Shown here: one piece after another, positions 1 to 64,000 of the stretch
Layout of the letters: each line of letters opens with the position of its first letter
Numbering within the stretch: position 1 is the first letter of the stretch
Origin: Candidatus Omnitrophota bacterium
Lineage (GTDB): Bacteria > Omnitrophota > Gorgyraeia > 2-01-FULL-45-10
Direction of reading: 5' to 3'
Assembly (NCBI GenBank): GCA_028699255.1
Contig: JAQVUX010000001.1
Coordinates: 228,733-292,732 of the forward strand
DNA length: 64,000 bases
Program-made: the position numbers and the translations under genes
Notes under the pieces: model-generated
Told to the model about the DNA's origin: nothing
The model's input: the letters and a program-made list of their open reading frames with translations, nothing else
The model's database searches: none

Positions 1-740
1 GAAATTTTCTTCGTCAATTTCTTATCCAGCTTGTAAAGGTTCCCGTAATCCAGCATGATCTCGGCCTCATATTTGCCGGGAACCGCGCCGCCATTCTTCC
101 AGAACACCCTCTGCTCCAAACCCAGGCCGCTATATATAGGAAAGTCGCGCCCTATCCTTAAATCGCTCTTTGTCCCATCCGCGGAAGTTATAAGGATGTT
201 ACCGGTCGGACGAAGATGCGCGTTCCCTTTATTTACAAGATTAAGTATAAAAATAATTCCCTTATCATTGGTGCTGTCTATATCCAGACCTTTTAATTCG
301 CAATCGATATTGATCTTGTCGGAAACTGCCGCGTATATCGAAACACCATATCGATTCGTGATATTTAATGTTCCCTGCAGGGCGGTAGTGGCAAAATATA
401 CCATCGCCACAACTTCCGCAGACGCATCCCGAGGAACATTTATAGTATAATCGACACTTTTTGTTTCGCCGGGATTCATGTCAAATTCTATCGGCTCCAC
501 CGTAAGCCATGCCTCGACTGGAACCGAAGAAGCCCCTGTTCTCTGCTTTAACCAGTCTTCGGGCTGAACCTTAACATGAACGGCTTCCTGCCCGCTGTTG
601 ACAACCTGCAATATGCCTGTCGCGGCTTCGTCAGCTTTAACCATTACCTCGGTACTATCCGGCTGAACTACGATACCGGCGTAAGCTAAGCTCGCGAAAA
701 ATAAAACTCCTAAAAATATCAGGCACTTCGATAATTTCAT
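1..740 (-). CDS. Partial (3'-truncated at window edge) secreted periplasmic protein, PapD-like pilus-chaperone Ig-fold candidate
   Basis: Minus-strand ORF absent from the ORF track because it runs off the window. ATG at 738-740 is preceded by a GAGGAA ribosome-binding site. N-terminus MKLSKCLIFLGVLFFASLAYA is a signal peptide. IVVQPDSTEVMVKADEAATGILQVVNSGQEAVHVKVQPEDW resembles the PapD N-domain pattern. Family call is from memory only. Confidence 0.4.
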   Translation of the reverse strand, partial: MKLSKCLIFLGVLFFASLAYAGIVVQPDSTEVMVKADEAATGILQVVNSGQEAVHVKVQPEDWLKQRTGASSVPVEAWLTVEPIEFDMNPGETKSVDYTINVPRDASAEVVAMVYFATTALQGTLNITNRYGVSIYAAVSDKINIDCELKGLDIDSTNDKGIIFILNLVNKGNAHLRPTGNILITSADGTKSDLRIGRDFPIYSGLGLEQRVFWKNGGAVPGKYEAEIMLDYGNLYKLDKKLTKKI

Positions 741-828
741 ATTCCTCATCTTTGTGATCGTACCCCGATAGAAATGTATTTTTCTACCGGGGCAAATCAC
801 ATAACTACAATTATACTGCTATGTTTCG

Positions 829-1503
829 TTATTCGTGATACAGGTCAAACCCTACGCTAGTCGCGTAATCGCCTGCTCCACCCGCCCATGTCTTGAACAA
901 TCCGGCTACATAAACCGTGATAGTTCCAGTTACGGGATTACCGGAATAATTAACTGCTGTTGGATCTACGCAGGTGCCGCTTGCAGCGCTACCGTATGCT
1001 ATGTTGCAATAACCGGCCGCGAAAGAACCAGCCCACGACTCGTCATTGGACGCTGTCGCAGTTGCAGTTGTTGAAGGATCATCCTCATCGCGCTTATCCT
1101 TAACATAGTTGTAAGCCGCGATATTGGCGATACTCGGCGCCGCAGTAGCAGGTGCCTGAGCAACCCATTTCAACGGAATGACGTTCAACCCATCGGTTGT
1201 CGCTAAGCCGTTCTTGGCGTACCTTCCATTTGTACTGCCATAATCCGGAACCTGTGTATTGTCCGTGTAGATCGCCAGCTTCCACGGATTGTAGTTACTC
1301 GAATAAGTCACCGTGATAGGACTGCTCGCGAACGAATCTGCGGACGTAGTAGCAAACGTAATCGCCGATGGAGCTACGCTCAATGATGTTGCGGCTGTAA
1401 TTTTTGCGGTTGCTGTAACACTGGCCGTCTGGTCAGCGGCAAATGCATTAGCGGCCGAAAAGATAACGGCAAACGCAAACATCGCTATAATCACTTTCTT
1501 CAT
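829..1503 (-). CDS. Secreted Ala/Thr/Ser-rich protein, possible fimbrial / SCPU-like subunit
   Basis: Strong ribosome-binding site AAGGAGGTGA 5 nt before ATG at 1503. MKKVIIAMFAFAVIFSAANAFA is a signal peptide. Lies upstream of and co-directional with the chaperone-like gene. The longer ORF start at 1575 is less likely. Confidence 0.5.
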   Translation of the reverse strand: MKKVIIAMFAFAVIFSAANAFAADQTASVTATAKITAATSLSVAPSAITFATTSADSFASSPITVTYSSNYNPWKLAIYTDNTQVPDYGSTNGRYAKNGLATTDGLNVIPLKWVAQAPATAAPSIANIAAYNYVKDKRDEDDPSTTATATASNDESWAGSFAAGYCNIAYGSAASGTCVDPTAVNYSGNPVTGTITVYVAGLFKTWAGGAGDYATSVGFDLYHE

Positions 1504-1621
1504 ATTTGTCACCTCCTTCTTATTTGATTTCTGTAAACTTGTACATGACATTCTTAATGCTTTAATAAAGCTCATTCCAATCCTCCTCTCGTTAAATTAA
1601 CTTTTCTATTAGTTATAACTT

Positions 1622-1649
1622 AATATACCATTTCGGGAAGGAAAGTCAA
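1622..1649 (-). promoter_or_regulatory. Putative sigma70 promoter (-35 TTGACT, 16 nt spacer, -10 TATATT) for the secreted-subunit/chaperone pair
   Basis: Minus-sense sequence ttgtctaTTGACTttccttcccgaaatggTATATTaag lies upstream of the 829..1503 gene. Confidence 0.3.
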
Positions 1650-1750
1650 TAGACAAAATCCGGCTTTTTTATATCTTAATATATCAGGTTGCATTTTTAT
1701 CAAAAACATAAATAACTTTTAACTATTTGACAATTAAAATAATCATTTTG

Positions 1751-2278
1751 TCATACTTCAATACCTTTGCGTGCGCCGATTCCTCGACGGTAAGGATGAC
1801 GAACCTCTCTCATATCGGTAATAAGGTCGGCTACGTTTTTAATCGCAACCGGGCAATGCCTTCCGGTCAGTACAAGCTCAACGCCACCGGGCTTATCCAC
1901 GATCAGACGCCTAACTTCATTTGTATCGACCAATCCGAGCTTCATCGCGATATTTATTTCGTCAAGTATGACGATGTCGTACTTTTTTGAATAGATGTCT
2001 TTTTTGGCGGCTTCAAACCCTCGTTCGGCGCAGGCGATATCGCCCCCATGCGGCTTTCCTATTATAAAGGGGCCATTACCGCACTGGCTTATCCGAATAC
2101 CCCCTATTTTCCGAAGCATTTTTATGGCGCCGCAATCGGCATTCTTCGCGAACTGATGTATCGCTACTTTTAAGCCGGATCCGGCCGCCCGTAAAGCAAG
2201 GCCGAGGGAAGCGGTCGTCTTCCCTTTACCATTACCGGTATACACATGAACATAACCCGTCTTCATGCCAGCCCTCAA
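1751..2278 (-). CDS. cobO: Cob(I)yrinic acid a,c-diamide / corrinoid adenosyltransferase (CobO/BtuR family)
   Basis: YVHVYTGNGKGKTTASLGLALRAAG P-loop signature, 175 aa. Typical of the CobA/CobO family. Confidence 0.8.
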   Translation of the reverse strand: MRAGMKTGYVHVYTGNGKGKTTASLGLALRAAGSGLKVAIHQFAKNADCGAIKMLRKIGGIRISQCGNGPFIIGKPHGGDIACAERGFEAAKKDIYSKKYDIVILDEINIAMKLGLVDTNEVRRLIVDKPGGVELVLTGRHCPVAIKNVADLITDMREVRHPYRRGIGARKGIEV

Positions 2279-2877
2279 ACTTTTTTCCGTTCGTGATTCT
2301 TGCGGCCGTTTTTATAAAACTCATGCGCCAGCTTTACAGCCACAGCGATCGTTATAATACCGGCCACTATCAGAAGCGACGGCTTGGTGTATTTCACTAA
2401 AGCTGAGCCAAATATCGACAGCAGAAAAATTCTCGGGACAACTCCAATGAGGGTGCATATAATAAATGTCCAGAACGGTATTTTTGTAATACCCGCCGCG
2501 ATGGAAAACACCTTGAACGGCACTATCGGAAGAACCCGTCCGAGTAATACGCTGTACCCGCCGTATTTCTTTGCGAATGCTTCCGCCTTAGCGATGTGGT
2601 GCGGCTTTATAAGTATAAACCTTCCGTATTTCAATATTACCGGCATCGCCGCGTACCGGCCAAGCGCATAACCCACCATGCTTCCAAGTGTCGCGCCTAC
2701 CGAACCAAATATTAAGATCGACAACACCGGAACCCCGATGGCGCCGGCGCCGACTATTACAACTTCCGAAGGTATCGGCATGATGCTCGATTCGAGGAAC
2801 ATGCCCACGAATACTCCAAGGTCGCCGAATTTGGAGACTATCGCCATCACATTACTTTGCAATACGCTTTCGGTCAT
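2275..2877 (-). CDS. DedA/SNARE-associated (TVP38/TMEM64) family membrane protein
   Basis: Multi-transmembrane protein with the FLESSIMPIPSEVV...GRVLPIVPF DedA signature. Stop/start overlap with cobO. Confidence 0.75.
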   Translation of the reverse strand: MTESVLQSNVMAIVSKFGDLGVFVGMFLESSIMPIPSEVVIVGAGAIGVPVLSILIFGSVGATLGSMVGYALGRYAAMPVILKYGRFILIKPHHIAKAEAFAKKYGGYSVLLGRVLPIVPFKVFSIAAGITKIPFWTFIICTLIGVVPRIFLLSIFGSALVKYTKPSLLIVAGIITIAVAVKLAHEFYKNGRKNHERKKV

Positions 2878-2898
2878 CGGAGTATCCCCTTCTCTATG

Positions 2899-3558
2899 TT
2901 AACGCATTTTTATCATGAATGCTATAAAACGCAGGGTGTCGATTATCGGGTTTATCTTGCTCTTCTCATCTCCGTAAATTGCCTTAATAGGAACGGATGT
3001 TATCTTAAAACCCAGCCGGCTGGCTTTTATTACAAACTCCGATTCGATTTCAAAATTCGAAGAATCTGTCTTGACCTCCTCAAGCACGCGTCTCTTTATC
3101 ATTTTATAGCCACATTGGGTGTCGGATATTTTCTGGCCGCACATCCGCGATATAAGCCACGACATAAATCTATTCGTCAGCCGCCTGACGTAAGGCATCG
3201 GCCCGGGATCGGACATCCTGTTTCCTATCACTATGTCGGCACCGGAAGAGGCCATTTCTCTGACAAAATCAGGTATACTGCGCGCCTCATGCTGTCCATC
3301 GGCATCCATGATAATGACTGCGTCACACTTATCGCTTAACGCGCGGCGGAACCCTTCCCTTAAAGACGCGCCCTTCCCCATATTCTGCGGATTACGTATC
3401 ACGACGGCACCCGCGTTTTTAGCCACAACCGCTGTATCATCCAGTGAGCCATCATCCACCACATAAACCCGTAACTCCTGCGACAAGACCTCAGCTATAA
3501 CAGCGCCAACCGTCTTCGCTTCGTTATATGCCGGTATAAGAACACATACGCTATTCAT
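2899..3558 (-). CDS. Family 2 glycosyltransferase (polyprenol-phosphate / dolichol-P glycosyltransferase-like)
   Basis: Motifs VLIPAYNEAKTV, VVDDGSLDDT and IIMDADGQH (DXD), 219 aa. Confidence 0.8.
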   Translation of the reverse strand: MNSVCVLIPAYNEAKTVGAVIAEVLSQELRVYVVDDGSLDDTAVVAKNAGAVVIRNPQNMGKGASLREGFRRALSDKCDAVIIMDADGQHEARSIPDFVREMASSGADIVIGNRMSDPGPMPYVRRLTNRFMSWLISRMCGQKISDTQCGYKMIKRRVLEEVKTDSSNFEIESEFVIKASRLGFKITSVPIKAIYGDEKSKINPIIDTLRFIAFMIKMR

Positions 3559-4417
3559 CTTTGCTCCACATATCCTTAAAGATATACCATTGGGTCGGAT
3601 ATAGCCTTACATACGATTCGATTATCGATGCGCACTTTTTGCCCAGCTCCAGAACCGCGTCTTCTTCCGATTTATTTTGATCCGTAAGCATGGGCGTTTC
3701 AAAAACTACCCGAAAACTGTCGTCCGGTTCACGCGTTATAAAAGTCGGGACTACGGCTGAGCCGAGGCGATAGCTAAAAACCGATGGGCCTTTAGGGAAG
3801 AGCGTTTTTTTTCCAAAAAAATCCAGCATCAGGCCATTCTTCGTAAAATCCCTGTCGCCCAGAAGCCCCAGGACATTATTCGACCTCAATACCTTGTAAC
3901 ACGATTTAAGCCCCATACCTATCTCGATCGGGGTAAGGCTTCCGGCTAAACGCTGTCTTTTAAAAAAATCGTCTATTTTTTTATTTGGGTGCGTCAAGGC
4001 AACAGCGCTTACGGGATACCCGGACATGGATATTACAAATCCTCCGAGCTCCCAATTACCTATGTGAGCCGAGAGAAGGATGACTCCTTTGCCGCGCTTG
4101 AGAGCGTTATCCAGATTATGTATGCCTTCGAATTTCGCAAATCTCTTTACATATTCCGCGTCTATTTTTGACGAGCGGAAAAAATCTACCAGGTACTTCG
4201 CGAAATTCAGATACAACTCCCGTGCCATGCGTTTCAATTTTTCAGGATCGGTTATTCCGCCCGATATGATCTCCATATTCCTTATAATCGACATCCTGTC
4301 GCGACGGCTGGCAAGATAGTAAATATACGCCAAAAAAGATGCCAGGCCGTATGATGCCTTAAGAGGTAAAACATTCACCAAAAAATGCGCTATCCTGTAA
4401 AGAATATATAAAGCCAC
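3551..4417 (-). CDS. Lysophospholipid / lipid A biosynthesis acyltransferase (LpxL/HtrB-like)
   Basis: HX4D-type motif AHIGNWELGG, 288 aa. Overlaps the GT2 gene. Confidence 0.7.
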   Translation of the reverse strand: MALYILYRIAHFLVNVLPLKASYGLASFLAYIYYLASRRDRMSIIRNMEIISGGITDPEKLKRMARELYLNFAKYLVDFFRSSKIDAEYVKRFAKFEGIHNLDNALKRGKGVILLSAHIGNWELGGFVISMSGYPVSAVALTHPNKKIDDFFKRQRLAGSLTPIEIGMGLKSCYKVLRSNNVLGLLGDRDFTKNGLMLDFFGKKTLFPKGPSVFSYRLGSAVVPTFITREPDDSFRVVFETPMLTDQNKSEEDAVLELGKKCASIIESYVRLYPTQWYIFKDMWSKDE

Positions 4418-4418
4418 G

Positions 4419-5525
4419 CTATGCTATCTCCAGAATAAGTTTCGCTATGCGTATAGCGCTGTCCGGCTTGGCGAGAGCACGCGCTCTGTCGCTCATGGCC
4501 TTCAATTTATTTTTGCTCTCAAGCAGTTCGTCCAAAAGTATAGCCACATCTTCCGGGCTCTCGGCTTTCACAGCAACCTCTTCTTTTAATAAAATCTTGG
4601 TATTCATCGCTTCCTGGCCCGGAAGAGGACTGATAATAAGCATGGGCAACCCCTTAGCCAGCGCCTCGGCCGTCGTTATACCGCCCGGCTTCGTTAGTAT
4701 TACGTCCGACGCTTCCATCAACTCGTCTATATTATCGGCGTAAGGATGGACCGTAACTTTGTTTTGAAATTTCCGGTTTTTTAGCGAGTTATACAGCTTT
4801 TTATTGGTGCCGCACGCTATCACCAACTGCAATCTCCTTTTAGATCGGTCGATTATCCGCACCAACTCTTTTATAGGCCCGAGACCCTGCGTGCCGCCCA
4901 TAATCAAAAGACAAGGGGTGTCCTTGTCCATTCCCAACTTTTCCCGCAACACGGCCTTATCGAACGATTTTCTGAACTTGGCCTCAATAGGGATACCGTA
5001 ATCCTTTATCCTGGCCGGGTCTATCCCGTTTGCTATCAGCTTATTCCCTGTCTCCTTCGAAGGTACAATGTATTGATCGACGTTATTATATACCCAGTAT
5101 GAGTGCGGCGCATAATCCGTAAGCACCGCGATAAGAGGCGTATCGAGGGCAAACGACTTCTTGTAATCCGCGATCATGCCGCAAGGGAATGCCTGGGTGC
5201 AAACGATAGCGTCCGGTTTGAAATCGTCGAGGAGGACTTTCAACTTGCCTGTATTGAATCTGTGGATCATATCTCTTAAGGACTGCGTCTTTTTAAGAAC
5301 TTTCGGATTATCATAAAGATAATCCCATATCTCGGGCGTCCTCTTTACGACACCCATATACGCCTTATTTATAATCTTTTCGAGTATAGGGTTGGTGTAA
5401 TTAAACGAATTTATGTTGAGCGTTTGAGTGGAAGGATCCAGTTCGCACAGGGCTTTCTCTATGGCAATGCTGGCGCAATGATGGCCTGAATGTTCCGAAA
5501 TGAATAGGAGGAGAACTCTCTTCAT
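4419..5525 (-). CDS. GT28-family diacylglycerol glycosyltransferase (MGDG synthase / UgtP-like)
   Basis: N-terminus KRVLLLFISEHSGHHCASIAIEKAL resembles UgtP/MGDG synthase. C-terminal GGTQG...GGITTAEALAKGLPMLI is a MurG-like nucleotide-sugar fold. Confidence 0.7.
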   Translation of the reverse strand: MKRVLLLFISEHSGHHCASIAIEKALCELDPSTQTLNINSFNYTNPILEKIINKAYMGVVKRTPEIWDYLYDNPKVLKKTQSLRDMIHRFNTGKLKVLLDDFKPDAIVCTQAFPCGMIADYKKSFALDTPLIAVLTDYAPHSYWVYNNVDQYIVPSKETGNKLIANGIDPARIKDYGIPIEAKFRKSFDKAVLREKLGMDKDTPCLLIMGGTQGLGPIKELVRIIDRSKRRLQLVIACGTNKKLYNSLKNRKFQNKVTVHPYADNIDELMEASDVILTKPGGITTAEALAKGLPMLIISPLPGQEAMNTKILLKEEVAVKAESPEDVAILLDELLESKNKLKAMSDRARALAKPDSAIRIAKLILEIA

Positions 5526-5527
5526 GG

Positions 5528-5758
5528 CTATGAGATCCTCGCCAAAAGCTGGCCCACTTTTACTTCATCACCTTCATTAACAAGTATCTCGTTTATTGTC
5601 CCGGAAACCGGAGACGGCAGATTGAAGCTCGCCTTATCGGTAACAAGCTCCACCAGGTCTTCCCCTTCCTTAATCGCATCGCCTACCGAACGGTGCCAGT
5701 AAGAAACGCTCGCTTTATCCACACCTTCCGCTATAGACGGCAAATTCACATCGGTCAT
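5528..5758 (-). CDS. Standalone lipoyl/biotinyl-attachment domain protein (76 aa)
   Basis: EGEDLVELVTDKASFNLPSPVSGTI has the canonical lipoyl domain with the TDKA lysine. Immediately upstream of lipA. Confidence 0.7.
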   Translation of the reverse strand: MTDVNLPSIAEGVDKASVSYWHRSVGDAIKEGEDLVELVTDKASFNLPSPVSGTINEILVNEGDEVKVGQLLARIS

Positions 5759-5772
5759 GGTGATACCTCCGG

Positions 5773-6639
5773 TTAGTTACCTTTTACAGCCAGATACCCT
5801 TCTTCGGCCATATACGAACTTCTGACAAACGGGCCAGACGCTACATATTTAAATCCAAGACCGTAAGCCATCTTTTTGTATTCCTGAAACTCCTCCGGTG
5901 TTATGTATTTCGCGACCGGTAGATTCGCCTTGCGCGGCCTTAGGTACTGCCCAAGCGTAAGAATATCACAACCGGCGCCCCTCAGGTCTTTCATCGTTTT
6001 CAAAAGCTCGTCCGGCTCTTCGCCTAAGCCGACCATTATGGATGATTTCGTGTACTGCAAACCCGCGTCTTTCGCGTAACGCAATATCTCCAGCGAGCGA
6101 CTGTAGCCGGCCATCGGCCTGGCCGTCCCGTATAAATTTTCAACCGTTTCAATATTATGACTGAAGACGTCCGGCCAGGCATCCGCCACTATTTTTACGG
6201 AAGTTTTTTCGCCTTTAAAATCCGGCACCAGAACTTCAACCTTCACGTCCGGCGTGTTACAACGTATCGCATTTATGGTATCCGCGAATTGTCCCGCTCC
6301 GCCGTCGGTAAGATCATCCCTGGTAACGGAAGTAAGCACTACGAAACGCAGATTCAACCTACGGGTCGCATCGGCTATTTCTTCAGGCTCATCCGATCGA
6401 GGAATATCGGGAACGCCTTTTTCCACCGAGCAAAACCCGCAATTTCTCGTGCAAACACGGCCGAGCAAAAGAAATGTCGCCTGAGAACGCGAAAAACATT
6501 CATTGCGATTTGGACATAATCCGGATTCGCATACCGTAGCAATCCGTTCTTCGGATAATATCTTTATGGTGTCAGCCAATCGGTTGTTTACAACGAGCTT
6601 TTTCGTAAGCCATGGTGGCCGCGCCGTAGTTACGTTCAT
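5773..6639 (-). CDS. lipA: Lipoyl synthase
   Basis: Radical-SAM CTRNCGFC plus auxiliary cluster CPNRNEC motifs, 288 aa. Confidence 0.9.
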   Translation of the reverse strand: MNVTTARPPWLTKKLVVNNRLADTIKILSEERIATVCESGLCPNRNECFSRSQATFLLLGRVCTRNCGFCSVEKGVPDIPRSDEPEEIADATRRLNLRFVVLTSVTRDDLTDGGAGQFADTINAIRCNTPDVKVEVLVPDFKGEKTSVKIVADAWPDVFSHNIETVENLYGTARPMAGYSRSLEILRYAKDAGLQYTKSSIMVGLGEEPDELLKTMKDLRGAGCDILTLGQYLRPRKANLPVAKYITPEEFQEYKKMAYGLGFKYVASGPFVRSSYMAEEGYLAVKGN

Positions 6640-7283
6640 TATTGCGCGATCCTGACGCGATGCCCGGTAATCTCATCCTTAAAATGCTTTTGCATCCGAC
6701 GCTTTGCCTCAATCATATCGATCCTATGGCCCGCGATCCGCTCAAGCGAGGTAACTTCCAGCCCTGACATACCGCATGGATTTATCATCTTAAAACGGCT
6801 CAGGTCGCAATTTAAATTAATACTCATCCCGTGGAAAGTGACCCATCCTGCCGCGCCGATTCCGATCGATGCTATCTTTGCGCCCTTGACCCACACGCCC
6901 GTTTTACCGGCCACTCTTCCGCCGTAAACATCGTAATCATCCAAAAAATCTATCGCAATGCTCTCAAGACAGCGCATGTATTCATGCAAATCCAAACCAA
7001 GTTTCTTCAGATCGATGATAGGGTATATTATGAGCTGGCCGGGGCCATGATACGTAACATCCCCACCCCGATCCACCCTAATGACTTTTACGCCTATGGC
7101 CGAAAGCTCATCGGCCGCAACAAGCACATTTTCCTTATTTCCGGTACGCCCTATCGTAAAAACTTCACTATGTTCGGCGAGTATGATACTGTCATCGATC
7201 TGGCCGGAACGTCGCCGGGCAACCAGATCTTTCTGAAGTTTATAACATTCCTCATAATCTATAAGGCCGAGGTCAAATATCAT
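6639..7283 (-). CDS. lipB: Lipoyl(octanoyl) transferase
   Basis: RGGDVTYHGPGQLIIYPI motif, 214 aa. Overlaps lipA by 1 nt. Confidence 0.85.
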   Translation of the reverse strand: MIFDLGLIDYEECYKLQKDLVARRRSGQIDDSIILAEHSEVFTIGRTGNKENVLVAADELSAIGVKVIRVDRGGDVTYHGPGQLIIYPIIDLKKLGLDLHEYMRCLESIAIDFLDDYDVYGGRVAGKTGVWVKGAKIASIGIGAAGWVTFHGMSINLNCDLSRFKMINPCGMSGLEVTSLERIAGHRIDMIEAKRRMQKHFKDEITGHRVRIAQ

Positions 7284-7292
7284 GATACCTTA

Positions 7293-8660
7293 TCACACAC
7301 CATGAATAGGTGTGCCGCAAAATACGTGCGCGGTTTCCTGCCATATCTCGGAAAGTGTCGGATGGCAATGAACGACACGGCCCCACTCCTCGATGTCAAC
7401 GCCCGCCGTCTTAGCAAGGGCCGCCTCCGCGATGAGATCGCAGGCGCCTTCTCCAAATATTTCCACGCCCATTATATTCCCCTTATCGTCACCTATAACT
7501 TTTGCGTACCCATCGGTCTTACCCATAAGATATGCCTTACCACTGCCCAGATACGGAAACTTCGCGACCCTGGCGGCAGGACATTTTGCTTTAGCCTCCT
7601 CCTCGCACATACCTACGCTCGCGATCTGAGGTTCCGTCCAGATACAATTCGGCACATTCGAATAGTCTTTCTTCCGCGCGCATCCTAAAATATTATCAAC
7701 CGCGATTATGGCGTCATACGATGCCCTATGCGCCAAGAGAGGCCCGCGGGTACAATCGCCTATCGCGTATATATTTTTCATTCCGGTGCGAAGATGCTCA
7801 TCGACAACGATATAGCCTTTTTCAGTTTTTATGCCAAGCCCATTTAAATCTCCAAGGCCGTCCGTCACAGGTTTACGTCCGACCGATACGAGCGCCTTAT
7901 CAGCCTCTATCATCCTGGCGCCTGAAACAGATATTTTCAAACTGCCGTCTTTAGCGATAGATTCCGCGGCCGCGGAAGTAAGGACATCTATCCCGCGCCT
8001 TTTGAAGCTAATTTCGAGTTTCCTGGATGCTTCACGCGACTGAGTCGGGATAAGTCTTTCGGTAAATTCTATAACCGTAACCTTTGAGCCGAGCGTATTA
8101 AAAAGACTCGCGAATTCGCAACCTATCACCCCGCCGCCGACCACCGCAAGCCGCGCAGGGATCGAGCTCAAGCTAAGGATCCCGTCGCTAGTAAGTATAT
8201 CGGCCTCATCGGTTTTTATATCAGGTAATTCCGCCGGGCTTGAGCCGGACGCGATTATTATATTTTTCGCGAAAAGCTCTTCGCCGCCTTGAATTTTTAT
8301 ATTATTGGGTTTCGCTATGCACGCGGAACCATGGATGAGGTCTATTTTATTAGCCCGCAAAAGCGTCTCGACTCCGGCACGGAGACGAAGAATGGCCTCA
8401 TTTTTTCTTAAGGACATTTTTTTAAAATCGACTTTGTAACCGGCGATCTCGATGCCGCGCCCGGCGGCCTCTTTTATACAGGACAGATACGATGCCGAAC
8501 TGATGAAGGATTTTGTCGGTACACACCCACGGTTGAGACATACACCGCCAACGAGATCCTTCTCTATAAGGCAAGTCTTTAGTTTACGGCGGGAAGCATA
8601 TAGGGCGGCTATGTAACCACCCGGGCCTGAACCTATTATGGCGAGGTCATATTTGATCAT
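7293..8660 (-). CDS. lpdA: Dihydrolipoyl dehydrogenase
   Basis: DLAIIGSGPGGYIAALY FAD site and redox-active GGVCLNRGCVPTK motif, 455 aa. Confidence 0.9.
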   Translation of the reverse strand: MIKYDLAIIGSGPGGYIAALYASRRKLKTCLIEKDLVGGVCLNRGCVPTKSFISSASYLSCIKEAAGRGIEIAGYKVDFKKMSLRKNEAILRLRAGVETLLRANKIDLIHGSACIAKPNNIKIQGGEELFAKNIIIASGSSPAELPDIKTDEADILTSDGILSLSSIPARLAVVGGGVIGCEFASLFNTLGSKVTVIEFTERLIPTQSREASRKLEISFKRRGIDVLTSAAAESIAKDGSLKISVSGARMIEADKALVSVGRKPVTDGLGDLNGLGIKTEKGYIVVDEHLRTGMKNIYAIGDCTRGPLLAHRASYDAIIAVDNILGCARKKDYSNVPNCIWTEPQIASVGMCEEEAKAKCPAARVAKFPYLGSGKAYLMGKTDGYAKVIGDDKGNIMGVEIFGEGACDLIAEAALAKTAGVDIEEWGRVVHCHPTLSEIWQETAHVFCGTPIHGV

Positions 8661-9586
8661 AAAATGCTTATCGACCCCCTCGCTGTCTCCGCAGAAGCGT
8701 TAAAAGCATCGCGCTCTTCTTTGGACATTTTTAACTCGACTATCTCTTTTATGCCGCTCTTCCCCATTTTACATGGAACGCCGATGGCAATACCTTTCAG
8801 CCCGTATTCACCTTCAAGAAATGCCGAAACGACGACCGTCTGTCCGGAATCGGATAGTATCGCCTTTATCATTTTGAAAACGCCGGCGCTGGGCGAATAG
8901 TAGGCACTACCGGATCCTAAAAGTCCGACTATCTCACCGCCGCGCTTCCGGGTGCGCGCAATTATCGCGTCCAATTTCTCTCTCGACAATAGGTCGGAGA
9001 CAGGCTTTCCTCCGACGAAAGTCTCCGACAATACGGGAACCATGGTGTCACCATGACTGCCCATCATGCAGGCGCTGATCGAAGATCGCGACACTTTAAG
9101 CTCGTCTGCCAAAAGATACGCGAATCTCGCGCCGTCGAGTTCACCCGCCATGCCCATCACACGTTCTCGCCTGAATCCTGTGGTTTTGTAAGCAAGGTAG
9201 GTCATAGCGTCGAGAGGATTCGCGACTATAACGACTATAGCTTCCGGTGAATATTTTCTGACGTTTTCCGAAACATTTCTGACTATAACGGAATTCTTAG
9301 CAATCAAGTCCTCGCGGCTCATCCCCGGTTTTCGAGGCAGGCCTGCCGTTATAACTACAATAGCGGATCCCGCAATCTGATTGTAATCATCTGTCCCTAC
9401 GATAGAGCACTCGTGGCCTACGATAGGCGAAGCATCGAGCATGTCAAATGCCTTGCCAATCGCCAGATTCTTCGCGATGTCCAGCAAAACAATATCGGCC
9501 AGGCCGGATTCAAGGACACGCTGAGCGAGTGTAGCGCCGACAGAGCCGGCGCCTATTATGGATACTTTCGGAAAGGACTGTTTCAT
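8657..9586 (-). CDS. mdh: Malate dehydrogenase (LDH-like MDH)
   Basis: IIGAGSVGATLA Rossmann motif. GLPRKPGMSREDL has the Arg typical of MDH rather than the Gln of LDH. Confidence 0.85.
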   Translation of the reverse strand: MKQSFPKVSIIGAGSVGATLAQRVLESGLADIVLLDIAKNLAIGKAFDMLDASPIVGHECSIVGTDDYNQIAGSAIVVITAGLPRKPGMSREDLIAKNSVIVRNVSENVRKYSPEAIVVIVANPLDAMTYLAYKTTGFRRERVMGMAGELDGARFAYLLADELKVSRSSISACMMGSHGDTMVPVLSETFVGGKPVSDLLSREKLDAIIARTRKRGGEIVGLLGSGSAYYSPSAGVFKMIKAILSDSGQTVVVSAFLEGEYGLKGIAIGVPCKMGKSGIKEIVELKMSKEERDAFNASAETARGSISIL

Positions 9587-10704
9587 TTTTCAAGTTTTGC
9601 TATAATTGCGTCTGTCATCTGACGCGTACCGACAGCCGTGGGATCGTTTCTGTCCATCTTAAGATCGTAGGTTACCGACTTGCCTTCCGCAATGACCAGC
9701 GCCACAGCCTTTTCCAATCTTGCGGACGCTTTCTCCTCGCCCATATATTTAAGCATCATTACGCACGAGAGCAGGATGGCCACCGGGTTGACTTTGTTCA
9801 AGCCTTTGTATTTCGGCGCACTTCCGTGAGTCGGCTCAAAAAGCGCTATATCCGTTCCGATGTTGCCTCCCGGCGCGATACCCAACCCGCCTATAAGGCC
9901 GGCGCACAGGTCCGAGATAATATCGCCGTAAAGATTCGGCAGGACGAGCACATCGTAGTCCTCCGGCTTCTGGACTAATTGCATGCACATATTATCAACT
10001 ATCCTGTCCTCGAACGCGATCCGCCCCTCGTAGGATTTCGCGACCTCCCTGGCAACTTCGAGAAATAACCCATCGGTGAACTTCATTATATTCGCCTTGT
10101 GCACAGCCGTCACCTTCTTGCGGTTATTCGCAAGCGCGTACTCGAACGCGAACTTCACTATCCTCCTCGACCCTTCCACGGAAATGGGCTTTATGCTTAT
10201 CGCGGAGTCTTCGCGAATCTTCTTTTTACTTAAGGCTTCGATAAGCTCTATCAGCGTATGAACGTCCTTAGTGCCCTTTTGAAACTCGATACCTGCATAC
10301 AGGTCTTCGGTATTCTCGCGGACTATCACAAGGTCTATGTCCGAATAACGTGAACGCACACCTTTGTACGATTTGCACGGCCTAAGGCACGCGTATAGAT
10401 CGAGCCTTTTGCGAAGCTCGACGTTGACACTGCGAAATCCCGTACCGACAGGGGTCGTGATCGGCCCCTTCAAAGCGATCTTGTTTTTCTTTACCGATTC
10501 GATAACGCTTTCCGGTAACGGCGTTTTGTATTTTTCGATAGCGGACAAACCCGCATCGACCTCATCCCATGTTATGTCAAGCCCCAAAGCGGCGACGCAT
10601 CGCTTTACCGATTCGGCAAGCTCGGGCCCTGTGCCATCACCGGGAATAAGCGTAATCCTATACTTTTTCAAAATTGAATCCCCCGTATTTTTTAAAATGT
10701 TCAA
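9583..10704 (-). CDS. Isocitrate/isopropylmalate dehydrogenase family enzyme (IDH-like substrate motif; could be LeuB, NAD-IDH or homoisocitrate DH)
   Basis: ITLIPGDGTGPEL, NLYGDIISDLCAGLIGGLGIAPGGNIG and RSVNVELRKRLDLYACLRP (an S-x-N motif of isocitrate type). The 5' end overlaps leuD-like by 47 nt, so the true start may be an alternative codon downstream. Confidence 0.8.
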   Translation of the reverse strand: MNILKNTGDSILKKYRITLIPGDGTGPELAESVKRCVAALGLDITWDEVDAGLSAIEKYKTPLPESVIESVKKNKIALKGPITTPVGTGFRSVNVELRKRLDLYACLRPCKSYKGVRSRYSDIDLVIVRENTEDLYAGIEFQKGTKDVHTLIELIEALSKKKIREDSAISIKPISVEGSRRIVKFAFEYALANNRKKVTAVHKANIMKFTDGLFLEVAREVAKSYEGRIAFEDRIVDNMCMQLVQKPEDYDVLVLPNLYGDIISDLCAGLIGGLGIAPGGNIGTDIALFEPTHGSAPKYKGLNKVNPVAILLSCVMMLKYMGEEKASARLEKAVALVIAEGKSVTYDLKMDRNDPTAVGTRQMTDAIIAKLEK

Positions 10705-11164
10705 CTACTCCGCCATCTTCTAAAAGTTTCTTCATCACGGCCGGCACAGGTTTTATATCAAACGTCAACCCCTTAGCCTTGTCTTTAAGCTTACCTTTTT
10801 CGATATCGAGCTCCAATTCATCGCCGTCGTCTATAAAATCGGTATCGCATTCGATGAGAAGGAGCCCTATATTAAACGCGTTACGGTAAAATATCCTCGC
10901 GAAACTCTTCGCGGCAACCGCATAGAATCCCGCCTGCTTGAGCGCCTGAGGCGCCTGTTCGCGCGACGAGCCACAACCGAAGTTCTCACCGGCTACGAGA
11001 ATATCACCCTTGGTAACTCTGGCGGCAAACTCAGGATCGATATCCGCGAAGATGTACTTCGCCAATTCTTTCGGATCCTGTATTTTGAACTTATACCGTC
11101 CGGAAATTACATAATCTGTATTTATGTTGTCCTGAACCTTCAAACGCCTCGCGAAATTTTTCAT
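10658..11164 (-). CDS. leuD: 3-isopropylmalate/homoaconitate dehydratase small subunit (short LeuD type, 168 aa)
   Basis: LeuD/aconitase swivel domain (GENFGCGSSREQAP). Confidence 0.8.
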   Translation of the reverse strand: MKNFARRLKVQDNINTDYVISGRYKFKIQDPKELAKYIFADIDPEFAARVTKGDILVAGENFGCGSSREQAPQALKQAGFYAVAAKSFARIFYRNAFNIGLLLIECDTDFIDDGDELELDIEKGKLKDKAKGLTFDIKPVPAVMKKLLEDGGVVEHFKKYGGFNFEKV

Positions 11165-11202
11165 CTCACACCTTCCAGCATATACGGTTGCTTTTTACCT
11201 TT

Positions 11203-11240
11203 CAACCTACGCGGTTGCATTTATGCAACCGCGTAGGTTG
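11203..11240. repeat. 38-bp perfect palindrome (18-bp arms) in the leuC-like/leuD-like intergenic spacer
   Basis: CAACCTACGCGGTTGCAT tt ATGCAACCGCGTAGGTTG followed by TTTGGTTTTT on the plus strand. Seen directly. Confidence 0.6.
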
Positions 11241-11248
11241 TTTGGTTT

Positions 11249-12511
11249 TTATAATTTCTTTCTAAACTCCCTCGGATCAGTTATCCGGCCCGTCAACGCC
11301 GATGCGGCTACCGTAGCCGGCGAACCGAGATAAATAAATGAATTCGGGTTTCCCATTCTTCCCTTAAAATTCCTGTTGGCGGTCGATATGGCTACTTCGC
11401 CGTCGGCAAGAACGCCGTTATGCGTGCCGACGCACGGCCCGCAACCCGGAGCGACCACCGTACAGCCGGATTTTACAAATATATCTATAAGCCCCTTTTT
11501 CGCCGCCTCGAGAAATATCTCACGCGACGCCGGCGCGACTATAAACCTCACCTCCGGATGAATACTCTTGCCCTTTAATATCTTCGCGGCGACTTCCAGG
11601 TCCTCGAACCTGCCATTGGTGCACGTGCCTACGAACGCTTGATTTATCTTTACACCGGAAAGTTCCGCCGCATCCGATACGTTATCGACCGCGTGCGGCT
11701 TCGCGACTTGCGGAGCGAGTTTCGAAACGTCATACGTTTTAACCGCGATGTATTTCGCGTCCGCGTCCGCTGAGACAGGGCGGGGCGTTTTGGAAGACTT
11801 CTCCTTAACCCATTTCAGTGTCTTTTCATCCGCTTCCATAAGGCCCACTTTGGCGCCCATCTCGACGACCATATTCGACATAGTAAGGCGCGCGTCGACG
11901 CTCATCGAGGATATCGCCTCCCCGTAAAACTCAACCGAGCGGTAAGTCGCGCCGTTCGAGCCGATATCTTTTATGATGTGCAATATAACGTCTTTCGAGT
12001 AAACACCTTTGGGAAGCTTACCATTTACAATGACCTTCATCGTATCCGGTACACGGAACCAGTTCCTGCCACTCGCCAGAGTTATAGCCAAGTCGGTCGA
12101 GCCAACACCGGTAGAAAATACGTTTATCGCGCCGTAGGTACAGGTATGTGAATCGGCCCCGAGCACAAGGTCGCCGCAGGTTACGTGGCCTTTCTGAGGA
12201 ACAAGCTGATGGCACACACCGCAACCGATATCGTACATCTTAACATCGAGCAACTTGGCGAAGCCCCGCATCTTTTTATGTATCTCGGACACGCCTATGT
12301 TGGGACTGGGCGCCGAGTGGTCTATTATCATGTAAAATTTCGATTTGTCGAACGCCTTCTGAACGCCGAGCTTTTTAAAACTGTCGATTATTATCGAACT
12401 CGTACCATCCTGGCCGAAACAGAAATCGACGTTGCAAATCGCTATGTCGCCCGCCTTCAGATCCCTGCCGGCATGATTTGATAATATCTTTTCCGCAATA
12501 GTCTTACCCAT
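11249..12511 (-). CDS. leuC: 3-isopropylmalate/homoaconitate dehydratase large subunit
   Basis: Aconitase-family Fe-S ligands (GVCHQ, GTCTNGR, CGPCVG), 420 aa. Confidence 0.85.
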   Translation of the reverse strand: MGKTIAEKILSNHAGRDLKAGDIAICNVDFCFGQDGTSSIIIDSFKKLGVQKAFDKSKFYMIIDHSAPSPNIGVSEIHKKMRGFAKLLDVKMYDIGCGVCHQLVPQKGHVTCGDLVLGADSHTCTYGAINVFSTGVGSTDLAITLASGRNWFRVPDTMKVIVNGKLPKGVYSKDVILHIIKDIGSNGATYRSVEFYGEAISSMSVDARLTMSNMVVEMGAKVGLMEADEKTLKWVKEKSSKTPRPVSADADAKYIAVKTYDVSKLAPQVAKPHAVDNVSDAAELSGVKINQAFVGTCTNGRFEDLEVAAKILKGKSIHPEVRFIVAPASREIFLEAAKKGLIDIFVKSGCTVVAPGCGPCVGTHNGVLADGEVAISTANRNFKGRMGNPNSFIYLGSPATVAASALTGRITDPREFRKKL

Positions 12512-13670
12512 TTTTTTTAACCCACTCCTCTATTTTATCCATACCCTTCTTTATCGAGTTCATGCTCGTCGCGAAACTGAACCGCACAACCAAATCGTCC
12601 CCGAACGGCTCGCCCGGTATTACGGCAACCTGCGCCTCGTCGAGCAAACGGTTGGCCGCAGTCACCGAACCCATCTTAAGCTTTGACACGTCGCAGAGCA
12701 CATAGAACGCGCCCTCCGGACTCGTGCACGACAGCTTCCCTATGCCCGCTATCCTCGACACCATATAGTCGCGCCTCTTCCCGAACTCAACGCGCATCTC
12801 TTCGACGCATCTCTGGTCGCCGGTGATCGCTGTAAGCGCCGCCTTCTGGCTGATCGAACACGGATTGGAGGAGGCGTGGCTCTGCAGATTGGCTACCGCT
12901 TTCATTATCCGGTCGGGACCGGCCGCGTAACCGATGCGCCAGCCTGTCATCGAGTAACTCTTCGACAGTCCGTTGACCGTGATGGTACGCTCGTATATGT
13001 CTTTGCCGAGCGAGGCTATCGATACATGTTTAGCTCCGCCATAGATAAGCTTTTCATATATCTCATCGCTTATAACATAAAAATCGTTAGCCACAGCCAG
13101 CTTCGCGACAATCTTTAATTCCTCCGGCGAATATACCGACCCGGTGGGATTGGAAGGGCTATTCAGGACAAAACATTTCGTCTTCTTTGTGATCTTCGCG
13201 GCAATTTCTTTTTCGGTGGCTTTAAAATTGTTCTTCGCCGAGCTGTTTATTATTACAGGGGTGGCCGAGGCCATTTTTACCATGGCCGGATAGCTCAACC
13301 AGTAAGGCGCCGGTATCAGGACTTCATCGCCTTCTTCGCACAGTACCTGGAAAATATTGTTGAGAGAATGTTTCGCACCGTTTGAAACGACTATCTGTCC
13401 GGGATCATATTCGAGAGCGTTATCATTTTTGAATTTACGCGATATCGCCTCACGGAGTTCCTGCATGCCGCTTGATGGCGTGTACTTGGTAAAACCGGTT
13501 TTTATCGCCTCCATGGCGGCGGCTTTTATATGCGCGGGGGTGTCAAAATCGGGCTCCCCGGCCGCAAAATTAACCACATCGATACCTTCCTTGACCATCT
13601 TTTTCGCTTTGGAAGTTATCTGCAGAGTCACCGACTCCGCTATATCAGACACTCTTTTAGCCAGCTTCAT
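12504..13670 (-). CDS. Class I (aspartate-type) pyridoxal-phosphate aminotransferase
   Basis: SNGAKHSL and LSKSYSMTGWRIGYAAG (PLP lysine context), 388 aa. Confidence 0.8.
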   Translation of the reverse strand: MKLAKRVSDIAESVTLQITSKAKKMVKEGIDVVNFAAGEPDFDTPAHIKAAAMEAIKTGFTKYTPSSGMQELREAISRKFKNDNALEYDPGQIVVSNGAKHSLNNIFQVLCEEGDEVLIPAPYWLSYPAMVKMASATPVIINSSAKNNFKATEKEIAAKITKKTKCFVLNSPSNPTGSVYSPEELKIVAKLAVANDFYVISDEIYEKLIYGGAKHVSIASLGKDIYERTITVNGLSKSYSMTGWRIGYAAGPDRIMKAVANLQSHASSNPCSISQKAALTAITGDQRCVEEMRVEFGKRRDYMVSRIAGIGKLSCTSPEGAFYVLCDVSKLKMGSVTAANRLLDEAQVAVIPGEPFGDDLVVRFSFATSMNSIKKGMDKIEEWVKKNG

Positions 13671-13699
13671 TACATCTCCTCATAATTAATAGTAGTCAT

Positions 13700-13727
13700 A
13701 TTATAGTATAAAATCGGCATTTCGCAA
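13700..13727 (-). promoter_or_regulatory. Putative sigma70 promoter (-35 TTGCGA, 16 nt spacer, -10 TATAAT) upstream of the aminotransferase cluster
   Basis: Minus-sense sequence TTGCGAaatgccgattttatacTATAAT. Confidence 0.4.
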
Positions 13728-13773
13728 GAGGAAAAATGGTGGCACGGGAGGAGTTTGAGCTCGAAGATGAATA

Positions 13774-13818
13774 AACCAATTCGACCTCCGAGGTCGCACC
13801 TCCGAGGTCGAATTGGTT
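13774..13818 (-). terminator. Hairpin downstream of rplQ (end of the alpha operon)
   Basis: AACCAATTCGA CCTCCGAGGTCG ca CCTCCGAGGTCG AATTGGTT has inverted outer arms and a tandem inner 12-mer. Weak T-run follows. Confidence 0.4.
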
Positions 13819-13842
13819 ACTCTCCACAAGATCTGATTTATA

Positions 13843-14475
13843 TTAGAAGTCGCCGCGCTTGCGAAAGAATCCGCGGACATTTTTCATGAAACCTTTATTG
13901 TCGGCGAGTTTCTTATCTTCGCTTCTCGCTTTTTCCGCGCGTTTTTCTTCGTCTAATGTCGGCTTCGTCTTCTGTATCGTCTTCGCCTTCGGCTCTTTGT
14001 GCTTTTCTTCCTTAGGCGCTTCCGACGCTTTCGACAGGTCTTCCTTCTTCGTTTCTGCCACTGGCTTACCAGTCTCTTCCGTCTTTGCCTTTTTCTTCTT
14101 TGGAAGCTTCTCGACGATCTTTTTATCCGTGAGTTCCAGGAAGCACATGCTCGCGCCGTCACCTCTTCTAAAGCCTAAAGGTATGATCCGCGTGTACCCG
14201 CTTGTGCGGCTTTTGCAAAGCGGCACTATCTCTTTAAAAAGCTTACCGACGAGATCCCGGTCCTGCAGGATCGCGTATGCGCGACGCCTGGCGTCGACGG
14301 TATCGGTCTTTGCCAGCGTTATCAGATGCTCCGCCAGGCGTCTTACTTCTTTTGCCCTGGCAGTTATCATATTTATCCTCTGGTACTTAAACAAGCTTGT
14401 TACCATACTCTTAAGGGCCGCCTTTCGGTGGCTCGTCTTCATGCTCAGTTTTGAACGGCTCTGTCTGTGTCTCAT
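13843..14475 (-). CDS. rplQ: 50S ribosomal protein L17 with about 90-aa K/E-rich C-terminal extension
   Basis: MRHRQSRSKLSMKTSHRKAALKSM L17 N-terminus. 210 aa total versus the usual ~120. Confidence 0.9.
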   Translation of the reverse strand: MRHRQSRSKLSMKTSHRKAALKSMVTSLFKYQRINMITARAKEVRRLAEHLITLAKTDTVDARRRAYAILQDRDLVGKLFKEIVPLCKSRTSGYTRIIPLGFRRGDGASMCFLELTDKKIVEKLPKKKKAKTEETGKPVAETKKEDLSKASEAPKEEKHKEPKAKTIQKTKPTLDEEKRAEKARSEDKKLADNKGFMKNVRGFFRKRGDF

Positions 14476-14476
14476 A

Positions 14477-15478
14477 TTACTCCGACTCTTCCTTCTTTGA
14501 TTTGGAGCCTTTCTCGTCGGACTTCATGCCGAGGGCGAGCCCCATACCAACAAGTATCTTATTGATCTCGGCAAGCGATTTCTTACCGAAATTCCTGTAC
14601 TTTAACATCTCCAGTTCCGAACGCCTTACGAGATCACCGATCGTCTTTATCCTGGCTTCTCTTAAGCAATTGGAACTTCTGACCGAGAGCTCAAGCTCCG
14701 ATATCGGTATCTTCAATTTATCGTTAAATTGCTTCTGTTCTTCCGTCTCCACCGGCGCCTCTTCCTCTTCAGGAAGTTTGCCAAACCCGACGAATATATC
14801 AAGGTGTCTTTGCAGGATGTTTGACGCGTAGAGCAACGCCTCTTTCGGCTCGATCGAACCGTTTGTCGTTATCTCAAGTATCACCTTATCGTAATCCGTT
14901 ATCTGGCCGACCCTGGTATTCTCGACGAAGAAATTCACTTTTACGACCGGCGTAAATATTGAATCGACCGCTATTACCCCTATCGACTGTCCCTCTTTCT
15001 TATTCCTCTCGGCCGGTACATAACCTCTGCCCCTGGCCACTTCGAGCTCCATCTTAAAAGGAACGTTCTTCGTCAACGTGGCGATGTGAAGATCGGGGTT
15101 GACTATTTCAACCGTTTCATCGACCTTGATGTCTTTAGCTGTTATCTCGCCCTTCTTGTCCACATCGATCATCATAGGTTTTGGTATTTTGAAATGTGAC
15201 TTTAGGATAAGCTTCTTTATATTCAATATTATCTGTGGAACATCTTCTACCACACCGTTTATAGCGGAAAACTCGTGATGTACTCCCGCGATCTTTATGC
15301 TCGTAACAGCCGTGCCTTCTATAGAAGATATCAAAACCCTCCTAAGGCTGTTGCCGATCGTTACACCGTAACCGCGCTCAAAAGGTTCGGCCACGAATTT
15401 GCCGTATGTCGGTGTATATGTCGATTCGTCAAGTACTAATTTTTTAGGCATCTCGAAATTCTTCATACTTATACCCAT
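14477..15478 (-). CDS. rpoA: DNA-directed RNA polymerase subunit alpha
   Basis: 333 aa with conserved alpha N-terminal and C-terminal domains. Positioned after S4/S11/S13. Confidence 0.95.
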   Translation of the reverse strand: MGISMKNFEMPKKLVLDESTYTPTYGKFVAEPFERGYGVTIGNSLRRVLISSIEGTAVTSIKIAGVHHEFSAINGVVEDVPQIILNIKKLILKSHFKIPKPMMIDVDKKGEITAKDIKVDETVEIVNPDLHIATLTKNVPFKMELEVARGRGYVPAERNKKEGQSIGVIAVDSIFTPVVKVNFFVENTRVGQITDYDKVILEITTNGSIEPKEALLYASNILQRHLDIFVGFGKLPEEEEAPVETEEQKQFNDKLKIPISELELSVRSSNCLREARIKTIGDLVRRSELEMLKYRNFGKKSLAEINKILVGMGLALGMKSDEKGSKSKKEESE

Positions 15479-15513
15479 ATCGCGCTCCTCCAGTATATGC
15501 TTACGCTATCGCG

Positions 15514-16140
15514 TTATTTCGAATACAACTCAACAATAAGCTGTTCCTGTATCGGGAAACCCACATCTTCTTTGGTAGGCATAGCCGTTATCTTGCATTT
15601 AAAATTCTTAGGGTCGATCTCTATCCACTTGGGGATAGTCCGCCCCTTCAGCGCCTCAAACGTCTCCGCCAACCGCTTTGCGGCAGGTTCTTTCATCTTT
15701 ACTGAAACTTCCTGCCCCGCCTTGACAACATACGCGGGTATATCCACTCGCTTGCCGTTGACACGCGCCAGTCCATGCTGGACTATCTGTCGCGCTTCGG
15801 CTCTTGAGTTCGCTAAATTCATCCTAAAAATAACGTTGTCGAGCCTTCTTTCCAAAAGTTGTAAGAGAGTTATACCTGTTACACCTTTCGAGCGTTCCGC
15901 TATTCTGAAATAATGTTTGAACTGCCGCTCGAGAACACCGTAAATCCTTTTAACTTTCTGTTTTTCTCTCAGCTGAATGCCGTAGTTCGACTCTTTCTTT
16001 CTCGCCTGGCCGTGCTGGCCCGGAGCAAAGTCCCTGCGCGACAAAGCGCACTTCTCGCCGTTGCACCTGGAACCTTTCAGGAAGAGCTTTATGCCTTCCC
16101 GTCTGCAAAGCCTGCATGATGGGCCTGTATACCTCGCCAT
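15514..16140 (-). CDS. rpsD: 30S ribosomal protein S4
   Basis: [16 protein letters not shown]. Start codon overlaps the rpsK stop (ATGA). Confidence 0.9.
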   Translation of the reverse strand: MARYTGPSCRLCRREGIKLFLKGSRCNGEKCALSRRDFAPGQHGQARKKESNYGIQLREKQKVKRIYGVLERQFKHYFRIAERSKGVTGITLLQLLERRLDNVIFRMNLANSRAEARQIVQHGLARVNGKRVDIPAYVVKAGQEVSVKMKEPAAKRLAETFEALKGRTIPKWIEIDPKNFKCKITAMPTKEDVGFPIQEQLIVELYSK

Positions 16141-16538
16141 TACACTCTCCTTCGCTTCTCTGGGCGGCAACCGTTATGTGGTATCGGGGTAACATCCCTG
16201 ATAGACCTTATGGTCAGCCCCGCCGCCTGTATGGACCTGATCGCCGATTCTCTGCCGGCGCCCGGACCTTTAACGTATACTTCAACCTCTTTAACTCCGC
16301 GTTCCGCGGCCTTACGCGCGGCGTTCTCTGCCGCTATACCCGCCGCGAACGGCGTAGATTTTTTCGAACCTTTAAAACCTGCGCTTCCCGTAGATGCCCA
16401 CGTCAGCGTATTGCCTTCTTTATCAGTGATCGTCACAATAGTATTATTGAACGTGGCAAGTATGCGGGCTATGCCGCTGGTAACTACGCGTATCGCTTTT
16501 TTGGACTTTTTAGGTTTACTTTTTTTCTGCTGTTCCAC
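16140..16538 (-). CDS. rpsK: 30S ribosomal protein S11
   Basis: [12 protein letters not shown]...[11 protein letters not shown]. Confidence 0.9.
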
Positions 16539-16929
16539 TATCTTTCACGGTCCTTTCTGCCTTTTGCCTTATTACGCCCACCGTCTTCCTCGGGCCTTTT
16601 CTCGTTCTGGCATTGGTCTTGGTTCTCTGCCCTCTAACGGGCAAGCCGCGCCTGTGCCTCAAACCTCTATAACTACCGACATCGATGAGCCTTTTTATAT
16701 TCGCCGATATATCGCGTCTCAGATCACCCTCAACCCTATAATCCTTCTGTATGACGGATGAAAGGCGCGCTATCTCTTCTTCTGTAAGATCCTTCGCGCG
16801 CTTATCGGGATTGATATTCGCTATCTTGAGTATCTTGTTCGAAAGCGGCCGACCTATCCCATATATATAAGTCAGGGATATTTCCACCCTCTTTTCCTTC
16901 GGTATGTCTACACCAACTAATCTCGGCAC
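16516..16929 (-). CDS. rpsM: 30S ribosomal protein S13
   Basis: [26 protein letters not shown]. Confidence 0.9.
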
Positions 16930-16943
16930 TTAAAACCTCCTGG

Positions 16944-17057
16944 TCATCCCTGTCTCTGTTTATGTTTCGGATTGGCGCATATTATCATAAGCGTGCCCTT
17001 GCGGCGCACAACCTTACACTTCGGGCAAATCTTTCGTATACTTGAACGTACTTTCAT
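16944..17057 (-). CDS. rpmJ: 50S ribosomal protein L36 (37 aa; below the ORF-track size cutoff)
   Basis: Hand translation gives [37 protein letters not shown] with stop TGA. Sits between infA and rpsM as expected. Confidence 0.85.
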
Positions 17058-17059
17058 AT

Positions 17060-17281
17060 TTATTTCTCTCTCCGGGTTATCCTTCCCCTGGAAAGGTCAT
17101 AGGGGGACAACTCCAATGTTACCGTGTCGCCGGGCAGTATCCGTATAAAATTCATTCTCATCTTGCCCGATACGTGAGCGAGCACTTTATGACCGTTGGG
17201 GAGTTCCACCCTAAACATCGCATTGGGTAGCGTCTCCAACACCTTTCCTTCAACGACTATCGCTTCTTCTTTTGGGCTCAT
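17060..17281 (-). CDS. infA: Translation initiation factor IF-1
   Basis: [30 protein letters not shown]. Confidence 0.9.
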
Positions 17282-17284
17282 ATT

Positions 17285-18028
17285 CTATTCCGTCAGGATC
17301 TGCGGGCCGTCTTTCGTTATCGCAACCGTATGTTCAAAATGGGCCGAAAGTTTCCTGTCTTTTGTTACTATAGACCATCCGTCGTCGAGCGATTCGACCT
17401 CAAATGAACCGGCATTGACCATGGGCTCTATCGCCAACACCATCCCCGGTTCAAGCACCGGACCCATCCCCGGTTTGCCGAAATTCGGCACCTCGGGATC
17501 TTCATGGACGTTCGTCCCTATTCCGTGCCCGACAAGAGCGCGCACTACGCTGAAACCATTCGTCTCCACAAACTGCTGTATTGCGCAGGACATATCGGTC
17601 AGATGAACACCTGCCCGGGCCTTCTCGATTCCTATATAAAGAGCTTTCTTTGTTACATCTATAAGCTTACGGGCCGTATCGCTTATCTTGCCGACACCAA
17701 CCGTTATCGCGGCGTCCGCACAATAGTCCCTGAATCTTACGCCTATATCTATCGAAATTATATCGCCGATACGCAACTGCCTATCCGACGGTATACCATG
17801 TACTACGGTTTCATTTATCGAAGCACAAATATTGTTCGGGAACCCGTTGTAACCCTTAAATACCGGATAACCGTTACGCTTCAATATCTCATCGCGCGCT
17901 ATCGCATCGAGTTCTTCGGTGCTAACACCGGCTTTAGCCGCGGCGCCGACCTTCTCTAAAGTCTTTGCCAGTATCGCGCCCGCTTTTTTTATCTCTGCAA
18001 TCTCGTCTTTAGACCTTAAGACGATCAT
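17285..18028 (-). CDS. map: Methionine aminopeptidase type I
   Basis: 247 aa with metal-ligand context (DIGV..., HGIGTNVHE). Confidence 0.9.
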   Translation of the reverse strand: MIVLRSKDEIAEIKKAGAILAKTLEKVGAAAKAGVSTEELDAIARDEILKRNGYPVFKGYNGFPNNICASINETVVHGIPSDRQLRIGDIISIDIGVRFRDYCADAAITVGVGKISDTARKLIDVTKKALYIGIEKARAGVHLTDMSCAIQQFVETNGFSVVRALVGHGIGTNVHEDPEVPNFGKPGMGPVLEPGMVLAIEPMVNAGSFEVESLDDGWSIVTKDRKLSAHFEHTVAITKDGPQILTE

Positions 18029-18681
18029 GCAAGCTTGGCCTCGGCGAATATCTGCGCGAGAACTTTAAACAGCTCGCGCACTCCCAGGTCGCCCGACACC
18101 TTCTTCAGTATGCCTTGCTTCGTATAGTAATCGACGAGCGGCTTAGTCTGCTCTTCGTAAACCTTCAGTCTGTTCAAAACGGTCGCCTCATTATCATCCG
18201 GCCTCTGATAAAGCTGGGCGCCGCACTTATCGCATACGTTCGCTACCTTTGGAGGCATATTCTTTACGTGATAATTAAAACCGCAGGACTTGCATACCCT
18301 GCGCCCCGTAAGGCGCTCTATCGCGACGGCCGACGATGTTTGAAAATATACGACCATGTCAACACCGGACTTTATAGCCTTCAGCGCTTCGTCGAGACCT
18401 ATAGCCTGCTTTACCGTTCTTGGAAATCCGTCGAGAATAAAACCTTTTTTCGTGTCCGGGTTCTTCAGTCTTTCAGCGACTATACCGATAACTACTTCGT
18501 CAGGAACAAGTTCGCCCTTATCCATAAAAGACTTAGCCTTCAAACCCAGCGGCAAACCCGCTTTTACAGATTCCCTCAATATGTCGCCGGTGGAAATGTG
18601 CGGCACGCTGTAGCTTTTTGCCAGCTCAACGCTCTGTGTACCTTTTCCCGCTCCCGGAGGCCCTAATAATATAAGCTTCAA
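18025..18681 (-). CDS. adk: Adenylate kinase
   Basis: MKLILLGPPGAGKGTQ. LID domain with a C-x2-C...C-x2-C zinc motif. Confidence 0.9.
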   Translation of the reverse strand: MKLILLGPPGAGKGTQSVELAKSYSVPHISTGDILRESVKAGLPLGLKAKSFMDKGELVPDEVVIGIVAERLKNPDTKKGFILDGFPRTVKQAIGLDEALKAIKSGVDMVVYFQTSSAVAIERLTGRRVCKSCGFNYHVKNMPPKVANVCDKCGAQLYQRPDDNEATVLNRLKVYEEQTKPLVDYYTKQGILKKVSGDLGVRELFKVLAQIFAEAKLA

Positions 18682-18699
18682 AAATATCTCCTTAAACCT

Positions 18700-20049
18700 T
18701 TATGATACCCTTGCCTTCAAACGCCCCTTCTTCATAAACCCTTCGTAATGACGCATTAAAAGGTGCGACTCTATCTGCTTCATCGTATCGAGCATGACTC
18801 CTACGATGATAAGAAGACCCGTACCGCCGAAGAAACTGGCCACAAGATACGGTATCTTGAGCCATCCCGATATTATACTCGGAAATACTGCGATCAACGC
18901 TAAGAATATCGCTCCCGGGAACGTGATACGCGTCATTATAAAATCTAGATATTCTGCGGTCTGCCGCCCTGGCCTTATTCCGGGAACAAAACCGCCGTAT
19001 TTTTTCATATTGTCCGATATATCTATCGGATTGAATGTTATCGCCGTGTAAAAATAAGCGAAGAACATTATCAAAAGAGCATATATCGAATTGTAAAGCC
19101 ATTCTCCTCTTGTCAGCGCCTGCGCAAAACTCTGAAATCCCTGGTGTGGTATAAAACCTGCTATTGTCGCAGGGAACAAAATTATACTCTGCGCAAATAT
19201 GATAGGGATAACACCTGCCTGGTTTACCCGAAGAGGCAGGAATGTTGATTGCCCTCCGTAAACTTTTCTGCCCACAACTCGCTTTGCATACTGGACAGGT
19301 ATCTTCCGCTGTCCCTGAGTCACGACTATAACCGCTACTACGACCGCCACGAGCATCACAATCATCAGGATAAGCGTAAATGGATCGAGCTGTGCCTTCT
19401 CAGGAGCGAACGGCGAAAACAAGGCCCACAACTGGTATAGCGCCGTAGGTATTCTGGAAATGATACCGGCTGTGATGATGAGCGACATACCGTTACCAAT
19501 GCCGTACTCCTGTATCTGCTCGCCCAGCCACATGATGAATGCAGTACCGCTGGTAAGAGTGATAACTGTCAATATCTGGAAGCCCCATCCCGGTATCGGA
19601 ACTACACCAGGTATCTGCGTGCGGGACAGGTTCTCGATCCAAAGAGCTATGAAATACGACTGTATTACCGATAGTACGATAGTACCGTATCTGGTATACT
19701 GCACTATCTTCTTGTGCCCGGCCTCGCCTTCCTTTGCCAGCTTCTCAAGGGCAGGAATTACCGCCGTGAGCAGTTGTATAATAATGGAGGCTGATATATA
19801 CGGCATGATCCCGAGGGCAAATATCGTCATTCGCGATATAGCGCCGCCGGAGAACATATTCATTATGCCAAAGAGTGCGCCGCCCGATTGCTGGGCCAGG
19901 TGCGCAAAATACGCCGCGAGTTTACCGCCGTCGATGCCAGGAGTAGGTATATATGTGCCTATCCTGTAAACAGCTATCAGGGCGAGAGTGAAGAATATCT
20001 TCTTCCTCAGGTCCGGTATCTTTACGATATTCGCAAATGCCTGCAACAT
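18700..20049 (-). CDS. secY: Preprotein translocase subunit SecY
   Basis: 449 aa, 10 transmembrane segments. Positioned between rplO and adk. Confidence 0.95.
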   Translation of the reverse strand: MLQAFANIVKIPDLRKKIFFTLALIAVYRIGTYIPTPGIDGGKLAAYFAHLAQQSGGALFGIMNMFSGGAISRMTIFALGIMPYISASIIIQLLTAVIPALEKLAKEGEAGHKKIVQYTRYGTIVLSVIQSYFIALWIENLSRTQIPGVVPIPGWGFQILTVITLTSGTAFIMWLGEQIQEYGIGNGMSLIITAGIISRIPTALYQLWALFSPFAPEKAQLDPFTLILMIVMLVAVVVAVIVVTQGQRKIPVQYAKRVVGRKVYGGQSTFLPLRVNQAGVIPIIFAQSIILFPATIAGFIPHQGFQSFAQALTRGEWLYNSIYALLIMFFAYFYTAITFNPIDISDNMKKYGGFVPGIRPGRQTAEYLDFIMTRITFPGAIFLALIAVFPSIISGWLKIPYLVASFFGGTGLLIIVGVMLDTMKQIESHLLMRHYEGFMKKGRLKARVS

Positions 20050-20061
20050 ATTTTATAGCCG

Positions 20062-20505
20062 TTATTTTATATATTCAAGCTTTGAGCCGGACGCCTCAAG
20101 AGCCTTTACCGCGCTCTTCGAAAACTTATGCGCCTTAACGGTAAGCGCCTTCATGGCCTTCCCCGTGCCAAGTATCTTGATCTGTTCATTCAGACTGCCT
20201 ATAAGGCCAGCCTTTTTAAACTCTACGGGCCCCACGATGGCTTTATCGGCAAACCTGTTGAGCGATTCTATATTTATAACCTGGTATCCATTTTTAAATA
20301 GCGCGTTAAAACCGCGTTTCGGTATGCGCCTTATCAGGGGCATCTGCCCACCTTCGAATCCCGGCCTCGTCGTCCTGCCGGAACGTTTCAGTGCGCCCTT
20401 CCTGCCGCGGCAGGCATTCTTACCATGGCCCGAACCACAACCACGACCGCGCCGTTTCATCTTCCTGTTCGCGCCTTTCGGCATCGTTATATCGGATATC
20501 TTCAC
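20062..20505 (-). CDS. rplO: 50S ribosomal protein L15
   Basis: KRRGRGCGSGHGKNACRG... Confidence 0.9.
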   Translation of the reverse strand: MKISDITMPKGANRKMKRRGRGCGSGHGKNACRGRKGALKRSGRTTRPGFEGGQMPLIRRIPKRGFNALFKNGYQVINIESLNRFADKAIVGPVEFKKAGLIGSLNEQIKILGTGKAMKALTVKAHKFSKSAVKALEASGSKLEYIK

Positions 20506-20509
20506 TGAA

Positions 20510-21184
20510 TTATTCCTCGCCTTTATATATCTTCCGTTCCAAACGTAGCTGTTTTAATCCTTCGATAGCCGCCTTGAGCACATTCATGGCGGAATCAGAT
20601 CCAAGGCTTTTCGTGAGAATGTCTTTTATGCCCCCCGCTTCACAAATCGCCCTAACCGCGCCGCCGGCAATTACCCCAGTACCTTCAACTGCGGGTTTCA
20701 GAAGAACTCTCGCCGCCTTATAGTGGCCTATAATTTCGTGAGGTATTGAAGTGCCTTTGAGTGGTATTCTGAAAAAATTCTTCTTCGCGTCGTTCAGCCC
20801 TTTCCTGATCGCATCCGCGACTTCATTGCCCTTACCGAAACCGAGGCCTACATTACCCTTACCGTCACCCGCCACTACAAGCGCGTTGAAGGAAAATCTC
20901 CGGCCGCCCTTCACTACCTTGGCAACCCTTTTTATGGTAACAACTTTCTCTATTAAACCGTCCTCGTCCTTGGAACGCCCCTGCTGACCACGCCCCTGTC
21001 CGCGCCCTTGCGGCCGTCCGCCGCGTCCCTGCCCCCCCGGCCTTCTGGATCGCGTCTGAACAGCCCCTGGAGCCGTTGGTGCTACCGCGGCTACCGGTTG
21101 TCCGCTCTTCGCATCCGCTGTCGGCAATGATGCAGGTGGAGGTGTCACATTTTTTTCTTTATTGTCGTTCGTAGGGTTTTGCAA
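20510..21184 (-). CDS. rpsE: 30S ribosomal protein S5 with about 60-aa Gly/Arg/Gln-rich N-terminal extension
   Basis: [29 protein letters not shown] core. No rpmD (L30) lies between S5 and L15, since the gap is 4 nt. Confidence 0.9.
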
Positions 21185-21211
21185 TTTCGTGAACTCCTAT
21201 TTATTTTGCGA

Positions 21212-21583
21212 TTAAAATTTCAATCCGCCTTTACGTAAGCTCTCAGCAAGAGCTTTAACTTTACCGTGATAGGCATAACCGGACCTGTCAAACACGATCT
21301 TTTCTATGCCTTTAGTCTTGCACACTCCCGCGAGTGCCTCACCGAGAAGTATAGTACCTTTAAGATTGCCCGCATCTTTCTTTATCTTATCCTTGAGTAT
21401 CGGCGAATTGGTCGCAAGTGACGCGAGTGTATGACCATTCATATCGTCAATCAGCTGGACGTACATATTCCCCAAGCTCCTGTATACGCTAAGCCGCGGC
21501 TTATCTTTCGTTCCGGAAATCTTTTTCCGGATTATCTTGTGCCTCTTTTCCCGACCTTCGAGTTTTATCCATTTTTTTATCAT
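21212..21583 (-). CDS. rplR: 50S ribosomal protein L18
   Basis: Identified by operon position and LSVYRSLGNMYVQLIDD. Confidence 0.9.
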   Translation of the reverse strand: MIKKWIKLEGREKRHKIIRKKISGTKDKPRLSVYRSLGNMYVQLIDDMNGHTLASLATNSPILKDKIKKDAGNLKGTILLGEALAGVCKTKGIEKIVFDRSGYAYHGKVKALAESLRKGGLKF

Positions 21584-21586
21584 ATT

Positions 21587-22144
21587 TTACGCTCCGCCCG
21601 CGCCGGCACCGGCAACCGCTTTACCGGCTTTCCGCCTGACGTGTTCTCCGACATATTTTATACCTTTGCCCTTATAGGGTTCCGGCCTGTAGAAATCCCT
21701 TATCTCCGCCGCCGCTTCCCCGACCTTCGCCTTATCGATACCTTTCACGGTAATGAGATTCGGCTTCGGTGTCTCGATTGTGATGCCTTCGGGTATGTTG
21801 TAATTTATCGGATGCGAATAACTGAGCTGGATGTTCAGGATTTTGCCCTGGACAGCCGCTTTGAAACCAACACCCGTTATCTCGAGATCCTTCTTGTATC
21901 CATTAACAACACCTAAGATCATATTATTGACGAGACTGCGAATAAGTCCATGCGTCGCCTTATTCTGCTTTGAATCCGAAGGTCTTGTTACGACAACGGT
22001 ATTGTCCTTAACCTCAACCTTGAATGCCGGATTAAAAACATAACTGAGTTTCCCTTTCGGCCCTTCAATATTTATCGTGTTGGCGCTTACAACGACCTTA
22101 ACGCCTCCAAGTATAGCAACCGGCTTTTTACCAATACGTGACAT
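21587..22144 (-). CDS. rplF: 50S ribosomal protein L6
   Basis: MSRIGKKPV... Confidence 0.9.
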   Translation of the reverse strand: MSRIGKKPVAILGGVKVVVSANTINIEGPKGKLSYVFNPAFKVEVKDNTVVVTRPSDSKQNKATHGLIRSLVNNMILGVVNGYKKDLEITGVGFKAAVQGKILNIQLSYSHPINYNIPEGITIETPKPNLITVKGIDKAKVGEAAAEIRDFYRPEPYKGKGIKYVGEHVRRKAGKAVAGAGAGGA

Positions 22145-22162
22145 ATTATTCTCCGCTTCCGC

Positions 22163-22561
22163 TTACCAAGTGTAGCAGATAACTTCGCCGCCCAATTTAC
22201 TCTCGCGCGCTTCATTATCCGTCATCAGGCCTTTTGAGGTAGATATTATAGCGACGCCCAACCCGCCATATACCTTCGGCAATTCATCAGCTTGTTTATA
22301 TATCCGCAACCCCGGCTTAGATATGCGCTTTATGCCGATCATCGCCGGAGATCCTTCTTTGCCATATTTCAAATATACCCGCAGGATACCCTGTTTTGTA
22401 TCCTTTATGAGCTTATAATTGTCAATAAAATGCTCTTTCTTCAGTATCTTTAGTATCTCTTCGAGAAGCCCGGAACCTTTGATCTCGGCTGTCTCTTTTT
22501 TTGCAAAGCTCGCGTTCCTCAGTATCGTTAACGCGTCGGCTATCGGATCTGTAACTGACAT
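22163..22561 (-). CDS. rpsH: 30S ribosomal protein S8
   Basis: MSVTDPIADALTILRNA. Confidence 0.9.
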   Translation of the reverse strand: MSVTDPIADALTILRNASFAKKETAEIKGSGLLEEILKILKKEHFIDNYKLIKDTKQGILRVYLKYGKEGSPAMIGIKRISKPGLRIYKQADELPKVYGGLGVAIISTSKGLMTDNEARESKLGGEVICYTW

Positions 22562-22608
22562 TTTTACCCTCTTTTTAGTTTTCCTGTAACGACCAACTAT
22601 GAATTAAC

Positions 22609-22794
22609 CTACCAGCTGGCTTTCACAACGCCGGGGATCTCGCCTCTTAACGCAAGTTCCCTGAAACATATTCTGCAAAGCTGGAACCTCCGCAGGAAAC
22701 CCCGCGGACGACCGCATAGTTTGCAACGGTTGTATTTCCGTACTTTAAATTTCGGCTTTCGCGACGCTTTTACTATTAACGATGTCTTCGCCAT
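22609..22794 (-). CDS. rpsN: 30S ribosomal protein S14 type Z (zinc-binding, 61 aa)
   Basis: [20 protein letters not shown]. Confidence 0.9.
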
Positions 22795-22813
22795 TATCTC
22801 TTTCTTTCGCTTG

Positions 22814-23362
22814 TTATTTCTTCGTGAACGGCATACCGATAAGACGCAGTAACTCGAACGCCTCTTTAGCGGTTTTTGCCGTGGTACATATAATAATGTC
22901 CATACCGTGAACTTTTGTCACTTTATCTACATCGACCTCAGGGAATATCAACTGTTCGTTCAACCCGAAAGCGTAATTGCCGCCCCTGTCAAACGAATCG
23001 GTTGAAAGCCCGCGGAAGTCCCTTATCCTCGGTATCGCAACCGAGATCATCCTGTCTAAAAATTCATACATTCTGGAGCGCCTCAGCGTTACCTTACAAC
23101 CTACTGCGGAGCCTTTACGTATCTTAAAACTGGCTATAGCCTTCTTGGCTCTTGTAGTAACAGGCCTCTGTCCCGTGATCATAGCTATCTCGTCCTGCGC
23201 CGCTTCCAGGAGCTTAACATCCTGTACTGCTTCGCCGAGCCCGATATTTATCACTATCTTGGACAACTGCGGAACTTCCATCATGTTCTTATACCCGAAA
23301 AGCTTCATCATTTCGGGCGCAATCTCTTTTTTGTACTTCTCCTGCAATCTTGGCGTTGTCAT
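22814..23362 (-). CDS. rplE: 50S ribosomal protein L5
   Basis: 182 aa in the spc-operon position. Confidence 0.9.
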
Positions 23363-23365
23363 CTT

Positions 23366-23677
23366 TTAAATAACCTCTTTGCATCTTTTACAGTACCGCG
23401 ACTTCGTACCATCGGCCAGGATATGCACCCCCGTATTGGCCGGTTTATTACACGTCTTGCACATAAGCGCTAAATTGGACAGCTGTATCGGGCTCTCCTT
23501 CTGGACGATCCCGCCCTGCTGATCCTGCTTCGTCTTCCTCATATGCTTCTTGACGTAGTTTATACCTTCGACAAAAGCCTTGCCATCATTGACATTGACG
23601 CGAAAGACCTTACCCGTCTTGCCCTTATCCTTGCCTCTTAACACATAAACCATGTCGTTCTTTTTTATCTTGTTCAC
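23366..23677 (-). CDS. rplX: 50S ribosomal protein L24 with C-terminal C-x2-C...C-x2-C zinc-ribbon-like tail
   Basis: KOW-like N-terminus ([16 protein letters not shown]). Tail reads CKTCNKP...CKRC. Confidence 0.85.
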
Positions 23678-24042
23678 AATACCTCCGGTGCCAGGGATAT
23701 TATTTTCATGAAATTCTTATCACGCAGTTCTCTGGCTACGGGACCGAATATCCTGGTTCCCCGCGGGTTCATCTGGTCATCGATTATAACAACCGCATTC
23801 CTGTCGAACCTAAGTTTTGTCCCGTCAGGTCTGGCTATCGAGAACGCGGTGCGGACTATGACGCCTTTAACAACCTCGTGATCCTTTACGATACCATCCG
23901 GCGCCGCTTCTTTGATGTTGCAGGTTATGATATCACCTATATCGGCATGCCGCCTGTTCTGTCTGCCCAGCACGCCTATCATGGAAGCGCGCCTGGCTCC
24001 TGTATTATCAGCAACATCTAAAATCGAACGCATTCGTATCAT
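23674..24042 (-). CDS. rplN: 50S ribosomal protein L14
   Basis: [17 protein letters not shown]. Confidence 0.9.
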
Positions 24043-24057
24043 GTTCTACTCTTCCGT

Positions 24058-24381
24058 TTAAACCTGGTTATTGTTGACTTGACTATCGGCTACCGTTTTT
24101 ATCTCGGCCTCTTTTTCACCCGACGCCTTTTTAACCACCTCTACGAGCCGCCATCTCTTAGTTTTAGAGATCGGCCTCGTCTCCTGTATCCTTACTATAT
24201 CGCCCGTCTTGGCAACATTTTTCTCGTCGTGCGCTTTGAACTTGGTCGACTTCTTTACATTCTTATTATAAACAGGATGGCGCATTACTCTGTCTACCTG
24301 GACTGTTATGGTCTTATCCATCTTATCGCTGACCACAACACCCATCCTCTCCTTACGGTTAGCCCTGGAGTTACTTTGCAT
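24058..24381 (-). CDS. rpsQ: 30S ribosomal protein S17
   Basis: [18 protein letters not shown]... Confidence 0.9.
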
Positions 24382-24568
24382 TTGCCTTCTCCCTTATAAC
24401 AGTCTCGCACCTTGCGATATCTTTCCTGGTCTCATTTATTTTGTGCGGCTTCTCGATCCTGCCCGCCCTAGCCTCGGTCCGAAGATTAAAAAGCTCCTTC
24501 TTCAGGCCCTCTATCTTGAGCTTTATCTCATTAGCTGTCATATTTCTTAATTCGTTCGTCTTTAACAT
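24371..24568 (-). CDS. rpmC: 50S ribosomal protein L29 (65 aa; ORF-track start is too far upstream)
   Basis: [30 protein letters not shown]. Confidence 0.85.
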
Positions 24569-24984
24569 TAGTGTGCCGCCCTCGTAATGAACTTCGTCCT
24601 GAACGGTATCTTGTGCGCCGCTATCCTCATGCAATCCCTAGCCACTTCAAACGGCACGCCGTCCATCTCGAATAATATCTTCCCCTTCTTTATTACGGCA
24701 ACCCAGTGATCCGGCATGCCTTTACCTTTACCCATCCTGGTTTCGGCCGGCTTTTTAGTGATCGGCTTATCCGGGAATACCCTTATCCAAACTTTACCGC
24801 CGCCTTTTAAGCTTCTCATTATACCGACACGGGCCGCCTCGATCTGCCTATCCGAAAAGTACGCGTTTTCGAGCGCTTTCAGACCAAATTCACCGAAAGC
24901 TATTTTTGCGCCGCGGTATGAAGTGCCGAACCGTCTTCCGCGTTGCGATTTTCTGAATTTAACCCTCTTTGGCATCAAACCCAT
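24568..24984 (-). CDS. rplP: 50S ribosomal protein L16
   Basis: [17 protein letters not shown]. Confidence 0.9.
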
Positions 24985-25649
24985 TACTTCTTCTCCTCCA
25001 CAGGTTCCTCTTTAACTTTATCGAGGACCTTGTCGCCTTTATATATCCATGTCTTGACACCGATCAATCCGTATGTAGTCTGCGCTTCTGCAAAACCATA
25101 ATCGACATCCGCCCTCAGAGTTTGCGCAGGTATAGATCCTACACGATAACTCTCCCGTCTGGCTATTTCAGCGCCTCCGAGCCTGCCCGAACATATTATC
25201 TTCACACCCTTGGCGCCATTATCCAGCGCGCTCTGAACAGCCTTTTTCATGGCCCTCTTGTGCGGTATTCGTTTTTCCAACTGGAACGCTATATTTTCCG
25301 CCACAAGCTGTGCGTCGACATTCGCGTTCTTTATATCTTTAATGTCTATGATCACCTCTCTGCCGGTGATAGAATGGAGCTCTTCTTTAAGCTTCTCGAT
25401 CTCGGACCCGCGACGGCCTATGATTATACCGGGACGAGCCGAAAATATCAATACTCTGACCTTATCACTAGAACGCTCAACCTCAATTTTGGAAACCGCG
25501 GCAGTGGCAAGCGCCTTCTTGATAAACTTGCGGATCTTTACATCCTCAAGCAACATCTTTGGGAATTCGTTCTTTTTGGCGAACCAGCGTGATTTCCAAT
25601 CGTAGATATACCCGACTCTGAAGCCGTATGGATGAACTTTTTGCCCCAT
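24984..25649 (-). CDS. rpsC: 30S ribosomal protein S3
   Basis: [13 protein letters not shown]. Contains KH and S3-C domains. Confidence 0.9.
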
Positions 25650-25650
25650 A

Positions 25651-26118
25651 TTATTCCTTACCCTTTACCTTTTTACTTTTTGGATGTACTTTTTCGATTT
25701 TGCTTTTTGCTTTATTTTCTACCGTGCCATGCGAGTGTTTTACTTCCGCCTTATGCGCATGAGCAGTTTCCGCGTTATCGGCCTTAGGCATAAGGTCGAG
25801 CTCGACGGTAATGTGACTTGTGCGCTTCTTTATCATACCGGCCCTGCCCATCGAAGCCGCTCTAAAACGCTTGAGCATCGGCCCACCGTTGGCAATAAGG
25901 TTGGATATGTAAAGCTGTGAAACATCGACACCCTGCTTCCGCTTTGCGTTGCTGATAGCGGAATTTATAAGATCGATGGCATATTTCGACGCACCTTTTT
26001 TGACACCTGTCAATATCGCGATGGCGTCTTCCGCCCTTTTACCTTTGACAAGAGGTATTATAAGCCGGAACTTCCTCGGCGTTATTCTTATATATCTTAA
26101 GACTGCTCTCGTAACCAT
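25651..26118 (-). CDS. rplV: 50S ribosomal protein L22 with basic C-terminal extension
   Basis: [11 protein letters not shown] core. Start placed at MVTRAV to avoid a 35-nt overlap with rpsS. Confidence 0.85.
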
Positions 26119-26137
26119 CTCTTCCCCTCTATCTATT

Positions 26138-26422
26138 CTACGTTTTGTCCATTGATATTTCGGTGGCCGCACCGTGTTTCTTAAATGTCCTGGTGGGCGA
26201 GAACTCGCCGACCTTGTGGCCTACCATATTTTCCGTAACATATACCGGCAGGAACTTTCTTCCGTTGTAGACGGAGAGCGTGAGCCCGACAAATTCCGGA
26301 GTGATCGTAGATCTACGCGCCCATGTCTTTATCGGTTTTTTATCGCCCGCTTTTACGGCCTTCTGCACCTTCATAAGGAGCTTCTCGTCGATAAACGGCC
26401 CCTTTTTAGTTGACCTCGACAT
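26138..26422 (-). CDS. rpsS: 30S ribosomal protein S19
   Basis: [15 protein letters not shown]. Confidence 0.9.
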
Positions 26423-26425
26423 CCG

Positions 26426-27244
26426 TTATTTTCTCCTCTTGAGTATGTATTTATCCGAATGCTTCGCTTTGCGCGTCTTTAATCCCTTTGCGTACTGCCC
26501 CCACGGTGATCGTGGCAATCCGCCGGACGCTTTACCTTCGCCGCCACCCATCGGGTGGTCGTGCGGGTTCTTCGCGACACCTCGGGAGTATGGCCTCAAA
26601 CCCATCCATCTCGACCGGCCCGCCTTACCTATAGATATGGTTTCATGCTCGATATTTCCGACCTGCCCTATCGTAGCCATACACGCAAGATCGATCATGC
26701 GTATTTCACCACTGGGTAGCTTTATCTGGGCGTAACCGCCTTCTTTCGCCATGATAAGGCACGAGTTGCCGGCAGACCTGCATATCGTAGCTCCGGCACC
26801 CTTCTTCATTTCGACATTGTGTATCGGTATACCGGCCGGTATATTTAAAAGTGTGGTAGTATTGCCGGTCTTTATTTCGGCGGTTGCGCTCGAAATAACC
26901 GTATCATTCACACTTAAGCCTATCGGCGCGATTATATATCTCTTCTCACCGTCGGTATATTCCACAAGGGCCAATCTCGCCGAGCGGTTCGGGTCGTACT
27001 CTATTCCTATGACCTTACCCGGAACATCGAGCTTGTTGCGCTTAAAATCTATAATCCTTAACATCCTTTTATGGCCGCCTCCGCGATGGCGCGACGTTAT
27101 GCGCCCGCGATTATTCCTGCCGCCGGATTTTTTCAACGCCATAAGGAGATTCTTCTCCGGGGTCGACTTCGTCAACTCCTCGAAGTCCGATATCGCGGCG
27201 TGCCTTAAACCCGGTGATGTTGGCCTGAATTTTTTTATTCCCAT
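26426..27244 (-). CDS. rplB: 50S ribosomal protein L2
   Basis: [14 protein letters not shown]...GGGEGKA. Confidence 0.95.
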
Positions 27245-27256
27245 TTCATCCTCTTC

Positions 27257-27535
27257 TTAAGTTACGTCTATTTTGTTGCCGTCTTTAAGAGTAACTATCG
27301 CTTTTTTCCAATCCGGCGTCTTGCCTATCGTATAACGAACACGTTTTGATTTGCCTCGCATCATAACGGTGTTAACGCCGTCCACTTTTACTTTATATAT
27401 GTCCGCTATAGCCTTTTTTATCTCTATTTTATTGGAATGTTTATCGACCCAGAAAAGATATTTATTTAGAGGCATAAGATTGGCCCCTTTTTCCGTCCTG
27501 ATCATTCCTTTTACTATATCGTGAGGGTCTTTCAT
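27257..27535 (-). CDS. rplW: 50S ribosomal protein L23
   Basis: 92 aa in the S10-operon position. Confidence 0.9.
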   Translation of the reverse strand: MKDPHDIVKGMIRTEKGANLMPLNKYLFWVDKHSNKIEIKKAIADIYKVKVDGVNTVMMRGKSKRVRYTIGKTPDWKKAIVTLKDGNKIDVT

Positions 27536-27536
27536 C

Positions 27537-28265
27537 TTAGACCTTAAGCCTTTCCGGTAATTTTTGCAAAGCCGCCTTCGATATCACCATATTGTCACAC
27601 TTAAGAACGTCGATCGTATTAAAATCCCTGTAGTTCTTTACGGAGACTTCCTGCAGGTTCCCGGAAGCCGTTCTTACCTTACTATCAATGTTGTCGAGGA
27701 CAAAGAGGCTTTTGCCTTTCAATTTAAGAGCACCCAGAATGGCTTTGAACTTTTTCGTCTTAGCCTCGGTTATGTCCACAGAGCTTATACCCATAACCTT
27801 CTCGTCATTCAGTTTTGAATTGATGCTTGAAAGAAAAGCCAGCCTTTTAACCTTCTTGGGAAGTTCGCGGTGAAAATCCCGGGTATGAGGCCCAAATATC
27901 GTACCACCATGCCGCCATAACGGCGAACGCGTAGAACCTGCCCTCGCCCGGCCTGTACCCTTCTGCCGGAACGGCTTCTTGCCGCCGCCGGATACGTCAC
28001 CGCGCGTCTTAGTGGAGGCATTACCCTGGCGCTGGTTCGCGTTATACATGATCACGGCTTGATAGAGCACCTCTTTATTGACCCTGCCGTCAAAAACTTC
28101 TTTATCGAGACTCAGGCGTTCGATCTCTTTACCATTCTGATCATACATAGGTATCGAAAAACCATCAGCCGCATTTTTCTTGGGCTTTTCAGTCTTCGCC
28201 TTTTCAATCGTTGCCTTTATCTGCCTGGCTTTCGCTTTTCTTGGATTTTCTTTGTTCGTTTTCAT
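27537..28265 (-). CDS. rplD: 50S ribosomal protein L4 with about 35-aa Lys-rich N-terminal extension
   Basis: GGGKKPFRQKGTGRARAGS. Confidence 0.9.
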   Translation of the reverse strand: MKTNKENPRKAKARQIKATIEKAKTEKPKKNAADGFSIPMYDQNGKEIERLSLDKEVFDGRVNKEVLYQAVIMYNANQRQGNASTKTRGDVSGGGKKPFRQKGTGRARAGSTRSPLWRHGGTIFGPHTRDFHRELPKKVKRLAFLSSINSKLNDEKVMGISSVDITEAKTKKFKAILGALKLKGKSLFVLDNIDSKVRTASGNLQEVSVKNYRDFNTIDVLKCDNMVISKAALQKLPERLKV

Positions 28266-28284
28266 ATTTCCCTTAAAGTTCGCC

Positions 28285-28989
28285 TTATTTCTTCATCGCA
28301 GTCTTGACGCTTTTCTTCGTCGAGGCCTGCACGGCTTTACGTTTTACGAAACCTTTTGGACGTTTCCTGGCTTCCTTAACAATAAGGAAACTATTCTTGT
28401 GTCCCGGAACGCTTCCTCTGACCAATATCAGATTGTTTGCCTTATCGACATCTATTACTTCCAGGTTCTGAATGGTAATCCTGTCTACTCCCATATGGCC
28501 TGGAAGATGATGTCCTTTTGTTACTCGCCCTAAACGCGCGCCGGATTGGATAGAGCCAACTGCACGATGAAACATAGAACCGTGACCGTCATCTCCACCT
28601 GCCCAACCCCACCGCTTGACACCGCCCTGAAATCCTTTTCCTATCGAGGTACCGGTTACATCCACATAATCGCCTTTGGCGAAAAGATCTGCTTCGATCT
28701 TCTGTCCGGGCTTATAAATGGTCGCGTCGACTACTCTCAACTCTTTCACGAACCTTGCAGGAGTAACGCCCGCTTTTTTAAAAGTACCCTTTTCAGGACT
28801 ATTCACGAGCTTATCGCGTCGTGTACCAAAACCTATCTGTATAGCACTGTATCCATCGGTCTCTTTAGTCTTAACCTGTACCACATGGCACGGGCCAGCC
28901 TCTATGAGCGTTACCGGCACTATCTTCCCGGCCTCATTATATATGTTCGTCATTCCCAGCTTTTTACCCAATATTCCTAGCATATCCAT
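28285..28989 (-). CDS. rplC: 50S ribosomal protein L3 (C-terminal extension)
   Basis: MLGILGKKLGMTNIY. Confidence 0.9.
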   Translation of the reverse strand: MDMLGILGKKLGMTNIYNEAGKIVPVTLIEAGPCHVVQVKTKETDGYSAIQIGFGTRRDKLVNSPEKGTFKKAGVTPARFVKELRVVDATIYKPGQKIEADLFAKGDYVDVTGTSIGKGFQGGVKRWGWAGGDDGHGSMFHRAVGSIQSGARLGRVTKGHHLPGHMGVDRITIQNLEVIDVDKANNLILVRGSVPGHKNSFLIVKEARKRPKGFVKRKAVQASTKKSVKTAMKK

Positions 28990-29013
28990 CTCTCGTTTGT
29001 GCGTTTTTTACGC

Positions 29014-29328
29014 TTATTTGATCTCAACATAAACACCGGCGGGCAGATCCAGCTTCTTGAGCGCATCGATCGTCTTCGACGTCGGTCCAACTATATCCAA
29101 AATGCGCTTATGCGTCTTTATCTGGAACTGTTCGCGCGACTTCTTATCGACGTGCGGCGATCTCAATACCGTAAAGATCTCGCGCTTTGTCGGAAGAGGT
29201 ACGGGGCCGGCAATACTGGCTCCCGTGCGTTTTGCCGTTTCGACTATCTCCTGGGCCGAAAGGTCCAGAAGCCTGTGGTCGTAGGCGATCAATTTAATCC
29301 GTATTTTTTGAGGTGCTTGCTGTGCCAT
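29014..29328 (-). CDS. rpsJ: 30S ribosomal protein S10
   Basis: [15 protein letters not shown]. Confidence 0.9.
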
Positions 29329-30532
29329 TTTCTCTACTCTATCACTTCGGTTACAACCCCGGCGCCTACTGTGTGGCCGCCTTCGCGTATGGCGAAGCGC
29401 AGTTCCTTTTCCATGGCTATCGGGGTTATGAGCACTACTTCGAACTGGACGTTGTCGCCGGGCATTACCATCTCAACATCTTTCGGGAGGGTAACTACGC
29501 CGGTAACGTCGGTAGTTCTGAAGTAGAACTGCGGTCTGTATCCATTAAAGAACGGCGTATGACGGCCGCCTTCTTCTTTACTTAATATATACACTTCTGC
29601 TTTGAACTTCGTGTGAGGCGTGATCGAACCGGGCTTGGCGAGTACCTGGCCGCGCTCAAGATCGGTCTTTTCAATGCCCCTTAAGAGAACGCCTATGTTG
29701 TCGCCGGCCTGTCCTGAATCGAGGAGCTTTCTGAACATCTCGACGCCTGTTACAACGCTCTTCTTGGTCGGCTTTATACCTACTATCTCTATCTCCTCGC
29801 CTACCTTTATGATACCGCGTTCGACCCTGCCTGTTCCTACTGTGCCGCGGCCTGTGATGGAGAATACGTCTTCTATGGGCATAAGGAACGGCTTATCGAT
29901 GTCGCGTTTAGGTTCGGGGATGAATGTATCGCACGCTTCCATAAGATCCATGATAGGCTTTACCGCATCCGCGTTATCGGCCTGGGTCATAGCCTTAAGG
30001 GCGCTTCCTCTTATTACAGGGGTCTTGTCCCCGGGGAAGTTATACTTGGTCAGAAGCTCTCTTACTTCGAGTTCGACTAAGTCTACGAGTTCTTTGTCTT
30101 CTACTAAGTCTACTTTATTGAGAAATACCACTATTGAAGGAACGTTGACCTGACGGGCCAAGAGGATGTGCTCTCTTGTCTGAGGCATCGGGCCGTCTAC
30201 AGCGGATACTACGAGGATAGCTCCGTCCATCTGGGCGGCGCCTGTGATCATGTTCTTAATGTAGTCGGCGTGGCCCGGGCAGTCGATGTGCGCGTAATGG
30301 CGCTTCTCTGTTTCGTATTCGACGTGCGCGACCGCTATCGTTACGGTCTTGGTTTCGTCACGGACGGTACCGCCTTTGGCGATATCGGCGTAGCTTTTAA
30401 CCGTGGCCTTGCCCTTCTTCGCGAGAGTAGCAAGTATAGCCGCCGTAAGAGTAGTCTTGCCGTGGTCGATGTGGCCGATGGTGCCTATATTGACGTGCGG
30501 CTTGCTCCTTACAAAATTTTCCTTTGCCATAA
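29320..30532. repeat. tuf repeat copy 1: 1213-bp segment nucleotide-identical to 44558..45770
   Basis: Sampled lines across both copies are identical base for base. Divergence begins 2 nt upstream of ATG and immediately after the stop. Confidence 0.8.
29334..30530 (-). CDS. tuf: Elongation factor Tu (copy in the str operon)
   Basis: [26 protein letters not shown]. 398 aa. Confidence 0.95.
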
Positions 30533-30549
30533 TAAATCCTCCGTTTATA

Positions 30550-32649
30550 CTATCTGGTTTTTCTGATGCTTTGCCTACCGCTCAACTCAACTACTTTTTC
30601 CGATATATTTTTCGGGACTTCCTGATAAAAGGAAGGCTCCATAGTATACGAAGCGCGGCCTTGTGTCAAGCTTCTCAATGTAGTGGCGTAACCGAACATT
30701 TCGCTTAAAGGCGCAAAACCTTTTATGACTTTGAGCCCCGGCCTGTCGTTTATAGCTTCGATCTTCACTCGGCGCGAACTAAGATCGCCGATAACCTCGC
30801 CCATGTAATTCTCCGGCGTCGTTACTTCGAGATTCATTATAGGTTCGAGCAATACCGAGCCGCCGTTTTTAAGCGCATCGTTCAACGCGATCGACGCCGC
30901 CATCTGGAACGCTATATCCGACGAGTCAACTTCATGGAACGAACCGTCGATCAACTTCACGTCAATGTCGGTCACAGGATATCCTGCGAGAAAACCATTC
31001 CGGGAAGAATCCATGACACCCTCTTTTACGGATGGTATATATTCTCGAGGAATCGAGCCGCCTATTATCTTCGACTCAAAAAGCACGCCCGATCCTTTAG
31101 CCGCCGGCGCAACATCCATTACAACGTGACCGTACTGACCCCTGCCGCCCGACTGCTGAATAAATTTACCGACAGCCCTGGTTTGGCGCGTTATCGTTTC
31201 TTTGTAGGCAACCTGCGGCTTGTCAACATTCGCCGCGACATTGAATTCCCTGAACATCCTGTCTACGATGATCTCGAGATGGAGCTCACCCATACCGCTT
31301 ATAATAGTCTGTCCGGTTTCTTTGTTGTAATTGATTTTGAAAGTCGGATCTTCTTCGGCAAGTTTATGCATCGCGTTACCAAGCCGCTCCTGATCCGCTT
31401 TTGTTTTGGGCTCAATGGCCATGGATATAACCGGTTCGGGGAAATGCATCGTCTCAAGAACTATAGGCGCCGCCTCATCACAAATCGTATCGCCTGTAAC
31501 GGTATCTTTTAATCCTACGAGCGCCACGATATCTCCTGCCAGTGCTTTTTCCACTATCTCCTGTTTATTTGCATGCATTCGCAATATCTTGCCTATGCGC
31601 TCTTCTTTATTTTTATTTGAATTCATAATATGGTCGCCGGCTTTCAGCTGACCGGAATAAACCCTCATATACGCCAACTTCCCAACGAACGGATCCGTCT
31701 TAATCTTGAAAACTAATCCGCAAAACTTCTCGGTATCGGACGCTTCGCGTACAATATCCTCATTGGTATCAGGATTTACACCGTCTACCGGAGGTATATC
31801 GAGCGGGGATGGCAGATAATCCGTTATGGCGTCGAGAAGCGGTTGTATGCCTTTGTTCTTCGCTGAAGCCCCGCACAGAACCGGTATAATCAAACCGGCA
31901 ATAGTGGCCCGCCTCACGGCATCGCGGATCTCATTAGGATATATACCCTTTTCATGTATATACCTATCCATAACAACCTCATCCACCTCGCCAAGTTTCT
32001 CTATGAGATCGTGCCGATACTGGCTGGCGAGCTTTTTAAGCTCCTCGGGTATTTCCGTAATCTCAAAACCTGAATCCTTCTCGCTTCCTTTATATATAAG
32101 AGCCTTCATTTCAATAAGGTCTACCAACCCCTGATAATTACCTTCTGCTCCTATCGGTATCTGTACCGGAATAGGGTTAGCGGCTAATCTTTCGCGCATA
32201 TCGTCGAGGACTTTGAAAAAGTTTGCGCCGGTTCTGTCCATCTTATTTATGAACGCGATACGCGGAACATGGTACTTGTCTGCCTGACGCCACACGGTCT
32301 CCGACTGCGGTTGAACCCCGCCGACCGCACACAATACTATAACGGCGCCATCTAGAACTTTTAGTGAGCGCTCTACCTCTACCGTAAAGTCAACGTGGCC
32401 GGGCGTATCGATAATATTTATATCTTTGTCTTTCCACTTACAGGCCGTGGCCGCACTCGTAATTGTAATGCCGCGCTCCTGCTCCTGGACCATCCAATCC
32501 ATAACGGCGGTACCTTCGTCAACGGTGCCAATTTTATAAAGCTTGCCCGTGAAGAAAAGTATGCGCTCGGTCGTCGTCGTCTTGCCGGCGTCTATATGCG
32601 CAATGATACCGATATTCCGTAGTTTTGCCATTCGTTCATTTATAGCCAT
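30550..32649 (-). CDS. fusA: Elongation factor G
   Basis: [14 protein letters not shown]. 699 aa. Confidence 0.95.
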
Positions 32650-32682
32650 AATAATTATATTAAAACTTTCCTCTCGTACTTT

Positions 32683-33146
32683 TTACCATCTGTAATGTGC
32701 GAACGCTTTATTGGCCTCTGCCATCTTATGAGTATCGTCACGTTTCTTTACAGCCGACCCTTCACCTTTATACGCGTCCAGTAATTCGTCCGACAGCTTT
32801 ATTTCCATCGGCTTTCCCTTCTTAGTCCTGGCAAAATTCCTGATCCATCTCATGGCTATGGAAACTCCGCGCTCCGGCCTGACCTCTATCGGCACCTGGT
32901 ACGTCGCGCCGCCTATCCTTCTCGGTTTGATCTCGAGAAGCGGCCTGGCATTATCCATGGCCTTCTGGAATACTTCCATGGCCGGCTTGCCGGTCTTCTC
33001 CGCCATAATATCAAAACACTTATATACGATGCGTTCAGCTACCGCCTTCTTGCCTTCTTTCATAACAACGTTGATAAACCTGGAAACGGTAACGTTCTTA
33101 TACTTTGGATCAGGTACTACAGTTCTTTTTAGGGCTCTACGTCTTC

Positions 33147-33150
<4 letters not shown>
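32683..33150 (-). CDS. rpsG: 30S ribosomal protein S7
   Basis: 155 aa. Positioned between S12 and fusA. Confidence 0.9.
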
Positions 33151-33536
<386 letters not shown>

Positions 33537-33539
33537 AAT

Positions 33540-36500
33540 TTATACGGCTTCCTTTTCTTTCGTTTCTTCTTTTACTTCTTCTTTTGCTGTCTCTTTCTTA
33601 GTATCATCAAAGACATGCTTTACTATTGAAATATTTCTGTGCGCACCAAATCCGGTTCCCGCCGGTATGAGGTGGCCCATTATAATATTTTCCTTAAGCC
33701 CGCGTAATCCGTCAGTCTTACCGCTCGCCGCGGCTTCCGTTAAAACCCTCGTCGTCTCCTGGAAGCTTGCCGCCGAGATAAAACTTTCCGTGTTAAGAGA
33801 TGCTTTCGTGATACCGAGAAGTATAGGCGTCGCATTAGCCGCCTTACCCTTCTTCTTCGTTACGCGCTTGTTCTCCTCCAGGAAAATGGTCTTGTCGACC
33901 TGCTGACCGAGAAGAAACGACGTATCGCCCGGATCCTCAACCTTCATCTTACGCAACATCTGTCGGACTATTACTTCGATATGTTTATCGTTTATGTTAA
34001 CACCCTGCAACCTGTATACTTCCTGCACTTCGTTAACAAGATATTCCTGAAGCTTTTTATCGCCTGATACTGCGAGTATGTCTTGAAGAACCACCGGCCC
34101 ATCAACAAGTTGCTGACCGGCCAATACTTTGTCACCTTTATAAAAATTGAGGTGCTTACCGTGCGGTATCACATACTCCTTCTTCATGCCGGTCGAGGAT
34201 TTAACTATTACCCGTTTCTGTCCTTTTTTCGACTCGCCGAACTCCACAATACCGTCGATCTCGCTTATGATCGCGGGATCTTTCGGACGCCTTGCCTCAA
34301 AAAGCTCAGCTACACGCGGCAAGCCGCCTGTGATATCTTTCGTTTTGGTGAATACGCGCGGCGTCTTCGCAAGAACATCGCCAGCCGAAACTTCCTTGCC
34401 ATCTGCCACAACTATGTGCGCACCAGCCGGTATAGGATATATAGCGGCAACCTCGCCGCCTTTACCCAATATGATTATCTGTGGATGGTAATCGCCCTTA
34501 TGCTCTACGATAACCCTGTTCTTCAGCTTGGTCGCGGGGTCAATCTCTTCCTTCATGGTAACGCCTTCTTTGATATCTTCAAATTTAACGTTACCCGAAA
34601 CGTCGGTAAGAATAGGCACCGTATACGGATCCCACTTTACGAAGATCGTCCCGACATCCACCATCTTGCCCTCATCCGCACGTATCATTGCGCCCTGGGG
34701 AATAGTGTGCCGCTCGAGCTCACGACCCTGCGGATCGTTTATGCTCAACTGCCCGTTCCTGTTAAGAACTACGAGTTCACCGTCTTTTTTGGTCGCGACT
34801 ACTTTTAAATTATGATATTTAACAGCGCCTTTATTTTTGGATTCAATATAGGACTGCTCGACGATCCTGGACGCGGTACCACCGATATGGAACGTTCTCA
34901 TCGTAAGCTGTGTTCCGGGCTCACCTATCGACTGAGCCGCGATTATGCCGACCGCTTCACCAAGTTCGACCATACGGTTGGTAGCAAGATTACGGCCGTA
35001 GCACTTGGCGCAACATCCGTGCTTAGCTTCGCAAGTCAATACGCTACGTATCCTTATCTTCTCGATGCCGGCCTCTTCTATCTGTCTGGCTTTTTCTTCC
35101 GTGATCTCGGTGCCGGCTTCAACTATGACCGTATCGGTTATAATATCTACTACGTTATCAAGCGCAACCCTGCCTACGATACGCTCGGATAACTTTACCA
35201 CAACTTCGTCACCCTCGATGATCGCGCTTATCAGAATGCCATTCAATGTATTGCAATCATCTATACTGACGATAACATCCTGCGCAACATCAACGAGCCT
35301 CCTGGTCAGATAGCCGGAATCCGCTGTCTTGAGCGCTGTGTCGGCCAATCCTTTACGAGCTCCGTGAGTCGAGATGAAATATTCGAGCACCGTCAACCCT
35401 TCGCGGAAATTCGCCGTAATAGGCGTCTCTATGATCTCGCCGGAAGGTTTTGCCATAAGACCTCTCATGCCCGCCAACTGTCTTATCTGCAACTTGGAAC
35501 CGCGCGCGCCAGAATCGGCCATCATGAATATTGGATTGAACGAATCTAATTCTTTGAATATCAGATCGGAAACGTCGTCGGTGGTGTGTGTCCAGAGGTC
35601 AATTATCTTATTATAACGCTCTCTGTCGGTTATTAAACCACGCTTGTATTGCTCTTCGACGTGTTTGACGTCCGCGGTCGTACGCTGTATATATTCTTTC
35701 TTCTCTATGGGTATCTTAAGGTCGTCGATCGATATGGAAAGACCCGCCTTCGTCGCCTCTTCGAATCCCGCGCGTTTCAACTGATCGAGAAGCTTCACAA
35801 CGCTCAAATGCCCCTTGATCTTGTAACATTTGTATATAGTCTTACCAAGCTTCGACTTACTCATCGTTTCGTTGACATATCCGATACCGGCAGGAAGCAG
35901 TTGATTGAAGAAAACCCTGCCCACAGTCGTCTCGATCAAAGTGGAGTCGATAAGAACTTTTATTTTTGCATGCAAATCAACTTCACCGTCTTCATAAGCT
36001 ATACGCACTTCCTCGGGCGAACTAAAAGATTTCCCCTCACCCTTGGCGCCGGGCTTTTCTTTGGTCATATAGTAGCAACCCAATACGATATCTTGCGTTG
36101 GACTGGTGATCGGCCTTCCGTCGGCTGGTGAGAATATGTTATTCGTGGACAGCATCAGCAGTTTGCACTCTGTCTGCGCCTCGACCGAAAGAGGCACGTG
36201 AACCGCCATCTGGTCGCCGTCGAAATCTGCGTTGAACGCGGTACATACGAGCGGATGTATTCGTATAGCATTTCCTTCTATCAATATCGGCTGGAACGCC
36301 TGGATGCCGAGTCTGTGGAGTGTCGGCGCTCTGTTCAGCATTACCGGATGGTCTTTGATAACATCATCAAGGATATCCCACACCTCGAGCTTCGCCTTCT
36401 CGACCATCTTTTTTGCGCTCTTTATCGTATGAACAAAACCTTTTTCTTTCAGCTTCTTTATTATAAAGGGCTCAAAAAGCTCCAGAGCCATTTTCTTGGG

Positions 36501-37577
36501 TAATCCGCATTCGTTTAATTTAAGCTCCGGCCCTACTACTATAACACTTCTGCCGGAATAATCGACACGCTTGCCGAGAAGGTTCTGTCTGAAACGGCCC
36601 TGCTTGCCCTTTAACATATCACTCAAAGATTTAAGCGGTCTGTTGCCGGGGCCAAGAACCGCCTTGCCGTGTCTGCCGTTATCGAATAACGCGTCGACGG
36701 CTTCTTGCAACATTCTCTTCTCGTTGCGTACAATGATCTCGGGCGCTTTCAACTCTATAAGCTTCTTTAGACGGTTGTTCCTGTTAATTACACGTCTGTA
36801 GAGGTCGTTCAGATCGCTTGTCGCGAACCTGCCGCCATCGAGCGGTACGAGCGGACGCAGATCTGGCGGTATAACCGGTAGTATATCGAGAATCATCCAC
36901 TCGGGCCTGTTGCCCGAAAGCTTCAGAGCGTCAATAAGGCGCATTATCTTGACCGACCGCTTCTGTGTGTTATCCGTCTTTGAATCTTTTATTTCGCGTT
37001 TCGTTTTAGCGGCAAGCTTATCGAGGTCTATCTCTTTTAAAAGTTCACGTATCGCTTCGCCGCCCATCTTCGCGGTAAATTTCTGGCCGAACTTATCTTT
37101 ATACTCCTTATATCTCTCTTCCGATAGAAGCTCCATCTTCTTAAGCGGCGTATCGCCCGGATCGACAACGATGTACTCTTCGTAGTAAAGCACTTTTTCA
37201 AGCTCTCTTGAAGTAAGGCCAATGAGGATGCCTATCCTCGAAGGCATAACCTTAAAAAACCATACGTGCGATACCGGACAGGCAAGTTCAATATGACCCA
37301 TGCGCTCGCGCCTTACGCTGGAACGCGTAACTTCGACGCCGCAACGGTCACAAACGATACCCTTGTGCTTTATGCGTTTGTATTTACCGCAATTGCACTC
37401 ATAATCCTTGGTCGGCCCAAATATGCGTTCGCAGAAAAGACCGTCTTTTTCGGGCTTAAGTGTCCGGTAGTTGATAGTCTCCGGCTTCTTCACTTCACCT
37501 TTAGACCATGACCTTATGATCTGCGGCGACGCTATTTTGATCGTTATCGCGTTAAATAAAACGCTGTCTTCTATCAT
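33540..37577 (-). CDS. rpoC: DNA-directed RNA polymerase subunit beta'
   Basis: 1345 aa with NADFDGD active site and zinc-binding Cys cluster. Confidence 0.95.
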
Positions 37578-40500
37578 ATCTGGCTATCCTTATCCTCTAC
37601 GGGCTTTTTTTCCAGCTTTATCTCGAGACCGAGAGATTGCAATTCCTTAACCAAAACGTTGAACGATTCCGGGGTTCCTGTCTGAAGCTTGTTGTCACCT
37701 TTAACTATAGCCTCATATATCTTCGTCCTGCCAACCACGTCATCAGACTTTACCGTCAATAGCTCCTGCAGAGTATATGCCGCGCCGTAGGCTTCGAGGG
37801 CCCACACTTCCATTTCGCCGAACCTCTGTCCGCCGAACTGCGCTTTGCCGCCGAGCGGTTGCTGAGTTACTAACGAATACGGCCCGATCGAGCGAGCGTG
37901 TATCTTGTCATCGACTAAGTGCGCGAGTTTCAGCATATATATGTAGCCAACGGTTACCTTCTGATCAAACGGCTTTCCTGTAAACCCGTCGTAAACAGTC
38001 ACTTTCCCTTCAGGGGGTATCAGGGCCTTCTGCATCTCACTCTTTATTTCCGCCTCAGTTGCGCCGTCAAAAACCGGACTTGAAACTTTAAATCCCAGGA
38101 TCTTCGCGGCCCAACCCAGATGCGTCTCAAGTATCTGCCCTACGTTCATACGGCTTGGTACGCCAAGCGGATTTAAAACTATCTCCACCGGGGTGCCATC
38201 GGCCAGGAACGGCATATCCTCTTCCGGAAGTATTTTTGCCACAACTCCCTTGTTACCATGGCGTCCGGCCATCTTATCACCAACGGATATCTTCTTCTTG
38301 CTGGCAACATAAACCTTTACTTTTTTCAATACGCCGGGCGGTAGCTCATCGCCGCGTTTTACCCTGTCTATTTCACGCTCCAGTTCGAAAGTCAATTCCT
38401 CGATCTGGCTGTCGAGAAGACGCGTAACCCTGGCTATCTCCTGTTCCGCGTCGGGGTTATTAAGCTTTATGGTCTCAAGGTCGCCCTTTTCGACTATCCG
38501 CTTAAGATCTTTCACTCTGACGGTCCTACCCTGTGAGATAAGCGCACGGCCCGACTCCTGGTCGAGTATGCCGGCCGCAAGCTTCTGCCCCGTAAGCAGG
38601 TTGTGTAGCTTTTTGTATTTTTCTTCTTTAACTTTTTCTATCTGAGCGCCGAAGGTCTCTTCGAGCACTTTAATTTCTTTATTCTCGACGTTTCTTTCTT
38701 CCTTTGTCTTTGATCTGGCATCTCTTCTGGAGAATATCCGCACATCGACCACGATACCGTCGACGCCGGGTGACGCTATAAGGGATGAATCCCTGACATC
38801 TCCGGCCTTCTCGCCGAATATCGCCCTCAAAAGTTTCTCTTCAGGCGAAAGCTCGGTTTCGGATTTTGGCGTAACCTTACCCACCAGGATATCTCCAGGC
38901 TCAACCTCTGCGCCTATCCGTATTATCCCGCTTTCATCAAGATTGCGTAACGCTTCATCGCCTACGTTCGGAATATCCCTGGTGATCTCTTCATTTCCGA
39001 GCCGGGTATCACGCGCTTCGATTTCGAATTCCTCTATATGAACCGAGGTATATTTGTCCTCGGCAACTAATTTCTCGCTCAACAGTATAGCGTCTTCGAA
39101 GTTGTAGCCTCTCCACGGCATAAATGCGACCAGAACGTTCTTGCCGAGAGCAAGCTCGCCGTTATCGGTTGCCGGGCCGTCCGCTATGACATCGCCCTCT
39201 TTTACCTTGTCACCCAGCGCCACGATCGGCCTCTGATTCACGCAGGTATTAGCGTTCGATCTCTCGAATTTACTCAGTCTATAATTTTTTCCGCTTATGG
39301 TTATCTCGCTCGCGTCTACCGCGGTAACAGTGCCCGAATCCTTCGCCACTATGACAGCTCCGGAATCTTTAGCGGCGCGATACTCGATACCCGTACCGAT
39401 AAGAGGAGACTCGGTATAGAGTAATGGAACGGCCTGGCGTTGCATGTTCGAGCCCATCAATGCGCGGTTAGCGTCGTCGTGTTCGAGGAATGGTATAAGA
39501 CATGCGGCGACGCTTACAAGCTGTCTCGGAGAAACATCCATGTACTGGACATTTTTCGGTTCGGTTTGTATAAAATCGTCTTTGAACCTGCAGAAAACCT
39601 TATCCTCGACATAATGGCCTTTATCGTCTATCTTTGCGTTGGCCTGCGCGATAATATACAAGTCTTCGATATCGGCCGATAGGTAATCGATCTTATCGGT
39701 AACCCTGCCGTTTTCGACCTTGCGATACGGCGTTTCGATAAAACCGTATTTATTTATCTTGGCGTAAGTGCTAAGGGACGCGATAAGTCCTATGTTCGGA
39801 CCTTCGGGTGTTTCGATCGGACATACACGGCCGTAGTGGGAATAATGAACGTCACGCACTTCAAATCCGGCGCGTTCTCTATTGAGACCGCCAGGCCCTA
39901 AAGCGCTCATGCGCCGCTTGTGGGTTAATTCAGCAAGCGGGTTCGTCTGATCCATGAACTGCGAAAGTTGGCTTCTGCCAAAGAAATCGCGCACCACACC
40001 CGAAATGAGCTTCGAGTTCACAAGGTTATGGGGCATTACATTCGACAGGTCATATATATTCATTCTCTCCCGGCAGGAACGGTCGACCCTGGCAAGGCCT
40101 ATTCTTATTTGATTCAAAAGCAACTCACCCACACAGCGCACGCGCCTGTTACCTAAATGGTCTATATCATCGGTTGCGCCCTTCCCGCTCTTCACATCGA
40201 TCAGCTTCAAAACTACTTTTACAAGCGTCTGCGGGGTGATCAGCCTCTCCTCCAGAGAAACATTCATATCGAGCTTGCGGTTCAGCATATAGCGCCCTAC
40301 GTCGCCCAGATCATACCTCTTATTATCAAAGAAAAGCCGGGTAACTAAATTAAGCGCGGATTCCGGTGTCGGGGGATCGCCCGGCCTCAGTTTCCTATAT
40401 ATATCAAGGTATGCATCTTCTTTATTTCGCGTGTGGTCTTTTTTGAGAGTATTTATGATCTCGGGGATGACAACCTTTATAGTAGTAACCTTACGTATCG

Positions 40501-41287
40501 TCGATGCCCATATCTTATCCGCCAATTCCTTCGTTATAACGTCAAACTTGGACGCTATTAAGACGTTCGTCTCTTTCTCCGTAAGATCGCATGCGAGCGT
40601 CTCACCGATGAGCTTCTCTAACTGAGCCGACCTGGAAATTTCATTCACCTCGATACCGCCAAACGCCTTCAATATATCTTCATCGCTGGAATAACCGAAT
40701 GCCCTTAAGAATACCGTGGCCAGGAATTTTCGCTTCCTGTCTACATAAACGTAAAGGATATCGTTTATATCGAATTCGAATTCTACCCACGCGCCCCTGT
40801 AAGGGATAATACGCGCCGAGAAGATGTTCTTACCGGACGGGTGTGGCTCGGATTCGAAAGATATGCCGGGGGATCGGTGAAGCTGGCTTACAACTACGCG
40901 CTCATCGCCATTAACTATAAACGTGCCGGTATCCGTCATAAGCGGGATATCGCCTAAATAGACTTCCTGCTCCTTGGTCTCTTTTTTAGATTTCAGCCTC
41001 ATCATTATCCGCAACGCGCCCGCAAAACTCATACCACGCTTCTTACATTCAGGTATGATATATTTCGGCTTACCGATAGTATAACTCAGATAGTCGAGCT
41101 TATACTCGCCATCCGCAGTCTCTATCGGGAATACCTCTCTGAACGCGGACTCCAACCCCTCCTTCTTACGTTTGGACTTTGGAACGTCCATCTGCAAAAA
41201 ATCAAAGTACGAATCGAGTTGGATCTCGAGCATATTGGGAAGCTTATAGCACTCTTCCAGCTTTGCGTAGCTTTTTCTTTTTATCAT
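37574..41287 (-). CDS. rpoB: DNA-directed RNA polymerase subunit beta
   Basis: 1237 aa. Overlaps rpoC by 4 nt (ATGA). Confidence 0.95.
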
Positions 41288-41308
41288 ATCTCTTTCGCGG
41301 TTAGTTGA

Positions 41309-41719
41309 TTATTTCAGCTCTATCTTCGCGCCGGCCGCCTCAAGCTGTTTCTTTATCTTGTCGGCTTCTTCCTTCGTCGCGCCTTCTTTGACCGTTTTTG
41401 GAGCGCCGTCAACTAAGTCTTTTGCCTCTTTAAGGCCAAGGCTCGTGATAGTCCTCAACTCTTTAATGACCTGGATCTTGTTGGCTCCTGCGCTTGCCAG
41501 AACTACCGTGAATACAGACTTCTCTTCGGCTGGGGCCGCCGCCGCACCTGCCGCCGCACCCGCCGCCGGGGCCGCTACGGCCGAGGCCGCAACTACGCCA
41601 AATTTATCCTCGAGAGCCTTTACCAGGTCCGCGAGCTCCATGACGGTCATCTTCTCGATGGTATCCATCACGCTTTTCATTTTTTCAGTCAGTTCTACTT
41701 TCGCTTCTTTCGTTTCCAT
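41309..41719 (-). CDS. rplL: 50S ribosomal protein L7/L12
   Basis: Ala-rich hinge and the C-terminal domain [18 protein letters not shown]. Confidence 0.9.
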
Positions 41720-41748
41720 TATTCCCTCTCCTTCTTTGACTTTGATTT

Positions 41749-42321
41749 TTATGCCTTCGTCTCAGGCGCCGATGCCGGGACTTGCATATTTTCTTTACTC
41801 ACTTTTATTGCGTCCACCACACAAACAAATTTTCGTAAAATACCACCCATCGTGATTACAAATCCCGTTATCGGCGACTTGATGCCTCCGACAACCTTCG
41901 CGATAAGAACAGGCCTGGGCGGCAGGGCGGCTAACGTCTTTATCTCTTCGGACGACAGGCGCCTCCCGTCAATAACGGCTCCTTTTATCTTGAACTTGTC
42001 ATTCGTCTTGGAAAAGTTTACAAGCATATTGCAGGCGGCCACTACATCTTCTCCGCACAATGATATGCCCATACCGCCTTCTATCTTAGCGATATCCTCT
42101 TCAAGTTTAAGTTTGCTGAAAATAATTTTTAATATCGAATTCTTTACGACGAAATAATTTCCATTGGACTTCTTTAAACCGCGCCGCAACTGCTCGAGTT
42201 GGCCGGTGGAAGTTCCCATGAAACTTGTTATCACAAAATTCGGATGGTTGGTGAACCGCAGAAGTAATTCCGCCAGCATCTTTTCTTTGCACATCTTGCC
42301 GAATTTTTCGAGCGTTACCAT
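41749..42321 (-). CDS. rplJ: 50S ribosomal protein L10
   Basis: 190 aa in the position between rplA and rplL. Confidence 0.85.
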
Positions 42322-42328
42322 ATTAGTA

Positions 42329-43042
42329 TTAGTCCTTCCTGAATTGCGCGATATCGAGTTTTATCCCGGGGCCCATCGTCGTTGAGATAAACAATGTCTT
42401 GACATGCCCTGCGGTAGGACTCCCGCCCTGAGGCGTCGTAGTCATTATCGCGTCTATCAAAGCCACAGCATTTTCGTATAATGCGCTTTCGGTAAACGAA
42501 AGTTTGCCAAGCGGGGCATGTATTCCCGCCTGCTTATCCATCTTAAATTCTATCTTCCCGGCTTTTACTTCCTTGATTGCCCTGGCTGTATCGTTAGTCA
42601 CCGTGCCGGATTTCGGATTCGGCATGAGTCCTCTTGGCCCCAAAACCTTACCAAGCTTTGCCAGGTCTCTCATCATGTCAGGCGTTGCTATAGCTACATC
42701 GAAATCGGCCCACCCACCCTGCACCTTCGCAATAAGATCTTCAGCCCCGACATAATCGGCGTCGGCCGCCTTCGCTTTCTTCTCTTCCTCACCCTTACAA
42801 AAAACCACGACTTTCACCGTCTTACCGGTACCATGAGGCAAGCTTACCGTACCGCGGATCGACGCGCTCTGGCTCTGCTTCGGATCGACATTCAATTTAA
42901 CCGCGATGTCGACTGTTTCATCAAATTTCAGTTTGGGCGCCTTTTTTAAAATAGCAATAGCCTCTTTAAGTCCATAGGTCTTGTTCTTATCGACCATCGG
43001 CTGTACTGCCTTTGCTCTCTTTGTAAGTTTTTCGGTTGCCAT
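42329..43042 (-). CDS. rplA: 50S ribosomal protein L1
   Basis: 237 aa following L11. Confidence 0.9.
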   Translation of the reverse strand: MATEKLTKRAKAVQPMVDKNKTYGLKEAIAILKKAPKLKFDETVDIAVKLNVDPKQSQSASIRGTVSLPHGTGKTVKVVVFCKGEEEKKAKAADADYVGAEDLIAKVQGGWADFDVAIATPDMMRDLAKLGKVLGPRGLMPNPKSGTVTNDTARAIKEVKAGKIEFKMDKQAGIHAPLGKLSFTESALYENAVALIDAIMTTTPQGGSPTAGHVKTLFISTTMGPGIKLDIAQFRKD

Positions 43043-43467
43043 TATTCCGTCACCTCGATACCCATGCTCCTTGCGGTACCCTTTACGATATTAACTGCTT
43101 TATCGATATCGGTAGTGTTCAAGTCTTTAAGTTTCATCTTGGCGATATCTTTTACCTGATCTATTGTTACCTTACCAACCTTTTCTTTATTGGGAACGCC
43201 GCTCGCTTTTGCTACGCCGGCGGCCTTCTTTAAAAGAATGGAGCACGGTGGTGTTTTGATAATAAAAGTAAACGTCCTGTCCTCGTAAGCCGTGATAACT
43301 ACCGGCAACGTCATGCCATCCTGCCCCTGGCTCTTTGCGTTAAATTGTTTGCAGAACTCCATTATGTTAAGACCGTGCTGACCGAGCGCAGGCCCTACCG
43401 GAGGTGCGGGGTTTGCCGCGCCGGCCGGACAATACAACTTTATAACCGCCTTTACCTTCTTTGCCAT
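43042..43467 (-). CDS. rplK: 50S ribosomal protein L11
   Basis: [32 protein letters not shown]. Confidence 0.9.
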
Positions 43468-43471
43468 ATTT

Positions 43472-44002
43472 TTATACCTTCTCTACCTGCCAGGTTTCCA
43501 ATTCGACCGGCGTTGCTCTGCCGAATATCGATATCATCACCTTGATTTTGCCTTTAGCCACATTCGTATCTTCTATCGTGCCGTTGAAATTCGTAAACGG
43601 GCCATCGTTCACCCTGACTGCCTCACCCTTTTCAAAAGTAACTTTCGGAGTCGGTTTTTCTTTTGCTTCTTTGGCCTGCTTTAAAATAGCGTCAATCTCG
43701 TCTTCCCTTAAAGGAAGCGGCCGCGCGCCCGCGCCTACAAACCCTGTAACGCCGGGGATGCTTTTGATCATGTACCATGTTTCGTCGGTAAGCTCCATCT
43801 CGATGAGAATATATCCGGGGAAAAACTTGCGCTGGGATATCCTCTTCTTGCCGGCCTTTATCTCCGAAACCTGCTCGATCGGCACCAGTATCTGGCTTAT
43901 TTTTTCTTTAGCAAGGCCGGCCTTAACCTTCGCCTCCAAAATGGTCCTGACCCTGTCTTCGTATCCTGTCTGAGTATGTATTACGTACCAATGATTAGCC
44001 AT
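43472..44002 (-). CDS. nusG: Transcription termination/antitermination factor NusG
   Basis: [15 protein letters not shown] start with ATG at 44000-44002. KOW domain at the C-terminus. Confidence 0.9.
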
Positions 44003-44016
44003 ATCGCGTCTTGTAG

Positions 44017-44208
44017 TTAGATCCTTGTCATTATTATATTGACCAGCTTGGACAGGAATAGATCGCATATACCTATAAACAACGACAAGATGGCCAGCGA
44101 TACGATAACGATAACCGTCGAACCTATAAGTTCCTGCCTGTTTGGCCAGGAAACTTTCAGCATCTCAAGCTTTATGTCGTTAAAAAACGATGCGACTTTA
44201 TTTGCCAT
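44017..44208 (-). CDS. secE: Preprotein translocase subunit SecE
   Basis: 63 aa single-transmembrane protein with the NDIKLEMLKVSWPNRQEL motif. Confidence 0.85.
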   Translation of the reverse strand: MANKVASFFNDIKLEMLKVSWPNRQELIGSTVIVIVSLAILSLFIGICDLFLSKLVNIIMTRI

Positions 44209-44275
44209 AGTTTTACCATTCGTTTAAATTTACCGGCCCTACCACAATTTTTTACAATTGACGGGCGAAATAAAT

Positions 44276-44352
44276 TGGCAGGCCAGGAGGGACTCGAACC
44301 CCCAACACGCGGTTTTGGAGACCGCCGCTCTACCAATTGGAGCTACTGGCCT
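44276..44352 (-). tRNA. tRNA-Trp (anticodon CCA)
   Basis: Minus-sense AGGCCAGTAGCTCCAATTGGTAGAGCGGCGGTCTCCAAAACCGCGTGTTGGGGGTTCGAGTCCCTCCTGGCCTGCCA. Lies in the classic rpmG-secE interval. Confidence 0.85.
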
Positions 44353-44413
44353 CGGCTTTCAACCAAACCAATCTCCTGGCGTTTGCCTTGCGGGATTAAG
44401 GGAGGCGTTACTC

Positions 44414-44566
44414 TTACTTAATCTCCTTATGCAACGTGTGCTTCCGGCAAGTCCTGCAAAACTTTTTCAACTCGAGTTTATCCGGATTCTTCTTCTTATT
44501 CTTCGTAGATGAATAATCTCTGTTCTTGCACTGCGAACACTCTAAGAGAATTATCTCCTGTGCCAT
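44414..44566 (-). CDS. rpmG: 50S ribosomal protein L33 (50 aa; below the ORF-track cutoff)
   Basis: Hand translation gives [50 protein letters not shown], a zinc-ribbon-type L33. Confidence 0.8.
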
Positions 44567-45770
44567 TTTCTCTACTCTATCACTTCGGTTACAACCCCGG
44601 CGCCTACTGTGTGGCCGCCTTCGCGTATGGCGAAGCGCAGTTCCTTTTCCATGGCTATCGGGGTTATGAGCACTACTTCGAACTGGACGTTGTCGCCGGG
44701 CATTACCATCTCAACATCTTTCGGGAGGGTAACTACGCCGGTAACGTCGGTAGTTCTGAAGTAGAACTGCGGTCTGTATCCATTAAAGAACGGCGTATGA
44801 CGGCCGCCTTCTTCTTTACTTAATATATACACTTCTGCTTTGAACTTCGTGTGAGGCGTGATCGAACCGGGCTTGGCGAGTACCTGGCCGCGCTCAAGAT
44901 CGGTCTTTTCAATGCCCCTTAAGAGAACGCCTATGTTGTCGCCGGCCTGTCCTGAATCGAGGAGCTTTCTGAACATCTCGACGCCTGTTACAACGCTCTT
45001 CTTGGTCGGCTTTATACCTACTATCTCTATCTCCTCGCCTACCTTTATGATACCGCGTTCGACCCTGCCTGTTCCTACTGTGCCGCGGCCTGTGATGGAG
45101 AATACGTCTTCTATGGGCATAAGGAACGGCTTATCGATGTCGCGTTTAGGTTCGGGGATGAATGTATCGCACGCTTCCATAAGATCCATGATAGGCTTTA
45201 CCGCATCCGCGTTATCGGCCTGGGTCATAGCCTTAAGGGCGCTTCCTCTTATTACAGGGGTCTTGTCCCCGGGGAAGTTATACTTGGTCAGAAGCTCTCT
45301 TACTTCGAGTTCGACTAAGTCTACGAGTTCTTTGTCTTCTACTAAGTCTACTTTATTGAGAAATACCACTATTGAAGGAACGTTGACCTGACGGGCCAAG
45401 AGGATGTGCTCTCTTGTCTGAGGCATCGGGCCGTCTACAGCGGATACTACGAGGATAGCTCCGTCCATCTGGGCGGCGCCTGTGATCATGTTCTTAATGT
45501 AGTCGGCGTGGCCCGGGCAGTCGATGTGCGCGTAATGGCGCTTCTCTGTTTCGTATTCGACGTGCGCGACCGCTATCGTTACGGTCTTGGTTTCGTCACG
45601 GACGGTACCGCCTTTGGCGATATCGGCGTAGCTTTTAACCGTGGCCTTGCCCTTCTTCGCGAGAGTAGCAAGTATAGCCGCCGTAAGAGTAGTCTTGCCG
45701 TGGTCGATGTGGCCGATGGTGCCTATATTGACGTGCGGCTTGCTCCTTACAAAATTTTCCTTTGCCATAA
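44558..45770. repeat. tuf repeat copy 2: 1213-bp segment nucleotide-identical to 29320..30532
   Basis: Same evidence as copy 1. Confidence 0.8.
44572..45768 (-). CDS. tuf: Elongation factor Tu (copy in the tRNA-Thr/secE/nusG operon)
   Basis: Protein 100% identical to the 29334..30530 copy. Confidence 0.95.
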
Positions 45771-45798
45771 CTTCCTCCGCTTTTTATACTATTCTTTA

Positions 45799-45874
45799 TG
45801 GAGCTGCAGATCGGGATTGAACCGATGACCTCATCCTTACCAAGGATGTGCTCTACCGACTGAGCTACTGCAGC
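45799..45874 (-). tRNA. tRNA-Thr (anticodon GGT)
   Basis: Minus-sense GCTGCAGTAGCTCAGTCGGTAGAGCACATCCTTGGTAAGGATGAGGTCATCGGTTCAATCCCGATCTGCAGCTCCA, 24 nt upstream of tuf. Confidence 0.85.
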
Positions 45875-46044
45875 CGCTTTAGCCGTTTTTAGCGTTAGCG
45901 GCTGTCATACACGCTGTTTTACACAATTGACGTGTTAAACAAAAACTAAAAAGACAAAAAAATCTCGTATCAGAGTTGTCGTTAATATAAAACTCGTCGA
46001 TGATCTTGTTCTATATGTTTTATCGAAAATAAATTAGTTAAGGG

Positions 46045-46072
46045 ATTATAACAGAATTGCGGAATATGTCAA
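46045..46072 (-). promoter_or_regulatory. Near-consensus sigma70 promoter (-35 TTGACA, 16 nt spacer, -10 TATAAT) heading the tRNA-Thr/tuf/secE/nusG... ribosomal superoperon
   Basis: Minus-sense aaaaaaaatcTTGACAtattccgcaattctgtTATAATccc, about 165 nt upstream of tRNA-Thr. Confidence 0.5.
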
Positions 46073-46091
46073 GATTTTTTTTAATATTTTT

Positions 46092-46862
46092 TTATATCTC
46101 CTCAATAGTAGTCTTAGGTACCCATCCTACTCTGCCATCTATGCGCCTAATCTGCCTCCATCCGTCTCGCGTTTTTATGACGGATACCTCATCGCCTTCC
46201 TGCAGTCTGTAAAAAATGGTCGACTTGTCTATCGGCTCGTACTTCGCCTCAACGCCTTTGTTCACCACTATGCCGCGGCGCAATATCTCTTCATCGTAAT
46301 AACGTATCGCGAACGCGCCGATGCTGATTATCAGCAGGCTCAATGCGACAGGGTACATGGCCCGGATCTTCTTCGCCGCTACGGGCGTTACGATACCGAT
46401 AGCCAGAAGGATGGCGAATACGAAGTACAGGAACACAACGGATACCGCAATAGCATTCAGGCTAAAATCTTTGAATGGCGCTTTTATAATACTCACGACA
46501 GGATTTTTACGCGGGGTATCCACCGTCGAGCCGCCGATAAGCGATACGGCGTAATCGAGATTCGCCTTCAGATCGCCGTCCTGAGGCATGACGCGCCGCG
46601 CCTTTTCATAGAAGAGTATAGCGTAGCCTAATTTCCCCATCTTAAAATAGCAGTTACCCATATTGTAATACAGCGGTCCGCTAGTCTTACCCATATCAAG
46701 GATCCGGGAATATTCTTCCAGGGATTTTTCATAGTCGCGTTTTTCATAAAGACTGTTCGCGGAATAGAATAGTTTATTCGGATCCAGAGCTTTCTCTTCC
46801 GCGGAAACCGCAGAAACTATTATTAAAAACACTGCTACCGTCGCAAATATTATCTTTCTCAT
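46092..46862 (-). CDS. batE: BatE-like protein (tetratricopeptide repeats, transmembrane segments, C-terminal SH3-like domain)
   Basis: Signal/transmembrane N-terminus, tetratricopeptide repeats, two transmembrane helices, C-terminal GWRQIRRIDGRVGWVP SH3b-like. Last gene of the Bat-type operon. Confidence 0.65.
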   Translation of the reverse strand: MRKIIFATVAVFLIIVSAVSAEEKALDPNKLFYSANSLYEKRDYEKSLEEYSRILDMGKTSGPLYYNMGNCYFKMGKLGYAILFYEKARRVMPQDGDLKANLDYAVSLIGGSTVDTPRKNPVVSIIKAPFKDFSLNAIAVSVVFLYFVFAILLAIGIVTPVAAKKIRAMYPVALSLLIISIGAFAIRYYDEEILRRGIVVNKGVEAKYEPIDKSTIFYRLQEGDEVSVIKTRDGWRQIRRIDGRVGWVPKTTIEEI

Positions 46863-48733
46863 AATCGAACCCGCTCCAGATACTTTATGATGTCTTCCAA
46901 TTCCTTATAATCATCCTGCATCTTCTCCTTCGGAAACCGCAGAAAAGCGAACCTGGATTCATCGCATACCGTGAACAGATTCCGCACTTTGGTAATCACG
47001 GCCGTCTCGACGCCATGCGCGATGAGGCGATGGCTCACCATATCGACCGTGAGTCCTGCCGGCGGCATGTGCAAACGGTTGCCGAGATAGCCCTGCATCG
47101 TCTTAAAAAGCTCCTCATAAAATACTCTGGAATCACCCGTCCTGGCCCTGGCCTTAAGCGGCCGCATCCCGAACTTGGCGATCTTTAAAGCGGCCAGGCG
47201 CGAAGCATAAACAGAATCATGTTTTATCCGGTTCATTCTGCCTACTACTATATATATAGCGAATAGCGTTATCGCGGGGATTATAAAACCTAAATGAAAG
47301 GCCGCAGTGCGATACACCTGGCTCTGCCGCGGTATCCATCTACCGGGCGTATCCTTAATATATACGATATCGCCGGCCGGCAACGAATCTTCCGCTTTCA
47401 TGGGGGAAGGCGCGGGGCCAACTACCTTGGACGGCAACTCCTCTTTCGCTTTCTCGACTTGTAGAGGTATCGGGCCGTGCGTTATCGTTTTGTATTCTTT
47501 AGCGATCGGGTCAAAATAACTGAATGATGCCTTTGACAACTGGGTAACCTTTTCCGTCTCCGGTATCAGCACCTGCGTAAAAGTTTTTGAATTTTCCTGC
47601 GTCCTCACTTCCGGCTCGTACGCTTTGAACCCTTCGGTATTCTCGATCTTAGGCGGGAGAACTGTATTAAAATTGCCGGTGCCGTTTATCACCATACGTA
47701 CGGTAACGGGATCGGCGGTCTTCACTTTGGACGGTGACGCGTCATATATGAATTGATAATCACCGACCGCGCCGGAAAAATCTTTGGGCATACCTTCCTT
47801 CGGAAGAGCAGATATTATCAGGCGGACCTCATCCGATTTTAATTCCATAGGTTCTTTTGAATATTGGGCAAAAAAATCGTCGAAGAACGAATCTTTAAGC
47901 GCGGGATCCGCGCCAAACATATCGTCGCGCATAGACGCGCCCGTGCCCCTCTTGCGCACAACAAGATTGCATTTAATCCGCGCGGGACCGACTTTATAAT
48001 CGCCGGGACGCGTAGCGTACAGATTGGTCTTGAACTCCAGGACATCGAATGTAAGACCGCCGATGCTCTCCCTGTACTGCCTGGGCTCCTTGAATTCTAC
48101 TTTAGAAAAACCCTCCTGCGAAAAAGCCGGCAGTTGTATATCGCTTACGTTCAGCCGGTTCACATATAGCTTCACAATAACAGGTATCAGTTCGTTAACA
48201 TAGGCGGTGGGTTTTTCAAGATTCAGAGTAACATATATCCGGTCCTCAAGGTTTGCTTTTTCAGAAGGCATCGGTTCCGTCGCCGCAGGTTGTGGCCGAC
48301 TGCGCTGTATCGGCCTGTCCTCCGTAACGGTAAGCACTATACTGTTGGATGTGTAATTGTCGTTCTTGTATTTAAAAGCGAATGGCCCGAGGGGAAACTT
48401 TCCGACACGTAGAGGCTGTACCAGATACATATGCGTCACCGAACTCGAAACCTGGCCATTAATCACCGTCATCATGGTAGACGGGCCCATATATCGCACC
48501 TCGAGCCCGTCGATGTTACCGATATCCGGCGCCGGCATAGATTGCGTCCCACGGAAAGAGAGGCCGAGCTGAGCCGTATCGCCGAGAGCCACCCTCTCTC
48601 GGTCGAGAGACACCTCGAACTTCACGTCGCCGGCAGACACAGCCCCGCAAATCGCAAATGTCAGTATAAAAATCAGTGTAATAATCCTGAAATTCTTCAT
48701 CTCATTATTTTTTTCAAACTCGTTTTTTACCAA
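46859..48733 (-). CDS. batD: BatD-like oxygen-tolerance protein (large secreted/membrane protein)
   Basis: 624 aa, signal peptide, C-terminal transmembrane segment. Sits between BatC and BatE with start/stop overlaps. Confidence 0.65.
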   Translation of the reverse strand: MVKNEFEKNNEMKNFRIITLIFILTFAICGAVSAGDVKFEVSLDRERVALGDTAQLGLSFRGTQSMPAPDIGNIDGLEVRYMGPSTMMTVINGQVSSSVTHMYLVQPLRVGKFPLGPFAFKYKNDNYTSNSIVLTVTEDRPIQRSRPQPAATEPMPSEKANLEDRIYVTLNLEKPTAYVNELIPVIVKLYVNRLNVSDIQLPAFSQEGFSKVEFKEPRQYRESIGGLTFDVLEFKTNLYATRPGDYKVGPARIKCNLVVRKRGTGASMRDDMFGADPALKDSFFDDFFAQYSKEPMELKSDEVRLIISALPKEGMPKDFSGAVGDYQFIYDASPSKVKTADPVTVRMVINGTGNFNTVLPPKIENTEGFKAYEPEVRTQENSKTFTQVLIPETEKVTQLSKASFSYFDPIAKEYKTITHGPIPLQVEKAKEELPSKVVGPAPSPMKAEDSLPAGDIVYIKDTPGRWIPRQSQVYRTAAFHLGFIIPAITLFAIYIVVGRMNRIKHDSVYASRLAALKIAKFGMRPLKARARTGDSRVFYEELFKTMQGYLGNRLHMPPAGLTVDMVSHRLIAHGVETAVITKVRNLFTVCDESRFAFLRFPKEKMQDDYKELEDIIKYLERVRL

Positions 48734-50049
48734 TCCCTGGCGGGCTCGGGGAGATCGACGTTCTTTTTTCTCATCCGCACGACCATGCCTGTAGCCTCTT
48801 CGCCTTTATACCCCTCGAGCATCATCTTCGCTTCCTGCTCGGACATCTCTACGCCCTGACCCTCGGATTGCGGAGCCTGGTAAGCCTGTAGACCCGCCTG
48901 CTCGGCTTTTGCTTTGTCTTCCTCTGCGCCGTCTGCGGGTTGAGGTTGCCGCTCTTCCTTCTGGTCGGCCCCCTGGGGTTCTTCATTCTTTTTCTGATCA
49001 GCCTCTTTAGGCTCTTCCCCCTGCTCCTTCTTTTCTTCTCCACCCTGCGGCTTCTCTTCTTCCTTACCTTCGCCTTTCTTTGTCTCTTCCTGCTTTCCTT
49101 CTTTTTGCTTGGTCTCCCCCTGCTTCTTATCTTCTTCCTTCTGCTGTTGGCCCTTCTCTTCGCTACCCTTGTTCCGATCTTCCTTTTTCCCTTCCTCACT
49201 CTTCTCTGCCGCGCCCTGTTCTCCGTCCTTCTTCTCCTGAGATTTGCCCTGTTGCTGGGATTGTTGTTGCTGATCCTCGCCCTGCTTCTTTTCTTCATCT
49301 TGCTTAGCTTGTTGCCGATCCTGTTGCTGATCCTGCTTCTGGTCTTGTTGGTCTTGCTGATCTTTCTGTTGTTGGTCCTTTTGGTCCTGCTTATCTTTCT
49401 GTTGTTGATCCTTCTCTCGTTTATCCTTATCCTGCCCCTGGCCTTGCCCCTGCTGATTCTGTTTATCTTTCTGGTTCTTTTGCTGTTGATCCTTCTGGTC
49501 CTTTTTATCCTTGTCCTTATTTTCGTCCTTCTTCTCATCCTTTTTTTCGTTCTTCTTAAATTGGTATTTCTCCGCCAGGTCGTTTAATTTCTTATCTACA
49601 AACTCATAATTGAACTTCGCATCTTTATCAGCAGGATCGAGATCTATAGATCGCCGATAAAACTTCAGCGCTGTTTCGTATGACTCTTTCGCTTTTTTAA
49701 CATCATCCGCTTTTTCCGCGACGGCGCCCTGCCGGTAATAAACATTGCCGATGTTGTAATCGGAGGCGGGAATTATCCCGCGTTTCCCCGACGCTATGGC
49801 GCTGTTGAACTTCTCGACCGACGCGCCGTAACTATTAAGTCTGTATTTCGCCAGCCCGAGATTATACGACGATATCCCCGCCGCGGGATCCTTGGCCGCG
49901 GCCGCTTCATAAACCTTAGCCGCTTCGGCATAACGATTGCTATTATATAACAGATTTCCTTTTTTGACATCATCCTTGATGGATGCGGCCGCAGAATTAT
50001 TTACCGATGCGAGCAATAAAAAAATGGTTATCAGGGATATTTTCTTCAC
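48727..50049 (-). CDS. batC: BatC-like tetratricopeptide-repeat protein with about 230-aa extreme K/D/Q/E low-complexity domain
   Basis: Signal peptide, tetratricopeptide repeats (YNLGLAKYRL..., YNIGNVYYRQG), then a KDQQ/KEE-rich tract. Confidence 0.65.
   Translation of the reverse strand: MKKISLITIFLLLASVNNSAAASIKDDVKKGNLLYNSNRYAEAAKVYEAAAAKDPAAGISSYNLGLAKYRLNSYGASVEKFNSAIASGKRGIIPASDYNIGNVYYRQGAVAEKADDVKKAKESYETALKFYRRSIDLDPADKDAKFNYEFVDKKLNDLAEKYQFKKNEKKDEKKDENKDKDKKDQKDQQQKNQKDKQNQQGQGQGQDKDKREKDQQQKDKQDQKDQQQKDQQDQQDQKQDQQQDRQQAKQDEEKKQGEDQQQQSQQQGKSQEKKDGEQGAAEKSEEGKKEDRNKGSEEKGQQQKEEDKKQGETKQKEGKQEETKKGEGKEEEKPQGGEEKKEQGEEPKEADQKKNEEPQGADQKEERQPQPADGAEEDKAKAEQAGLQAYQAPQSEGQGVEMSEQEAKMMLEGYKGEEATGMVVRMRKKNVDLPEPARDW
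48894..49584. repeat. Low-complexity coding tract (K/D/Q/E-rich) inside batC, with short DNA tandem repeats
   Basis: Repeated motifs ctgttgctgatcctgcttctggtcttgttggtc.... All three frames on both strands give biased ORFs here; the R/K-rich and Leu-rich alternates are spurious. Confidence 0.7.
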
Positions 50050-51056
50050 CTGGACTGCCTCTTCTTTTCAGGAATAAACGGTTCGATCATAAGGAGCAGT
50101 ACCGCCAGGGCCAGGAAATAACCAAATCGTTCCTGGTACTGTTTGCTCGCCTTGCCTTCAATATCCTTTTTCTCCAGCCGCGATATGCTTTTGTCGTACA
50201 GCAGAACAAGCCCAAAATCGGACTGCGTCGCCCGCACGTAACTGCCGCCCGTCGAGATCGCTATCTTCTTCAGAAGCTCCTCATTCAGTTTTGAGCTTAC
50301 GACATTGCCGGAGCTATCCGCGACCCATCTGCCGGAAGCGCGCTCGCCGGTCGCCGGGATGAGCGAACCTTCAAATGTCCCGACGCCAACACAGTATATT
50401 TTTATGCCCTGCCCGGACGCTTCGGCGGCGGCCTTCAGGGGGTCGCCCTCAAGATCATCTCCGTCGGTAATAAGTACGAGAGTTTTGTATTTCTTGTCCT
50501 GACCTTTAAAAACATTTATCGCTTCGCGTATAGCGCCGGATATCGAAGTACCGCCTCGCGGAATAGTTACAACGCTCAGATCGTCAAGCGTCAGCAAAAA
50601 TCCGTTGTAGTCGATCGTGAGCGGGCATTGTAAAAATGCGGTGCCCGCAAACGCGACGAGGCCCACCCTGTCGCCGTTAAGCTTTTTCACCAGGTCCTTT
50701 ATAGCGAATTTCGTGCGCTCAAGCCTGTTCGGCTTTACGTCGGGAGATAGCATACTCTTCGACACATCGACAGCTATCAGTATATCAAGCCCCTTCATCT
50801 TGACTTCTTTCCACTCGAAACCCCATTGCGGGCGCGCGAGCGCGAATAACATTAAAAGCGCCGCTATGATAAGCAGGGCCGACTTGATAATCTTGCGCTT
50901 TACGCTGGCAGTAGGCGCGATCGAACCGGATAGGGCCTTTTCGACAAACCTGTTCATAAGCCGCTTCCTGCGCCTGGCCGCCCACAAAGAGAAAAGCGAC
51001 ATAACCAAAGCGGCCGCAAAGAGGATAGTGATATATTTAGGATTTGCGTAATGCAT
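50046..51056 (-). CDS. batB: BatB-like von Willebrand factor A domain membrane protein
   Basis: N-terminal transmembrane helices, vWA MIDAS context (DVSKSMLSPD...TDGDD), C-terminal transmembrane segment. Confidence 0.75.
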   Translation of the reverse strand: MHYANPKYITILFAAALVMSLFSLWAARRRKRLMNRFVEKALSGSIAPTASVKRKIIKSALLIIAALLMLFALARPQWGFEWKEVKMKGLDILIAVDVSKSMLSPDVKPNRLERTKFAIKDLVKKLNGDRVGLVAFAGTAFLQCPLTIDYNGFLLTLDDLSVVTIPRGGTSISGAIREAINVFKGQDKKYKTLVLITDGDDLEGDPLKAAAEASGQGIKIYCVGVGTFEGSLIPATGERASGRWVADSSGNVVSSKLNEELLKKIAISTGGSYVRATQSDFGLVLLYDKSISRLEKKDIEGKASKQYQERFGYFLALAVLLLMIEPFIPEKKRQSR

Positions 51057-51059
51057 AGG

Positions 51060-52058
51060 TTATGGCACCCTCATAAATATCGTGTTCGCCAACAATACTT
51101 CCAGAAGAAGCAAAATAACCGCAGGTATCAGGAAGATATAAAAGAGCTCGCTATATTCCTTATAACCAAAATGTTCTATGACGGATTTCTCAAGTTTATT
51201 TATATCGTCATATATCTTCCTAAGGGTCTCCGCGTCGCTGGCAAGATAGTATTTGCCGCCGGTGATGCCCGCGATGCGTTTTAAGACTTCCTCGTCGATC
51301 TCGATCGGTATATTCTGATAGACCTTCCTGCCGTAAGCATCGTGGAACGGATACGGCGACAAACCTTTTCTGCCGACACAGATCGTATAAACCTTTATGC
51401 CGAGCGCCTTGGCCGCCTCCGCGGCCATCACGGGCGAGATAGTTCCTGCGTTATTGACGCCATCCGTAAGAAGTATTATTATTTTCGACTTCGTTTTGGA
51501 TGTACGCAGGCGGTTACATGAGCTCGCCAGGGCGGAGCCAACGGCAGTACCATCCTCGATCATGCCGACTGTGACCCGGTCGAGATTTTCGTTGAGCCAA
51601 CCATAATCCGTAGTGAGCGGACATACCGTGTACGCGCGCGCCGCGAACGCCACCATGCCGATACGGTCATCCTTGCGCTTCTGTATGAATTCCTTGACGA
51701 CGTCCCTGACCACATCGAACCGGTTTACGCGCCGGCCTTTAAGCGTAAAATCCTCGGCCAGCATACTCGTCGACGTGTCCAGCGCAAGTACAATGTCCAC
51801 GCCCTCGGACACCGTCTTCGTGCCTTCGAGAACCGACTGCGGCCTGGCAAACGCCAGGATGATAAAGAAAAGCGCCGCCGCGCGCAGGAATGCGGGAGAC
51901 TTGCTCATGCGCGCGCGCAATGTCGGTTTTATTCCCTCAACCAGTTCGCGCGCCGGGAACGAGAATGCGGGCTCACCCCTTCTTCGCAATAAAAATACAA
52001 GGAGCACGGGAACCAGGATTATAAGGAATAGTACGGATGGGTACCTAAATATGAACAT
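51060..52058 (-). CDS. batA: BatA-like von Willebrand factor A domain membrane protein
   Basis: vWA MIDAS motif (LDTSTSM...LTDGVNNAG), N- and C-terminal transmembrane helices. Confidence 0.75.
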   Translation of the reverse strand: MFIFRYPSVLFLIILVPVLLVFLLRRRGEPAFSFPARELVEGIKPTLRARMSKSPAFLRAAALFFIILAFARPQSVLEGTKTVSEGVDIVLALDTSTSMLAEDFTLKGRRVNRFDVVRDVVKEFIQKRKDDRIGMVAFAARAYTVCPLTTDYGWLNENLDRVTVGMIEDGTAVGSALASSCNRLRTSKTKSKIIILLTDGVNNAGTISPVMAAEAAKALGIKVYTICVGRKGLSPYPFHDAYGRKVYQNIPIEIDEEVLKRIAGITGGKYYLASDAETLRKIYDDINKLEKSVIEHFGYKEYSELFYIFLIPAVILLLLEVLLANTIFMRVP

Positions 52059-52989
52059 CCGCCGCCCTCCTGGTTTCTTCTATAAACTTTTTCGCGGCCT
52101 GATACACAGATTCCATCTCACCTTTCTGCGGCGCGTACTTCGCGAACTTTACCAGATCGCAGGCGTTCAGAAACCCTTTGAGCAGTTCCTTCTGATCTGG
52201 CGATAGCGCGCGCGATCCGCCGAGAGACACCAGGAACTCTTCCGTAGTCATCTCCGGCGCCCTTAAGTTAAAGGAGCGCTCTATGTAACGCCTGATGCAA
52301 TCGGATATCCCGGCGTAGTATTCTTTCACGTCCGAACTCTTAAGAAAGCTCCGCCGTATCGCCTCAAGCTCTTCGAGAGCCAATTCGTGCGGCAGTCTGG
52401 CCGGCGCCGGTTTCGGTCTGAGTTTGTAAAAAATCGCGCCGGCGAAAGCCATGATGATAAAAATCAGTCCGCCGACGATAAACCAGTTGATCTCAAAATA
52501 AGAAAGCGGCCTTTTCACATCTTTTATATCCGCCGGCAGTTTTCCTTCCGGTAGTGAACTTTTAACCGTAATATTCAGGGCGCGCGTATGAGCGCTCTTC
52601 CATTCTCCGGAGCCGCTCTTGGTATTTTTATACTTAAATTCTATCTGCGGAATCTGGCGTTTTCCCACCGAGAAGGAGGCAAGATAATACCACCGTTTCA
52701 TCATGAACGCGTCGCTAAGCGGCGCTTTTTTGACTTCATGGCCGGAATCTTTTATCTCGAAGCCCCCGACCTTTTCATCATTTAGCTCCGGAAAACTTAT
52801 CTCGATTCCGCGGCGGTATTCTATCTCGATCGTAAACTTTACCCGATCGCCTATCATGACTACGGCACGGTCTACGGATTCGTCTATAGATATGCCGTCG
52901 GGAATTGCGGAGTCTTCCGCGAATACGGCGGGAGAGAAAATAAGTATAACCAGCACGTATATAAAAAATACTTTAGTTCTTACAGACAT
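52045..52989 (-). CDS. Bat-operon membrane protein (DUF4381-like)
   Basis: Signal peptide plus a central transmembrane helix. Conserved position between DUF58 and BatA in MoxR/Bat operons. Confidence 0.5.
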   Translation of the reverse strand: MSVRTKVFFIYVLVILIFSPAVFAEDSAIPDGISIDESVDRAVVMIGDRVKFTIEIEYRRGIEISFPELNDEKVGGFEIKDSGHEVKKAPLSDAFMMKRWYYLASFSVGKRQIPQIEFKYKNTKSGSGEWKSAHTRALNITVKSSLPEGKLPADIKDVKRPLSYFEINWFIVGGLIFIIMAFAGAIFYKLRPKPAPARLPHELALEELEAIRRSFLKSSDVKEYYAGISDCIRRYIERSFNLRAPEMTTEEFLVSLGGSRALSPDQKELLKGFLNACDLVKFAKYAPQKGEMESVYQAAKKFIEETRRAADVHI

Positions 52990-52990
52990 C

Positions 52991-53866
52991 TCATACCCTC
53001 TTCTTGCGTTTCTTGAAAAATTTGATGAACTCTTCGATGTATGGCTTATCGGTTCTTATGTCGATATGATCCATGCTGACGGCGCTGAAGATCTTGCCCC
53101 TGGCTTCGATCATCGCGCGGGATTTCGCCGAATATTTCCTGCGCACGGCGTCATTCGAGGAATCGACCAGAAAAGTCGAGCCCGACTCAGCATCCTGAAG
53201 CTCCAGCAGGCCGACATTGGGCAGGTCGAGTTCGCGCGGATCGGTTATCGTTATCGCTACCACGTCATGCTTCTTGTTAGCTATCGAGAGAGCCTTCCTG
53301 TAATCTTTGGCAAAGAAATCGGATATGACGAAAGCTACAACCCGCCGGCTGGTGATGCCGTCGAGATAGCGCAGAGCTCCGGCTATGTCGGTGCCTCTTC
53401 CTTTTGGTTTGAAATAAAGAGCTTCTCTGATAACGCGCAGGACATGCGACAAGCCTTTTCTGGGAGGGACGAACTTCTCGATGCGGTCGGTAAATATTAT
53501 AAGCCCGACCCTGTCTTTATTTTGTATGGCCGAAAATGCCAGCACCGCGGAAACTTCCGCGGCGAGCTCGCTTTTTAACCGCTTAGCCGTACCGAAATAC
53601 GACGAGGCTGACGCGTCGAGGAGTATCATCACCGTCATCTGACGTTCCTCGACATACTTCTTTATGAACGGATGGCCCATACGGGCAGTGACATTCCAGT
53701 CAATGGCTCGTATCTCGTCGCCCGGCTGGTATTCTCTGACCTCGTCAAACTCTATGCCGCGGCCTTTGAACACAGATTCGTACTGGCCGGAAAGCATGTC
53801 GGTGACAAGCTTCGAGGTCGTTATCTCGATACGCCGTATCTTGCGTAATATCTCTTTGGGAAGCAT
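52991..53866 (-). CDS. DUF58 family protein (vWA-like, MoxR partner)
   Basis: 291 aa. Typical DUF58 placement immediately after a MoxR ATPase. Confidence 0.75.
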   Translation of the reverse strand: MLPKEILRKIRRIEITTSKLVTDMLSGQYESVFKGRGIEFDEVREYQPGDEIRAIDWNVTARMGHPFIKKYVEERQMTVMILLDASASSYFGTAKRLKSELAAEVSAVLAFSAIQNKDRVGLIIFTDRIEKFVPPRKGLSHVLRVIREALYFKPKGRGTDIAGALRYLDGITSRRVVAFVISDFFAKDYRKALSIANKKHDVVAITITDPRELDLPNVGLLELQDAESGSTFLVDSSNDAVRRKYSAKSRAMIEARGKIFSAVSMDHIDIRTDKPYIEEFIKFFKKRKKRV

Positions 53867-53869
53867 AAA

Positions 53870-54865
53870 TTACGGGACTTTGACTTCTTCGAACACCCTC
53901 TTGATCACATCTTCCGACGTTTTATCCTCGGCTTCCGCTTCATAAGTTACTATTACGCGGTGCCGGAGAACATCCATACCGATCGTCTTCACATCCTGCG
54001 GAACTACATAGCCGCGGCCCTGCAAAAAAGCATACGCTTTTGATGCCACAGACAGATAGATGCTCGCCCGGGGTGATGCGCCATACTGGATAAGCGGGGT
54101 AAGCTCGTCGAGCCGGTACGCTTTTGGCTCCCGTGTGGCGAATACAATATCGACGATATACTTTTCGATGCGCTCGTCCAGATAGACCTCGTCGACGACT
54201 TTACGCGCCCTTACGATATCATCCGGGCCGACGACGCTCGAAACGCGTATCTTCTTATCGGTTACGGCCATCCGCTTCATTATTTTAAGCTCGTCCTCCT
54301 TCGAGGGATAACCTATCTTGAGCTTAAGCATAAAACGGTCGACCTGCGCCTCCGGGAGCGGATACGTGCCTTCGTGCTCAATAGGATTCTGTGTCGCGAG
54401 AACTAAGAATGGATCGTCCAGTTTGAATGTCTCCTCGCCTATCGTTACCTGACGCTCCTGCATCGCTTCTAAAAGCGCGCTCTGCACTTTCGCGGGAGAG
54501 CGGTTTATTTCATCGGCTAAAATTATATTGGAAAATATCGGGCCTTTCTTCGTCGTAAAATTACCGTCCTTGGGATTATATATAAGCGTTCCTACAAGGT
54601 CGGCGGGAAGCAGATCGGGGGTAAACTGCAGGCGCTGGAACTTCGTCTTTATGCACTGTGCGAGGACGCGGACCGACAGCGTTTTGGCAAGGCCCGGCAC
54701 GCCCTCGATAAGTATGTGTCCGTTCGCCAGAAGCCCAACCAGAAGACGCTCGATAAGATACTTCTGCCCCACTATGACCTTCTCCATCTCATCCACCAGC
54801 GATTTTACAAAAACACTCTCCTTTTTTACCTTTTCATTGATAGCTTCTATGCCGGTATTTAACAT
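53870..54865 (-). CDS. MoxR-family AAA+ ATPase
   Basis: Walker A GVPGLAKT, Walker B LLADEINR, 331 aa. Confidence 0.9.
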   Translation of the reverse strand: MLNTGIEAINEKVKKESVFVKSLVDEMEKVIVGQKYLIERLLVGLLANGHILIEGVPGLAKTLSVRVLAQCIKTKFQRLQFTPDLLPADLVGTLIYNPKDGNFTTKKGPIFSNIILADEINRSPAKVQSALLEAMQERQVTIGEETFKLDDPFLVLATQNPIEHEGTYPLPEAQVDRFMLKLKIGYPSKEDELKIMKRMAVTDKKIRVSSVVGPDDIVRARKVVDEVYLDERIEKYIVDIVFATREPKAYRLDELTPLIQYGASPRASIYLSVASKAYAFLQGRGYVVPQDVKTIGMDVLRHRVIVTYEAEAEDKTSEDVIKRVFEEVKVP

Positions 54866-54877
54866 GATCTCCCCCGT

Positions 54878-55291
54878 TTAAATTGCGGAATTAATATTCC
54901 CCAGGTCATTTATCTGCAAATTGATAAATTTCAACAACACCACTTTTTCCAGATATTCCAGGCTAAGCGGTTTCGTTATATAATCGTTCGCGCCGGCGTC
55001 GAGGGCCTTATTTATCGTATCGTCATCCTTAACGCCGGTAACCATAATAACAACGATATCTTTATCTATCGCTTTTATGCGCTTCAATGTCTCTATACCG
55101 TCCATCCCGGACATATTTATGTCGAGGAGAACTATGCGCGGCTTATGTTTTTTTACTATTTTGATCGCTTCCTCGCCGCTCTGGGCATTGAAGACCTCAT
55201 AATTCCTAACGGTGAAAAATTCGTAAAAAAACGAATCGATCCCCATCTGGTCGTCGACAGTCAATATTTTACAAACTGGTTTTTCGCTCAT
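54878..55291 (-). CDS. Standalone response-regulator receiver (CheY-like) protein
   Basis: ILTVDD, LLDINMSGMDG (phospho-acceptor Asp), MVTG, K in ITKP. Start placed at MSEKP. Confidence 0.75.
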   Translation of the reverse strand: MSEKPVCKILTVDDQMGIDSFFYEFFTVRNYEVFNAQSGEEAIKIVKKHKPRIVLLDINMSGMDGIETLKRIKAIDKDIVVIMVTGVKDDDTINKALDAGANDYITKPLSLEYLEKVVLLKFINLQINDLGNINSAI

Positions 55292-55365
55292 ATGGATATA
55301 ATTATAACACAAAAGGTACATAAAGCAAGCGACGCCCCTGGTAAAATCGGAAAGCGTCGCATACC

Positions 55366-55394
55366 TTGACCTATTTTAAAAAAAATGTTACTAT
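55366..55394 (+). promoter_or_regulatory. Putative sigma70 promoter (-35 TTGACC, 17 nt spacer, -10 TACTAT) for tRNA-Gly
   Basis: cTTGACCtattttaaaaaaaatgtTACTATatc, about 20 nt before the tRNA. Confidence 0.45.
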
Positions 55395-55413
55395 ATCAAC
55401 GATTTTATTTCTC

Positions 55414-55487
55414 GCGGGAGTAGCACAATGGTAGTGCAGTAGCCTTCCAAGCTACCTACGTGGGTTCGATTCCCATCTCCCGCTCCA
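55414..55487 (+). tRNA. tRNA-Gly (anticodon TCC)
   Basis: GCGGGAGTAGCACAATGGTAGTGCAGTAGCCTTCCAAGCTACCTACGTGGGTTCGATTCCCATCTCCCGCTCCA. Confidence 0.85.
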
Positions 55488-55609
55488 TCTAACTTCAACA
55501 AGTCAGGGAATCGAAGCCGAATTTTCCGCCGAGCGATTAGCGAGGAAAAGCGCTATGCGCGACAGGAAATTCGGCTGGCCCGAAGCGAGGCCTATGGCCG
55601 AGCGAAGGG

Positions 55610-55629
55610 GATTCCCATCTCCCGCTCCA
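55610..55629 (+). repeat. 20-bp direct repeat of the tRNA-Gly 3' end (GATTCCCATCTCCCGCTCCA), 122 bp downstream of the tRNA
   Basis: Exact 20-mer match to 55468..55487. The intervening sequence is not tRNA-like. Confidence 0.6.
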
Positions 55630-55633
55630 TACT

Positions 55634-55661
55634 CTGAAAACTTTTCGAAGAAAGTTTTCAG
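55634..55661. other. 9-bp-stem hairpin (CTGAAAACT...AGTTTTCAG) between the tRNA-Gly region and the 3' end of the M54-like gene
   Basis: Seen directly. No flanking T-run on either strand, so terminator function is uncertain. Confidence 0.3.
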
Positions 55662-55687
55662 GTCCTGGCGTCTCAGATAAAAAATCC

Positions 55688-56347
55688 CTACTTCAGTACA
55701 GGCAGTTTTCCTTTGAATATCGGGGCTGTGCAGTTACTGTATAAGGTACTCTTGCACTCGGGGCAGTATATGCACCTCGCCTTATCGAGCGCCTTAATGT
55801 CATTCGACAAACTCATTACGCACCTGCGATCAGGGCAATATTTAAGCCTCATCACGCATCCGAGCTGATGCAGGGCTTCCTTCGCAACTCTTTCCAGAAA
55901 TAGCGCGTTATCCGGTTTCAGCGAATAGAACTCGTTACGGAGCCGCGCGATCGATACGACGGCTATCGCCTTTGACGGCGCCGACGCCCCGAAGACAAAA
56001 TCCGCCTCCTGCGAATAGATGTCGGCATCGACTATCACCAGAGCGCATTCCACGCTCTTATCCAGGACGATCTTCCCCGACGCATATGCCAATATCGCTT
56101 CCGCGGAATATTGTTTGCGCGATGGGTCGTAAGCCGCTTCCGGTAACTCTTCCTTCGGCAGTATCTCCGCCTTAGCGGTAATGGGCAGAAGCCCCGGAAG
56201 TTTATCTTTTACTACCCGCACCGCTTCCGCAGGCACATCCCCGAGCGGAAGTATATAAATACGCTCATCTATCACCTTCGCGTCCGCGATCGGCGACAGG
56301 ACAGCGCACAGAACCAATATCAGCAGGCATTCGATAATTTTTCGCAT
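55688..56347 (-). CDS. Secreted archaemetzincin-like (peptidase M54-like) zinc-binding protein with degenerate HEXXH
   Basis: Signal peptide. VAKEALHQLG...YCPDRRCVM...CIYCPEC resembles the M54 HExxHxxGxxHCx4CxM...CxxC architecture, but with K in place of the first His. Confidence 0.4.
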   Translation of the reverse strand: MRKIIECLLILVLCAVLSPIADAKVIDERIYILPLGDVPAEAVRVVKDKLPGLLPITAKAEILPKEELPEAAYDPSRKQYSAEAILAYASGKIVLDKSVECALVIVDADIYSQEADFVFGASAPSKAIAVVSIARLRNEFYSLKPDNALFLERVAKEALHQLGCVMRLKYCPDRRCVMSLSNDIKALDKARCIYCPECKSTLYSNCTAPIFKGKLPVLK

Positions 56348-56365
56348 TATTTTACTCCTATGATC

Positions 56366-57307
56366 TTAAAGGTACGGGCAGGGCTTGCCCTCCTCTATCA
56401 ATCCGCAATCCTTCGCGCACGGAACCATGATAAGCGTAACCTCGCTGTCGGGAACCCCTATTGCGATGTCCTTCTCGATCTCCGACACAATCTCATGAGA
56501 TTTCGCGAATGACATATCCCTCGGCATGATAACTTTTACCTCGATAAACTTGGTATGGCCGGCGGTACGTGTCTTCAGGTCTTTGAAATTGCAATAACGA
56601 TCGGCGTGCCGGGCGAGCCGCACTACCGTCTCCATCTTGCTCGGCTCTTCAATAGACGCATCGAGCAGATTAACGAAAGCCTGCCGCGTAAGTTTCAACG
56701 AAGGCAACGAAATAACAAGGCTCACCAGTATGGTTACGGCCGGATCGATGTATGGCTCGATATAAACATACGGCCCATGTTTCAGCATTATTGTAATTAT
56801 GAAAGCGCATGCGATGGCCGTCGAGATAAAACCTTCCAGCATATAATGAACACCCTCCGCCTTGACCGCCGGGGATGAGCTTTTGCGCGCCAATCGAAAT
56901 ATAAAGAACGATCCGATGAAATTCAGCGTCAGGCTGAGCGCGCTTGAGGCAAAACCTATCCATGGAAAGGTGACGTAGCTGGGATGAAAGAATGTCGCGA
57001 ATGCCTGGAATGACATGATGGCGGCGATGCCCATCAGAACTATGCCCTCCATGGCCTCGCACACATGCTCGACCTTGCCGTATCCATAATTATGGAATAG
57101 GTCCGCGGGCCTCATGGAAAGCTTCAGAGATTTATAGAGGATTATCGACACCGTAAGGCCAACCACCGTTATCGCGAAGTCCGTAGCGATAGCCAGCGAA
57201 TGAACTATTATAAGTGCCGCGAGCTTGAAGACAAAAAGCACGACATTGAACCAAAGGCTGATGCGCGCGGCCGTTATCATGTAGCGTTCTTTATCGGTCA
57301 TAGCCAT
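56366..57307 (-). CDS. Cation diffusion facilitator family metal exporter
   Basis: Six transmembrane helices with HSLAIATDFA-type metal site and a cytoplasmic C-terminal domain, 313 aa. Confidence 0.85.
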   Translation of the reverse strand: MAMTDKERYMITAARISLWFNVVLFVFKLAALIIVHSLAIATDFAITVVGLTVSIILYKSLKLSMRPADLFHNYGYGKVEHVCEAMEGIVLMGIAAIMSFQAFATFFHPSYVTFPWIGFASSALSLTLNFIGSFFIFRLARKSSSPAVKAEGVHYMLEGFISTAIACAFIITIMLKHGPYVYIEPYIDPAVTILVSLVISLPSLKLTRQAFVNLLDASIEEPSKMETVVRLARHADRYCNFKDLKTRTAGHTKFIEVKVIMPRDMSFAKSHEIVSEIEKDIAIGVPDSEVTLIMVPCAKDCGLIEEGKPCPYL

Positions 57308-57385
57308 GAAAACTCCGGGTTGTTCATGTAAATATTATACATTAGAAGACAGTTAAAACGGAAGTTGAATATGGCGGAGGCAATT

Positions 57386-57775
57386 CTATTTAGCGAATAA
57401 AACCATCAGTTGTTTCGAAATAACAAATCCGACAAATACCAGCACCACACCTAATGTATTGGTAGCGATGATATTCATTATGGCAACTTTGATTTGCCCG
57501 TCCTTGAATAAATGGAAGTTTTCCAGGCTAAAGGTAGAGAATGTTGTGAAGCCACCCAAAATACCCACGAACACAAAAACCCTTACCTGGGATGGTACGG
57601 CAAAGCGCTCGAATAACCCCCACAAAAAACCTATAACCAGAGATCCCAAAAGATTTACGATTAAAGTATTGACCGGAAAGAGGTGATTTGAAAATCTATG
57701 TTCAACGCCAGATAGAAAATATCTGGACATCGTTCCTACTGCGCCGCCTAAACCTATAACAAAAAACCTTAACAT
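57386..57775 (-). CDS. crcB: Fluoride ion channel CrcB/FluC
   Basis: LGGFTTFSTFSLE signature. ATG at 57775 sits 8 nt after an AGGAGA ribosome-binding site. Confidence 0.85.
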   Translation of the reverse strand: MLRFFVIGLGGAVGTMSRYFLSGVEHRFSNHLFPVNTLIVNLLGSLVIGFLWGLFERFAVPSQVRVFVFVGILGGFTTFSTFSLENFHLFKDGQIKVAIMNIIATNTLGVVLVFVGFVISKQLMVLFAK

Positions 57776-57795
57776 AGACAATTCTCCTATTTTTA

Positions 57796-57850
57796 GTAGG
57801 AGTCATCGGCCGTGTTAAGGCGGTTAAAGGCGAACTCCATCGCCCATGCT
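57796..57850 (-). promoter_or_regulatory. Fluoride riboswitch (crcB RNA motif) in the crcB leader
   Basis: Minus-sense GGGCGATGGAGTTCGCCTTTAACCGCCTTAACACGGCCGATGACTCCTAC matches the fluoride aptamer consensus (GGnGAUGGnGUUCGCC...AACCGCC...GAUGAnUCCUAC), directly upstream of crcB. Confidence 0.75.
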
Positions 57851-57866
57851 ATTAAAACCTGATATT

Positions 57867-57894
57867 ATTATAGCATCACTTTTCTGCTTGTAAA
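57867..57894 (-). promoter_or_regulatory. Putative sigma70 promoter (-35 TTTACA, 16 nt spacer, -10 TATAAT) driving riboswitch-crcB
   Basis: Minus-sense gtcTTTACAagcagaaaagtgatgcTATAATaatatcagg, with the aptamer starting about 10 nt downstream. Confidence 0.45.
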
Positions 57895-57935
57895 GACAAA
57901 AAATCGCCGTCAATCGCCGTCAAAACGGCGCGATG
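57895..57935 (-). terminator. Probable intrinsic terminator of the SpoU methyltransferase gene, overlapping its last codons
   Basis: Minus-sense CGCCGttttgaCGGCGattgaCGGCGaTTTTTTg (CGCCG/CGGCG stems followed by a U-run). Confidence 0.35.
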
Positions 57936-58725
57936 CCTCATACAGGCATACGGCACTTGCGCTCGCGACATTCAAAGAGTCGACGCTTTTCGCTATCGGT
58001 ATGCGGACTTTGACGTCCGCGATATCCAACACTTTACGCGACACGCCATTATCCTCGTTACCAAAAACAAAACAAACATTGTCCGTGAATTTAACGCTAT
58101 CGATATCCTTAGCGCCTCTGCGGGGAGTGGCGGCAATTATGCGCGTGCCGTGCTCCGCTTTTAACCGGCTGAGACTTGAGGCAAGGTCGCGTTCGTAACA
58201 AACCGGTAGCCCGAAGACTGTGCCCATAGATACCCTGACCGCTTTCCGATAATACGGATCATACGTTTCGCTATCGACAATAATCGCCCGGACGCCGAAA
58301 GCGGCCGCGTTACGCACTATCAGCCCGACATTTTGCGGGTCATTGACAGCGTTGAGCGCAACCAGAAATAGCGGGCGCTTGGCTTTTTTTAACACGGTAG
58401 AGAGTGTAAACTTTTCAGGGCAATACCCGACCGCCATTATTCCCTTGTGGAACCGGAAGCCTATAACGCCTTCTATCACCTCATCCGGCGCGACGTAAGT
58501 GGTGACGCCCTTCTTCGCCATCTTCGCGATCAGATGCCCGTACTTTGCGATGGCGCCGGTGGCGGTAATGCACGACGCTATCCGGCAGGCACTTGCGACC
58601 ATGCTCTCGATAACCTTCTCGCCTTCGGCAATAAAAATACCGTCGCGCTCGAGATGCTTGCCTTTGAGGGATTTGTAGGGTGCCAGTCGTGGGTCGTGTG
58701 AATCGTGAATGGGGATAATATTCAT
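57910..58725 (-). CDS. SpoU/TrmH-family RNA 2'-O-methyltransferase
   Basis: SPOUT motifs LVALNAVNDPQNVGLIVRNAAAFG, FVFGNEDNGVS and SLNVASASAV. 271 aa. Confidence 0.8.
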   Translation of the reverse strand: MNIIPIHDSHDPRLAPYKSLKGKHLERDGIFIAEGEKVIESMVASACRIASCITATGAIAKYGHLIAKMAKKGVTTYVAPDEVIEGVIGFRFHKGIMAVGYCPEKFTLSTVLKKAKRPLFLVALNAVNDPQNVGLIVRNAAAFGVRAIIVDSETYDPYYRKAVRVSMGTVFGLPVCYERDLASSLSRLKAEHGTRIIAATPRRGAKDIDSVKFTDNVCFVFGNEDNGVSRKVLDIADVKVRIPIAKSVDSLNVASASAVCLYEASRRFDGD

Positions 58726-58810
58726 CAGGTCTTTTTCAAAAACACCGGTTATGCTTCGCTTATCGCCTTAGTTCTCTTTTCAGGAATTACTTTATTGAAA
58801 AAGGAACGCC

Positions 58811-58850
58811 GCAGTTATCCACAAAGTAGTGCACACTTAAGGGTGCACTA
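58811..58850 (-). repeat. Hairpin element copy 1: conserved AGTTATCCACAAAGTAG (contains perfect DnaA-box TTATCCACA) + 11-bp-stem hairpin + CTACTT
   Basis: Plus-strand agttatccacaAAGTAGTGCACacttaaggGTGCACTACTTgc. Shares a 17-nt flank and the stem bases with 59904..59935, while the stem interior differs with compensatory changes. Confidence 0.55.
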
Positions 58851-58867
58851 CTTGCTTGCATGTTCGG

Positions 58868-58880
58868 TTGGTGGTGAGGG
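58868..58880 (-). repeat. 13-bp direct repeat of the tRNA-like 3' end at 63320..63332 (TTGGTGGTGAGGG; minus-sense CCCTCACCACCAA)
   Basis: Exact 13-mer occurring twice in the window, with a similar tgtt..g context at both sites. Chance expectation in 64 kb is about 0.002. Confidence 0.5.
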
Positions 58881-58905
58881 TTCGCCTCGAACTGAAAAGA
58901 TACTG

Positions 58906-59082
58906 TTATTTCAATGAAAAAGGCACATTAACATGCATTGCCACCTCTTCCTTCGCCGAGACTTTGCTTACTGGAAAATTATTTGCACAAAAATTAACGA
59001 ACTCGACATACTCGGCCATGGGAAGCCAACCGTTCTTCTCAGGAAATTTTCCGACCGGCAGCCTTAGTTCGTCTTTTCTCAT
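58906..59082 (-). CDS. Hypothetical 58-aa protein, translationally coupled to the upstream nucleotidyltransferase
   Basis: MRKDELRLPVGKFPEKNGWLPMAEYVEFVNFCANNFPVSKVSAKEEVAMHVNVPFSLK. ATG overlaps the nucleotidyltransferase stop as ATGA. No family recognised. Confidence 0.35.
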   Translation of the reverse strand: MRKDELRLPVGKFPEKNGWLPMAEYVEFVNFCANNFPVSKVSAKEEVAMHVNVPFSLK

Positions 59083-59633
59083 TTCTTAAATACTCCTAGA
59101 ATGTCATTGTAAATTTCTTTTGTTCCGAATTTCAGACAGATACCTTTAAATTCTTCGCCTTCAAAATCAATATTGTTCATCTTTATAAGCTCTATTATGT
59201 CGGGCAAATCTTTCAATAACCTGTTCTTTGCCCCGTGCTTTATAGCGTGAAGCTTGAGCGCAATTAAATGATTAAGGGATGGAACAACTAGCTCCATGCC
59301 CGCAATAGTTGTTTTCTGGCCTTCCCGCAATATCTTATCTCGCGTAGCCTCATCTACAATCATAAAGTCTATATCCACTGTATCTTTTGCGCTCGACATG
59401 CGCACGGCCACATTCGTAGCGAAATTTTCGGCGTATCCGGCTTCGCTTAGTATCTTTTCGATTTTTTTAAAATCATCTTTCGTCATCAAAAAATCAACAT
59501 CACGAGTACCGCGCGTAACCTTATAGAAATTTACCGCAAAACCACCTATAAGTATACATGGTACAGCCGTTTTTCTTGACGCCTCAGCAACAAGGTGAAA
59601 TACCTTTGAATAATCCATTGACATATTATACAA
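59079..59633 (-). CDS. Minimal nucleotidyltransferase, aminoglycoside 2''-adenylyltransferase (ANT(2'')/AadB)-like fold
   Basis: VPCILIGGFAVNFYKVTRGTRDVDFLM resembles the ANT(2'')-Ia segment PLWIGGGWAIDARLGRVTRKHDDIDLTF (GG...GRVTR...DxD). 184 aa versus 177 aa for AadB. Similarity is recalled from memory, not searched. Confidence 0.5.
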   Translation of the reverse strand: MYNMSMDYSKVFHLVAEASRKTAVPCILIGGFAVNFYKVTRGTRDVDFLMTKDDFKKIEKILSEAGYAENFATNVAVRMSSAKDTVDIDFMIVDEATRDKILREGQKTTIAGMELVVPSLNHLIALKLHAIKHGAKNRLLKDLPDIIELIKMNNIDFEGEEFKGICLKFGTKEIYNDILGVFKK

Positions 59634-59687
59634 GGAAAATTATAAAAACGGAAGGAGAATGATTATGCGGAACCGGAACGATTTTTT

Positions 59688-59888
59688 TTATGCTTTTTGA
59701 CGGAACTTAATAACGATATCCCTCGCGCCTTTGCGAATAGCACGCCTGCCTTCTGCTATGGTCTTGAGCAGCCACGGGTCACTCGACTCCTCCTCTATTT
59801 CAAGCTGCTCCGGCAGGGGCAGAAAGTCGGGTATTCTTACTAGCTTACCGATTGGCATATCATAATCGATTTTGCGCTTCGTTTTCAT
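59688..59888 (-). CDS. Hypothetical small protein (66 aa from the ATG; the ORF-track start at 59903 is a TTG inside the repeat element)
   Basis: MKTKRKIDYDMPIGKLVRIPDFLPLPEQLEIEE... Immediately downstream of hairpin element copy 2. Confidence 0.35.
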   Translation of the reverse strand: MKTKRKIDYDMPIGKLVRIPDFLPLPEQLEIEEESSDPWLLKTIAEGRRAIRKGARDIVIKFRQKA

Positions 59889-59903
59889 AAAAGTTATCCA
59901 CAA

Positions 59904-59935
59904 AGTAGCTGACGTTTAAAACGTCAGCTACTTAC
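59904..59935 (-). repeat. Hairpin element copy 2: AGTTATCCACAAAGTAG + 14-bp-stem hairpin + CTACTT (perfect DnaA-box TTATCCACA)
   Basis: Plus-strand agttatccacaAAGTAGCTGACGTTtaaaAACGTCAGCTACTTac. Lies between the nhaP2 stop and the small ORF start. Confidence 0.55.
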
Positions 59936-59941
59936 TTCACC

Positions 59942-61414
59942 CTATTCACCATCATTCTTTTTAAGCTGCGCCAGTGTTTTTTGAAAATCCGAAAAATCTG
60001 CAGCATTCGCAAGTACCAGCATAACATCGCCGCCTTCTATGGCCACGGATCCAGACGGTATTATAAATTTGTCATTTCTAGAAATAAGCATAATAAGACA
60101 TTTCTCTGGGACATTTAAATCGCTGATTCTCTTGCCTTCCGCCTGCGAATTATACGGCACAATAGCTTCCGTTAATTCCGCATCGATGCCTTCTGTTTTT
60201 TCAAATTCTATAGGATAATTCCTCCTATAGGCCACCGGCACATCCAGTTTCAATAATTTAGAAATAAACGGAATGGATGTTCCTTGAATAAATACTGACG
60301 CGATAACGACAAAGAATACTATATTAAAATAAACATCCGCCCGCGGAATACCCGCCATAAAAGGGAACGTCGCGAGGATAATCGGGACCGATCCTCTTAA
60401 GCCGACCCATCCGATCATAATTTTTTTGCGCATACTCATCTTAAATGGCAATAGACACAGCATTACGCTGACCGGACGGGCTACTACCATCAAGAGAAAT
60501 GTAAGTAATAGTCCCGCCCCTATCAATGGGACTATATGTGAAGGGAAAACGAGCAGTCCCAGTGTAACAAACATAGTGATTTGCATGAGCCAGGCCAAGC
60601 CGTCGTGAAATTTCATAATCATCTTTTTATTGGGAAATTCCGCATGACCCAACATTAGACCCGCTATATATACCGCGAGGAAACCGTTGCCCTTCAAAAA
60701 AACGGCAATCACATACGTTAAAATAACAAGAGAGATCATCAGCGCTAAATAGAGCCCTTCGTATTCCAATTTCAAACGGTTGATAAAAAATATGATAAAT
60801 CTTGCCGATAGATACCCTATAAGGGCGCCTACGCCCATATCGAGGGCAAATTTTGGGATGAGGAGAGCGATATTTGACCCATTTGCCGCAATAATGCCTA
60901 TAAATCCTATGGTCAAGAAAACAGCCATCGGGTCATTACTGCCGGATTCAAATTCGAGTAGAGGCTTAAGGGGGCTTCTTAGACTTATACGTTTGGATCT
61001 CAGTATACTGAACACAGCGGCGGCATCTGTTGAGGAAACTATAGAACCTAGAAGCATTCCTTCAAGAAAAGAAAACTTCAGAATATATACAGCAAAAAAC
61101 CCCGTTATGATAGCGGTCAACAATACTCCAACTGTGGATAGAATAACTCCCGGCAAGACAACAGGCTTAGTTTCCTTCCAGCTTGTGTCCAACCCGCCGG
61201 AAAAGATAATGAACATTAGGGCTATAACGCCTATGGATTTCGCTAATTGCGCGTTATCGAAATAAATACCACCGATACCTTCCGATCCGGCAAGCATACC
61301 GACCGCCAAGAATAGCAGCAAGGCAGGTATAGCAAATCTATCCGAGAGCTTGCTCGAGACAACGCTCACGAATATCAATACCGCAACCCATAATAATATA
61401 TATTCGATCTGCAT
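59942..61414 (-). CDS. nhaP2: K+/H+ (Na+/H+) antiporter, NhaP2/CPA1 family with C-terminal TrkA-C-like domain
   Basis: 490 aa with about 12 transmembrane helices. FESGSNDPMAVFLT motif. Cytoplasmic C-terminal regulatory domain. Confidence 0.8.
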   Translation of the reverse strand: MQIEYILLWVAVLIFVSVVSSKLSDRFAIPALLLFLAVGMLAGSEGIGGIYFDNAQLAKSIGVIALMFIIFSGGLDTSWKETKPVVLPGVILSTVGVLLTAIITGFFAVYILKFSFLEGMLLGSIVSSTDAAAVFSILRSKRISLRSPLKPLLEFESGSNDPMAVFLTIGFIGIIAANGSNIALLIPKFALDMGVGALIGYLSARFIIFFINRLKLEYEGLYLALMISLVILTYVIAVFLKGNGFLAVYIAGLMLGHAEFPNKKMIMKFHDGLAWLMQITMFVTLGLLVFPSHIVPLIGAGLLLTFLLMVVARPVSVMLCLLPFKMSMRKKIMIGWVGLRGSVPIILATFPFMAGIPRADVYFNIVFFVVIASVFIQGTSIPFISKLLKLDVPVAYRRNYPIEFEKTEGIDAELTEAIVPYNSQAEGKRISDLNVPEKCLIMLISRNDKFIIPSGSVAIEGGDVMLVLANAADFSDFQKTLAQLKKNDGE

Positions 61415-61464
61415 AGTATCCGACTCTTTTCCTGACCGTTATATATTATACATCCGTAGACCCA

Positions 61465-62913
61465 CTAATCGCAAAACAAGAAATTCTTAAACGACCATAT
61501 ATTTTTCCTGTCAAGGCATAGGTTGGGATTTTCCTTAAAGAAGATCTGGTAATTCTTAAGCGGCGTCCAGTCTGAAGGAGTTGACGCTAATTTTCCCAAA
61601 TATGGGCGCGCGATATTAAGAATATACTCATACGGAAGATCATCCGGCATACATACCCCTTTTTGCGGATTTTCCAGCATCCACATAACAGCCGAAACTG
61701 CGCCGATAGCTACCTGTATCGTCGTAGCGTTCTGATGGGGAACGAGCCTGCGCGATTCTTCTATACTGAGTATACTTCCAGTCCACCAGGAGTTATACCT
61801 ATGCCCCATGATAAGCGCTCCAAGTATATCATCGCCTCCGACGATCTCGTCGTTCATGATCCTTAGGTTTTTCTGGAGATCGTAATTCCTGCTCCTTAGC
61901 TCATAAAGAGACGTTATCGTTTCATTGCAAGGCATATACGCGTAATGCACCGTAGGGCAATAAACTATTTTCCCATTCTCTCTGACGGTAAGATGATCGG
62001 AGATGCTTATCGCCTCTGCATGCCTTATGACCATACCGATGATCTCCTCATTGGGAACCCACGACCGTACCCATGTATTCATCCCCATCTGGGACAGGAA
62101 TATTTGATTTTTACCATTTGCAGGCGGGAACGTTGAGAATAACGGTATGTCGGTCTCGTGGGTACCCCATCCCATTTCCGCGGGGGCGATGCCTTCCTCC
62201 CTCAATCCCTCGATGCTCCACGTACCCACGAATTCATTATACCTTTTGGGTCTATTTGTAATCTGAGTATCGTGTTCGCTTATATGGATGACCTTGACAC
62301 CCAGTTCCTTCGCTAAATGAGAAAATATCTTTGCCTTAAGGCATTCTTTGATTTTGTGTTTTATCTTGGGCGAAAGATTGTCCTCGCTTATTAATTTCTG
62401 GGCGATATCGGCTAGACCCTTCTTTGTAAAATGAGATATGAGCCCCGGATTGGCTCCGTGGTCTAGGATCGCTGTTGTCTTTGGGTCTTTCCATCGTGAT
62501 GTAATCTTCTGTATCTCTTTCTGACGATAGTAGAGGGATTTCTGAAAAGGGGTTTTATTGTGTATATCCGCATAAGGATCCCACTGCTCTACAGACGTAT
62601 TGATGTATAAAACTTTATTCTCGTGGCACCAGCTTAGCATTTCAATACAGTCTATATTCCATGAAAGGTCTATTATTATACCGCCGGGAGAAACGTGCTC
62701 CGACAAGATTTGCGAAAGATTGAGAGGAGTGATCTTTTCCTGGAAAAATTTCACTCCACGTCTTATATAGGGCGAGAGCGCTTTTCTTTTATCTACAAAA
62801 TCTAATATTGTAATATTTTTATACGGTATGGAGATGTGTTTGAGAAGAATGGGTAAAGCGCAGCGGGCTACTGATCCGTAACCAATCATTAAAACTTTAT
62901 TTTTAAACGTCAT
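61465..62913 (-). CDS. hss: Homospermidine synthase (bacterial type, saccharopine-dehydrogenase fold)
   Basis: Multiple blocks match recalled Blastochloris HSS: GYGSVARCALPIL, VGTWSIEGL, EMGWGTHE, VRSWVP, ISISDHLTVR, VHYAYMPCNE, LSIEESRRLVPHQNATTIQV, DWTPL. 482 aa. Confidence 0.75.
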   Translation of the reverse strand: MTFKNKVLMIGYGSVARCALPILLKHISIPYKNITILDFVDKRKALSPYIRRGVKFFQEKITPLNLSQILSEHVSPGGIIIDLSWNIDCIEMLSWCHENKVLYINTSVEQWDPYADIHNKTPFQKSLYYRQKEIQKITSRWKDPKTTAILDHGANPGLISHFTKKGLADIAQKLISEDNLSPKIKHKIKECLKAKIFSHLAKELGVKVIHISEHDTQITNRPKRYNEFVGTWSIEGLREEGIAPAEMGWGTHETDIPLFSTFPPANGKNQIFLSQMGMNTWVRSWVPNEEIIGMVIRHAEAISISDHLTVRENGKIVYCPTVHYAYMPCNETITSLYELRSRNYDLQKNLRIMNDEIVGGDDILGALIMGHRYNSWWTGSILSIEESRRLVPHQNATTIQVAIGAVSAVMWMLENPQKGVCMPDDLPYEYILNIARPYLGKLASTPSDWTPLKNYQIFFKENPNLCLDRKNIWSFKNFLFCD

Positions 62914-63320
62914 GATATCATTGCCCTCCTTGTATGGGTTTTAAACAAAAAAAACACTCCGTCCCACATGGACAAAGTGGTTTTACAAAGAGAGCAAGAT
63001 GTTAAGTGATATCCTCCTTTTGTTTATCATGATACTATAATTTTAACACAAAATTCTTAAAGATCAAATTTTTTCGACTGACCTTATATAAACAAAAAAA
63101 CCTACACAAGACTGATAGACTTACGAAGTTTTTACTTTTTTATAGTCTAAGATTTACACCCTCCTAGCTAGGGATTGTCTCAATTTTGTTTAAGTGTAGC
63201 GCATTCCCTTATTTTGTCAACTCAACAGGAACTAATTCCAATAGTTTCTTATTAAAGTCTAAAACCTCAATATCACATAACTCATTTATATCGTTAAAGT
63301 TATGCAATAAATCTGTTAAG

Positions 63321-63414
63321 TTGGTGGTGAGGGAAGGATTCGAACCTTCGAAGGCTTGCGCCGTCAGATTTCAAGTGCCCCCAGGTTACCCCGGGGCTTG
63401 GACTATCTCATCAC
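63321..63414 (-). tRNA. tRNA-Tyr-like element: 3' half (anticodon loop, variable arm, T-arm, acceptor, CCA) canonical; 5' half non-canonical (possible pseudo/partial tRNA or interrupted gene)
   Basis: Minus-sense ...CTTGAAATCTGACGGCGCAAGCCTTCGAAGGTTCGAATCCTTCCCTCACCACCA is close to the E. coli tRNA-Tyr 3' half. A 5' GGTGATG 94 nt upstream pairs 6 of 7 with the acceptor, but no D-arm or anticodon stem can be drawn. Confidence 0.4.
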
Positions 63415-63559
63415 CATGGCTTACCAATATTCTGATAAACTTTAGGCGGCGGGCGCTTAGTCTCTGCACCTTCAATGAGCTAAAAAAATAAGCTCAAGGC
63501 TTGGCTCAGGATTCCCCTTACCGTTTTTGCGTTAAGGGCTCCCCTGAATTCACCCGCTT

Positions 63560-63985
63560 TTACACCCCGAATTTCTTCGAGGCGCTGCGTTCACCACAGT
63601 CTGATCCATTTGACCGCTTTGGTACCTCACCACATTCGTTTATATAGGCATCGATCCAGTCTCTGATTATGCCTAATAATTTTATATCATTGTAGCGTAT
63701 ATGAACAAGACCGTAAAGCAATTTTCTATCGCTATTGTTTGAGCTTCCGACTCTAATATACGGTTTTGTGAATTGCTCCTTAGGTATCGCGGTAACATTA
63801 CACCAATAATTTTTCAGCTTTTCGATATCCTGATACTCGTAAGCATATAAATAAACCCGCAGACGCCTGTCATCTACGCCACATATTTCGCGCAAGAATT
63901 TTAAAAATATTTTGACCATCCGCGGATCGCTATTGGCAAAATCTACGGTGGACCTTTTAAGCGTTCCTTCCGCCCAATAAAGCAT
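63560..63985 (-). CDS. Hypothetical protein, possible single-motif LAGLIDADG-like homing endonuclease (N-terminus may extend beyond window)
   Basis: Upstream in-frame codons to the window edge read KIAGV before MLYWAEGTLKRS...DPRMVKIFLKFLREICGV. The pattern is reminiscent of LAGLIDADG followed by a conserved hydrophobic helix. Weak. Confidence 0.3.
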   Translation of the reverse strand: MLYWAEGTLKRSTVDFANSDPRMVKIFLKFLREICGVDDRRLRVYLYAYEYQDIEKLKNYWCNVTAIPKEQFTKPYIRVGSSNNSDRKLLYGLVHIRYNDIKLLGIIRDWIDAYINECGEVPKRSNGSDCGERSASKKFGV

Positions 63986-64000
63986 TACCCCTGCTATCTT

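Follow-up and report, generated by a model that had tools for sequence, protein, structure and literature searches.

In Proteobacteria, GTAG-type REP elements are short extragenic palindromes with GTAG at the hairpin foot, which occur singly, in clusters or as inverted doublets, fall into distinct sequence variants that are met repeatedly in different genomes and, in REPtrons, have a single-copy Y1 (HUH) transposase gene between repeat copies (PMC2817692, PMC3733652, PMC3337134). The abstract of PMC3733652 assigns REPs and their REP-associated tyrosine transposases (RAYTs) to eight phyla, naming Proteobacteria, Cyanobacteria and Planctomycetes; Omnitrophota is not among the phyla named there. 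The REP tag is described as unpaired (PMC3733652). IS200/IS605 elements such as IS608 also carry subterminal hairpins (LE and RE), of which one strand is recognised by a Y1 HUH enzyme, with about 10 conserved nucleotides separating the foot of the hairpin from the point where cleavage is presumed, and with both ends in direct orientation. For the genes discussed below, the closest described system is MenAT1 of M. tuberculosis (Rv0078A/Rv0078B, PDB 8AN4/8AN5), in which a minimal, two-lobed nucleotidyltransferase (NTase) of the DUF1814/AbiEii type, with about 180–190 aa, is paired with the very small antitoxin MenA1 of 68 aa (PMC10435456).

Here, we analysed a 64-kb stretch of DNA (hereafter the window) from a Candidatus Omnitrophota bacterium. 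Two structured repeats in it belong to a family that shares the above-mentioned shape, arrangement, variant structure and transposase linkage of the proteobacterial elements. We consider it likely that they are GTAG-type REP elements of Candidatus Omnitrophota, flanking a MenT-like nucleotidyltransferase gene pair that is probably mobile.

An earlier note, made from the DNA letters, had pointed to two elements in the same orientation that share an identical 17-nt flank. Indeed, the 17-mer AGTTATCCACAAAGTAG occurs exactly twice in the 64-kb window, at 58813-58829 and 59892-59908 of the plus strand; when up to three mismatches are tolerated, 0.11 occurrences are expected by chance, and two or more matches were obtained in none of 100 shuffles. 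The second element begins at 59892 and not at 59904 as first given, a range that omits most of the 17-mer. Each 17-mer is followed by a palindrome with 15-nt arms, at 58824-58853 (93% complementary) and 59903-59933 (100%). The 71-nt segments centred on each copy fold with -20.9 to -22.6 kcal/mol, the z-scores being -4.2/-8.3 for the segment with the hairpin at 59903 and -2.3/-2.4 for the other. An unfiltered covariance model of the repeat matched the two copies only, with 61.9 and 58.4 bits, while the next best match in the window reached 10 bits.

All three ORFs between the repeats lie on the minus strand, and in this gene orientation both elements read hairpin first and then the tail TGTGGATAACT. 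Copy A (59892-59933, minus strand; covariance model match 59887-59945, 61.9 bits) has the hairpin AAGTAG-CTGACG-TTTTAAA-CGTCAG-CTACTT (59933-59903) followed by the tail (59902-59892). It starts 8 nt past the stop codon of a Na+/H+ exchanger gene, and 3 nt separate its end from the ATG of a 66-aa ORF (59888). Its hairpin variant (CTGACG/CCGACG) is also found 5′ of homologous modules in the related loci L002 and L078 and 3′ of a RAYT gene in L101. Copy B (58813-58853, minus strand; match 58808-58865, 58.4 bits) reads AAGTAG-TGCACC-CTTAAG-TGTGCA-CTACTT (58853-58824, one mismatch), followed by TGTGGATAACT (58823-58813). A tRNA-like 18-mer precedes this copy at a distance of 15 nt, and its tail ends 87 nt before the start of a SpoU methyltransferase gene (58725). 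The observation that the inner stems of the two copies differ with full compensation was correct. The claim that the elements exactly bracket the ORFs does not hold on the 3′ side, where the last ORF ends 52 nt before the hairpin, and an 18-nt repeat (58869-58886) is situated in between.

Pattern scans revealed 62 loci in metagenomes and 28 in genomes; of the genome loci, about 20 have titles naming Omnitrophota. The consensus is (AGTTATCCAC)A-AAGTAG-NNNANN-YTTAAR-NNTNNN-CTACTT-TGTGGATAACT, with a stem-loop of 30 nt and 13 pairs. Across 59 unique copies, 98.7% of the stem cells are paired, and each of the seven variable stem pairs is altered in both arms (129 cells), a result that none of 500 shuffles reached; selection on the repeat structure, as suspected from the two window copies, is thereby borne out. 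Neither the outer stem nor the single-stranded tail varies, while the inner stem is drawn from a limited set of variants with co-varying arms. The invariance of AAGTAG/CTACTT in the 59 copies is given by construction because the search pattern required it; independent support comes from the RAYT-flanking copies of L101 and L106, which retain GTAG/CTAC. Furthermore, the CT after GGATAA and a second, left-hand box are conserved although neither was part of the pattern, and many copies carry the box on one side only.

The copies are extragenic and lie 0–25 nt from the starts or ends of ordinary genes (TruA, PstS/PstC, RNase PH, RdgB, HypC/HypD, NrdR and others), with no bias in orientation relative to these genes (14 versus 13) and with six cases between divergent genes. 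In addition to the two copies in the 64-kb window, the 14.7-kb contig L010 contains at least three strong copies as well as weaker matches, and exact matches are present on at least four contigs of one MAG. The density in sequence not chosen by pattern is about one per 30–50 kb. Classic REPs exceed 100 copies per genome, and the low density in Omnitrophota, apparently tens rather than hundreds per genome, counts against assigning the repeats to the REPs. In Rfam, the hairpins belong to no family, the sole weak match being HrrF (24 bits; gathering score, 77), and a literature search with a 15-mer and for Omnitrophota palindromes found no description of these repeats in Omnitrophota. Readings as dif/Xer site, parS-like site or promoter (for the box) were rejected on geometry, given the 18-nt variable palindromic centres, the one-sided copies and the lack of orientation bias.

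In five relatives (L045, L041, L101, L105 and L106), copies of the repeat immediately flank a RAYT gene; three of these loci (L101, L105 and L106) came from a protein search that did not depend on the DNA pattern. The enzyme at L045:836-1327 matches the NCBIfam model REP_Tyr_transpos with 119 bits (cutoff 80), while the associated enzyme reaches only 17 bits with the TnpA(IS200) model (cutoff 55) and is thus of the RAYT type. In L045, L101 and L106, the layout is hairpin-AATGTGGATAACTTT-ATG ... TAA-GTTATCCACA-hairpin; L041 has a REP on the 3′ side of the gene and the contig end on the 5′ side, and in L105 the gene lies between two variant copies in direct orientation. The inner stems may differ between the two ends of one RAYT locus. 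The named members among 85 RAYT homologues are from Omnitrophota with one exception; in the 64-kb window, tblastn found no RAYT gene, so that the enzyme belonging to the repeats of this genome was not observed, which counts against the assignment to the REPs. The earlier comparison with recombination sites is upheld in the sense of a substrate-like site for a DNA-processing enzyme, namely a REP tied to a Y1 (HUH) transposase. Such a RAYT would recognise the hairpin foot and the tail on single-stranded DNA, which may explain why precisely these parts are conserved; the nonamer TTATCCACA would then belong to the tail that is recognised or cleaved.

In comparison with the proteobacterial REPs, the Omnitrophota elements differ in that GTAG is base-paired inside the stem, that there is an extra conserved tail of 11 nt (TGTGGATAACT), equal to a DnaA box and longer than the usual 4-nt tag, and that the loop itself is palindromic (TTTAAA or CTTAAG). 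The paired GTAG and the length of the tail are points against the assignment to the REPs. The traits of the IS608 ends described above are also shared, including, presumably, the recognition of one strand. Unlike in IS200/IS605 elements, the unit in the window has no internal transposase gene, the same two ends are not seen around the module elsewhere, and the enzyme is of the RAYT type.

The main gene between the repeats encodes a nucleotidyltransferase. A 184-aa ORF beginning at TTG 59633 had been assumed; the start is most likely at 59618 (MDYSK...), as in all homologues, giving a protein of 179 aa (59079-59618, minus strand), a putative toxin of the MenT/AbiEii-like minimal group (NTP_transf_5/DUF2204/AbiEii). 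All its Pfam matches are above threshold: NTP_transf_5 (2.8e-12; 47.2 bits, cutoff 31.2), AbiEii (PF08843; 5.4e-8; 33.5 bits, cutoff 22.5), Aminoglyc_resit (PF10706; 1.5e-7) and DUF2204 (1.6e-7); the PADLOC model AbiEii gave 1e-6. We found 582 homologues, the named ones mostly from Omnitrophota; exact-sequence look-ups of the 184-aa ORF and the exchanger returned no matches. The AF2 model has a pLDDT of 90.5, and its top Foldseek matches in the PDB are MenT1/MenAT1 (8an4/8an5; E 1.4e-8 to 2.3e-7, TM 0.57–0.65), followed by ANT(2″)-Ia; a profile search against PDB sequences also led to MenT1 (1.3e-4). The catalytic residues of MenT1 are T39, D41, D43, K137 and D152 (PMC10435456). In the profile alignment to 8an4 they correspond to T40, D42, D44, K124 and D139/D142, all of which are invariant in 18 homologues. 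By sequence and in the predicted fold, the protein is thus closest to MenT1, with equivalents of the complete catalytic site. Nevertheless, the identity to MenT1 is 20–22%, and the best Pfam match is NTP_transf_5 instead of AbiEii.

The identification as a minimal pol-beta-type nucleotidyltransferase is hence confirmed, as PF10706 is above threshold and the ANT(2″) fold is shared, and the likeness to AadB/ANT(2″)-Ia (4WQK, 5CFU) holds for the size class, the pol-beta NTase fold and the GG...DxD core. A resistance gene of the AadB type is not supported. The PF10706 match (32.1 bits, cutoff 21) is confined to the N-terminal core, where 83 residues (13-95) align with positions 3-89 of the 149 in the profile, and the C-terminal domain lies outside it. 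The structural alignment to ANT(2″) has 14–15% identity at a TM of about 0.6 and ranks second after MenT1, and in NCBIfam neither a resistance model nor any other matches the protein. In contrast to ANT(2″)-Ia, the window gene has an obligate small partner gene, a toxin-antitoxin-like island context and a host among uncultivated groundwater and sediment bacteria.

This partner is a 58-aa ORF (58906-59082, minus strand), a putative antitoxin whose start overlaps the NTase stop codon in ATGA (59079-59082), as had been noticed before. It follows the NTase gene directly on the 3′ side in five of five lineages with 44–78% identity (tblastn), translationally coupled, and has 13 representatives in 1.8 billion clusters. 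Searches gave no family or PDB match, chance-level profile scores against the PDB and no similarity to known antitoxins; the single-sequence model (pLDDT 55.6) is unusable. At 58 aa, the partner is comparable in size to the 68-aa MenA1, but menA1 is located upstream of menT1, while the window partner lies downstream with an overlapping start and is unrelated in sequence.

The 66-aa ORF (59688-59888, minus strand) is of a different kind. It is a chimera of a BrnA-like antitoxin N-terminus of about 35 aa and a C-terminal half unrelated to BrnA, without matches in Pfam, NCBIfam, PADLOC or PDB. Two segments of L056, one within a brnA-like ORF after brnT, match it with 62–71% identity over 31–32 aa. 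Among relatives of the module, L078 has a truncated form of the ORF, in L002 it is replaced or chimeric, and L003 lacks it. Rather than a conserved partner, it is probably a gene in decay or an accessory one. Of the proposed three-gene unit, the 58-aa ORF is consequently retained as a conserved member and the 66-aa ORF is not. TGTATAAT (59625-59632, minus strand), an extended -10-like promoter element, is placed 6 nt 5′ of the NTase ATG, and TATAAT precedes ATGGATTA by 6–7 nt in all five lineages (window, L002, L003, L005 and L078), with no Shine-Dalgarno sequence between TGTATAAT and the ATG. The motif suggests that the two conserved genes may have their own, possibly leaderless, transcript.

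We infer that the NTase and the 58-aa protein form a toxin-antitoxin pair. A toxin-antitoxin-like module, one of the options raised earlier, is the best reading. The NTase would extend the 3′ ends of tRNAs by nucleotide addition, and the 58-aa protein would block it; alternatively, the enzyme may act on a small-molecule substrate.

On the 3′ side, the module is bordered by the 18-nt repeat GGCGAACCCTCACCACCA (58869-58886, minus strand), which resembles a tRNA-Tyr 3′ end and is likely an att remnant. The strain contig L049, 97% identical, ceases to be homologous exactly after ...CACCACCA, although this breakpoint could be an assembly join at the repeated 18-mer. In L078, three direct copies of the 18-mer separate small toxin-antitoxin-like modules, and in L056 a copy closes a 2.85-kb island beginning at tRNA-Tyr; this copy and the 3′ end of the tRNA have 12 nt in common. 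In three lineages (window, L002 and L078), module homology has its left border at a REP, L002 and L078 having a 5′ copy only, and no REP adjoins the homologous modules in L003 and L005. The unit appears to consist of REP, genes and tRNA-Tyr-like 18-mer. The 18-mer together with copy B (58893-58813) aligns with the 18-mer and REP 5′ of the L078 module; copy B would belong to the junction after the unit and not to the unit itself.

Homologous modules are found in unrelated genomic contexts, often near the tRNA-Tyr/tRNA-Gly region, and the module belongs to the flexible gene pool. The idea of a mobile cassette thus stands as far as the changing contexts are concerned; the two hairpins as ends of the unit do not, as homologues have the 5′ hairpin only and the 18-mer as 3′ border. 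For an empty-site comparison, the closest SpoU relatives (73–75% identity) lack conserved synteny, so that they offer no module-free locus, and an exact look-up of SpoU returned the identical Logan contig L001 only. A 160-aa ORF 5′ of the L078 module was considered as the C-terminus of a serine recombinase and discarded, having no Pfam match.

A more far-reaching version holds that the REPs themselves bound the cassette, and that a RAYT acting in trans moves the 1.1-kb cargo as single-stranded DNA between IS200/IS605-like ends, or, as a variant, that REP, module and 18-mer form a circle, which enters a resident REP by recombination. Both copies are in direct orientation with an identical 17-nt tail, and since RAYT loci tolerate differing inner stems, copies A and B could serve as a pair. 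A homology border at a REP on the left also fits, and so does the junction of 18-mer and REP that the window module has on its 3′ side and the L078 module on its 5′ side, as does the spacing of the two REPs, which is tighter than random expectation (p about 0.03–0.09). The spacing and the left border in three lineages together indicate that the association of REP and module is possibly causal and not incidental. However, no other locus has a REP on both sides of the module, L049 diverges at the 18-mer and not at copy B, and most copies flank single housekeeping genes with no sign of cargo. In addition, the abstract of PMC5581495 regards RAYTs as domesticated single-copy genes. We regard such a REP-bounded transposition as possible but unlikely.

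The nonamer TTATCCACA within the repeat flank, which is the exact DnaA-box consensus, matches at 58815 and 59894. The perfect DnaA box reported earlier is accordingly present; its role as an independent DnaA feature does not follow. In every copy, those around RAYT genes included, the nonamer keeps the same register to the hairpin and is thus a fixed part of the REP flank that coincides with the DnaA-box consensus. The only other occurrence in the window (5715) is in a coding-like stretch with no adjoining hairpin, and no evidence of an independent DnaA site was found. No other part of the element is conserved as strongly as the nonamer, which also holds for the RAYT-flanking copies found independently of the pattern, and hairpins begin 0–25 nt after stop codons, both of which would fit host cis-elements, namely bidirectional terminators or mRNA stabilisers whose boxes recruit or titrate DnaA; for REPs, roles in transcription termination and mRNA stabilisation are hypothesised in the abstract of PMC3733652. 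The missing U-tract after the stem, the copies between divergent genes, the box fixed in register beside RAYT genes and the hairpin-free nonamer at 5715 argue against this, and we hold it to be quite improbable as the primary explanation. A promoter/terminator scan gave nothing above shuffles, and copy A was not called as a terminator. A secondary host function of the REPs is compatible with the best explanation and not a true rival to it.

The attC core sites of integrons, RYYYAAC and GTTRRRY, face the centre of the site. That the repeats are attC sites around an AadB-like resistance cassette is hardly credible, despite the conserved outer parts with a variable but compensated inner dyad, the Aminoglyc_resit match and the ANT(2″)-Ia-like fold: the GTT/AAC of the flanks AGTTATCC ... 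GGATAACT face outward with R/Y mismatches (GTTATCC/GGATAAC does not fit GTTRRRY/RYYYAAC), the stems are perfect or near-perfect palindromes lacking extrahelical bases or a conserved bulge, many copies have a one-sided box and adjoin housekeeping or RAYT genes, only two sites exist in 64 kb among transporter, methyltransferase and similar genes, and the NTase has no NCBIfam match and is 15% identical to ANT(2″). Neither an integrase or tyrosine recombinase in the window (tblastn with one integrase query, a weak test) nor a recombinase domain in 15 neighbouring products was detected. The integron reading is largely refuted, and the module is most likely neither an integron cassette nor a resistance gene.

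Assigning the repeats to the REPs explains the combination of a compensated hairpin with a DnaA box, and guards against mis-annotation as replication or integron features in Omnitrophota MAGs. For a phylum that metagenomes alone have made known, it describes a REP family by consensus and covariance model, together with its RAYT. Furthermore, the compact MenT-like NTase family with about 580 homologues and its new 58-aa partner constitute a candidate toxin-antitoxin system. More broadly, the REPs might be more than passive repeats and, with their RAYT, mark, and perhaps create, the junctions of small accessory modules (units of REP, genes and tRNA-like 18-mer), as a cassette system based on a single-strand HUH transposase in place of an integron integrase; with one or two perfect DnaA boxes in every copy, the family might also serve as a scattered sink for DnaA; this wider reading is tentative and, in our view, rather unlikely. 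The REPs at module borders in three genomes nevertheless offer a modest lead on how small modules move in reduced genomes.

All genes of the locus lie on the minus strand. The Na+/H+ exchanger gene with a TrkA_C domain (61414-59942) is followed by hairpin A (59933-59903) with its tail TGTGGATAACT (59902-59892), a 66-aa ORF (59888-59688), the nucleotidyltransferase gene (59618-59079), a 58-aa ORF (59082-58906) joined to the latter through an ATGA overlap, the 18-mer GGCGAACCCTCACCACCA (58886-58869), hairpin B (58853-58824) with the same tail (58823-58813) and a SpoU-type methyltransferase gene (58725-57910); both flanking genes were identified by domain search. The arrangement was confirmed in an independent assembly, L001. 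Nearby, a full-length fluoride riboswitch (57790-57853 (-); Rfam RF01734, 59.9 bits versus a gathering score of 34) has crcB (57781-57386) directly downstream.

The window contains exactly two copies of the 17-mer AGTTATCCACAAAGTAG (58813-58829 and 59892-59908) and, even at three mismatches, no others; two matches were found in 0 of 100 shuffles, and the chance expectation at three mismatches was 0.11. Palindromes continue from these 17-mers, one at 58824-58853 and the other, whose 15-nt arms are perfectly complementary, at 59903-59933. Segments of 71 nt with a copy at their centre have folding energies of -20.9 to -22.6 kcal/mol. Comparison of copies A and B bears out the observation of the earlier note that their inner stems differ with full compensation, while its second range (59904-59935) begins 12 nt late and omits most of the common 17-mer. 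No U-tract follows the stem, and an Rfam search gave no family matching the repeat. An unrelated 18-bp perfect palindrome at 11203-11240 (CAACCTACGCGGTTGCAT-TT-ATGCAACCGCGTAGGTTG) has a T-rich tail after it and resembles an ordinary terminator.

The search for the repeat in relatives, as the earlier note had advised, revealed a dispersed family. The pattern AAGTAG-N(6-30)-CTACTTTGTGGATAA, for which a handful of matches is expected by chance, was found at 62 loci in metagenomes and 28 in genomes; of the genome records, about 20 carry the title Candidatus Omnitrophota. The SpoU protein encoded in the window has an identical counterpart in an Omnitrophica MAG. After removal of duplicates, the 59 unique copies whose centre is 18 nt long were aligned, giving the consensus (AGTTATCCAC)A-AAGTAG-NNNANN-YTTAAR-NNTNNN-CTACTT-TGTGGATAACT. 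A covariance model made from this set and run unfiltered over the whole window detected no copies beyond the known two. Several conserved features lie outside the search pattern, namely CT after GGATAA (47/59 and 54/59 copies), ACA preceding AAGTAG, and a full second box on the left in about one third of the copies, which results in a 52-nt perfect palindrome. In the alignment, 98.7% of the stem cells are paired and all seven variable pairs (129 cells) changed on both sides, which 0 of 500 shuffles equalled, while pairing dropped to 34-55% in slid controls. The inner hexamers are limited to a small repertoire, whose members (GGGAGG, GGGACC, CCGACG, CTGACG, GTCACC, GGCACC, CGCACC plus a few more) reappear from contig to contig, a pattern of proliferating subfamilies.

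The copies are close neighbours of ordinary genes, 0-25 nt from their start or end; these genes include truA, pstS/pstC, RNase PH, rdgB, hypC/hypD, nrdR, smpB and dTDP-sugar genes. In one-box copies, the box points 14 times toward the start of the downstream gene and 13 times toward the end of the upstream one, and six copies are situated between divergent genes, which argues against a promoter, operator or simple terminator role. Three further features were seen in individual loci. In L058, two-sided copies about 2 kb apart (406-467 and 2470-2531) are mutual reverse complements, and this extends into the flanks for 16 nt or more on either side; the segment may be invertible, or the assembly may have folded back there. 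Some copies (L048 972, L041 438-482, L013 and L055; e.g., AAGTAGTAGTAGTAGGGG...) carry 1-3 additional GTA/TAG triplets at the 5' foot, as if from slippage at the GTAG tag. In L002 (3633-3850), a copy lies within a brnA-like gene that has lost roughly its first 30 codons, the leftover ORF reading LPPPKDLVMPEH... (BrnA_antitoxin 22.9 bits, below the cutoff of 26.1); such copies can therefore interrupt genes of accessory modules.

The family is linked to a transposase gene. The protein encoded at L045:836-1327 matched NCBIfam NF047646, "REP-associated tyrosine transposase" (RAYT), with 119 bits (cutoff 80), and the IS200 model with only 17 bits. Its gene is framed by copies of the REP-like repeat in inverted orientation, ...GTAGGGGACGTTTAAACGTCCCCTAC-AATGTGGATAACTTT-ATG ... 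TAA-GTTATCCACA-AAGTAGCCGACGTTTAAACGTCGGCTACTT, with two additional copies upstream; a 65% identical RAYT in L041 shows this layout on the 3' side, and in L011 a repeat copy is 100 nt away from the gene of a divergent, HTH-containing Y1 protein. A search with the L045 protein gave 85 homologues, the named ones being from Omnitrophota with one exception, and some sources already label them RayT. Three contigs, L101, L105 and L106, came from a protein search and so do not depend on the DNA pattern. The order hairpin-box-ATG...stop-box-hairpin is seen in L101 and L106, and in L105 a variant repeat flanks the gene on both sides; TGTGGATAA is retained throughout, also where the sequence linking it to the hairpin is altered. 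In all three and in L045, four independent Omnitrophota contigs, the RAYT gene is immediately downstream of comM (Mg-chelatase-like). This position fits a single-copy, vertically inherited gene, as PMC5581495 describes RAYTs, and marks it as syntenic and not a roaming insertion sequence.

These properties match GTAG-type REPs and REPtrons, RAYT genes flanked by REPs, as defined in PMC2817692 and PMC3733652. The repeat shares the defining features that were tested, REPtron included, and differs in its paired tag, long conserved tail, palindromic loop and apparently low density. The attC-like integron sites suggested earlier did not hold up on core sites, bulges or array, nor on an integrase, looked for in the window with one query. 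With the repeat recognized as a GTAG-type REP, TTATCCACA is best read as its conserved tail, presumably the region that RAYT would recognize or cleave. Its identity to a DnaA box is then explained without anything further, and DnaA could bind there as well.

Homologous modules are found in unrelated genomic contexts. The contig L049, from a strain 97% identical over 1.6 kb, matches the window in the exchanger gene, in REP A and in the module, and its divergence sets in exactly behind ...CACCACCA of the 18-mer (58869). Homology thus ends before REP B. The hairpins bracket the ORFs less exactly than had been claimed, the 18-mer lying between the 58-aa ORF and hairpin B. The left edge of homology is a REP in the alignments of the window with both L078 and L002. 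The 18-20-nt repeat GGCGAAC(C/T)CTCACCACCA(AC) resembles a tRNA-Tyr 3' end and, in several Omnitrophota, marks where small TA-like modules end on the 3' side (window 58869-58886 (-), L056 10505-10522, L049 1577-1594), with three direct copies separating such modules in L078. In L056, an island of 2.85 kb extends from tRNA-Tyr to an 18-mer copy in which 12 nt of the 3' end of this tRNA recur; the island contains brnT, a brnA-like ORF, one gene of unknown function and two REPs, and is followed by tRNA-Gly and moxR. The L003 module likewise adjoins tRNA-Gly and moxR, which lie at 3.4 kb distance in the window. There, tRNA-Gly is on the strand opposite to the response-regulator and moxR genes, which in L003 and L056 run in its direction. 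The last ~22 nt of the window's tRNA-Gly(tcc) (55414-55487 (+)), GATTCCCATCTCCCGCTCCAT, are directly repeated about 145 nt on (55608-55632 (+)), which looks like an att-type remnant of an integrated element.

The 18-mer and REP B of the window align with the 18-mer and REP upstream of the L078 module. In the simplest reading, REP B is part of a junction and not the right end of the module; the unit would be REP-genes-18-mer, and 18-mer-REP would form the junction between units. That the module is instead carried as a REP-mediated cassette seems unlikely, given the L049 border. For two intergenic positions drawn at random from the window, the probability of a 300-1200-nt spacing is about 0.03, or about 0.09 if gaps are counted; the REP A-REP B pairing is thus mildly non-random, which speaks for such a cassette.

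The nucleotidyltransferase passed the thresholds of NTP_transf_5 (best), AbiEii, Aminoglyc_resit and DUF2204 in the Pfam search that had been recommended, and an NCBIfam search gave no match. Its 582 homologues are about 179 aa long, the named ones mostly from Omnitrophota. The nearest solved structures to the confident AlphaFold model (pLDDT 90.5) are M. tuberculosis MenT1 and the MenAT1 complex (E 1.4e-8 to 2.3e-7, TM 0.57-0.65, 20-22% identity), followed by ANT(2'')-Ia and then TM1012, LnuA and MenT3. MenT1 was also top in the profile search against PDB sequences (1.3e-4). The MenT1 catalytic residues T39, D41, D43, K137 and D152 (PMC10435456) align with T40, D42, D44, K124 and D139/D142, which are invariant across 18 homologues. 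The enzyme therefore agrees with the MenT/AbiEii group in sequence, catalytic residues and fold. The ANT(2'') likeness put forward in the earlier note stands in sequence for the N-terminal core only, with a fold TM of about 0.6; MenT1 is nearer, and identity to ANT(2'')-Ia is 14-15%.

MenT1 is a nucleotidyltransferase toxin that acts on tRNA 3' ends and is neutralised by an antitoxin of 68 aa (PMC10435456); toxin and antitoxin roles and a tRNA target may likewise apply to this module. The 58-aa ORF lies directly 3' of the nucleotidyltransferase gene, usually overlapping it, in 5/5 independent lineages (44-78% identity, tblastn). Its family is very small (13 representatives), and domain family and PDB profile searches detected no relatives of known function. 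Of the two small ORFs in the proposed three-ORF module, only this one is conserved: L003 lacks the 66-aa ORF, and L078 has it in truncated form. The N-terminus of the 66-aa ORF matches that of the brnA-like ORF 3' of brnT in L056, and its C-terminal half is common with L002 only, as DNA remnants; it is no conserved partner. In all five lineages (window 59625-59632 (-), L002, L003, L005, L078), TATAAT lies 6-7 nt ahead of the ATGGATTA start with no Shine-Dalgarno motif. The enzyme and 58-aa genes are therefore probably transcribed on their own, possibly into a leaderless mRNA, and the enzyme probably starts at 59618; the conserved element suggests leaderless translation in these Omnitrophota.

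Combined, the REP family and the MenT-like pair are of known kinds and new for Omnitrophota, no description having been found in the literature. They constitute no new type of system; their value is as an annotation aid and a modest lead on module mobility.

Follow-up and report, generated by a model that had tools for sequence, protein, structure and literature searches.

We propose that positions 58869-63321 of the 64-kb window (the whole stretch of DNA that was analysed) are an integrated, non-autonomous member of an Omnitrophota family whose target for insertion is the tRNA-Tyr 3′ end, this copy having both ends of the family and no recombinase. We consider this explanation probable, and the best reading of the islet is that of a cis-mobilizable-type member of a tRNA-Tyr-specific island family. 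Coordinates are positions in the window, L-numbers denote loci or contigs of relatives or of other metagenome samples, and the features are collected in Table 1.

The element that adjoins the islet, described as tRNA-like in a preliminary description of this DNA, does contain a tRNA: a group I intron interrupts what is a genuine tRNA-Tyr(GUA) gene. The Rfam model RF00028 matches 63379-63602 on the minus strand with 85 bits (threshold 50; E 4.6e-21), and the insertion point lies between anticodon bases U35 and A36. ARAGORN did not detect the interrupted tRNA-Tyr in the window sequence; it accepted the 86-nt tRNA-Tyr obtained by joining 63631-63596 to 63371-63322. The spliced tRNA is complete and canonical, with a 5′ exon 100% identical to the 5′ half of the intronless tRNA-Tyr genes in L045, L048, L061 and L071 and a 3′ exon that matches the intronless homologues. 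The CCA ends at 63322 and not at 63321 as first described, and the islet begins at the base directly after it, leaving the tRNA intact.

The presence of a group I intron inside a bacterial tRNA-Tyr gene is a side finding. Homologous introns, each confirmed by Rfam, occur in L044, L069, L089, L121 and L046, and in L066 the 3′ end of the intron is recognisable by sequence. Intron-plus and intron-minus tRNA-Tyr alleles are both present among the relatives, many of which are intronless.

Table 1. Features of the islet and its borders in the window, and right-end motifs in relatives.
Feature	Position	Strand	Remarks
tRNA-Tyr(GUA) 5′ exon (GGTGAGGTACCAAAGCGGTCAAATGGATCAGACTGT)	63596..63631	-	spliced product accepted by ARAGORN
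Group I intron, 224 nt	63372..63595	-	Rfam RF00028; exon junction set by the spliced tRNA
tRNA-Tyr 3′ exon, CCA encoded	63322..63371	-	last 12 nt (63322-63333, CCCTCACCACCA) are the putative attL-side core
Conserved left end, type A block	63209..63321	-	homologous blocks after tRNA-Tyr 3′ copies in relatives
AT-rich hss leader	62914..63208	-	promoter-like site 63067-63040; terminator-like hairpin and T-run 62979-62955
hss, homospermidine-synthase-type saccharopine dehydrogenase, 482 aa	61465..62913	-	Pfam PF03435 and PF16653
K+/H+ (NhaP2-type) antiporter with TrkA-C domain, 490 aa	59942..61414	-	Pfam PF00999 and PF02080
Hairpin, then TTGTGGATAACT	59892..59933	-	start of the conserved right-hand module
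Small ORF s71, 66-71 aa, antitoxin-like	59688..59903	-	no family match
Nucleotidyltransferase (NTase)	59079..59633	-	Pfam NTP_transf_5 / DUF2204 / weak AbiEii; PADLOC AbiEii, E 1e-6
Small ORF s58, 58 aa	58906..59082	-	4-nt overlap with the NTase stop; always accompanies the NTase
Right end, putative attR side	58869..58892	-	GTTCGAGGCGAA, then core CCCTCACCACCA; alignments of L157, L158 and L159 end at 58869
Possible older-element remnant	58787..58868	-	low alignment scores
Right-end motif	L055		9.7 kb after the tRNA; also right end, core and a second type-A block
Right-end motif	L121		2 kb after the tRNA
Right-end motif	L160		three to four copies in series
Right-end motif	L008		two tandem copies
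Right-end motif	L180		after the ParE module

The 13-mer of the tRNA end, TTGGTGGTGAGGG, had been reported to recur at 58868-58880 in the same orientation. It has exactly two plus-strand copies in the window, this one and 63321-63333; the number of matches expected by chance is about 0.03, and none of 100 shuffles gave two copies. A concern raised at the time, that the 13-mer might be common, does not hold in the window, and in relatives the 13-mer or the 12-mer CCCTCACCACCA was seen only within tRNA-Tyr and partial tRNA-Tyr copies. Exact identity between the two sites extends over 14 nt, with a G preceding both copies (58867 and 63320), and similarity is wider still (25 of 32 nt, 58861-92 versus 63314-45). 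Comparison across genomes shows the putative recombination core shared by the sites to be the 12-mer (58869-80 and 63322-33). The junction of the islet to SpoU is reproduced at 100% identity in the independent Logan assembly L001.

The block of hss, K+/H+ antiporter and NTase is also found in L157, L158 and L159, at 92.6%, 96.9% and 99.2% nucleotide identity, respectively, and in L157 4.25 kb are wholly colinear with the window. All three contigs cease to be colinear with the window at base 58869, where the repeat finishes, and what comes after it is different DNA. This common breakpoint supports the initial view of the islet as an intact tRNA followed by cargo and a partial second copy of the tRNA 3′ end. 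After the repeat, two of the three contigs carry the trailer that is found directly after tRNA-Tyr in relatives, and the window has SpoU-proximal DNA. In L157, the sequence beyond the repeat matches the trailer behind tRNA-Tyr in L059 from the first base on (about 86% over 160 nt), and the two thus form an occupied-site and empty-site pair from different genomes. L157-L159 and L180 are short metagenome contigs, and the junction comparison spans different metagenome hosts rather than isogenic strains; no excised circle or same-species empty site was found among the loci compared. The empty site that had been predicted, with the tRNA abutting SpoU, was not found; in relatives the neighbour of tRNA-Tyr is tRNA-Gly or crcB. 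Because the distance from tRNA-Tyr to crcB or tRNA-Gly-p54878 is only 0.1-0.6 kb in relatives (L052, L127 and L093), we regard the tRNA-Tyr interval as a variable hotspot. It lies between conserved flanks, nnrD/acpS/pdxJ (with tRNA-Thr) upstream of tRNA-Tyr and a MoxR/Bat cluster downstream.

The right end has the form GTTCG-N7-CCCTCACCACCA and mimics the T-loop-to-CCA portion of the tRNA with the tRNA's own spacing. Because 7 T-stem nucleotides differ from those of the tRNA, we attribute the right end to the element (the P arm) and not to a decayed chromosomal tRNA. ACTTAAC (63321-63315) opens the left end and is the reverse complement of the GTTAAGT in the right-end motif of the family. The left-end block has codon-like conservation (..DINELCDIEVLDFNKK..), with 77/36/204 pairwise differences per codon position, and type-A homologues lie behind a tRNA-Tyr 3′ copy in L055 (twice), L061, L110, L045, L069, L160 and L180. 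Both putative att-type ends, the ACTTAAC block and the GTTCG-N7-core, are kept in the window copy without recombination genes. Between the ends, the hairpin and T-run of the hss leader precede the hss start codon, and L157 has a different hairpin and T-run in the same place; the 16-mer TTGTGGATAACT has only two copies in the window and occupies the same place in L157-L160. Past the right end, the stretch 58787..58868 starts with ACCGAAC (compare ACTTAAC) and includes the second hairpin-TTGTGGATAACT (58813-58853) and a stretch like the 3′ end of s58 (58787-58807). These features are suggestive only, and what they suggest is that most of an older member of the tRNA-Tyr island family was deleted here, leaving a remnant.

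Relatives also have the right-end motif in the surroundings of tRNA-Tyr and tRNA-Gly, and in each instance it closes a different gene block. The block in L160 has the same ends and other cargo, running from type A through a 2434-aa protein, the hairpin motif, a small ORF, an NTase (83%) and s58 to a degenerate right end. In L180, a right end like that of the window (20/20 nt) runs into a left end that is also of the window type (97.7% over 88 nt), which shows what appear to be the two ends meeting at the core; because the upstream gene differs (ParE), this joint is more likely a tandem junction than the excised form. Tandem accretion at one site is seen in L160, L008, L055 and L180, the window itself having only the weak remnant after its right end. 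A toxin-antitoxin or defence gene often closes the blocks of the family, and conjugation or transfer modules were not seen in any relative.

The clade also has small inserts of 150-250 nt that duplicate tRNA 3′ ends, among them a structured element of about 105 nt located behind tRNA genes. These mini-elements copy the 3′ end of whichever tRNA precedes them.

The cargo named in the preliminary description, hss, an NhaP2 antiporter and a nucleotidyltransferase module, was confirmed by Pfam and NCBIfam. The antiporter scored 604 bits against NCBIfam NF003716 (cut-off 355). Homologues of hss in Omnitrophota are up to 94% identical, are named homospermidine synthase by JGI and lie each in a different genomic context; hss is common in this phylum at other loci. 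Together, hss with its own promoter and leader and the antiporter would plausibly provide a polyamine and ion-homeostasis trait. The small ORF s71 has nucleotide similarity to a 67-aa ORF upstream of the ParE toxin gene in L180 and to a BrnA-like region in L044. Homologues of the NTase lie downstream of tRNA-Tyr in L048 and just upstream of tRNA-Gly in L160 and L175, and its family similarity likens it to toxin-antitoxin or abortive-infection modules. Together with s71 and s58, the NTase forms a module at the right end whose role is probably that of a toxin-antitoxin-like stabiliser. Because NTase-s58 sits in the same neighbourhood in the distant relatives L160 and L175, part of the window block could be long established here instead of newly acquired. 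The GC content of 58881-63320 is 41.3%, as against 48.6% in the rest of the window, and GC3 departs most in the NTase (z = -4.0), followed by the antiporter (-2.5), s58 (-2.2) and hss (-1.4); the z-scores of GC3 and codon use together span about -1.4 to -4.0. Composition, which had been singled out for checking at the outset, thus sets apart the NTase, the antiporter and s58, and hss deviates only mildly, with a weak signal.

The five islet ORFs gave no match to recombinase families in searches that included Pfam, NCBIfam and PADLOC, and a tblastn search of the window with the recombinase of the relative L008 returned nothing. The original observation that no integrase is present is borne out; in place of the original explanation, a decayed island or a different mechanism, it is best explained by a non-autonomous family member. 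One relative, L008, does carry a recombinase next to the end motif. L008:533-2350 encodes a 605-aa large serine recombinase with Resolvase, Recombinase and Zn_ribbon_recom domains and weak similarity to CcrB, CcrC and XisF (95 bits against NCBIfam CcrB, for which the cut-off is 900, a comparison at family level). Its ORF runs through both tandem right-end motifs, and the gene ends on them. A recombinase beside the right-end motif was seen in 1 of about 180 fetched loci, namely L008, whose element is cut by the contig start; there was no second case of a recombinase with the motif among the fetched loci or viral contigs.

We infer that elements of the family are integrated, and perhaps excised, by a large serine recombinase of the L008 type, with a crossover at or within the 12-nt core. 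Upon integration, element DNA would restore the tRNA exactly, and a second copy of the core would arise at the far end. In the excised form, GTTAAGT from the right end and ACTTAAC from the left would make the dyad GTTAAGT-N22-ACTTAAC, which has the shape of a serine-integrase attP. The window copy may have lost its recombinase or may never have had one, and it would be mobile only through a recombinase acting in trans or through accretion with a neighbouring autonomous element.

One could instead regard the stretch from tRNA-Tyr to tRNA-Gly as a flexible island whose blocks are swapped by homologous recombination, for example after DNA uptake, through the core and type-A sequence (about 110 nt), with no dedicated recombinase and a right-end motif that is merely inherited. 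Every block starts with type-A sequence 73-98% similar to that of the others, which is usable homology, most blocks are without a recombinase, and the genes flanking the interval on both sides are conserved. However, the breakpoint in L157-L159 falls exactly at the end of the 12-nt core and is not scattered over the type-A homology. The GTTCG-7 nt-CCCTC spacing and the GTTAAGT/ACTTAAC dyad are kept across unrelated cargos and resemble a protein-binding site, and in L008 a large serine recombinase abuts the right-end motif. We therefore think that homologous exchange is unlikely to account for the islet.

A still less probable alternative is that the distal repeat is the scar of a small non-coding insert that duplicated the tRNA 3′ end, and that the genes came later, in which case the 4.4 kb would not be one element. 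Perfect 20-21-nt duplications do occur behind tRNA-Tyr in L052, L059, L066, L069 and L099, and the window's own tRNA-Gly has such an insert, with duplications at 55468-88 and 55610-30. The block is also modular, given that NTase-s58 stands alone after tRNA-Tyr in L048 and that the right-hand module is common to L160, where the other cargo differs. Yet the small inserts keep the true T-stem CGAATCCTTC, whereas the distal repeat site has the family-specific GTTCGAGGCGAA. In addition, no core of about 105 nt lies near the distal repeat (nhmmer gives one match in the window, 55505-55608), and the colinearity with L157 covers the block as a whole. The idea of a repeat that arose by chance or through misassembly in ordinary core genome draws on the shortness of the core (12-14 nt) and on the possibility of chimeric MAG contigs, and it is effectively refuted by the chance expectation and shuffles given above, by the junction in L001, by the k=141 contigs L159 and L160, which cannot be joined through a 12-nt repeat, and by three independent contigs that leave window colinearity at the same base.

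Among described systems, the closest parallel to the integrated, recombinase-less element proposed here appears to be the ssrA islands of Dehalococcoides. These are tandem islands downstream of a tRNA-like gene, bounded by the gene 3′ end or a direct repeat of about 20 bp, with a conserved motif just upstream of the repeat that cannot be aligned to the gene and that places the crossover in or near the T-loop (McMurdie et al. 2011, PMC3146451). Their integrase is a CcrB-family large serine recombinase, 15 of them without an integration module were interpreted as cis-mobilizable elements, and they have low GC and variable cargo (PMC3146451). The Omnitrophota blocks likewise are tandem, with a tRNA-end repeat, a non-aligning adjacent motif, members without a recombinase, low GC and variable cargo. 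They differ in target (tRNA-Tyr here, tmRNA there), in host and in the length of the identity block (12 nt against 20), and also in having a conserved left end with codon-like conservation and often a terminal toxin-antitoxin or defence gene. The sole recombinase seen here is distal (attR) and co-oriented with the tRNA, whereas the Dehalococcoides recombinase belongs to a 6-gene module and is encoded on the reverse strand at attL.

In the SCCmec and pseudo-SCC elements of staphylococci, CcrAB or CcrC large serine recombinases integrate at the 3′ end of rlmH, and tandem composite islands with short direct repeats between them include cassettes without ccr. The 3′ end of a conserved gene as target, tandem islands and recombinase-less members are shared with the present family. 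The SCCmec target is protein-coding, however, and here no ccrA-like small partner and no resistance cargo were seen, and excision is putative. CIMEs of the ICESt1/ICESt3 type are att-flanked, have no recombination or transfer genes and are thought to move by accretion with an autonomous element. The window islet similarly keeps att-type ends without such genes, but CIMEs are defined against conjugative elements with tyrosine integrases, and here a transfer module was seen in none of the relatives. Tycheposons carry cargo, give rise to partial tRNA repeats and form variable islands where the genome has no classical transfer machinery, and they carry their own recombinase plus replication or packaging genes. 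The islet resembles them as a tRNA-targeted cargo element with a partial tRNA repeat, and differs in being without recombinase, replication or packaging genes. PMC3146451 cites the CIME concept and PMC5704250 lists it, and the Tycheposons of Prochlorococcus are reported in a preprint (bioRxiv 10.1101/2020.12.28.424599). Arrays of recombinase-less blocks, each with a conserved terminal recombination site, recall integron cassettes, but there is no intI/attI, no attC-type hairpin, the multi-gene blocks have their own promoters, and the anchor is a tRNA gene. An integron cassette array as such was rejected: no intI/attI platform lies upstream of tRNA-Tyr, and the 7-nt right-end spacers are not consistently palindromic.

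A broader view, which we entertain as a doubtful possibility, is that the tRNA-Tyr to tRNA-Gly interval of these Omnitrophota is a tRNA-anchored capture platform with integron-like logic, in which a serine recombinase acting in trans would stack recombinase-less multi-gene blocks. The left end of each block would be under protein-like purifying selection, perhaps as a reading frame completed only across the recombined junction, and the right end would mimic the tRNA from T-loop to CCA. The structured mini-elements of about 105 nt would be a second, non-coding class of passengers of the same or related machinery.

We found no description in the literature of mobile elements of the tRNA-Tyr island type in Omnitrophota. 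The islet represents a known kind of island in a new phylum and leaves general concepts unchanged, because the same architecture has already been described for the Dehalococcoides ssrA islands and SCC elements. The system has defined parts: the 12 nt that close tRNA-Tyr as attachment site, element ends that can be recognised, and a candidate large serine recombinase. If the pairing of recombinase and site is true, this would be a new serine integrase, specific to a tRNA, whose att sites are short and defined. The element ends can serve as search patterns for mapping flexible content across MAGs, such as polyamine synthesis, ion transport, toxin-antitoxin and defence genes, and they help to explain assembly breaks in tRNA-Tyr regions. 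For Omnitrophota, an uncultured phylum, the family offers a concrete and testable route for gene flux.

The 13-mer TTGGTGGTGAGGG, described previously as a direct repeat, occurs exactly twice in the window, at 58868-58880 and at 63321-63333 on the same strand, as had been observed. Even with one mismatch allowed, approximately 0.03 matches are expected, and two copies appeared in no shuffle. Reading of the sequence extends the exact identity to 14 nt, a G preceding both copies, and the repeat finder (family D3) widens the similarity to 25 of 32 nt. ARAGORN called no tRNA in the window at the position of the minus-strand tRNA-like element. The Rfam search detected a group I intron at 63379-63602 (minus strand, 85 bits, E 4.6e-21), and when 63631-63596 was joined to 63371-63322, ARAGORN folded the resulting 86 nt into a tRNA-Tyr(GUA) whose CCA is encoded. 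Uninterrupted tRNA-Tyr genes of related metagenome contigs match the exons exactly or almost exactly. Judged from the fold and the exon match, the anchor is a functional-looking tRNA-Tyr gene with a 224-nt intron between U35 and A36. The preliminary description was therefore right in placing a tRNA here, which is a real, intron-split gene, and wrong by one base in its 3′ end, which is 63322 and not 63321.

The group I intron is present in 6 of about 24 related tRNA-Tyr loci (L044, L046, L066, L069, L089 and L121; L-numbers denote relatives' loci or metagenome contigs compared with the window), the others being intronless with identical exons. A literature search found bacterial tRNA group I introns reported for tRNA-Leu, fMet, Ile2 and Arg, and none for tRNA-Tyr. 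An ORF of a ~195-aa family lies directly upstream of the intron-bearing tRNA-Tyr in the window, in L089 (65% identity) and in L046 (54%), and a GIY-YIG nuclease occupies its spot in L044. The family had no match in Pfam or PDB, and a resemblance to LAGLIDADG endonucleases, suggested by eye for the ORF that precedes the tRNA, was not supported by Pfam, PDB sequence or profile searches. These ORFs and the GIY-YIG protein of L044 look like free-standing homing-endonuclease candidates of putative fold. A GIY-YIG ORF is also found upstream of one intronless tRNA-Tyr allele (the context of P0362). In L046 (2714-2900 of the oriented copy), the intron-bearing gene ends in a variant 3′ exon, CCCTGCCCACCA, and a perfect 50-nt second copy of the 3′ exon follows about 117 nt later; it looks as if the intron and a donor 3′ exon were inserted and the resident 3′ half was displaced.

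The cargo proposed earlier, a homospermidine-synthase-type enzyme (hss), a K+/H+ antiporter (NCBIfam NF003716, 604 bits) and a nucleotidyltransferase (NTase) with weak similarity to AbiEii, lies entirely inside the bracket, together with ORFs of 71 and 58 aa (s71 and s58); none of these five genes encodes a recombinase, in agreement with the reported lack of an integrase. The composition also differs as anticipated, with a GC content of 41.3% within the bracket versus 48.6% outside and GC3 z-scores, relative to 56 background genes, of −4.0 for NTase, −2.5 for the antiporter, −2.2 for s58 and −1.4 for hss. The genes for SpoU, the M54 peptidase and the CDF transporter have normal GC3 against the same background. 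SpoU, encoded beside the bracket, has a counterpart of 100% identity in a Candidatus Omnitrophota MAG. The hairpin of the hss leader, with its 8-T run, lies about 40 nt ahead of the start codon, and contig L157 has a different hairpin and T-run at the same position, which suggests regulation by attenuation; the leader had no match in Rfam. One copy of the hairpin-TTGTGGATAACT motif opens the s71-NTase-s58 module and the other lies just past the right end of the islet; TTGTGGATAACT includes a perfect DnaA-box-like TGTGGATAA, and the two hairpin stems differ by compensatory changes. The module plausibly stabilises the islet.

A predicted empty site, with the tRNA abutting the SpoU gene, was found in none of the roughly two dozen loci with an Omnitrophota-type tRNA-Tyr, which were among 120 loci recovered by searching metagenomes for the final 24 nt of the tRNA. 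Upstream of these tRNA-Tyr genes, pdxJ, acpS, nnrD and then tRNA-Thr are conserved, and downstream the content varies greatly from locus to locus. In both L052 and L127, some 0.5 kb separates tRNA-Tyr from tRNA-Gly and from the response-regulator/MoxR cluster, which the window has at 46-55 kb, and in L093 the interval between tRNA-Tyr and tRNA-Gly holds only a fluoride riboswitch and crcB. As crcB is the sole gene there, it may move as a unit of its own. In other loci the downstream position is taken by MNT-HEPN, BrnT-BrnA, a DUF4062 ATPase or a resolvase. By this comparison of gene content, the interval downstream of tRNA-Tyr is a hotspot. The SpoU-based search gave 32 genome loci, with homologues at most 74% identical and almost no shared synteny, and in none of them was tRNA-Tyr, hss or the antiporter upstream; except for L008, it is uninformative. 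Homologues of hss with 87-91% identity occupy three unrelated contexts and never adjoin the antiporter, which indicates that hss is not fixed at this locus and by itself provides no test of the islet. Exact look-ups of SpoU and hss returned one 4.4-kb Logan contig or nothing.

The exact look-up of the NTase sequence was decisive, identifying three further contigs from other samples (L157, L158 and L159). Their alignments to the window all stop at 58869, the last base of the repeat, and the contigs run on for 39-160 nt. After ...GTTCGAGGCGAACCCTCACCACCA, the window continues ACCGAACATGC... toward SpoU. L157 and L159, unlike the window, continue after the core with GTATTAA...GATGGATTCG..AAAAAGGGG, a sequence that in L059 and L052 is the trailer directly after tRNA-Tyr; L157 aligns with the L059 trailer from the first base, with ~86% identity over 160 nt. 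The window's own junction at site A, the distal repeat copy, was recovered at 100% identity in an independent Logan assembly, and mis-joining through 12 nt is impossible in contigs built with k=141. The shared stop, the differing flanks, the Logan reproduction and the k-mer length together indicate that site A is a true recombination junction. The shared core, as delimited by these alignments, is the 12 nt CCCTCACCACCA, and GTTCGAGGCGAA ahead of it is assigned to the islet since it travels with it.

The right end of the islet is also recognizable elsewhere. The motif (G)AGTTAAGTTCG-N7-CCCTCACCACCA, which preserves the tRNA's own GTTCG-7 nt-CCCTC spacing, recurs in the equivalent neighbourhood of relatives, and in L055 and L121 it lies downstream of tRNA-Tyr. 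The left end, a block that we call type A (window 63321-63209), repeatedly follows the core, whether this is the tRNA's core or that of a right end. L160 contains a block with the two ends of the window islet and other cargo, and in L180 a right end of the window type (20/20 nt) adjoins a left end that is also of the window type (97.7% over 88 nt). These recurring ends show that the islet extends from 63321, the base after CCA, to the core at 58869-58880, and that its variable cargo lies between a left end and a right-hand module that are both conserved. In both the window and L160, s58 stops 9 codons ahead of the core and in the core's frame. The hairpin motif and the s58 tail recur weakly beyond the islet's right end in the window, and this second copy may be the remnant of an older element.

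The ~78 nt conserved after the tRNA could have been an ancestral chromosomal trailer, which would contradict insertion at the tRNA. This reading was ruled out, given that the same block directly follows right-end motifs in L160, L055 and L180 and starts an element with a window-type right-hand module. Variation in the type-A block follows a coding pattern: among eight copies, pairwise differences number 77, 36 and 204 by codon position, and synonymous/non-synonymous codon differences are 128/117 in frame and 22/216 and 9/226 out of frame. The encoded peptide is (D/N)I(K/N)ELCEIEVLDL(S/N)K. No start codon or ribosome-binding site is evident in the block (63209-63321, minus strand), and gene callers in other samples fuse it with the tRNA or the right-end motif into ORFs of 59-91 aa. 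Its resemblance to EF-Tu is a fuzzy-match coincidence.

Positions of features in the window and in the loci compared with it
Feature	Location	Strand	Remarks
~195-aa ORF family, N-terminal HTH-like part	window 63560-64000	−	runs off window end
~195-aa ORF family in relatives	L089 ~280-875; L046 1788-2600 and 5318-5926; listed too, L044 1033-1287		
hss leader	62955-63067	−	promoter-like TTGATC-16-TAAAAT with TG, then terminator-like hairpin
Hairpin-TTGTGGATAACT motif	59892-59933; 58813-58853		sole copies in 64 kb
Fluoride riboswitch	57790-57853	−	60 bits; upstream of crcB
crcB	57386-57781	−	GC3 z = −2.8, atypical composition
L157, hss-antiporter-s66-NTase-s58	aligns to window 63114-58869		92.6%
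L158	aligns to window 60462-58869		96.9%
L159	aligns to window 60187-58869		99.2%
Right-end motif, L055	9.7 kb past tRNA		
Right-end motif, L121	2 kb past tRNA		
Right-end motif, L160			three to four copies
Right-end motif, L008			two copies
Right-end motif, L180	follows ParE module		
L160 block			type A, 2434-aa protein, hairpin-TTGTGGATAACT, small ORF, NTase (83%), s58, degenerate right end

The exact breakpoint at 58869, the conserved ends and the family in relatives support the earlier proposal of a tRNA-targeted integrated element without an integrase; the islet is best read as one of a family of islands specific to tRNA-Tyr, integrated and lacking a recombinase. One possible alternative is that blocks were swapped by homologous recombination through the type-A homology, but this leaves the base-exact breakpoint and the tRNA-mimicking motif unexplained. 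The idea that the distal repeat is a scar of the small non-coding, tRNA-end-duplicating inserts of this clade does not fit, as those inserts retain the T-stem sequence proper and site A has none of them nearby. A chance match is excluded by a repeat count far above expectation, and an assembly artefact by the break of three contigs at 58869 and the reproduced junction.

How might such an integrated island have moved? The left end opens with the 7 nt ACTTAAC, to which the right-end GTTAAGT is the reverse complement, and this relation holds at the window tRNA junction and at the L008 and L160 flanks. Consequently, an excised element would contain the dyad GTTAAGT-N22-ACTTAAC centred near the core start, as in serine-integrase attP sites. 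L008 (JAQUSB010000025.1) encodes a 605-aa protein with Resolvase, Recombinase and Zn_ribbon_recom domains, whose best NCBIfam similarities, all far under the cut-offs, are to CcrB, CcrC and XisF; its gene ends on two tandem right-end motifs. As this is the single recombinase found next to the motif in the loci compared, and the L008 element is cut by the contig start, we give about even odds that a recombinase of this type acts on the family's ends. Scans of viral contigs with the tRNA 3′ end and with the right-end motif gave no matches, and those with the L008 protein gave only recombinases of 23-30% identity. A serine recombinase would exchange strands at or inside the core; the tRNA would be restored because the element supplies CCTCACCACCA, and the element's P arm and core would be left behind at the far end. 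The predicted excised-circle junction is ...GTTCGAGGCGAA-CCCTCACCACCA-ACTTAACAGATTT..., and the predicted empty site is tRNA-Tyr 3′ exon-CCCTCACCACCA-ACCGAACATGCAAGC.... The window copy, without a recombinase, would either be fixed or move only in trans or through accretion with an adjacent element. A variant, in which attP lies inside a recombinase gene and the left-end block encodes the recombinase C-terminus, was unsupported: a search of 1.8 billion proteins with the 40-aa translation yielded no long recombinase, only three short ORFs of 59-91 aa, and just 2 of the 8 copies have a type A-to-core spacing that keeps the frame.

Other insertions accompany tRNA genes in this clade. The last 21 nt of the window's tRNA-Gly(UCC) (55468-55488) are perfectly repeated at 55610-55630 (region 55414-55630, plus strand). 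Between the copies is a ~105-nt structured element whose 5′ arm, GGGAATCGAA, reverse-complements the T-loop and T-stem of the tRNA. In relatives, eighteen copies, some in tandem (L074), follow tRNA-Thr, -Gly, -Tyr and -Ser genes; each 5′ arm fits its cognate T-arm (five T-arm types), and the majority terminate with a duplicate of their own tRNA's 3′ end. RNAalifold predicted 24 pairs, 14 with compensatory changes, and Rfam contained no match. The window tRNA-Gly (55414-55487, plus strand) with its trailing element is inverted relative to the adjoining response-regulator/MoxR cluster, with which tRNA-Gly is co-oriented in six relatives (L008, L052, L093, L127, L160 and L175). Near tRNA-Gly, L066 and L175 carry partial 5′ tRNA-Gly duplications (~34 nt), set apart from the full gene by ~130-nt inserts, a further kind of small tRNA-gene insertion in the clade. 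Elsewhere in the window, two 398-aa ORFs (29334-30530 and 44572-45768, minus strand) have an identical 170-nt, EF-Tu (tuf)-like stretch; the second has tRNA-Thr before it and tRNA-Trp after it, as in the classical tRNA-tufB arrangement.

The closest description to the window islet is that of the Dehalococcoides ssrA islands. These occur in tandem, are delimited by a 20-bp repeat copied from the tmRNA 3′ end with a conserved motif upstream of the repeat, and are associated with a CcrB-family serine recombinase; 15 of them lack the integration module and were read as cis-mobilizable (PMC3146451). Further parallels are provided by SCC and pseudo-SCC elements, CIMEs and tycheposons. The islet would thus place islands of the ssrA-island kind in a new phylum, Omnitrophota, and at a new target, tRNA-Tyr.
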